Notes under the pieces: model-generated
The model's database searches: none
What the model was told of the DNA's origin: nothing
Seen by the model: only the letters and a program-made list of their open reading frames with translations
NCBI GenBank assembly: GCA_018649885.1
Contig: JABIHA010000085.1
Coordinates: forward strand, 162,744-193,977
From: Bacteriovoracaceae bacterium
Lineage (GTDB): Bacteria; Bdellovibrionota; Bacteriovoracia; Bacteriovoracales; Bacteriovoracaceae
Direction of reading: 5' to 3'
Length of the DNA: 31,234 nt
Made by a program: the position numbers and the translations under genes
In this document: positions 1 through 31,234 of the stretch, one piece after another
Numbering within the stretch: position 1 is the stretch's first letter
Layout of the letters: each line of letters begins with the position of its first letter

Positions 1-1218
1 TTACAGCAAGGCCTTGGCAGAATTACCTATGCATCCGCTAGTGAAGGACAGATAAAAGATACAGATCTCGATGGACTCTCTGATCGTGAGGAAAGAGAAG
101 TTTATTTTACTAATCCTTCTGTCTCCGATAGTGATGGTGATGGTTTTAGTGATAGTGAAGAAGTTCTCCCTACTGGGAAAAATGGGGTATCTCTAGTGGA
201 TTTAGGCGCCAATCCCAATGTACGAGATATTTTTATCGAAATTGATTATATGGCCAGTCCCAAAGGCCTAGAAAATTCTGAAACTGACACAACAAAGTCT
301 TTTAAAGGGCTTCAAATCTTTGAGGAATCACTAAGAAAAGTTCAATTGGCGTTTGCTGCTTACGATCCCGAAATTAATGGAGGAAAAAAAACACCATTTA
401 AAATTCATTTTGATATAGGCGATCTCTTTGACAAATCAAGTGGTCTAAACCCCGAAAAATTTGATCTTGGGGGAGGACAGGAGATTCCTTTTCAGTCAAA
501 ACTTCGTATTGCATACCCAGGAAGCTCACTTTCTCACAATGATCTTAAACAACTTTATTTTGATCCTAGCAGACAGGGGATTTTTCACTACTTGATTTGG
601 GGATACGAGTTTGAGGAGCACTATAACCCTAAAACAGGGTATAGAGTCACCTCTGGTATTCACGGATTGGCCGAAATCCCAGGCAATGATTTTGCCATTT
701 GCATTGGTTGGGTCTCTGTAGGTAATAGCGTGTATTCTCACAATATGCAGGCAATGGAAATTATGCACGAACTAGGTCATAACCTAGGTCTCAGTCACGA
801 CGGAAGTAGAAAAGAGTATTGGGGGAGAAAGCCAAACTATCCATCCATTATGAGCTATCAATATACTTATTACGATTCAGATATTGAGGGAAACGGTTGG
901 CGCTATTATTCATCTAGTTCGCCTTATAGGAAAAAGCTTGTTGAGATTGGCAAGGGGTCACCGATGAACCTCCATTCTCCTGATTATCTACCGTACTACT
1001 CTTATGGTCTGAATATTGGTCTCGATGAAGATAATATGAGTGAGAAAATGGGTTGGAGTGGGATATTCATCGATTATAATAAAAATGGTGTTATTGACGA
1101 TGCTAAGTTTCAAAAAGACTTCAACTCTGATGGGAATAAATGGTCAGATCACGTGGACTTCAATGACTGGGCCAATCTCAAACTCGATTTTGGTGGTCAT
1201 CCCTATTACAATGACTGA
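1..1218 (+). CDS. Zinc metalloprotease (metzincin-type) with Ca-binding DxDxDG repeats; 5'-truncated by the window edge
   Basis: Frame is open from base 1 (LQQGLGRITY...). It carries DTDLDGLSDREE and DSDGDGFSDSEE repeats, the HExxHxxGxxH motif HELGHNLGLSH, a Met-turn SIMSY, and C-terminal DYNKNG/DFNSDG motifs. Confidence 0.85.
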   Translation, partial: LQQGLGRITYASASEGQIKDTDLDGLSDREEREVYFTNPSVSDSDGDGFSDSEEVLPTGKNGVSLVDLGANPNVRDIFIEIDYMASPKGLENSETDTTKSFKGLQIFEESLRKVQLAFAAYDPEINGGKKTPFKIHFDIGDLFDKSSGLNPEKFDLGGGQEIPFQSKLRIAYPGSSLSHNDLKQLYFDPSRQGIFHYLIWGYEFEEHYNPKTGYRVTSGIHGLAEIPGNDFAICIGWVSVGNSVYSHNMQAMEIMHELGHNLGLSHDGSRKEYWGRKPNYPSIMSYQYTYYDSDIEGNGWRYYSSSSPYRKKLVEIGKGSPMNLHSPDYLPYYSYGLNIGLDEDNMSEKMGWSGIFIDYNKNGVIDDAKFQKDFNSDGNKWSDHVDFNDWANLKLDFGGHPYYND

Positions 1219-1894
1219 GCTTTGGTATCCACTCAGGAAGTGAGTGGATCAATTTTGGAATGATGTCTTTGGCCCCCGTGTGATAGTCATCTGTATTTTT
1301 TTGATAGGACTGTGGTTTTTCTAAACTAACTGTATCACTAACACCTCTAATAATGAGACATTTCACATTGTTTTTTTGGCAGACTCTTGCAATGGAGCCT
1401 GACTCCCAGTCTACAACTTTAGCACCGTACTTGGATTTGAGGTGGGGTATATCGCTCTGATCTAAATCTCTATCCGCAGATAGCATCGTCTCTCTTGTGA
1501 CTGGAAGTGGGCATGTCTCAAGCCAGCATAAATCAATATCAGTTGAATACTCTCTTATGAACTGATCGGGATCGGACATTTTTTCATACATGTCATAGAT
1601 AATGGTTTTTTCCACTAAAATGAGATCCCCTCTACTGACTTCTCCGGCAATTCCACCACATGTGCCTAGATTGAAAACTATGCTTGGGCCCCATTTTGAA
1701 ATTAAATATTGAGCCGAGGCAGCTGCATCCACTTTTCCACAGCCCCCGCGTAGAAAAACAAGGTCACCATGATAAAAATATTCACCATAAGGACACAAGC
1801 CAATCTTTTCTGGGGAGAGCGTTGACTTTGCTGCCCTCCATTCAGAATTTGCAGAAATAATAACACCAACTTGAATTTTCTTATTTTCATTCAT
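1178..1894 (-). CDS. 5'-methylthioadenosine/S-adenosylhomocysteine nucleosidase family protein
   Basis: PNP/MTAN motifs GCGKVDAA, NLGTCGG, DWESGSIA and RGVSD. Confidence 0.8.
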   Translation of the reverse strand: MNENKKIQVGVIISANSEWRAAKSTLSPEKIGLCPYGEYFYHGDLVFLRGGCGKVDAAASAQYLISKWGPSIVFNLGTCGGIAGEVSRGDLILVEKTIIYDMYEKMSDPDQFIREYSTDIDLCWLETCPLPVTRETMLSADRDLDQSDIPHLKSKYGAKVVDWESGSIARVCQKNNVKCLIIRGVSDTVSLEKPQSYQKNTDDYHTGAKDIIPKLIHSLPEWIPKLSHCNRDDHQNRV

Positions 1895-1899
1895 AGTAC

Positions 1900-1923
1900 A
1901 AAAATGAGCACTGAGTGCTCATT
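1900..1923 (-). terminator. Intrinsic terminator after the dppA-like gene
   Basis: Minus strand reads AATGAGCAC-TCA-GTGCTCATT-TTT directly at the stop codon. Confidence 0.6.
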
Positions 1924-3514
1924 ACTTGAATTCAACCCAAGTGAAAATATCGTGTCCTAGTGGGTCCATTTTATATCCACTTAAGTTTTTCGACATTGCT
2001 TTAAAAACTTTAGAGTGAGCAATTGTCGCCCAAGGCGCTTGGGCCTTGAAGATTTCTTGGGCCTTGAGGTAGAGCTTTGTTCTCACTTTGATATCAGTTT
2101 CTCTTTGCGCCTGCTCGATTAGATTGTTGAAGTCATCATTACACCATCTGGCCACATTTGATCCTGCATCAACTGAAGCACAGCCGAGAAGTACGTGTAG
2201 AAAGTTATCGGGATCACCATTATCACCAGTCCATCCTAGTTGAATGAGTCCGTGATCTCCTTTCTTGGATTTTGAGAGATAGGTACCCCAATCATAGGTG
2301 ACAATTTCAGCTTTGATTCCCACTCTTGCAAGGTCAGCTTGCATCATTTCACCAAGCTTTTTTCCGTTGGGGATGTAGGGTCTTGCTACGGGGAGTACCC
2401 AAAGCGTAGTTTCAAAACCTTTGGGGTAACCGGCTTCTGCGAGCATGTTCTTAGCAAGTTCTGGGTCGTGTTTATATCCAGCGAGGTTTTTATTGTGGCC
2501 CCACATCGTTGGAGGCAGAGGAGCTGTTGCCTTCATTCCTTGGCCCAAGTAAATGGACTCAATATAGCTTTCTCTGTTGAGAGCGTGATTGATGGCCTGT
2601 CTTACTTTTACGGTGGCAAGTGGTCCCTTAGTCACATTCATGGCAAGGTAGCCAACATTGAGGCCACTATCTTCTAGTACTTTAATACCATCTAATTTTT
2701 TCATGGCCTTTATATCTTGTGGAGCCGGATAGGTGACGAAGTGGCATTCACCGGTTTTTAGTTTTTGGAATCTAACAGAGGCATCTGGAGTAATTGAAAA
2801 AACGAGTTTATCAATTTTAGGTGTTTCACCAAAATATTCTTTATTGGCCTTGTATCTTATAAGAGTGTCTTTGGTGTATTTTTCATAAATAAAGGGACCT
2901 GTGCCAATTGGCATTTGGTCAATATCTTCCATCTTTCCAGCAGAGGCCAGTTTGTCAGCATATTCTTTGGATAAAATGCTCATAAAGCCCATGGCCATAT
3001 TGGCCAGAAAAGGAGCATTAGGTCTTGAGAGCACAAGCTTTACTGTATAGTCATCAACTTTTTGAACCGCACTTAATAGTGAGTCCATCTCCATTCCTTT
3101 AAAGTAATCATAAGAGCCGCCACTAACCTTGTGGTAAGGGTGAGTTGGATCTTTTTGTCTGAGGATAGAGAAAATCACATCATCGGCATTAAAATCCCTG
3201 GTGGGAGTAAAGTACTTTGTGGTGTGAAATTTGATTCCCTTTTTTAAATGAAATACATAGGAGAGTTTGTCTTCTGAGACATCCCACGAGCTTGCGAGCC
3301 CTGGAGTAAGAGACGTTTTTCCGTACTCAAATTCTATCAGCCTGTTATAAACAGGTTTTGTCACAGCATTGGAGGTTGTGCCATCAGTTATAATTTGGGG
3401 ATTAAAGGCAGTGGGGCTTCCCTCAGAACAATAAACTAGAAGTTTACCATCTCCTTTATTTGCTTTTTTAGAACATCCTAAAATTACGAGTAAACAAAGC
3501 AGTAAAATACGCAT
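1922..3514 (-). CDS. dppA: Dipeptide ABC transporter substrate-binding lipoprotein (family 5)
   Basis: Lipobox ILGC; motifs LVYCSEGSP, FNADDVIFS, PIGTGPF, RPYIPNG and GWTGDNGDPDNF match DppA. Confidence 0.88.
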   Translation of the reverse strand: MRILLLCLLVILGCSKKANKGDGKLLVYCSEGSPTAFNPQIITDGTTSNAVTKPVYNRLIEFEYGKTSLTPGLASSWDVSEDKLSYVFHLKKGIKFHTTKYFTPTRDFNADDVIFSILRQKDPTHPYHKVSGGSYDYFKGMEMDSLLSAVQKVDDYTVKLVLSRPNAPFLANMAMGFMSILSKEYADKLASAGKMEDIDQMPIGTGPFIYEKYTKDTLIRYKANKEYFGETPKIDKLVFSITPDASVRFQKLKTGECHFVTYPAPQDIKAMKKLDGIKVLEDSGLNVGYLAMNVTKGPLATVKVRQAINHALNRESYIESIYLGQGMKATAPLPPTMWGHNKNLAGYKHDPELAKNMLAEAGYPKGFETTLWVLPVARPYIPNGKKLGEMMQADLARVGIKAEIVTYDWGTYLSKSKKGDHGLIQLGWTGDNGDPDNFLHVLLGCASVDAGSNVARWCNDDFNNLIEQAQRETDIKVRTKLYLKAQEIFKAQAPWATIAHSKVFKAMSKNLSGYKMDPLGHDIFTWVEFK

Positions 3515-3618
3515 AGAAAAACCTCTTTTATACTAGGTGATAAAAACACATCATATTGGTTTAAACTTAGTTGTTTGACAATCGCGGTGCTGTGGAACGT
3601 TCCTGAAGCTGATGTGCG

Positions 3619-4329
3619 TTACAAGTCTTCTCGCAGTATTATTGGCAGCTGCCTTTTGAAAAAAATTCCACTGGGGCCGGGGGAGTACTGAAGCGCGAAT
3701 AACTCAACGCCTGCACGCTTTGCTTTCAAGACTTCATGAGAGTATTCGGGGTCAATATCGTAGGCGGGTGTAAAGCTGTCCACATCCTCTCTTTGGATAA
3801 TATAAATCATGCATGCTCTTCCACCACTTTGCACAATTCCTTGCAATTCATGCAAGTGCTTGAGAGCGCGGGTGGATACAGAGTCTGGAAAGGAGGCGAC
3901 GTTTTCTCCTTGAACCTTCATGGAAACATTTTTGACTTCGATGTAACACTTTTTTTCACCATAGCGGGCCATGAGGTCTATTCTGCTTTTTCCGATTTTA
4001 ACTTCTCTTTTTAATTCGTCGTGACCTCGGAGTTCCTCTATTAGACCCTCTTCAACTGCGTTGTAGGCGAGTTTGTTTGGTACTGAAGTGTTGACTCCAA
4101 TCCAATTTTCGCCATTATGTGTAAGCTCAAGGGTGTAGGCGAGTTTTCTTTTTGGATTATCAGATTTAGACAGCATTACACTCCAACCTGGGGCAATGGC
4201 GGTCTTCATAGAGCCCGTGTTTGCGGTGTGTGCAGTTACAAGGCTTCCATCATCTAGCTCTACGTCGGTCAAAAAGCGTTTGTAGCGCTTTATTAGTTTT
4301 CCACTTATTAATTCATTTTCAAATTTCAT
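3619..4329 (-). CDS. sfsA: DNA/RNA nuclease SfsA (sugar fermentation stimulation protein)
   Basis: Motifs KRYKRFL, HTANTGSM, SRIDL, YIEVKNV and FPDSVSTRALKHL. Start moved to the ATG at 4329 because the longer ORF-track start lies inside a terminator hairpin. Confidence 0.92.
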   Translation of the reverse strand: MKFENELISGKLIKRYKRFLTDVELDDGSLVTAHTANTGSMKTAIAPGWSVMLSKSDNPKRKLAYTLELTHNGENWIGVNTSVPNKLAYNAVEEGLIEELRGHDELKREVKIGKSRIDLMARYGEKKCYIEVKNVSMKVQGENVASFPDSVSTRALKHLHELQGIVQSGGRACMIYIIQREDVDSFTPAYDIDPEYSHEVLKAKRAGVELFALQYSPGPSGIFFKRQLPIILREDL

Positions 4330-4381
4330 GTTGGTGATCATAGAGACTGGGGAAAAAGATGTAAACGGCTTCATTTGCGGC

Positions 4382-4417
4382 AAAAAAAAAGATGCCCAGC
4401 AAAAACTGGGCATCTTT
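4382..4417 (-). terminator. Strong intrinsic terminator with no coding gene immediately upstream
   Basis: Stem GATGCCCAG (4391-4399) / CTGGGCATC (4406-4414), followed by 9 T on the minus strand. Confidence 0.85.
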
Positions 4418-4483
4418 AGGTGGAAATAAACATAAGGACGATAGAAAATATTCTCTTCTCTCCTTCATCCTAAAAGGTAACGC
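4382..4483 (-). ncRNA. Candidate ~100-nt sigma-54-dependent small RNA
   Basis: Lies between a -24/-12 motif (4509-4495) and a strong terminator. Internal hairpin AGGAUGA/UCGUCCU. No ORF ends before the terminator. Confidence 0.5.
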
Positions 4484-4493
4484 CTACACTATA

Positions 4494-4510
4494 AGCAGTA
4501 TCTGTGCCAA
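4494..4510 (-). promoter_or_regulatory. Sigma-54 (-24/-12) promoter
   Basis: Minus strand TTGGCACAGATACTGCT has GG and GC at the canonical spacing of TGGCAC-N5-TTGC. Confidence 0.65.
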
Positions 4511-4611
4511 AGTTTTGAGCCTAGTTTTAGCTCTTTAGCTGGGGGCCCTTTGGGAACTAGGATCAGCTAGTTACCACCAGAGGTGTCAAAAAGTCTTTAA
4601 TTTCAATTGGT

Positions 4612-4657
4612 TGGAAAGTTTTTTGCCAAAATATTGGAAGTGGAAAAAAGTTTTCCA
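4612..4657. promoter_or_regulatory. Two 17-bp TGG-N11-CCA dyads; candidate enhancer-binding-protein sites
   Basis: TGGAAAGTTTTTTGCCA (4612-4628) and TGGAAAAAAGTTTTCCA (4641-4657), about 130-175 bp upstream of the predicted sigma-54 start. Confidence 0.4.
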
Positions 4658-4659
4658 CC

Positions 4660-4687
4660 AAAAAAAAGGTCCATATTTCTATGGACC
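4660..4687 (-). terminator. Intrinsic terminator of the 124-aa gene
   Basis: GGTCCATA-N4-TATGGACC with 8 T on the minus strand, about 30 bp after the stop at 4720. Confidence 0.8.
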
Positions 4688-4719
4688 CAATTTATTGATT
4701 TGAATTTTTCGATTTTGGA

Positions 4720-5094
4720 TTATTTAGTAAATGAAACTTTGTTATCTTGATTCATTGTAAAGTAACAAAAATAAATGATTTCCCAATCATCAGTTTTTGC
4801 TTCTCTTTTTTGACCCACACACTTAGAGAAATCTTCAGAGCCACTGATTTCAACCATTTCACTTAGGTCAGATTGCTTCTTACAAGTTGCAACTGATAAT
4901 TTATCCTCAAAGTTGAGTGCCGTTAGATTTAATTGGCATTTGGAGAGGAGGTCTTTTTCGCTACTTCCCTCTACTGTTATTTCTGCTAGATCTATTGAGA
5001 GATCCGGTTTATCCACCTGTTGTTTTTCTTCTACTTGAGAGGCGTGGACCGCTCCCCAAGCAATCATGCTGGTTACCAATAAAAGCATTTTCAC
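4720..5094 (-). CDS. Hypothetical secreted protein (signal peptide, 4 Cys)
   Basis: GTG start with AAGGAG RBS, signal-like MKMLLLVTSMIAWGAVHA, and its own terminator. Confidence 0.75.
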   Translation of the reverse strand: MKMLLLVTSMIAWGAVHASQVEEKQQVDKPDLSIDLAEITVEGSSEKDLLSKCQLNLTALNFEDKLSVATCKKQSDLSEMVEISGSEDFSKCVGQKREAKTDDWEIIYFCYFTMNQDNKVSFTK

Positions 5095-5127
5095 AGAGTA
5101 ACTCCTTTTTAAATTTATTCATAAATT

Positions 5128-5144
5128 TGCAAGATGAGCTCCAG
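5128..5144 (-). promoter_or_regulatory. Possible sigma-54 promoter for the 124-aa gene
   Basis: Minus strand CTGGAGCTCATCTTGCA has correct GG/GC spacing. Predicted +1 is near 5117, just upstream of the RBS. Confidence 0.45.
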
Positions 5145-5191
5145 TTAAATATTAAGGATTTCAAGCAGATGGGCGTGGTGACTGAATAAGA

Positions 5192-5209
5192 CTTTGACAG
5201 CTGTCAAAG
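5192..5209. promoter_or_regulatory. Perfect 18-bp palindrome; candidate operator
   Basis: CTTTGACAGCTGTCAAAG between divergent genes, followed by CTAGTACTC x2 (5212-5229). Confidence 0.5.
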
Positions 5210-5349
5210 ATCTAGTACTCCTAGTACTCTCTCCGCCCTGAGACAAATTAGCACAGATAAGCTTAGCTCATGTTCTAAGGCCCTGGACAACCAGCGTACA
5301 CCTAATTAATGTTTAGGCATCCCAAACAGACTAATATAGAGGCAAAGAA

Positions 5350-5991
5350 ATGAGCGAAAATTCCAAGAAAGTAGCCCAAGTATTACTCGAAATTGGGGCG
5401 GTCAAACTCAGCGTTAAAAATCCCTTTCAATACGCCTCTGGTAGAGTGGGACCTATTTATTGTGACAATAGACTGATTCTCTCCAACGTCCCTGCTAGGG
5501 AGACCATATTAGAAATTATGGCCGATCAGGCCAAAAGCTTTGAAACTGATCATCCCTATGAAGTTGTTGCTGGTGTGGCCACTGCGGGAATACCTCACGG
5601 AAGTTTTCTTGCCTACCTTTTAACAAAGCCCATGATCTATATTCGCTCCTCACCTAAAGGCCACGGCTTAAAAAAGTTAATTGAAGGTGAGCTTACTCCA
5701 GGAGCCAACGTGTTAGTGGTTGAAGACTTGGTAAACTCAGGAAAGAGCTCGCTTAAGGCCATTAAAACAATTGCAGAGCAGGGGGGAAATCCAGTTGGAT
5801 TGCAGTGTATTGTGAATTATCAACTCTCAGGTGTTGAAGAGATGTTTGGCAAAGAAAATTGCCCGATTATATCTGCCACAGATTTTGATTCTATTGTAGC
5901 TGTAGCTGCTTCTAGTGGAAGAGTCGAAGCAGGCGAAGTCTTGCTACTGAAGGACTGGCATGCAAACCCAGAAAATTGGAATGCCTCTTGA
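5350..5991 (+). CDS. pyrE: Orotate phosphoribosyltransferase
   Basis: Motifs ASGRVGPIYCDNR, GVATAGIP, YIRSSPKGHG and the PRPP loop VVEDLVNSGKS. Confidence 0.95.
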   Translation: MSENSKKVAQVLLEIGAVKLSVKNPFQYASGRVGPIYCDNRLILSNVPARETILEIMADQAKSFETDHPYEVVAGVATAGIPHGSFLAYLLTKPMIYIRSSPKGHGLKKLIEGELTPGANVLVVEDLVNSGKSSLKAIKTIAEQGGNPVGLQCIVNYQLSGVEEMFGKENCPIISATDFDSIVAVAASSGRVEAGEVLLLKDWHANPENWNAS

Positions 5992-7040
5992 GCCTATCGG
6001 TTATCATTCCTACACTTAATGAAATGCATTTCCTTCCAAGACTTATAAGTGATTTAAATTCCCAAGAATGTGAAATACAAGAAATTATAATAGCTGATGG
6101 TGGTTCCACTGACGGAACTGATCTGTGGGCAAAAGGCCTTGGCCTTCGCCTAGCTGGGGGGAGTTCTGGGCGTGGGGCTCAAATGAATGCGGGCGCCAAA
6201 GTTGCTACAGGTGAGACTCTTTTATTTCTACACTCAGATAGCACCATAACAGACCCTACCTTACTCAAAAGAGCATTAGCTTATTTGCACGATCAGCAAG
6301 AGCATTTCGAAGTTGTAGCTGGGCACTTTAGTCTTGAATTTGATTGCCCCAATTCACAAAAAACCATCGCTCATAGATTTGCAGAAAAAAAATCTAGTTT
6401 TAATAGGCAAAACTCAGTCAATGGAGATCAGGGACTTCTCATTAGTGCACAAGTTTTTAAAAAACTGGGGGGCTACTCTGAGCAATTTCATTTTTTAGAA
6501 GATCAAGCAATGTGCGAGTTGATTAGATCGCGAGGTAAATGGGTCACATTGCCTGGAGTGTTATTAACCTCAAATCGTCGCTTTGAAGTAGAAGGAATTT
6601 ATAGACGCTTTATTTTGGCCTCTATGCTTATGGGAATTTATTCCGCCGGTATTTTTCGTTTTTTTGAAAAGGCTCCACAGGTTTATGCCAATCAAGATCA
6701 AACTCATAAATTGATGCTGACTCCTTTTTTTGAGTTGATCTGGGGTGTATTAAAAAATGATTATAGTTTTTGGGAGAGAGTGAAAATTTGGTTTCGCTTT
6801 GGTCGATATGTCCATCACCACGACTGGCAGCTTTTTCATTGGTTAGACACGATACTCGGCACCAGGTTTTGGTTGAAAACTTTTGATAAATACTTAGTTT
6901 ATATCTCTCGCATCTTTATTTGGGACCTTATAGTTACAGTACTGGCCTATTTTTGGTTTCGATTAGTGCTAACCACTTACTTCAAATTGAACGAGAGGGG
7001 GGTCTTCATGGCCAAGAATGTGACCTCAAAACCACAGTAA
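5988..7040 (+). CDS. Glycosyltransferase family 2 (TIGR04283-like)
   Basis: Motifs SVIIPTLNE, DGGSTDGT, GRGAQMNAGA, LFLHSD, GDQGL, LED and TSNRRF. TTG start overlaps the pyrE stop (TTGA). Confidence 0.85.
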   Translation: MSLSVIIPTLNEMHFLPRLISDLNSQECEIQEIIIADGGSTDGTDLWAKGLGLRLAGGSSGRGAQMNAGAKVATGETLLFLHSDSTITDPTLLKRALAYLHDQQEHFEVVAGHFSLEFDCPNSQKTIAHRFAEKKSSFNRQNSVNGDQGLLISAQVFKKLGGYSEQFHFLEDQAMCELIRSRGKWVTLPGVLLTSNRRFEVEGIYRRFILASMLMGIYSAGIFRFFEKAPQVYANQDQTHKLMLTPFFELIWGVLKNDYSFWERVKIWFRFGRYVHHHDWQLFHWLDTILGTRFWLKTFDKYLVYISRIFIWDLIVTVLAYFWFRLVLTTYFKLNERGVFMAKNVTSKPQ

Positions 7041-7274
7041 TATTGAAAAAAGATGACCTAGTTAATGGTTTTTTCAAAGTTTTTTGTTATCTGTTCAAGT
7101 TGGCGGGTTTATTGCGTTGCTTTTGACAGCCTGCCTCTTTTTTGCGAAAATCTGCCAAATTCACCTATAGATGGTTGCGGAAAGTCAATGTTTTTACTGA
7201 AGTCTTCTGTTCCGTCTTAGTGGTACAGTTAGCACTATTGCCAATAACTCTAATTATTTTCTTAGGAGATCAAT

Positions 7275-8558
7275 ATGTCAGATGCGGCCAAACTTGATTT
7301 GGGGACCCAAACCGTAGAGCTTCCCATAATAGAAGGTAGTGAAGGGGAGAAGGCCATTGATATATCCGCACTTAGGAGTCAAACAGGCTTCATTACAATA
7401 GACCCCGGTTATGGAAATACAGGTTCATGCACTTCAGGAATTACTTTCCTTAATGGTGAAGTGGGCATTTTAAAATATCGCGGTGTTCCTATAGAGGTAC
7501 TAGCAGAAAGATCGAACTTCTTAGAAGTTTCTTATTTGCTAGCACATGGAGGTCTTCCTAAAAAAGCTGAGCTTGAGCACTTTTCAAATGGAATAAAAAA
7601 ACATTCACATATCCCATCTGAAATTCTCGATATGGTTAAGTGTTTTCCTAAAACTGCACATCCTATGGGAGTCATGTCTGCCATAACTAGTGCTCTTAGT
7701 GGATTTAATGATCAGCTACTGACAAGCAATGTAACTGATGAGCAAAAAGAAGAGTCCATGAGCATTCTTTTAGGCCAGCTTCCAGTAATCGCTGCTGCTT
7801 TTTATCGCCATAGTCAGTCAAAGGAATTTATTCCACCAAGAGAAGATCTTGATTATGTTTCTAATTTTCTCAATATGCTCTTTGGTGATGATGGATACGT
7901 TGTTGACCCAGAAGTTGCTAGAGCGTTAGATATTCTCCTTATTCTTCACGGCGATCACGAGCAAAATTGCTCTGCTTCTACTGTCAGAATGGTTGGCTCT
8001 TCCAAGGCCAATATCTTTGCCACTATTTCTGCTGGAATCGACGCACTTTGGGGGCCACTACACGGTGGTGCCAATCAAGCTGTGCTTGAGATGTTAGCTG
8101 CCATTCAAGAAGATGGCGGGGACTATAAGAAATTTTTGGCCAAGGCCAAAGACAAAGAAGATCCCTTCAAACTAATGGGATTTGGACACAGAGTTTATAA
8201 AAACTTTGACCCTAGGGCAAAAATCATTAAGTCTGCCTGTGACACTATTTTGAATAAGCTGGGAGTAAAAGATCCTATTCTAGATATAGCAAAAGGTCTT
8301 GAAGAGCAGGCTTTGGTTGACAAGTATTTTGTCGATAGAAAGCTATATCCTAATGTGGATTTTTACTCTGGAATTATTTATAAAGCATTAGGGATCCCAG
8401 TTAATATGTTTACTGTGATGTTTATTCTTGGACGTATTCCAGGTTGGTTTTCTCAATGGAAAGAATTGATTGAAGATCCAAAAATGAGAATTTGCAGACC
8501 TAGGCAAATCTACACTGGTAACACGACTTTGAATTATAGTGATATTGGTGAAAGATAA
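7275..8558 (+). CDS. gltA: Citrate synthase
   Basis: Motifs DPGYGNTGSC, HGDHEQNCS, GPLHGGAN, LMGFGHRVYK and YPNVDFYSG; AGGAG RBS. Confidence 0.97.
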   Translation: MSDAAKLDLGTQTVELPIIEGSEGEKAIDISALRSQTGFITIDPGYGNTGSCTSGITFLNGEVGILKYRGVPIEVLAERSNFLEVSYLLAHGGLPKKAELEHFSNGIKKHSHIPSEILDMVKCFPKTAHPMGVMSAITSALSGFNDQLLTSNVTDEQKEESMSILLGQLPVIAAAFYRHSQSKEFIPPREDLDYVSNFLNMLFGDDGYVVDPEVARALDILLILHGDHEQNCSASTVRMVGSSKANIFATISAGIDALWGPLHGGANQAVLEMLAAIQEDGGDYKKFLAKAKDKEDPFKLMGFGHRVYKNFDPRAKIIKSACDTILNKLGVKDPILDIAKGLEEQALVDKYFVDRKLYPNVDFYSGIIYKALGIPVNMFTVMFILGRIPGWFSQWKELIEDPKMRICRPRQIYTGNTTLNYSDIGER

Positions 8559-9645
8559 GCTAGAAAGCGATGTCCTCACACCACATTTAATCCATCAATT
8601 TGATTCTGAAAGAGAATTGTTAAATATCATTAGCAAGCTATCTCATGCTTTTAATCAAAGAACTGATAGCGTGAATGACTATAGTCATGATCCGGCCCTT
8701 GTGTCTGCCTATGCTATGTTTTACCTGCCAACAAATATGCCTAAATTAGAGTTTATTTTAGAAAAACTTCCTGTAGAAGTTTACAACTCAATTTTAGAAT
8801 CAGAGTTTATTGATTTTGGAAGTGGCCCAGGCACTTTTTCATTGGCCTTTAAAAACTTGGTAGGCACCTCACAGAAATCTGTCATCTCTTTAATCGACAA
8901 ATCGGAGTCTATGCTATTGCAGGCCCGAAAAATCATTAACTCAATTTATCCTCGGGGTGAATACCCTCAGGGTGAATACCCTCAGGGTGAACTCCCTGAA
9001 GGAAATTTTAAGTACTACAATTCTTATAAGCAAATTAGGGAATCAAAAAACTCAACACTTTGCTTGGGGCATGTCTTTAATGAGATGGAAAAAAGAGACT
9101 TAATTAAGGTAATAGAGCACTTTGACCCTCAGAATATTATTTTTATTGGTCCTGGCACCAAAGAAGTTTTTCATAAACTATCTGAGTTTAGAAAAAGTTT
9201 TCTAAGTGATCATTACGATGTCGCTTTTCCCTGCCCATCTAAATCATTTGATTGTCCAATGGAGGGTGATGAAAAAAATTGGTGTCACCAAATTTTACAT
9301 ACAACCCACTCTCAAGGCACGGAGCGTCTTTCACAACTAGTTAAGCTAGACAGAAGAAAAATGCCCATGACGGCCCAAATGTTCACAAAGACTAATTTTG
9401 AGCCTGAAGAAACTTCGAGAATTGTTAGAAAAAAGGCAGTAACAAAATTTTCCTTTGATTTTGAAATCTGCCGGATGTGTGATGGTGTCCCACTCTTGCA
9501 AGACTTAGAGGTCCCAAAAAGAGGGATGGGTAAGTTGGATCAAAAGGCCTATCAGAAAATTGACTCAGGAAATGGAGGGGAGCTTACGGTTTTGAAAGTT
9601 TTAAGCGACTCTAAGTTAAGAGGCAATTTCAACAATTTAAGATAG
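8539..9645 (+). CDS. Rsm22/METTL17-like SAM-dependent methyltransferase
   Basis: Motifs AYAMFYLP, SAM-binding DFGSGPGT and the Cys cluster PCPS...CPM...WCH. Exact start is uncertain. Confidence 0.7.
   Translation: MILVKDKLESDVLTPHLIHQFDSERELLNIISKLSHAFNQRTDSVNDYSHDPALVSAYAMFYLPTNMPKLEFILEKLPVEVYNSILESEFIDFGSGPGTFSLAFKNLVGTSQKSVISLIDKSESMLLQARKIINSIYPRGEYPQGEYPQGELPEGNFKYYNSYKQIRESKNSTLCLGHVFNEMEKRDLIKVIEHFDPQNIIFIGPGTKEVFHKLSEFRKSFLSDHYDVAFPCPSKSFDCPMEGDEKNWCHQILHTTHSQGTERLSQLVKLDRRKMPMTAQMFTKTNFEPEETSRIVRKKAVTKFSFDFEICRMCDGVPLLQDLEVPKRGMGKLDQKAYQKIDSGNGGELTVLKVLSDSKLRGNFNNLR
8947..9002 (+). repeat. In-frame 15-bp tandem repeat (~3.7 copies)
   Basis: GGTGAATACCCTCAG at 8956 and 8971, degenerate copy at 8986; encodes YPRGE-YPQGE-YPQGE-LPEG. 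Confidence 0.9.
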
Positions 9646-9775
9646 ATGGCGATCCGTACACTGTAAAAAAATTGTACAGCTTGAAAAATTTTCCATGTTT
9701 AGCTATATATCAAGGCGCGAAGTCATTATTTTCAATAAAATAGTCTATATCTATACTATTAAAAGGAGTGTCATT

Positions 9776-9985
9776 ATGGCAAAGAGTGGAAAAAACTTAG
9801 GTAAGAATTTTCGCAAGAGATTTGGACTCAATTCAAAAGATGAAGGAGATTTGCGAGCTGAAACTGCTAGCAAGCACAAAGAGCACGATGATGGTGAGAA
9901 AAATTCTGAAACAGAAAATATTGATTACCACCAATTACTAAGTGAAAGCTTAAAAAATGGTTTATTTTTTTTAGGAGGATGCTAG
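9776..9985 (+). CDS. Small hypothetical protein (69 aa; basic N-terminus, acidic middle)
   Basis: AAGGAG RBS before the ATG at 9776; stop abuts the next start codon. Confidence 0.6.
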   Translation: MAKSGKNLGKNFRKRFGLNSKDEGDLRAETASKHKEHDDGEKNSETENIDYHQLLSESLKNGLFFLGGC

Positions 9986-11350
9986 TTGTTTAATACCTGC
10001 GATTTAATTGGAAAAAAAAGAGACGGGATCAGTTTATCAAAAGAAGAGATAGATTTTCTAATAGAAGGAATAACAGATAAGTCTATTCCCGATTACCAAG
10101 TAACCGCTTGGCTGATGGCCGTTTACTTTCGTGGTATGAGTTATGAAGAGACAAACTTCTTAACTAAGGCCATGCTTAACTCAGGTGAAGTCCTTCAATT
10201 AAAATCAATTAAAGGCACAACTATCGACAAGCATAGTACTGGTGGAGTTGGTGATAAGGTCTCACTTCCACTCGTTCCCATAGTCGCGAGTTTAGGAGTC
10301 CCTATTCCAATGATTTCTGGTAGGGGGCTTGGGCATACTGGTGGAACCCTTGATAAACTTGAATCCATTCCAGGATTTAATGTAAATTTATCTGCAGCTC
10401 AATTTGAAAGTATGATTGCAAAAATTGGCTGTAGTATGATTGGACAAACAAAAGAAATCGCACCTGCTGATAAGATTCTCTATAGTCTGAGAGATGTCAC
10501 AGCAACAACCTCTTCTATTCCTCTTATTACCTCTTCAATAATGAGCAAGAAATTAGCAGAAGGATCTGATGGATTTGTATTTGATGTCAAATTTGGTCAT
10601 GGTGCTTTTATGAAAGAGCTGAAAAGTGCAACGGAGCTTGCAAACTCGCTGGTTCAAACGGCTGAGCTGTCAAATAACACCTCAATTGCTTACCTCACAA
10701 ATATGGATCAACCCTTGGGTTTTAAAATTGGCAATTGGTTAGAGATTGAAGAAACAATCGACATACTTAAAGGAAAAGGTCCCCGTGACCTACAAATAAT
10801 AACTTATTTATTCTCAGCAACCATGGCCTACCTTGGGAAAAAGGTTGATTCTATTGAAGAAGGAGTCATTTGCTCAGTTGAAGCTGTGAAATCAGGAAAG
10901 GCGTTTGAAAAATTTCTTGAAATTGTCACAGAACAGGGAGGGGATGCCTTGGTGGTACAAAACCCGGAAACTTATCCAAGGGCCGCTCATCTTCTAGAAA
11001 TTAGTGCTGATTCAGCTGGATATATGGCATCTATTAACTCACTTGAGTTAGGACTAGCAAATGTTGCCCTCGGTGGTGGCAGATTAAAAACATCTGATTT
11101 AATTGACCCCTGTGTGGGCATCGAGATTTTTCATAAAGTCGGTGAGCGCGTTGAAGATGGAGATCTTATTGCTAAGGTCTACTACAATGACGGCGTTGAA
11201 ATGGGTGAGCTAAAAGGCAGAATAGAAAGAGCATTTTCAATTAGTAGTAGCCCCTGTGATCCACTTGAGCTCATTGATAGTGCTATTTCAAAAAACTGTG
11301 ATATCGATATTCAAAAGCTAATTTCAACTATTGAAAGAGAAGTATTGTAG
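9986..11350 (+). CDS. pdp: Pyrimidine-nucleoside/thymidine phosphorylase
   Basis: Motifs DKHSTGGVGDK, SGRGLGHTGGTLDKLESIPG and SIMSKKLAEG; TTG start with AGGAGG RBS. Confidence 0.92.
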   Translation: MFNTCDLIGKKRDGISLSKEEIDFLIEGITDKSIPDYQVTAWLMAVYFRGMSYEETNFLTKAMLNSGEVLQLKSIKGTTIDKHSTGGVGDKVSLPLVPIVASLGVPIPMISGRGLGHTGGTLDKLESIPGFNVNLSAAQFESMIAKIGCSMIGQTKEIAPADKILYSLRDVTATTSSIPLITSSIMSKKLAEGSDGFVFDVKFGHGAFMKELKSATELANSLVQTAELSNNTSIAYLTNMDQPLGFKIGNWLEIEETIDILKGKGPRDLQIITYLFSATMAYLGKKVDSIEEGVICSVEAVKSGKAFEKFLEIVTEQGGDALVVQNPETYPRAAHLLEISADSAGYMASINSLELGLANVALGGGRLKTSDLIDPCVGIEIFHKVGERVEDGDLIAKVYYNDGVEMGELKGRIERAFSISSSPCDPLELIDSAISKNCDIDIQKLISTIEREVL

Positions 11351-11372
11351 AAGCCTGCAAGGTGAGTCGCTT

Positions 11373-12701
11373 TTAATATTTAATATTTCGTAGTGCTTCA
11401 AACACTTTTTTGTACGCACCTTTGTCAAAGCTGACCTCTCTCATCTTATCAATGGATTCATCAAAGTCTAGATTTTCGACCAAGGAGAGGTGAGAAAAAT
11501 AATAACAAGTGTTGAACAGGGCACAGCTGGCACTTGCACTTTTTGCATCCATTCCTCTTGGAAATCCAGTTCCATCTGGAAGTTCGTGATGTTCCATAAT
11601 GATTCTCTTTTCCTCTTCAATGATTTGCTCAACAGAAAGTATGCTTTTGATTGCTAGTTCCATATGAGTCCGAATAGTTTTTCTTTGAGATAGAGAAAAA
11701 TATTTTAGCTCCGTACTATTTAAATTTGTTATTCTACACAGATGATCGTCTTCTAATTGAGAGTCACAAAAAAGGGCCGCGGTGATTACTTTTTGAGGCA
11801 GACCATTGCTATCATGACCCAACTTTTTGGACACACATCCGAGAGTATAAGCTGTCAGTAGGGCCTTTTGAGAAATGAGATTTTCACTTTTTTTAATCTT
11901 ATCAATGATATCGTGTAGCAAAGGGGTTTTTTCTAAGCTCTTTTGGATAGAATGGATCATTGTATCTACATACTTTATTGATTCTTCTGAAATACCAAAA
12001 TTTTTAGCAAGGGATTGAACTTCACAAAGTGAGCTAAGTTGAGTTTTGACTTCTGAGAAGTTGGGATTTTTTTCAAAATCCAATCTGATTTTTTCAGCTT
12101 TTCTATCAACATTTTGATGAAAATCATCTTCCTTAAAATATATTTTTTCTACACCCTTTTTGCGGTAAGAGCTTATGGATTTATCACTAAATATTTCACC
12201 AGGATTTGTAAGTTTTGTGAATTTATCAGGGCTTCTTTGAATATAAAGGCTAAACTGATCATCAATATTAAAAACTTTTACTTTTTCAATGTTGATTCCT
12301 ATATATCCATTTTTGTGATCTATAAAATTTTTGCCAATATCTTCTTTAATTTTTTTTGCAACTTCAATGATTTCGAAAATATCAAATGGTTTGGTAAAAG
12401 AATTATTGTGCACATTAATTTCGTTGAATTCTTCGTCAAAACCACAGTACCCAGCATGATCAGTTGAAAGGTGCAAAAATGGAAGGTTGTCGTTTTCTGC
12501 ATTGTACTCATAAATATGTTTTGAGTTCCCACCTGGCATGTGAAAGTCTGAAGCAATGAGGTAAATTCCAGGAATGGTTTTCAGCAATTTGATTGCTTCA
12601 CTGGCATTAGATGCTTCAATACACTTTTCATTCATTTCTAATTCGATGGACGCACTTAAGACACTTCGAATATCTTGCTCATCATCTACTAAAAGTATCA
12701 T
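11373..12701 (-). CDS. Receiver domain plus degenerate HD-GYP domain protein
   Basis: Intact REC motifs LLVDDE, ASDFHMP and TKPF. HHELPDGTGFP is present but HD is replaced by CD. ATG at 12701 has a GAGGAG RBS. Confidence 0.8.
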   Translation of the reverse strand: MILLVDDEQDIRSVLSASIELEMNEKCIEASNASEAIKLLKTIPGIYLIASDFHMPGGNSKHIYEYNAENDNLPFLHLSTDHAGYCGFDEEFNEINVHNNSFTKPFDIFEIIEVAKKIKEDIGKNFIDHKNGYIGINIEKVKVFNIDDQFSLYIQRSPDKFTKLTNPGEIFSDKSISSYRKKGVEKIYFKEDDFHQNVDRKAEKIRLDFEKNPNFSEVKTQLSSLCEVQSLAKNFGISEESIKYVDTMIHSIQKSLEKTPLLHDIIDKIKKSENLISQKALLTAYTLGCVSKKLGHDSNGLPQKVITAALFCDSQLEDDHLCRITNLNSTELKYFSLSQRKTIRTHMELAIKSILSVEQIIEEEKRIIMEHHELPDGTGFPRGMDAKSASASCALFNTCYYFSHLSLVENLDFDESIDKMREVSFDKGAYKKVFEALRNIKY

Positions 12702-12875
12702 TGCTAAAAGCTCCTCAAAATTTTTGTACATGCTAATTTTATGGGAAATTGCCCCACAATAAAACCCAAGAATTGTTAACATCTAGCTTTTCAGATCTTT
12801 TTGTTTCAGATATGCATAAATTCGATGAAACGTTCAGAACTTTAGTTCGGTTAATCTGTGGTAGAGGATATTAAA

Positions 12876-13841
12876 GTGGGTAGCAGCGAACAAAGATTTT
12901 CAATGTTTGTAAGTGAGTCTTTTGACCCATACTGCAATCTCGCCTATGAAAATTTTTTGGCCCAAAATTTAAAGACGGGGGAGAGTTGCTTGTTTTTTTG
13001 GACAAATGAATCTTCTATTTTTATGGGAAAATTTCAAAATCCATGGGCCGAATGTGGCGTAACTTCTTTTGTAGAAGAGGGAGGCAAACTTCTGAGAAGG
13101 CCTACAGGAGGGGGATGCGTCTATCATGACAAGGGGTGTTTGAATTTTTCTTTTCTTCACTCAGAACGTGATTTCAGAAAAGATTTTAACAACAGCATTA
13201 TACTCGAAGGCCTAAAGTCTTTGGGAATTAACGCGAGTGCAAATCCTCGCGGTGATTTGGTTCACAGTGGAAAAAAGTTTTCAGGTAATGCTTTCAGAAG
13301 GGCCAAAAACTATTCTATTCATCATGGCACACTTTTGATTAATACTGATTTAAATAAGCTCAATGCAACTTTGTGTACCCAGCTGGGTCCGATCACTACA
13401 AAGGCCTTACCTTCTATTCGTTCCAAAGTTTTGAATCTTAGCGAGCTTGTCCACGGTCTAAAAGTGGAAGATGTAGTCAATTCCATTTGGAAGGCATTAA
13501 AAGATTTTAGATTAGTAAATGAATCTTTAGTTTTGGTTAAGCCAGAATTAATTCTAGCTAAAAATCAGTTACTTATGGATTTACATCAGAAGTTTTGCTC
13601 GTGGGATTGGATTTATGGCCAGACTCCAAAGTTTAACTATCAAGTTGGTGGTCATAAAGTTTTCGTTGAAAAAGGGTTAGTGAGTCAATTTGAATTGATG
13701 GAAAGTCTTGCTGAGGAGTGTCTAATCAAAGGAGATCTGGCCCGTTATTTAGGAATGCCATTTGATTCTTTTATTAATGAGACTTCTGATTTCCGCAGCT
13801 CGAGCAACCACCTTGATCCGAAACATCTGCCAGATCAATAA
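12876..13841 (+). CDS. lplA: Lipoate-protein ligase A family
   Basis: Motifs PYCNLAYE, GKFQNPWAE, RRPTGGGCVYHD, KKFSGNA, HHGTLL and WDWIYGQTPKF. GTG at 12876 follows a GAGGA RBS. Confidence 0.88.
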   Translation: MGSSEQRFSMFVSESFDPYCNLAYENFLAQNLKTGESCLFFWTNESSIFMGKFQNPWAECGVTSFVEEGGKLLRRPTGGGCVYHDKGCLNFSFLHSERDFRKDFNNSIILEGLKSLGINASANPRGDLVHSGKKFSGNAFRRAKNYSIHHGTLLINTDLNKLNATLCTQLGPITTKALPSIRSKVLNLSELVHGLKVEDVVNSIWKALKDFRLVNESLVLVKPELILAKNQLLMDLHQKFCSWDWIYGQTPKFNYQVGGHKVFVEKGLVSQFELMESLAEECLIKGDLARYLGMPFDSFINETSDFRSSSNHLDPKHLPDQ

Positions 13842-14073
13842 AATTCCAGTCTTTGAATTTTTGATTGGTATAAGCCAAGGCGTCTTCTAGGGCCTTAAAA
13901 GTAGACTGATTTAAGTCTAATCCTTCCACCTGGGCCAATGTGCTAAAGTAAAGCCAATTGGGCCCACTCTCAACCATTTCAGCTTCTGCTCCCATAGAGA
14001 CGAAGGCCTTGAGTTCCCCCAGTTGGTAATAGCAGTAGTTGTAATTTTCTGTACTAAGTTTTTTATCTTCCAT
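13774..14073 (-). CDS. Hypothetical protein with C-terminal GGCSSCG motif
   Basis: 99-aa ORF filling the gap with protein-like composition and a CxxC tail; overlaps the lplA 3' end by 68 bp. Confidence 0.65.
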   Translation of the reverse strand: MEDKKLSTENYNYCYYQLGELKAFVSMGAEAEMVESGPNWLYFSTLAQVEGLDLNQSTFKALEDALAYTNQKFKDWNFIDLADVSDQGGCSSCGNQKSH

Positions 14074-14178
14074 GGAGTTGATTTATCATAGCCTTTAGGA
14101 GGTGTCTAATTTCATTGTAATTTCAAGTATTTAAATAGATAAAGGTCTAACTTTGTGTTAAGTTTTAAAAACTTTTTT

Positions 14179-14207
14179 TTGACATTATGTTTGCGCCTTA
14201 GTATTAG
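14179..14207 (+). promoter_or_regulatory. Possible sigma-70 promoter for rpmG-rpmE2
   Basis: TTGACA-N17-TATTAG, about 40 bp upstream of the rpmG ATG. Confidence 0.45.
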
Positions 14208-14249
14208 TTACTGCTTGTTACGGTTAATCTTATACACAAGGTCAAGAAG

Positions 14250-14429
14250 ATGGCATCAAAAGGTCCTAGAGTTATCATTACTTTAGAATGTACAGAGGCG
14301 AGAAAGATTGGAAAATCTCCATCTCGTTACACAACAACAAAAAACAAAAAGACTCACCCAGAGAGGCTAGAAACTAAAAAATATAATAAGTTTCTACGTC
14401 GTCACACTCTTCATAAAGAGATTAAATAA
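14250..14429 (+). CDS. rpmG: 50S ribosomal protein L33 (59 aa; not in the ORF track)
   Basis: Manual translation: [59 protein letters not shown]. Confidence 0.95.
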
Positions 14430-14445
14430 TATATAAGGTGTATTA

Positions 14446-14706
14446 ATGAAAAAGGGCATTCATCCAGATTATAGAGAAGTTGTATTTAAAGATGTGGCTT
14501 CAGACTTTGAAGTTATCGTAAGATCAACTGTTCCAACAAATCAAACAATTGAAAAAGATGGTAAAGAGTATCCACTGTATAAAACAGATATCTCTTCTGC
14601 CTCTCATCCCTTCTACACTGGAAAACAAAGAGTTCTAGACAGTGAAGGAAGAGTTGAAAAATTCAGAAAGAAATTTGGTACAAGTTACACAAAAAAGAAG
14701 AAATAA
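14446..14706 (+). CDS. rpmE2: 50S ribosomal protein L31 type B
   Basis: [16 protein letters not shown]...[13 protein letters not shown]...GRVEKF; 86 aa with no Cys. Confidence 0.95.
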
Positions 14707-14732
14707 CTCAAGTTTTACAATAGAGTTTGTTT

Positions 14733-14760
14733 AAAAAGGCTTCCAAATGGAAGCCTTTTT
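14733..14760 (+). terminator. Intrinsic (bidirectional-type) terminator after rpmE2
   Basis: AAAAAGGCTTCCA-AA-TGGAAGCCTTTTT. Confidence 0.9.
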
Positions 14761-14899
14761 AGTTTACACGTGAGAAATCATGATTCTAAGTTCTTAATTT
14801 TAAGTCCCGCCTGGCTAAGTTTTTATTCACATTATCCTTTAAGTTCCCCGATATAACTTATGAGAAATATTAACTTTTATGTAAGTATAGGGGATAAAT

Positions 14900-16324
14900 T
14901 TGGCCTTACCTGTTTTGGTGGCCGACCCAGACCGAAAGTGGTTGGGCGATGCTAAGATACATTTAAAAGAATCTGGATATGAGGTCGACGCTGTTGATAA
15001 TGGGCGAGACGCTCAGCTTGCGCTTTTTCGAAAGAGATATTTCGCCATCATTTTAAATTTTGATTTAAAAAATCACACAGGCATGCAAGTTTTAAAATTC
15101 ATTAAATTCAATCATCCTGGATTAAAAGTTGTACTTGTTCTCAACTCAGAAGAATATTTGCAAGAATATTTTGATTATGAGGATTTGCAAAAGCTAGGGG
15201 CCCAGGAAGTTTTAGTTAGGCCTTTTGAAAATCACAAATTAGTTGACTCACTTGAAGGTCAACAAAACTTTAGCCAACTCATCAAAAATTTAAAGAAGAG
15301 AACTGGGCAATCTGAAGAGAGTGAAGAGGATGTCGACGAAGATGAGTTCACAAAAGTTAGGATTAAAGAATTCTTTTCAGCAAAACACGTTATCTTTGAT
15401 GTCTATATTAAACTAAGAGAGGGGAAGTATTTAAAAATTCTTCATGCAGGTGACTCTTTTAGTAAAGAGAGGATTGATAAATATATTAACGAAAAGTCCA
15501 TTGAATTTTTATATTTTAAAGAGCATGACCGGAAGAAATATATTCGATTTTGTAATCATCTTGCTAGAAAAATTCTTGGAAATAAAAAAGCCGATACGAA
15601 AATGAAAGTGGCAATGGTCAAAAATGTTGCTGAGAAATTTGTCGAGGAAGTATTTGTTGAAGGGATAAAACCATCGATTCTCGATCAGGGAAAAGAAATT
15701 TGTGAAACAGTGTTTAAACTCGTAGAGGGGGAAAAAGATCTCTTTAAACTTCTAAAAGAGTTTCAAGAATTTGATCCAAGTGCTTACTCTCATGCATTTT
15801 TAGTTTCTCTATTTAGTGCCATGATTATAAGACAATTTGAATGGCAATCTAAATTAACTACTGAAACTGTAAGTTTGGCATGCCTTTTTCATGACATTGG
15901 AAAAATGAAACTGCCTCAAGAGATCAATGAAAAAAGACCTGAAGATATGAATGCAGCTGAGCTTGAGCAGTATCAAATGCATCCTGAGTTTGGGATTGAG
16001 CTTTTACATGCAAATCGTTCTATTCCTCCAAGTGTAAAACAGATAATTTACCAACATCATGAATGTACAGATGGAACAGGTTTCCCCAAAGGGGTGAAAG
16101 ATAATAAGATATTCACACTTTCTAAAATTGTTCATGTGGCAGATGAGTTTTCTCATATTATGGTTGTAAATGACTGCGCTCCTCCTGCAGCCTTAAAAAT
16201 TATGCTGGAAAATGAAGCTAATATTGCAAGGTATAATGGGGTTGTTCTAGAGCATTTTATGAAAGTTTTTGTGGATCCCAAAATTCTTCAAGAGATAGAA
16301 GAGAAGAAAAAGAAAATTTGTTAA
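14900..16324 (+). CDS. Pseudo-receiver plus HD-GYP-like phosphohydrolase
   Basis: REC-like N-terminus (LVADPD, IILNFD, VRPF); metal-ligand motifs HAFLV, HDIGK, HPEFG, QHHECTDGTGFP and VADEF. Confidence 0.85.
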   Translation: MALPVLVADPDRKWLGDAKIHLKESGYEVDAVDNGRDAQLALFRKRYFAIILNFDLKNHTGMQVLKFIKFNHPGLKVVLVLNSEEYLQEYFDYEDLQKLGAQEVLVRPFENHKLVDSLEGQQNFSQLIKNLKKRTGQSEESEEDVDEDEFTKVRIKEFFSAKHVIFDVYIKLREGKYLKILHAGDSFSKERIDKYINEKSIEFLYFKEHDRKKYIRFCNHLARKILGNKKADTKMKVAMVKNVAEKFVEEVFVEGIKPSILDQGKEICETVFKLVEGEKDLFKLLKEFQEFDPSAYSHAFLVSLFSAMIIRQFEWQSKLTTETVSLACLFHDIGKMKLPQEINEKRPEDMNAAELEQYQMHPEFGIELLHANRSIPPSVKQIIYQHHECTDGTGFPKGVKDNKIFTLSKIVHVADEFSHIMVVNDCAPPAALKIMLENEANIARYNGVVLEHFMKVFVDPKILQEIEEKKKKIC

Positions 16325-17340
16325 TAAATATATTTTTTAACTTTGTTTTCTCTAAATGATTTTTCGCGAGCAGTGAATAATTCCAAGGTCTGCTTACTTA
16401 CAACAAATGGAAATTTACGGTGATTACTCTTGACCAAAACGGCTTGGTTCTTTTCCAGCTTCAATTCGGTAATGGCCTTAAGAGGGTAGCTCACGGTGTA
16501 CTTAAAAGTGTTACCTTGATGATCAGTGAGCTCTAATCTGTATTGAGGTCTATCTAGATAGCTTTTAAGATTAGCGGAAACATCAACGCTCAGCTGGTCT
16601 AAAATCATAAGAGCTTTTGAGTTGTAGAGATCAAATAGGAAGCTTTCCACCTTTTCACTCGAAAGGGCCCTTTTTGAAACTCCGGCCCACTTCTCATCGC
16701 CAACTTTTGAAAAATTAAGATAAGGATTTTTGTTTTTTCCCATAAAAATTTTAATTTGCTTTGTTTTAATTGGAAGAGAGTTAAATATTTTTGAATCAAT
16801 GAGTTCAGATAGTGCCAGAGCTGAAGCTTTAGCATTTAAATTCTCAATATGGTAGAGCATATCGCTGTCACCAAGACTTAAGTAGGTGCTGTTGTCTATG
16901 GGGTTGACTACACCAAATTGAAAATTGTAGCTTGTTTGGTCTTTGAAAGTGATCTTAATTTCAGACTGAGGTTGGTCGAGTCCAAAGCTTGCAAGGTTTA
17001 GTTGGTCATTTTTATAAAGTTTTCTGACCTTAATGCCCATAATTTCTTTGATTAAATTTTTGATAACAATCTCATTGGCCTTCAGCTTTCTGGGTGAGCT
17101 AAGACTCCAGAAGTCATTTTTTTCTAGCTCAAAAATGCCGATACGATTTTTTAACTTGAGGCTTTTGATATCTGCAAGATTATTACTTTTAATGGGATTA
17201 TCAAAGAGTCCAATTTTGCTGATATCGATGTCAGGGGCCTGAAATAATTCGCTTAAAAGTGAAGAGAATAAAATGAGAAGAACAAAAGCTGCTAAGAGCC
17301 AAGCAGAGGTTTTATTTTTATTCCCGACCAAGATACTCAT
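16321..17340 (-). CDS. DUF4340-like membrane-anchored protein
   Basis: N-terminal TM helix; W-x-L-x-x-P, LASFGLDQP and FGVVNP...TY pattern; second repeat unit YLDRP. Confidence 0.65.
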   Translation of the reverse strand: MSILVGNKNKTSAWLLAAFVLLILFSSLLSELFQAPDIDISKIGLFDNPIKSNNLADIKSLKLKNRIGIFELEKNDFWSLSSPRKLKANEIVIKNLIKEIMGIKVRKLYKNDQLNLASFGLDQPQSEIKITFKDQTSYNFQFGVVNPIDNSTYLSLGDSDMLYHIENLNAKASALALSELIDSKIFNSLPIKTKQIKIFMGKNKNPYLNFSKVGDEKWAGVSKRALSSEKVESFLFDLYNSKALMILDQLSVDVSANLKSYLDRPQYRLELTDHQGNTFKYTVSYPLKAITELKLEKNQAVLVKSNHRKFPFVVSKQTLELFTAREKSFRENKVKKYIY

Positions 17341-17489
17341 ATTTTGAAAAACAACTTTAGCTAGATTTTCTTTGGGAAAGCTTTCTTTCCGCTTAAAGAT
17401 ATCCTATATTTTAAAATGGAATCAGGCCAATTACAGATAAAACTGAGGGCCTGGTATTGAAAAATGCCTATATGAGAAGGAGTGCGCTG

Positions 17490-18089
17490 ATGGGAATGTT
17501 GAATTTAATTAAAGAGGGTGGGTTTGTTATGTACCCGCTTTTAATCTGCTCCCTTGCAATCTGGGCCGTGGTTTTTGAGAAATACTATTCAATTTTTAAA
17601 TTTACCAAGGAATACAAATCCCTTTATGGACTTGCCCATCCCCTGATAAAAGAGGGAAAAATCGATGAAGCAAAAGGCCTTTATTCACAGGCAGACGACT
17701 TGGTAGGCAGGCCCTATTTAACACTCTTTGATGGGGTGAAAGCTACTAAGGAGCTGCGAGAAGAGCAAGTCACCAGAAGACTTGTGGAGACCCAATTGGG
17801 GCTCAAGCGCTTTATGTGGGTGCTGGGGACGATTGGATCATCGGCGCCCTTTGTCGGATTATTTGGTACCGTGGTGGGGATTATTAGGTCCTTTGAGTCA
17901 ATTGCAGATGCTGGGAAGTCGGGTTTTTCAGTTGTGGCAGCTGGCCTTTCGGAAGCTCTCATTGCCACTGCTGCTGGTATACTTGTGGCGATTGTCGCCG
18001 TTGTTTTTTATAATTATTTTCAGACAAGACTTTCGAAAATTAACCTTGAGTATAAAAATACACTTGAGGATTTAGCAGATTATCTCTAA
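17490..18089 (+). CDS. MotA/TolQ/ExbB proton channel family protein
   Basis: Motifs GGFVMYPL, LGTIGSSAPFVGLFGTVVGII and GLSEALIATAAG; AAGGAG RBS before the ATG at 17490. Confidence 0.92.
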   Translation: MGMLNLIKEGGFVMYPLLICSLAIWAVVFEKYYSIFKFTKEYKSLYGLAHPLIKEGKIDEAKGLYSQADDLVGRPYLTLFDGVKATKELREEQVTRRLVETQLGLKRFMWVLGTIGSSAPFVGLFGTVVGIIRSFESIADAGKSGFSVVAAGLSEALIATAAGILVAIVAVVFYNYFQTRLSKINLEYKNTLEDLADYL

Positions 18090-18103
18090 TTGGGGAGGCC
18101 AAC

Positions 18104-18520
18104 TTGGCAATGGGTTCAAAAAATCCTGATAATAATGATGAAATCTTAGCGGAAATTAATATGACTCCGCTGATTGATATAATGCTAGTGCTGCTGATCA
18201 TTTTTATGGTGACTTCAAGTGTTTCACTGGAGTCAGGCCTTGATATTGATCTACCAAAAACGGCTTCTAAAACTGAGAATAAGGGGGCAGAAGCTGTTAT
18301 CGTCTCTCTTGATTCCAGTGGGAACCTGAGTGTTCAAGGACAAAAAGTTGATCCGGGGGCACTGAAAGAGGCGATTCATAAAGAGTTGATGAACAATAAA
18401 ACCTCGCTTGTGATCTTAGAAGGGGACAGGCAAAGTACCCTAGAGCGAGCTATTGGAATTATGGATATTGCTAAAGAAGCTGGGGCACAAAAGTTCGCAA
18501 TTGCTACTGAAGGTCATTAG
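18104..18520 (+). CDS. ExbD/TolR family protein
   Basis: EINMTPLIDIMLVLLIIFMV with the essential Asp; TTG start with GGAGG RBS. Confidence 0.92.
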   Translation: MAMGSKNPDNNDEILAEINMTPLIDIMLVLLIIFMVTSSVSLESGLDIDLPKTASKTENKGAEAVIVSLDSSGNLSVQGQKVDPGALKEAIHKELMNNKTSLVILEGDRQSTLERAIGIMDIAKEAGAQKFAIATEGH

Positions 18521-18526
18521 AGTAGC

Positions 18527-19351
18527 TTAAAGTCCAAGATCAGCTAAATCATCCAAATCGTCATCATCTTCCTGAATTTTTGGTTTCTTAGGCGCATCTT
18601 TTGGAATGTCAGGCTCAATTGCCTTAACAAATTTTCTAAGCTGTGTTCTCTCTCCCTGATGGAGGAAAACATATTTGGCGTGAACCCTGTAGTCTGGTCT
18701 GGTTGGGCTGATTATTCTCGATTTCATATTATATCGTTTGCAGTTAATGATCTCGGCCGTCACCATGAAGTACATAGGAATGAGAAATTCAATAACAACA
18801 GTTTGACCTGAGCAAAATTCCCTCGAAGAAAAAAAGCAAATATCGAGCATATTAACATCAGATAAAAATGAGACGCCCGAGCCTAACTCATCTTGGGCCA
18901 CAGGTGGTCTTTTTCTTGGTATGAAGCTTCCATCTCCTGCTAACTGCTCAACAAGGGCATCAGCGCTTGCAGCAGCTCCCTCTCCCTCTTTAAGAGCACC
19001 GGCCATTTCGGCTTCTAAATCCTCACCACCTTCGCCTTCAGAGTCATCTTCTGCCCCAGCACCATCGCCCTCTAGCGCCTTGGCCATTTCGGCTTCCATA
19101 TCATCATCAGGTGCTTGTGCCTCTTCTTCATCGACTAAATTTAGCACAGCTCCAGGATTAACTGCTCCGCCTGTACCAGGCTCTGCTACCTTTAGTCGGT
19201 ATATTTTTTTTAGATCATCAAAATTGAGAATATTGTCCTCACCACTTGCGATGCGATCATTGAGAATAGACTCAAGCTCAGTTCTAAGAGACCAAACTCT
19301 TACTCTAATTTTTTTGACTATTACTGGGTGGTTGCTGTTTCCAAAAATCAT
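18527..19351 (-). CDS. Hypothetical protein with acidic low-complexity linker and degenerate PilZ-like C-terminal domain
   Basis: Beta-rich pattern LSDVNMLDICF...GQTVVIEF...VTAEIINC...VHAKY followed by helix ERTQLRKFV; two EAEMA repeats. Confidence 0.6.
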   Translation of the reverse strand: MIFGNSNHPVIVKKIRVRVWSLRTELESILNDRIASGEDNILNFDDLKKIYRLKVAEPGTGGAVNPGAVLNLVDEEEAQAPDDDMEAEMAKALEGDGAGAEDDSEGEGGEDLEAEMAGALKEGEGAAASADALVEQLAGDGSFIPRKRPPVAQDELGSGVSFLSDVNMLDICFFSSREFCSGQTVVIEFLIPMYFMVTAEIINCKRYNMKSRIISPTRPDYRVHAKYVFLHQGERTQLRKFVKAIEPDIPKDAPKKPKIQEDDDDLDDLADLGL

Positions 19352-19557
19352 AGCCTTTATTATGCGCGAGATGTCATGAAGTGTTCAACGCGGCATTTTG
19401 TTCTTAGACAATCCCGAGCATTTTACCCTGGAAAAAAAGTCCAAGGGGAAGCAGATGTCACTACCTAGACTTGATGCGTTATAATTTTCATATCCAATTC
19501 AAATCTTAAGTCAGTGCCTCCCTTGAGTATCTGGCTTTTTAGCACAGGGGTAACTTG

Positions 19558-21324
19558 ATGAATAAACGTGAGGTTTTTAAAAGTGCTGTAGTGGCGCTCT
19601 CAGCAATGCTTTTTATGACAATAGCATTCGCAAAGGGAGGAGCGTTCAAGGCCCAGTACAAATCTAATGAGTTATTAGTAAAATTTAAATCCGATGTAAC
19701 TCAGAGTGAGGCCCTTACGGTCTTGGAGGATATGGGAGTCGATTTAAAAGAGAGTCTTGGTCTGACTTTTGGAGAGTACTATCTTGTCAGAACCGATGTG
19801 ATGATATCTTTTGACTCTGCAATGACTGCCATGAGTGGTCATCCCTCTATTGAGTTCGCAGAGCCTAACTTTTTATATTATGCCATTGATGATGAAACCC
19901 CTATGGAGAAGATTTTAAGGGAAACTTATTCTGAAAATCTCACCATGGCGACTCCAACAGACCCAAAGTTTGGGCTTCTTTGGGGACTTAATAATAATGG
20001 TATTAATGAGCCAGATCGTAAGGGAAAAAGAAGCTCTACTAAGGGAGTGGCTGGAGCCGATATAAGTGCTTTAAAGGCCTGGGGGATAACTCAAGGTTCA
20101 TCAGATATTACTATTTCCATTATAGATACTGGCGTTCAGTACAACCATCCCGACTTAGAAGACAATATGTGGACTAACACCGCTGAGCTAAATGGTAAAG
20201 ATGGAGTAGACGATGATGGTAATGGATATGTCGATGATATTCATGGATATGATTTTGCCAATAGTGATGGAGATCCCATGGACGATCATTCTCATGGAAC
20301 CCACGTTGCTGGAACCATAGGCGCCACTCATGATAATGGGATCGGTGTTGCAGGGGTTATGAGAAAAGTGAAGATGGTAGGGGTTAAGTTTCTCACAGGT
20401 AGTGGATCTGGCTCACTGTCTGATGCTGTTAAGGCCATTGATTATTCCATAAAAATTGATGTCGACATTATGTCTAATTCCTGGGGAGGGGGTGGTTACT
20501 CCAAGGCTTTAGAAGAGGCAATTGTCAGGGCGAAAGACAGTGGAATTGTTTTCGTGGCAGCTGCTGGTAATAGCAGTACCAACAACGATCAAAGACCTCA
20601 CTATCCATCCAATTACAATGTTGAAAATATTATTTCTGTAGCCGCTCACAATTCTTCTGATCAGCTGGCATCATTTTCTTGTTATGGTGCCACGACTGTT
20701 CATGTGGCGGCTCCAGGTCGCAATATTCTTTCAACTGTTAAAGATAGTGAGTACGCAGTTTACTCCGGAACATCAATGGCGGCTCCACACGTTACAGGTG
20801 CCTTAGGACTTCTTCTTAGCAATGAAGGATCAATGAGCCTTGCTAGTGTTAAAGAGCGGGTAATGGCCACTTCTGAATATGTGAGTAGTTACCGGAGAAA
20901 GATGATCTCCCACGGAAGGCTCAATGCTTACAATCTTCTAATAGATAGAAGACCTGAGAGAAAAATGCCAAAGGATTCAGACTGGAAAGAGCTGGCCTTG
21001 AAATCCTCTTTTGAAAGCTCTCACCCCTATGACAAAAATCAAACTCTAAGTCGAGTTTTTGAAGTGTCAGGGGCCAAGTATATTCGGGTGGTTTTAAAGA
21101 AGTATGACACTGAAGAGAGGTACGACAATATTGTGGTGAGAGACCCTGTATCTCGTGCTGATGTAGAGTCGATTTCGGGATCAGGTGATAATTATAAAAG
21201 TGATTACGTTGAGGGCTCTAAAATTGAAGTGGAATTTAAGTCTGACTATTCTCTAAATATGTACGGATTTGTTATTGAAAAAATCGAGTATGTTCCAGGG
21301 GACAAACATTTAGCAGCTAATTAA
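19558..21324 (+). CDS. S8 subtilisin-like serine protease with prodomain and CUB-like C-terminal domain
   Basis: Signal peptide; triad IIDTG / HGTHVAG / GTSMAAP; AAAGN; C-terminal ESSHPY...TEERYD...FKSDYS..YGF. Confidence 0.93.
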   Translation: MNKREVFKSAVVALSAMLFMTIAFAKGGAFKAQYKSNELLVKFKSDVTQSEALTVLEDMGVDLKESLGLTFGEYYLVRTDVMISFDSAMTAMSGHPSIEFAEPNFLYYAIDDETPMEKILRETYSENLTMATPTDPKFGLLWGLNNNGINEPDRKGKRSSTKGVAGADISALKAWGITQGSSDITISIIDTGVQYNHPDLEDNMWTNTAELNGKDGVDDDGNGYVDDIHGYDFANSDGDPMDDHSHGTHVAGTIGATHDNGIGVAGVMRKVKMVGVKFLTGSGSGSLSDAVKAIDYSIKIDVDIMSNSWGGGGYSKALEEAIVRAKDSGIVFVAAAGNSSTNNDQRPHYPSNYNVENIISVAAHNSSDQLASFSCYGATTVHVAAPGRNILSTVKDSEYAVYSGTSMAAPHVTGALGLLLSNEGSMSLASVKERVMATSEYVSSYRRKMISHGRLNAYNLLIDRRPERKMPKDSDWKELALKSSFESSHPYDKNQTLSRVFEVSGAKYIRVVLKKYDTEERYDNIVVRDPVSRADVESISGSGDNYKSDYVEGSKIEVEFKSDYSLNMYGFVIEKIEYVPGDKHLAAN

Positions 21325-21352
21325 GAAGAATTGGAAATTAATATTACTAATT

Positions 21353-21380
21353 AGGGCCAAGTTTACCTTGGCCCTTTTTT
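21353..21380 (+). terminator. Intrinsic terminator between the convergent protease and tatA genes
   Basis: AGGGCCAAG-N5-CTTGGCCCT-TTTTT. Confidence 0.85.
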
Positions 21381-21567
21381 ATGCATTTTTATCAGTGTCG
21401 TTTTTTTCTTCAATATTTTGCTTTGTACTTTCGCCTTTAATGCCTTTTTGGAAATTTTTAATTCCTTGTGCCAATGAGCTTCCCAATTGGGGAATTCTTT
21501 TGGCCCCGAAGAGAACCACAACAACAAGCAAGAGAATAAGGAGTTCGCCCATTCCTAAACCAAACAT
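21379..21567 (-). CDS. tatA: Twin-arginine translocase TatA/TatE subunit
   Basis: MFGLGMGELLILLLVVVVLFGAKRIPQLGSSLAQGIKNFQKG. Confidence 0.95.
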   Translation of the reverse strand: MFGLGMGELLILLLVVVVLFGAKRIPQLGSSLAQGIKNFQKGIKGESTKQNIEEKNDTDKNA

Positions 21568-21644
21568 ACAGCTTCCTTTGACTATCTTTTGAAATCAGTA
21601 TTGGTATTACCACAAAAATGAGAAAAGAGGTAGGTTGCTACTGG

Positions 21645-21677
21645 ATGGTCTCGCCTAATATGAAAACGCGAGACCAT
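21645..21677. other. Stem-loop between rpmB and tatA
   Basis: ATGGTCTCGC-N13-GCGAGACCAT; no U-tract follows on the minus strand. Confidence 0.55.
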
Positions 21678-21696
21678 GGTTTAAGGGAAAAAAGAA

Positions 21697-21930
21697 TTAA
21701 TTCAATAAATGAGAGTATTTTCTTAAAAACTTAGAAAGTGATCCCACTTTATCAAGCGTTCTAATTGCTCTAGTAGAGAGTCTTAATTTAATTGTTTGCC
21801 CAGTCTCTGGATCAAAAACTCTCTTCGTCTGTAAATTAGGCATTTGCTTCATTTTAGTTCTGTTTTTAGCGTGGGATACTCTGTTTCCGACTAGCCCTTT
21901 CTTTCCTGTTAAATCGCACGCTCTCGCCAT
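21697..21930 (-). CDS. rpmB: 50S ribosomal protein L28
   Basis: MARACDLTGKKGLVGNRVSHAKNRTK...PNLQ...LRLSTRAIRT. Confidence 0.96.
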   Translation of the reverse strand: MARACDLTGKKGLVGNRVSHAKNRTKMKQMPNLQTKRVFDPETGQTIKLRLSTRAIRTLDKVGSLSKFLRKYSHLLN

Positions 21931-21973
21931 ATCTACTTCCTATCTAAACTATTGTTAAACTTCTAAGTGGCAT

Positions 21974-22002
21974 AATATAAAGATCTTTGCCCTTTTTGAC
22001 AA
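21974..22002 (-). promoter_or_regulatory. Sigma-70 promoter for rpmB
   Basis: TTGTCA-N17-TATATT on the minus strand. Confidence 0.6.
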
Positions 22003-22038
22003 GAAAAAGTGGTGTTTTTCCCTAAGGCATGCCCCATT

Positions 22039-24045
22039 TTAGCTGAGCCATGAGCTCGCCAGGTCACAGACACTTTTTGCATCTAGTCTTTGCGATTGGT
22101 AAAGCTGGTTGGCCTGATAGGCAGAACGACCAAATTCTCCGTTTATTCCCAAGGACTTGACGCTGAACTTAACGCCAGCACTCTTAAGTGAGTGGACTAA
22201 AAGTGAGCCCATTCCGCCCACAACTTGATGGTCTTCCATAGTGATAAGTTTTCCGCTTCCCGTCGAAAGGGCCTTCCCGATGGTCTCGACATCTGGTCTG
22301 TTCACAAATGGATTATTGATAACACAAGTTTTGATGCCCTGTGCTTCCAATATTTTTGCAGCACCCATTGCCTGCCAAACAAGTGGACCGCATGCAACAA
22401 TGGTCAGGTCATCGCCTTCAGTCAGGACTTGGGCCTTTCCCCATTCATACTCGGCATCTGCTCTCCAATACTCTGGAAAATTTTCTCTGCCTACAAAAAA
22501 GACCAGGGATTCTCCGGGATTTCCGGCTTCTCTTTGGTCTTTAATCCAGTTGAGTCCAGCGTGAAGATATTTTTCGGCCTCTGTTGAATTCGAAACAACA
22601 ATGGCCTGAGTGAAGGGGATACTCGAGACTGCTGAAATATAGGTGGTTGCCTGGTGAGAGGCGCCATCGGCAGCATCTTGAAAACCGGTATGAGAGAAGA
22701 TGCAAACGATTGGTGATAGAGAGAGTCCTGCCATAGTAAGAGGCAGGTTGCCTTTGGTAACACCAAATTGGGCGAAGGTATCAACAATGGGAATGAACCC
22801 ATGTTTTGATAGGCCACATGCCATCGAAACCATATTACTTTCTGCAACTCCCACATCTTGGGAGAGCTGAGGAAATTCTTTTTGGAAGGCTGCCATTCCA
22901 GTGGAGCCAGCTAGGTCAGAGGAAATTGAATAGACCGGAAGGCCCTCTGAAGCTGCTCTAATGGCAGCTCTTGAAAATCCAGCTTGGGCCTTTTCTCTTT
23001 TTGAAGATCCAACTTCTGCAGGTGCTGGGTGTTTGGCCGGAGTTGTCTTTTCAAGCTCTGTGGCCCAGGTTTTTATTTCTTCAGGGGTATTCCCTTCAAA
23101 AATTTCATCAACAAAGGCGACTAGCTTGCCGTCGTTTCCTTTTAATGGGTATCCGTGACCACCGGAGCTGCTGTCCATGGTACTTTTAACTCCATAGCCT
23201 TTTATAGTTTTTACCCATAAGCATATTGGTTTTTGGGGATTTGCTATGGCCGAATCTACGGCACTTTCCACACTGTTAAAAACTTCTTGCAGATTGTGTC
23301 CATTTTCAACTTTTCTAGTATCCCAGCCCATTATTTCAAGGCCCTGAAAGGTTGGGGCCATGTCAAAGGCATCAGTATCGATTCTTCCAGATAATTTGGT
23401 ATTGTTGTCTGAAATGATCATCACTACTGGGTTGAGTTTACCTTTTGAAGCAAGTCCTGGAATCGCCGCAAAGGCTTCCTTGGTCTCGCCCTCCATTGAA
23501 GCGCCGTCTGAGACCACCATCATGGTCACTCTGTTATTTCCAATTAATTTATCGGCAAAGGCCAGGCCTTGAGCTTGGGCAATAGATGAGCCAAGAGGAC
23601 CATTGGATAGTAAGACTCCTTCTGGGTTTAAGTGTCCTTCCCCGTGGCCTGTGAGTTTACTTTCGATGGATCTAAAACCTTTGAGGTCATTAAAGCTGAG
23701 ATTATCAAAGCCTAGATTGGCCCTAAGAGCATAGACTCCATTTTCTGCGTGGCCTTCGTCATTCACAAAATTAAAATCATCTGACCAGTTTTGTTTAGAG
23801 CGATGAAACATCAAACCATGACAAGCAGACATAATTTCTGCCAGTGCTGCAGGTCCGCCCCAGTGACACGCAGCTCCTCCTATTACAGCATGCATATTCA
23901 TCAAGGCCAGAAGTCCTCGAGTCATTTTGGGGTCACCCACCAAAATCTCCTCTCCTTTAGAGTTCGTAACGCTTGTTGGGTAAAGGGGTTTAGCTGTTGG
24001 GGTTCCTGCAAGGGGGCATTTAACTGAAAGGGGCTTGTGGCTCAT
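22039..24045 (-). CDS. Transketolase-family TPP-dependent enzyme
   Basis: GPLGSSIAQAQG, TPP motif SDGASMEGE...SDNN, KTIKGYG, GVAESNM, DGASHQ and EDHQVVGGMG. Confidence 0.85.
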   Translation of the reverse strand: MSHKPLSVKCPLAGTPTAKPLYPTSVTNSKGEEILVGDPKMTRGLLALMNMHAVIGGAACHWGGPAALAEIMSACHGLMFHRSKQNWSDDFNFVNDEGHAENGVYALRANLGFDNLSFNDLKGFRSIESKLTGHGEGHLNPEGVLLSNGPLGSSIAQAQGLAFADKLIGNNRVTMMVVSDGASMEGETKEAFAAIPGLASKGKLNPVVMIISDNNTKLSGRIDTDAFDMAPTFQGLEIMGWDTRKVENGHNLQEVFNSVESAVDSAIANPQKPICLWVKTIKGYGVKSTMDSSSGGHGYPLKGNDGKLVAFVDEIFEGNTPEEIKTWATELEKTTPAKHPAPAEVGSSKREKAQAGFSRAAIRAASEGLPVYSISSDLAGSTGMAAFQKEFPQLSQDVGVAESNMVSMACGLSKHGFIPIVDTFAQFGVTKGNLPLTMAGLSLSPIVCIFSHTGFQDAADGASHQATTYISAVSSIPFTQAIVVSNSTEAEKYLHAGLNWIKDQREAGNPGESLVFFVGRENFPEYWRADAEYEWGKAQVLTEGDDLTIVACGPLVWQAMGAAKILEAQGIKTCVINNPFVNRPDVETIGKALSTGSGKLITMEDHQVVGGMGSLLVHSLKSAGVKFSVKSLGINGEFGRSAYQANQLYQSQRLDAKSVCDLASSWLS

Positions 24046-24212
24046 GGCTTATCCTCGGGTTTGGTTTAGCTGACTCTAAAACAAAAGATGATTAGTGGTA
24101 AAGGGCCAAAATGATCATATTTTTACAGCATAAGTTTGATTTTACACGTCGGGCCCTTTAAAATATCTCAATATATAATGAGCTACTTTTCTTTAAAAAA
24201 AGGATTTTCTAA

Positions 24213-25241
24213 ATGAAGAACTCTTTTAAGGTTCTCTTTCGATTTCTCGGCGCACTGATTTTAGGATCCTGGACCTTTGCCAGCTACGCGGTGTCGACAA
24301 ATGTTTATATAGATTCAAGACTTGATGCCACAAAATACAATTTTGAGCAAAAGAGAACTGGAACTCACGATTACTCTGCTTTTGAAGTAAATAAGGCCAG
24401 ATTGGGGGTGAAGGGTGAAGTGGTCAAAGGCTACACCTATCATTTGAGATACGCTTTTGAAAATACAGCTGATAATCATCTGGTAGATAATGCTAGCAAT
24501 GCCCTTGAGAAAGCCTATGTTCAGGGTTGGTTTGACGATCACTGGTCGATGCAATTTGGTAAGGATTACCTTAAGTGGGGAACCAGAGAGCAATATCTAA
24601 ATGAAACAGATGTTTATACATATTCATGGGCCTCCACTAATGTTTCTCATTATGGGACGGGAGTGAATCTTCACTACAGGAATGCTGGGCAAAAATACTA
24701 TATTTCAATTAATAATTCTGATGACGCCAATTCCACTCCAGCAAAACAAAAGAATTTTCATTACATGATCTCTTGGTATGGGAATATCATTCCAGAGGTT
24801 ATCTATCCTCACTTAAGCTATAGCTTTAGACCTATAGCGGGCAGAAAGCATCCAGATCACTATTTTTTCTTTGGATCAAATTTTTTATTGGGTGATTTAA
24901 ATATTGAACTCGATGGAGGATTTCTCAAAAAGGATAGATTTAAATATATGTCGGGCATGGCAAAAATTCAGTTCAATCGACACGGGGAAGTGAGACCATT
25001 TGTTAAGGCCATTTTTGACAAGAAAGTTTTGCACTCTGAGTCTCACAACAAGAGAACTGCAGGGGATGTGGGCTTTGAGTTTTTTCCGTTTGAAGGACAA
25101 GATATCCGCTACCACATTGTTTACTCAGGAGGCTACTTTGCCAACGATGCTGTGAAAGACCAAAACAATGAAGATTACTATCAATCGTCAATTCGGCTGG
25201 GGTTAAAGGCGGGCTTTGACGTCATTAAAGGTGTGTTCTAA
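24213..25241 (+). CDS. Outer-membrane beta-barrel porin (OprO/OprP-like)
   Basis: Signal peptide, aromatic-rich alternating strands, FEVNKARLGVKG, LEKAYV...MQFGK and a C-terminal Phe. Confidence 0.7.
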   Translation: MKNSFKVLFRFLGALILGSWTFASYAVSTNVYIDSRLDATKYNFEQKRTGTHDYSAFEVNKARLGVKGEVVKGYTYHLRYAFENTADNHLVDNASNALEKAYVQGWFDDHWSMQFGKDYLKWGTREQYLNETDVYTYSWASTNVSHYGTGVNLHYRNAGQKYYISINNSDDANSTPAKQKNFHYMISWYGNIIPEVIYPHLSYSFRPIAGRKHPDHYFFFGSNFLLGDLNIELDGGFLKKDRFKYMSGMAKIQFNRHGEVRPFVKAIFDKKVLHSESHNKRTAGDVGFEFFPFEGQDIRYHIVYSGGYFANDAVKDQNNEDYYQSSIRLGLKAGFDVIKGVF

Positions 25242-25825
25242 AAACTATTTTGTAGATAAAAATCATAAAGGGCCTTGGAGTAATCCAGGGCCTTTTTTTT
25301 GATTAGTGAGATGGTTGTAAATTCAAAAGCATAATCACTGATAATTTTATAGCTTCCATAAGAGAGGGCGTTCTCAGCAGCAAAGTTGGCAATAGTCCAA
25401 AACTCACGATCGACAATTTTTGCTTTGACGGAAAGCTCACCAGCTAGTTCTTTGTCATGAATCCTGCTGTGACTGGTGACAAGCTCTATTCCATTTTTTC
25501 CGTTAGTCGTTTCCAGAGGTTGTTCAGAGGACCAGTCACCTTCCCATTTGTGGCAGCTGACGACCTTAAAAGTCTCGCCTGGATGGAAGTCTTGGGAGAG
25601 GGAGCCAGCAAATCCCAGGTTTAAGATATGATTAATTTTATAGTAAGAATTTTCGAAAAATGCTTCTAGTGCCATCTGTGTTTTTTCCATTCCCTCGCCA
25701 GTAATCAAGATGATTGTATCTCCGGATGTATGGTATTTAATCCCGGCCTCTTTGTGCAAAGTGTAGGGGGCTGAGGATAGAAAGGCCGTGGCCTCTTTTT
25801 TGTGGGCAAATGTTAGAAGTTCCAA
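25238..25825 (-). CDS. Nucleoside phosphorylase-like (PNP/MTAN fold) protein
   Basis: Motifs ITGEG, NLGFAGSL, VDRE and KIISD; TTG start with GGAG RBS. Confidence 0.7.
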   Translation of the reverse strand: MELLTFAHKKEATAFLSSAPYTLHKEAGIKYHTSGDTIILITGEGMEKTQMALEAFFENSYYKINHILNLGFAGSLSQDFHPGETFKVVSCHKWEGDWSSEQPLETTNGKNGIELVTSHSRIHDKELAGELSVKAKIVDREFWTIANFAAENALSYGSYKIISDYAFEFTTISLIKKKALDYSKALYDFYLQNSF

Positions 25826-25891
25826 TTTTTCTCCATGAGTATCGTTACCGTTTTGGCATAATCGGGATCTTACGGCCAGGGCAGGGGCTTA

Positions 25892-26071
25892 TACCAACTG
25901 CAAAAATTTATTACGGGATCTTGGATGCCACTTTCACCAATCTTACATCTTTGTTCAGTCGAAAAATCCTCGATGTGCCTTTGGGCACACCTGCGGTTTT
26001 TCTTCCTCACAAAAATGTAATCTCGGCAAAACTGACATCCAATCTCCCGAAATTAATTATTGCAATTGGTA
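25892..26071. mobile_element. 180-bp imperfect palindromic element (MITE-like or structured RNA) with TTA flanking direct repeats
   Basis: Arms 25891-25980 and 25983-26072 align without gaps (65/90 complementary by hand count). Ends are TACCAA...TTGGTA, with TTA at 25889-25891 and 26072-26074. Confidence 0.65.
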
Positions 26072-26124
26072 TTACAAAGGAGTGAAGACCTTGGTAGGAT
26101 GATTCAAATTTTGCGAGGTGTCGG

Positions 26125-27087
26125 ATGAGGACTTTTAATTTTTTAGACCATGGGTTTCCCCTGTCTACAATTTGTTTTGGAGGGGCTTCTATAAGCGGTG
26201 AGGGCAAGGGTTACGGCTTTGGACCCATCACTGAGGATGAATCAATTAGGCTTTTAAAAAAGGCCTTCGAAGCGGGAATTAATTTTTTCGATACGGCTCC
26301 TATTTACGGTTTTGGGAGCTCTGAAATTAGAATGGGCAAGGCCTTTAAAGATATAAGAGAAAAAGTATTTTTAATTTCTAAGTGTGGCATTGATTGGCAT
26401 TCGAATACGAGAGTCAATATGACTAATGATCCTGCCATCTGTGAGAAGATGTTGGGTCAAAGTCTTGAAAGACTTCAAACAGATTACATCGATCTATACA
26501 TGATTCATTGGCCAGATCAAAATGTTGATATAAGAGATTCCCTTAAAGTATTAGTAGATGCTAAGAAGGCCGGAAAAATAAAGTATATAGGACTTTGCAA
26601 TACAAATGTGGACGAATTAGAAAAGGCCCGAGAGGTATGCAAAATTGATATGGTCCAAAGTGAATACAACCTTTTCGCTGATTCAGTAAGGGATCAACTC
26701 TTTCCGTATTTAGAACAGCACCATATACCTTTTATGGGTTGGGGAACTTTTCAAAAAGGTATCCTGACAAAACGAGTCGATGCTTCAAGGAAATTTGATT
26801 CCACTGATTGCAGATCTAGTGCTCCTTGGTGGAAGGATATGAATAAGGCTCCCATGTATCAAGCAATGGAAGAAATTAATCCATTGTTAGATCAAAAAGG
26901 TGTGGACGGAGTTTCTCTTGCACTTTCTTTTTCTCTGGGACATCCAGCAATAAGAGCAGCATTAGTGGGAATGAGAAATGAAAAGCAACTTGAAAGTACT
27001 CTTCGTGCTCTTGAAAATTTGGCCCCCCTTGAATTAGTGAATAGATCTCATGAAATTGCGACAAAGCATTTAATGGAGGTAAGATGA
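26125..27087 (+). CDS. Aldo/keto reductase
   Basis: Catalytic tetrad context FFDTAPIYG, ISKCG and SLERLQTDYIDLYMIHWPD; GKIKYIGLCN. Confidence 0.93.
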   Translation: MRTFNFLDHGFPLSTICFGGASISGEGKGYGFGPITEDESIRLLKKAFEAGINFFDTAPIYGFGSSEIRMGKAFKDIREKVFLISKCGIDWHSNTRVNMTNDPAICEKMLGQSLERLQTDYIDLYMIHWPDQNVDIRDSLKVLVDAKKAGKIKYIGLCNTNVDELEKAREVCKIDMVQSEYNLFADSVRDQLFPYLEQHHIPFMGWGTFQKGILTKRVDASRKFDSTDCRSSAPWWKDMNKAPMYQAMEEINPLLDQKGVDGVSLALSFSLGHPAIRAALVGMRNEKQLESTLRALENLAPLELVNRSHEIATKHLMEVR

Positions 27088-27953
27088 GCTCTCCTTTTAT
27101 AAGTGTGATCATCCCCACCTATAACCGTTCTAGTATTGTTCTGCGGGCCCTTAAGTCTGTACTGGATCAAACATACACTAATTTTGAAGTGTGGATTGTT
27201 GATGATGGATCTACTGATGAGAGCTTCCAAGTTATAAACTGGTATATAAATAAAAATCAGCTGGCAGATAAAGTCCATCTGTTAAAAACAACTAACCGTG
27301 GGGTATCGGCTGCCAGAAATGAGGCCTTAAAAAAATCTTCCGGTGAATGGATTGCTCTTCTTGATTCTGATGATGAATGGATGCCTGACAAACTTCAATC
27401 TCAGATAGATTATGTGGCCCAAAATCCTCAGGTGCCTCTTGTTCACGGCGAAGAGATCTGGATTCGAAATGGCACAAGAGTCAATGCCATGAGAAAACAC
27501 AAAAAATTTGGTGGGAAAATTTTTGAAAAATGTCTTCCTCTTTGCCTTATTTCTCCCTCTGCTTCAATGATTAGAAGGTCTGTTTTAGCAGACATGAATG
27601 GATTTGATGAGAGTTTCACTGTTTGTGAGGATTATGATTTATGGCTTAAAATTACGTCTCAATATGAAGTGGGTTTTATAGAAAAACCCCTTATTAGAAA
27701 ATTTGGTGGTCACAGTGACCAACTTTCAAGACAGTACAAAGCGATGGATTACTACCGTGTAAAATCAATGGACGGTGTTTATAAAAATGGAAATTTAAAA
27801 AATGAGTGGAAGGTAAGTCTAAAAAAACAATTGATCAGAAAATGTGAGATTCTTTTGAAAGGCTACAAAAAGTATCAAAACTTTGAAAATTTTGATGAAA
27901 TTTCTGGGTTGAAAAAAGAATACCACAACCTACTAGTCACACATGAAGCCTAG
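27084..27953 (+). CDS. Glycosyltransferase family 2
   Basis: Motifs SVIIPTYNR, VDDGSTD, GVSAARN, LDSDD and CEDYDLWL; ATGA overlap with the upstream gene. Confidence 0.92.
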   Translation: MSSPFISVIIPTYNRSSIVLRALKSVLDQTYTNFEVWIVDDGSTDESFQVINWYINKNQLADKVHLLKTTNRGVSAARNEALKKSSGEWIALLDSDDEWMPDKLQSQIDYVAQNPQVPLVHGEEIWIRNGTRVNAMRKHKKFGGKIFEKCLPLCLISPSASMIRRSVLADMNGFDESFTVCEDYDLWLKITSQYEVGFIEKPLIRKFGGHSDQLSRQYKAMDYYRVKSMDGVYKNGNLKNEWKVSLKKQLIRKCEILLKGYKKYQNFENFDEISGLKKEYHNLLVTHEA

Positions 27954-28944
27954 TGTCGTCTACTCTCAAAGTCTAAAACATAACCTATCCCAATACGGCA
28001 TAGAGGTTCCGCTTAAGGATACTCGCGCCGAATTAACACTTGAGCACCTTTTTTCCATTCCACAACTTGGAGCTGTTAAAGAGAAGTGGTTCCATGAATT
28101 TATGGGAGAACCCTACAGTGTAGAAAGGCTTAATCAGTGTCATGACCAGGTATATGTGGACATGATTACCAATCATCCCGAGATGGCCTTGATTAAGTCT
28201 TTTGAATTGGTTGATGATAAGGGCAACTACAATCGCTATAACCCAAAGGCCGCTACATCTCCCTTGAAAGAGATGGTGAACTCTCATCTACTTCATGTGC
28301 AGGCCCTAATAGAATCCTCAAATCGTGCACTTCAGACAGGGTTTAGCTACTTGCTGGGCGGTGGAATGCATCACGCTATGAGTTTTGGAGGCAGAGGTTT
28401 TTGTTTTGTTAATGACATTGTAATCACTCTTACTGAGCTACTCAGAGCTGGAAAAATTAATTCAGCATGGGTCATTGATGTGGACTGTCATAAGGGAGAT
28501 GGCACAGCGGAGCTGACAAAAGACAATGATTTGATTCAGACTTTGAGTATTCATATGAAAGATGGATGGCCCCTAGATGATCAAAATGCAAGTGCACCTC
28601 AATTTACCCCCAGTACTGTTGATATTCCCATTGGTGTTGGTGAAGAGGGTCTTTATCTAAGTGAGCTTGAAAGGGGCCTTAACAGGCTAAGAGACAATTC
28701 TAGGCTGCCTGGGTTATGTATTGTGGTTGGGGGAGCTGACCCTTATGAAAAAGATATTTTAAAAAGTGCAGAACTTCTCAAATTGAGTGAGGACCAGATG
28801 CTGGCCAGAGATATGCTCGTTTTCAATTTTTTGAAGCAGCTAGGAGTCCCACAAAGTTATTGTATTGCAGGGGGATATGGTCACGATGTTTGGAAAATCT
28901 ATGCAAACTTTTTAGAAAAAGTATTGCTCCAGAGCTACCTTTAA
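27943..28944 (+). CDS. Histone deacetylase family protein
   Basis: Motifs GGGMHHA, GFC, DVDCHKGDGT, GADP and GGY. Confidence 0.9.
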   Translation: MKPSVVYSQSLKHNLSQYGIEVPLKDTRAELTLEHLFSIPQLGAVKEKWFHEFMGEPYSVERLNQCHDQVYVDMITNHPEMALIKSFELVDDKGNYNRYNPKAATSPLKEMVNSHLLHVQALIESSNRALQTGFSYLLGGGMHHAMSFGGRGFCFVNDIVITLTELLRAGKINSAWVIDVDCHKGDGTAELTKDNDLIQTLSIHMKDGWPLDDQNASAPQFTPSTVDIPIGVGEEGLYLSELERGLNRLRDNSRLPGLCIVVGGADPYEKDILKSAELLKLSEDQMLARDMLVFNFLKQLGVPQSYCIAGGYGHDVWKIYANFLEKVLLQSYL

Positions 28945-29138
28945 GTCTGGCGTTGTGTGAGAATTTACATTTACATCAGTTAAATTCATTTAATTCTTGT
29001 TAAGAATAAATCGTTTTATGCATTGTTTTTATAGGTTTAATGGGCTTTTTGGAGTTAATGACCAACGCATAACTTCTTGACTTGAAAGTTGTGTGCCCAT
29101 TAACTTTAAATTTAATTCAGTAAATTCGGGAGAGAAGG

Positions 29139-29780
29139 TTGAAGAGAAGGATTGATATCTGGGTACTAGATGACTGTCAAAATAGTATTCAGGTTTACCG
29201 CCAGGCATTGGGCGTCCGCTATAACATTCGATTTTTCTCGGACTTTGAAAATTTCTTTGGGGCCCTTCAATCTGATGTAAGTCGCCCTGAGTTATCAATT
29301 ATTGAACCTCTTTTGGGTGATGAGCAAATTTTTGACTACACTCTCAATGAATTGAATAAAGATGCACTAGCAAAAATGAATCACATTGTGGTCACCAGTA
29401 TTGATGATATAGATGTCATGCGCCACTGCTATTTTGCTGGGGCCCGCGACTATGTGGTTAAGCCATTTAGTAAAAATGAATTGGTGATTCGAGTTGAGAG
29501 AATCGTCGATCCAAATGCTATCGGTCATTTAGAGGTGAAGCAATTTAACCTGGCAAGCTTGACTCACAGGGAGAGACAGATTCTTGAGTGTTTTCTCAAT
29601 TCTCCTTCAAGGGGTCCTGTTACAAGAGAAGAGATTCAGCAGAAGGTTTGGAAAGGAATCGCTGTTACTCCCAAAACATTAGATGTTCATATACATAATC
29701 TTCGAAAAAAGCTTGTGGATGCCAACTTTCAAATCCTCAGTAGAGGGCAAGGTGAGTGGCAACTAGAGCAAATTTCTTAG
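29139..29780 (+). CDS. OmpR/PhoB-family response regulator with atypical receiver
   Basis: VLDD...GARDYVVKPF; winged helix LTHRERQIL...TREEI..KVW...LDVHIHNLRKKL. Confidence 0.88.
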   Translation: MKRRIDIWVLDDCQNSIQVYRQALGVRYNIRFFSDFENFFGALQSDVSRPELSIIEPLLGDEQIFDYTLNELNKDALAKMNHIVVTSIDDIDVMRHCYFAGARDYVVKPFSKNELVIRVERIVDPNAIGHLEVKQFNLASLTHRERQILECFLNSPSRGPVTREEIQQKVWKGIAVTPKTLDVHIHNLRKKLVDANFQILSRGQGEWQLEQIS

Positions 29781-30661
29781 GCATTTTCCAGTAAATTTTT
29801 TGACTTTGATTTCCCTGCAGGTACAGCTACCACTTGTCTTGAAAAAGCATCTTCAGAAAATTCAGATAAAAGACGTGTGAATGCACTTGTTTGCTCAATG
29901 TGAAAGGTGTGCCCACACTCCGAGCGCATCACTTTCTCGCGCCAAAACCAATAGACTTCCAGTTCATTAAAATAGTTTGGATCGATCACTTTTTCTTTGG
30001 TCCCAATGCATACGCAAAGAGGTACTTTGAGTTTTTCTATGATTTCTAATTCATTTAAAAAGTTTAGCTCGCCCACTGATTTGGCCATGAACTCACGTGC
30101 ATTTGGATCGGTACTTAGTATTGAATTGGCAAATTCATCTATTGCCTCAGTATTTTTTTCGCTTTCATAAAAACAAACCTGTGAAAGTTTTTGTGCCATC
30201 TCTTTGTCGACTTCTGCACTAAAAAATCCTGCAACTTCAGGTGTTGGTAAAAAGGCCCGTGCCATTTCAGGCGGATTGCCAAGCGGAGGAGTTCCCCAAA
30301 CCATGACACCCTTTAGGTTTTGGCAATTTGGAGCAGCTTCTATGGCAATATGACCACCAAGGCTGTGACCGGCCAGAATTACATTTTTTAAATCATTTTT
30401 TTGAACAAACTCAGTGATTAGAGTTGCATAGTAGGGGAGATGGTAATTATTTGGGTCACAGGCCTTCTCACTCTTTCCATGTCCCATTAGGTCGATGGCA
30501 AGTAAATGATATTTTTGTAATATCGCAGAGTCCATTACTTCACGAAAACTTTGAGAAGAACTAGAGTTACCGTGGATAAATACAATGGATTGTGACGCTG
30601 GATCTCCGGCTTCACAGTAGCTAATATTTTGTCCTGAAATTACAATTTCTTTTCGATTCAT
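29777..30661 (-). CDS. Alpha/beta hydrolase
   Basis: Motifs FIHGNSSS, DLMGHGKS, nucleophile GHSLGG and C-terminal CGH. Start could be 30661, 30673 or 30688. Confidence 0.9.
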   Translation of the reverse strand: MNRKEIVISGQNISYCEAGDPASQSIVFIHGNSSSSQSFREVMDSAILQKYHLLAIDLMGHGKSEKACDPNNYHLPYYATLITEFVQKNDLKNVILAGHSLGGHIAIEAAPNCQNLKGVMVWGTPPLGNPPEMARAFLPTPEVAGFFSAEVDKEMAQKLSQVCFYESEKNTEAIDEFANSILSTDPNAREFMAKSVGELNFLNELEIIEKLKVPLCVCIGTKEKVIDPNYFNELEVYWFWREKVMRSECGHTFHIEQTSAFTRLLSEFSEDAFSRQVVAVPAGKSKSKNLLENA

Positions 30662-30720
30662 AATACCGTCCATATAAGTTTTCACCATGAATATTAAAAG
30701 TTTATAGCATGGTCAAATTT

Positions 30721-30987
30721 TTAGGTTTTAGAGCAACTAGTGCTGTAGACCCTTTGTAAACCAGTGATCATTTCGCTGGTATTTTGGTGCTGAGTACTTA
30801 GCTTCTCTAGTTCCCCTGCGTTTTTATCAGCATTTTTCTTTAAGCTATTGATTTTTGTCATACTAGTAGAATTGCTCGATTCAAGAGCTTTAATCTTCAT
30901 ACCAATGATTTTGCATGACTCTGGAGATCCTGCCCAACTACTTGAAATTAACAGAGACAAAAGGCCAGAAATGATTGCATATTTCAC
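30721..30987 (-). CDS. Small secreted helical protein with 2 Cys
   Basis: GTG at 30987 preceded by AAGGAG; signal peptide MKYAIISGLLSLLISSSWA. Confidence 0.65.
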   Translation of the reverse strand: MKYAIISGLLSLLISSSWAGSPESCKIIGMKIKALESSNSTSMTKINSLKKNADKNAGELEKLSTQHQNTSEMITGLQRVYSTSCSKT

Positions 30988-31094
30988 TAATTTGCTCCTT
31001 ATTTTGGGTGCGAGATATCTTGTCATAGCTTGATCAAATTTTGGTGTGGAGTGTAAGAAGGATAGGGGGTGTTTAGCATTTGGTCACCTTTTGC

Positions 31095-31234
31095 GTAACT
31101 GCCCAATATACTGTTTTTAAAGAGATCGTATAGTTTGGGCAAGAAAAGGAAGTTCTCCGCGGGTCGAAGTTCGGTCATCTAGGTATTTCCAAAAACTCAC
31201 ACCAAGCTTTCTGCAAGTTGAGATTATTGATAAC
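31095..31234 (-). mobile_element. Right end of an IS66-family insertion sequence
   Basis: Terminus GTAACTGCCCAA at 31095 (IS66 inverted repeats begin GTAA), 22 bp beyond the transposase stop. Confidence 0.7.
31117..31233 (-). CDS. IS66-family transposase C-terminus (truncated by the window edge)
   Basis: Manual translation LSIISTCRKLGVSFWKYLDDRTSTRGELPFLAQTIRSL* matches the IS66 C-terminal TC-x-x-x-G-x-x-x-x-x-YL pattern. Confidence 0.75.
   Translation of the reverse strand, partial: LSIISTCRKLGVSFWKYLDDRTSTRGELPFLAQTIRSL

Follow-up and report, generated by a model that had tools for sequence, protein, structure and literature searches.

The window, that is, the whole 31,234-nucleotide stretch of DNA analysed here, contains between two divergent genes a fold-back sequence whose two strands differ in how well they fold, and this raises the question of what the sequence is and what its one-sided fold may be for. 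The initial annotation, made from the letters alone, had read it as a non-autonomous mobile element or a noncoding RNA selected to fold as a single-stranded rod, possibly in the 5′ leader of the neighbouring PNP-like gene.

A 180-bp hairpin between divergent genes

The unit runs from TACCAA to TTGGTA at positions 25892-26071 and has TTA at either side, as had been annotated, and the neighbouring genes also proved to be those named at the outset: a PNP-like gene on the minus strand and an aldo-keto reductase gene on the plus strand, after which come the GT2 and then the HDAC genes (Table 1). Between the two ends, 21 of the 25 terminal bases are complementary, and with 180 bp and no transposase gene the unit has the size and content of a MITE. 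An Rfam 15 search of window positions 25500-26500 returned 0 matches to E 10, and a promoter scan found a single weak outward site (9/12) in the right arm of the element. Note that a 91-codon open reading frame on the plus strand (25810-26085) extends across the element; it is likely incidental, and its 91-aa product had no Pfam or NCBIfam match.

Table 1. Features of the fold-back element and its neighbours, in window coordinates
Feature	Position	Strand	Basis
Left putative 3-bp target duplication TTA (TNA type)	25889..25891		sequence; TNA duplication in related IS630
Right putative 3-bp target duplication TTA	26072..26074		sequence; TNA duplication in related IS630
180-bp MITE, one of three full copies	25892..26071		BLAST of own genome; copies 172-175/180 identical
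Left terminal inverted repeat, IS630-type	25892..25916	+	19/25 identical to both ends of complete IS630 G245/L115
Right terminal inverted repeat, IS630-type	26047..26071	-	19/25 vs L115 IS630 ends; 19/25 vs end adjoining IS630 remnant G278/L113
Conserved rod body, ~130 nt, predicted best fold on minus strand	25917..26046	-	folds; full-length alignment with GGG-ended MITEs; covariation
Left-arm sites of four purine-purine mismatches, 11 bp apart	25909..25942	-	mirror alignment
A·A mismatch	25909/26054	-	first of four at 11-bp spacing
GA/GA mismatch	25919-20/26043-44	-	second of four at 11-bp spacing
G·G mismatch	25931/26032	-	third of four at 11-bp spacing
GA/GA mismatch	25941-42/26021-22	-	fourth of four at 11-bp spacing
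Third tandem GA/GA loop	25955..25956, partner 26007-26008	-	fold and mirror alignment
Apical core: A-tract, bulged A, GCA/GA 3x2 internal loop, 8-bp stem, 4-nt loop 25980-25983	25962..26002	-	fold; motif recurs in other genomes
Host neighbour, nucleosidase/phosphorylase-family (PNP-like) gene, outside element	25238..25825	-	Pfam PF01048 E 9e-7; NCBIfam nucleosidase below cut-off
Host neighbour, aldo-keto reductase gene, outside element	26125..27087	+	Pfam PF00248 E 1e-64

The 180-bp fold-back is a genuine hairpin that lies far outside chance. The predicted folding energy is -99.2 kcal/mol for the minus strand (z -17.1) and -63.2 kcal/mol for the plus strand (z -8.8), and 0 of 200 shuffles reached either value. 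When 25891-26072 is aligned with its own mirror image without gaps, 65 columns are Watson-Crick, in agreement with the original count, but the folded core is not strictly gap-free as had been described, since a 3x2 loop and a bulged A are located near the tip.

The gap between the strands amounts to 36 kcal/mol with RNA parameters versus 13 with DNA parameters, and in three nulls that kept the mismatch positions a gap of 36 kcal/mol was reached in 0/300, 2/300, and 1/400 draws. An excess of G-U pairs on the minus strand had been annotated. The counts hold, with eight mismatches that become G-U on the minus strand and three on the plus strand (one of the three being a loop column), but taken alone this difference is not significant (p 0.23), and among relatives the bias is inconsistent and G·A is the robust signal. 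In the fold of the minus strand all three tandem GA/GA loops were confirmed, including the two AGAU/AGAU loops that are 22 bp apart. Measured from the core loop, the purine mismatches of the window element fall at 26, 37, 48, and 59 bp.

The unit is a multi-copy MITE

BLAST of the source genome (G000), a Bdellovibrionota genome of 5.4 Mb that is 92% complete, found three full copies of the unit that are 172-175/180 identical (96-97%), together with one 78-bp deletion derivative, one 132-bp subfamily, and four half-ends. All copies are intergenic, with neighbours unrelated to one another, and two of the three full copies have TTA/TTA flanks. By its copy number, its terminal inverted repeats, and the apparent 3-bp duplication at its flanks, the 180-bp unit is a multi-copy non-autonomous MITE, which bears out the annotation of a mobile element. 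A leader-RNA role for the PNP-like gene is not supported, because the element recurs at unrelated loci and in other orientations, and for the source genome it is an ordinary mobile repeat between divergent genes.

The 78-bp derivative (C20:160716-160793), seen in several sequencing runs, has lost 102 bp; the deletion lies between 7-bp direct repeats, which stem from the symmetric AGAT/AGAT motifs. No empty site for the window copy was found across eight sequencing runs (X2-X8, X10), whose contigs showed the other copies and the 78-bp derivative and nothing else, and in G414 divergence was too great for an orthologous site to be read. A DNA search of 60 relatives yielded a single weak 42-bp match, which is a core-bearing element in G040, and viral scans for the element gave chance matches or none.

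IS630-type ends and a putative outside transposase

The end pattern of the element occurs in 46 of 401 genomes of the phylum, mostly once, but G118, G263, and G278 have 9 to 32 occurrences. End-motif matches numbered 92 in G118 and 88 in G413, where control matches numbered 0 and 7, and the families of the G118/G413 type are 100-136 bp long, with interiors different from that of the window element. Of three end matches found genome-wide, two (L013, L014) are isolated ends without a partner.

In G278, an IS630 transposase remnant follows immediately after a matching end. When this remnant was used as a query, relatives were found in 8 of 401 genomes and in 183 plasmid records. A complete IS630 from G245 (L115) encodes 349 aa with an NCBIfam IS630 score of 219 (cut-off 100), and its ends are identical to those of the window element at 19/25 positions and to those of the 132-bp subfamily at 27/36. 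Among the annotated plasmid IS630s, four of the five examined have TACCA ends and the fifth starts TACCG. The interior of the window element is unrelated to the IS630 body, as the covariance model R1 had no significant match in L115 or L126-L128. Judging from these ends, the window element is very likely mobilised by an IS630 transposase. The IS5/PIF-Harbinger type that had been suggested for it is not supported: the transposases behind these ends are IS630, and no IS5 element with such ends was met among them. In the source genome itself no transposase bounded by the element ends was found: two protein queries and PF13358 detected no IS630 transposase in the 92% complete assembly, and a paired-end scan revealed no autonomous partner.

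The related insertion sequences also bear on the flanking repeats. We examined 16 copies of an Aeromonas-type IS630, one of which has no right end in its locus, and all 15 complete copies have identical TGA, TCA, TAA, or TTA flanks; an empty plasmid site has a single TGA. This IS630 relative has a TNA rather than a TA duplication, and the TTA/TTA flanks of the window element fit such a 3-bp duplication by an enzyme of the IS630 group. For the window element itself TNA duplication can only be inferred, since the Aeromonas-type ends match its ends at only 10-14/25 positions and the closer G245 IS630 copy has TTA/TAA flanks. TNA is the target of nematode Tc4 and Tc5. Given duplication of TNA by the IS630 relative, the elements are able to land on TAA and TGA stop codons. 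In the G413 family (L234-L273 and others), 23 ends of 38 copies lie on gene stop codons, as a TNA target predicts. The 101- and 129-bp forms of this family differ by one internal hairpin.

Other arrangements of these ends were observed as well. In G278 (L112:26-1189), the IS630 remnant is truncated beside a DDE_Tnp_1 transposase fragment on the opposite strand. In G157, inward ends enclose 4.3 kb that hold Fic-like and ATPase-like open reading frames by eye (L106:1031-5327), and inward-facing ends surround 0.96 kb (L107:1054-2013). In such long end-bounded stretches of G157 no transposase open reading frame was recognised, and they may be cargo units bounded by MITE ends.

A rod body under different ends

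A pattern search with the apical motif returned 34 metagenome loci, of which 22 were aligned with the window after duplicates and edge hits had been dropped. The core loci are mostly 120-185-bp fold-backs whose ends differ, and a covariance model located the core in 14 of 150 other Bdellovibrionota genomes. Of the 31 rods with the core that were tested, ten combine GG ends and a TWA duplication with a length of 177-180 bp, and an end of one such GG-type rod matches an ISAzo13 element at 18/20 positions; this insertion sequence is 1321 bp long and is flanked by TAA on both sides. The window element aligns over its full length with 12 chosen rods of the GG-ended type. As judged by alignment, a conserved body is common to the IS630-ended window MITE and to MITEs with ISAzo13-type ends. 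A plasmid partner search with three other end types found one partner for L221 and none for L198 or L186, and DDE_Tnp_4 was found in 0 of 5 genomes.

R1 had no match to IS630 bodies, to the G413, G278, and G118 families, or to the Escherichia coli rpsB-tsf repeat, and an Rfam search over the rods of 20 relatives, like that of the window, gave no family at the gathering score. In the 123-bp G278 copies L081, L085, and L100 the GCA/GA loop sides are swapped, with GA on the 5′ arm, and therefore the motif exists in both polarities. The core is not required for spread, because it is lacking from the family in G118 (near-perfect hairpins in about 40 copies, with a strand gap mostly <6 kcal/mol), from the G263 family (a weak fold of -18 kcal/mol), and from the 78- and 132-bp G000 copies.

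At L175, a core-bearing rod (~1440-1603) lies between an RT-5 RNA (1621-1724, minus strand) and a UG26 reverse-transcriptase (RT) gene (198-1409, minus strand), and its better-folding strand is opposite to the RT sense strand. We rejected an origin of the rod from a retron or another RT-linked system, a question for which PMC9226505 and PMC5737381 were consulted, since an RT is near the core at 1 of 61 core loci tested. For the same reason the L175 rod is treated as an insertion, probably of a MITE. No RT was found in G000 with the L175-type RT as query, and UG26 was found in 0/401 and 0/251 genomes, in searches in which no positive control matched either.

Probable selection on the fold of one strand

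In the alignment of the window element with the 12 GG-ended rods, two-sided changes affect 41 of 61 pairs, a number that 0 of 500 shuffles reached, and 93% of alignment cells pair, compared with 36-46% in slid controls. For the 23 rods of the pattern set, orientation was fixed by the searched motif and the motif itself was excluded from the strand test; for the arms outside it the core strand gave the better fold in 21 of 23 rods, whether RNA or DNA parameters were used. On that strand A·G mismatches outnumber C·T (128 vs 29), as do tandem GA mismatches their counterparts (15 vs 1) and G·T mismatches A·C (118 vs 50). Among 18 of 21 model hits viewed, the core strand was better in 18/18, with a model trained on that strand; A·G again exceeded C·T (143 vs 10), but G·T and A·C were even (42 vs 43). 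G·A is the steady strand signal, and the G·U bias is inconsistent. Note that p values overstate here because the relatives share ancestry.

Across 27 representatives of 41 elements, the distances of purine mismatches from the core loop are concentrated at 26-28 and 37-38 bp, roughly a helical turn apart. Helical periods of 10.5 and 11 fit equally well (R 0.56 vs 0.57) and do not discriminate between DNA and RNA.

Watson-Crick covariation can arise without function by arm-to-arm conversion, of which mirror-image flanks are a sign. Flanks of the MITEs also decay; they are identical in 14 of 38 cases in G413 and in 4 of 12 in G118, and mirror-image in 7 of 12 in G118. The G118 set (L047-L076), a 134-bp family that shares the end type of the window element, numbers ~40 copies, each with its own two-sided changes, and conversion there extends into the target duplication, as the mirror-image flanks attest. 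We nevertheless consider selection on a one-strand fold likely, and on this point the initial annotation is upheld by a strand gap that beats the nulls, by the strand bias of relatives, and by covariation.

The orientation of copies was also compared with that of their host genes. Where both neighbouring genes run in one direction, the better-folding strand is sense in 7 copies and antisense in 13 (p 0.26, not significant). In G413, which has its own, different hairpin tip, one defined strand folds better in 30 of 38 copies, and the stop-codon copies place the weaker strand in read-through mRNA in 17 cases versus 6 (p 0.035). Host mRNA thus shows no enrichment of the better strand, and a host-mRNA role is not favoured.

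Possible roles of the folded strand

A MITE that is likely moved by an outside IS630 transposase, and whose interior aids its own movement by folding as DNA, is an explanation to which we give roughly an even chance. At 180 bp the two ends would be hard to loop together. If the interior were extruded as a G·A-stabilised hairpin on one strand, the duplex ends could be brought side by side for the transposase, and a poorly folding partner strand would limit the damage of a full cruciform. One body might then be useful to different transposases and hence be fitted with different ends. We rate this DNA hypothesis as a whole a shade below even, and the same estimate applies to a DNA-level role in movement once the element is accepted as a MITE. 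The exact 11-bp spacing in the window element, the conserved G-U columns, and the larger RNA gap lean toward RNA.

A bolder form of the proposal, in which the ~130-nt strand-specific rod with G·A defects once per helical turn would be a portable mobility module fitted to IS630, ISAzo13, and further ends, seems to us rather doubtful. If true, a portable rod would let a transposase handle very short elements via a folded single strand and would account for the frequency of whole-length hairpins among bacterial MITEs.

The foremost alternative is an IS630-type MITE with a body selected as RNA, whose minus-strand transcript would be the rod and whose G·A defects, once per A-form turn, would tune cleavage by RNase III or another enzyme, or which would bind a protein. 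The larger strand gap with RNA parameters agrees with this, as do the purine mismatches at exact 11-bp spacing, four times in the window, the G·U excess of the pattern set, and the altered mRNA decay reported for ERIC and Correia RNAs in PMC2229807 and PMC10969869. However, host mRNA is not enriched for the better strand, the covariance-model set has no G·U excess, and no Rfam family matches. Moreover, RNA selection alone would not spread an element without reverse transcription, and an RT is near so few of the core loci. We regard an RNA role as possible but unlikely.

It is also conceivable that the mismatches are a tolerance device against a cruciform or a strong mRNA hairpin, such that copies survive best with the weak strand exposed. 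The orientation bias of the G413 stop-codon copies would agree with this, and the 102-bp deletion between 7-bp repeats within the hairpin shows instability. Yet any mismatch would serve that purpose, whereas the G·A type and positions are conserved among the 27 representatives, and G118 maintains near-perfect hairpins in about 40 copies; we hold tolerance to be improbable. Least probable, although the core-bearing rods are all homologous and hence not independent and core-less families spread well, is an asymmetry merely inherited from one ancestor and shaped by mutation bias, with no present function. Across families of <62% arm identity the G·A positions have remained unpaired next to paired positions that covary, A·G mismatches require transversions that deamination does not give, and conversion would erase G·A mismatches, as in G118.

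The element touches an old question, namely what makes bacterial MITEs such as ERIC, RUP, and Correia form long hairpins and how such MITEs move; according to PMC2229807, transposase mobilisation of bacterial MITEs was without experimental support at that time. The material described above provides a testable pair: the IS630 of G245 (L115), which is intact and whose ends match, and a MITE with swappable, conserved unpaired G·A positions.

Relation to known systems

The E. coli K-12 rpsB-tsf intergenic repeat (L169:159-292), which we take to be ERIC, folds at -66.3 versus -51.0 between its strands and has tandem GA by the tip, and thus has the same kind of strand asymmetry as the window element in an unrelated-looking hairpin. 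No homology to ERIC was detected with R1 in L169, which represents a single E. coli repeat. The GNA/GA loop may resemble the bubble of the parvovirus terminal hairpin.

Ordinary MITEs had been described in the initial annotation as having terminal repeats only. This is not supported for bacterial families: the transcripts of all those listed in PMC2229807 form long stem-loops, and such stem-loops are general among bacterial MITEs according to accounts in PMC2229807, PMC10969869, PMC3184786, PMC3049150, PMC2759123, and PMC4853749. The ERIC/IRU elements (MITEEc1, MITEPlu5, MITEYpe1; CCC-type IS630), as described in PMC6267812, are likewise gene-less, intergenic, and 120-180 bp long, and are likewise whole-length stem-loops with ends that resemble an IS630 subgroup; the ERIC-like MITEPlu5 is tied there to an IS630 subtype with TA duplication. 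ERIC has a 2-bp TA duplication and CCC near its ends, whereas the window element has TACCA ends and the related IS630 duplicates TNA, and with these ends and this duplication we did not assign it to ERIC/IRU. For ERIC and Correia transcripts, roles in cleavage or protein binding have been proposed and an effect on mRNA decay reported (PMC2229807, PMC10969869).

RUP of Streptococcus pneumoniae and Correia/NEMIS of Neisseria are small hairpin MITEs too, and RUP has been proposed to be moved by IS630-Spn1 (PMC2229807, PMC3049150). As described there they have a TA duplication, unlike the window element, and the likeness noted here is one of description. In bcr1, a ~155-bp mobile repeat of the Bacillus cereus group, compensatory changes preserve the fold, as they do here, but its fold is cruciform-like with two stems and its direct repeats are 5 bp long (PMC3184786).

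In the literature within our scope, from which subscription papers such as those on the original ERIC and the Shewanella MITE were mostly absent, we found no strand-specific G·A body shared between end types; in the same scope, with ISfinder outside it, no TNA-duplicating IS630 was found, although absence is in neither case thereby proven. The kind of MITE that carries a long hairpin is already known, and the shared strand-specific body is the part for which no literature precedent was found.

Two groups of insertion sequences are also close to the window element. TACCA-ended IS630s (G245/L115 and plasmids L126-L128, L130), one relative of which bears the RefSeq label ISAli2, resemble it in the terminal 25 bp and the TNA flanks, but the window element is without their transposase gene and has an unrelated interior. 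MITEs with the end type of the ISAzo13-family element (L283, Pfam PF07592) carry the same rod body at the same length, whereas ISAzo13-family ends are absent from the window element, whose ends are of the IS630 type.
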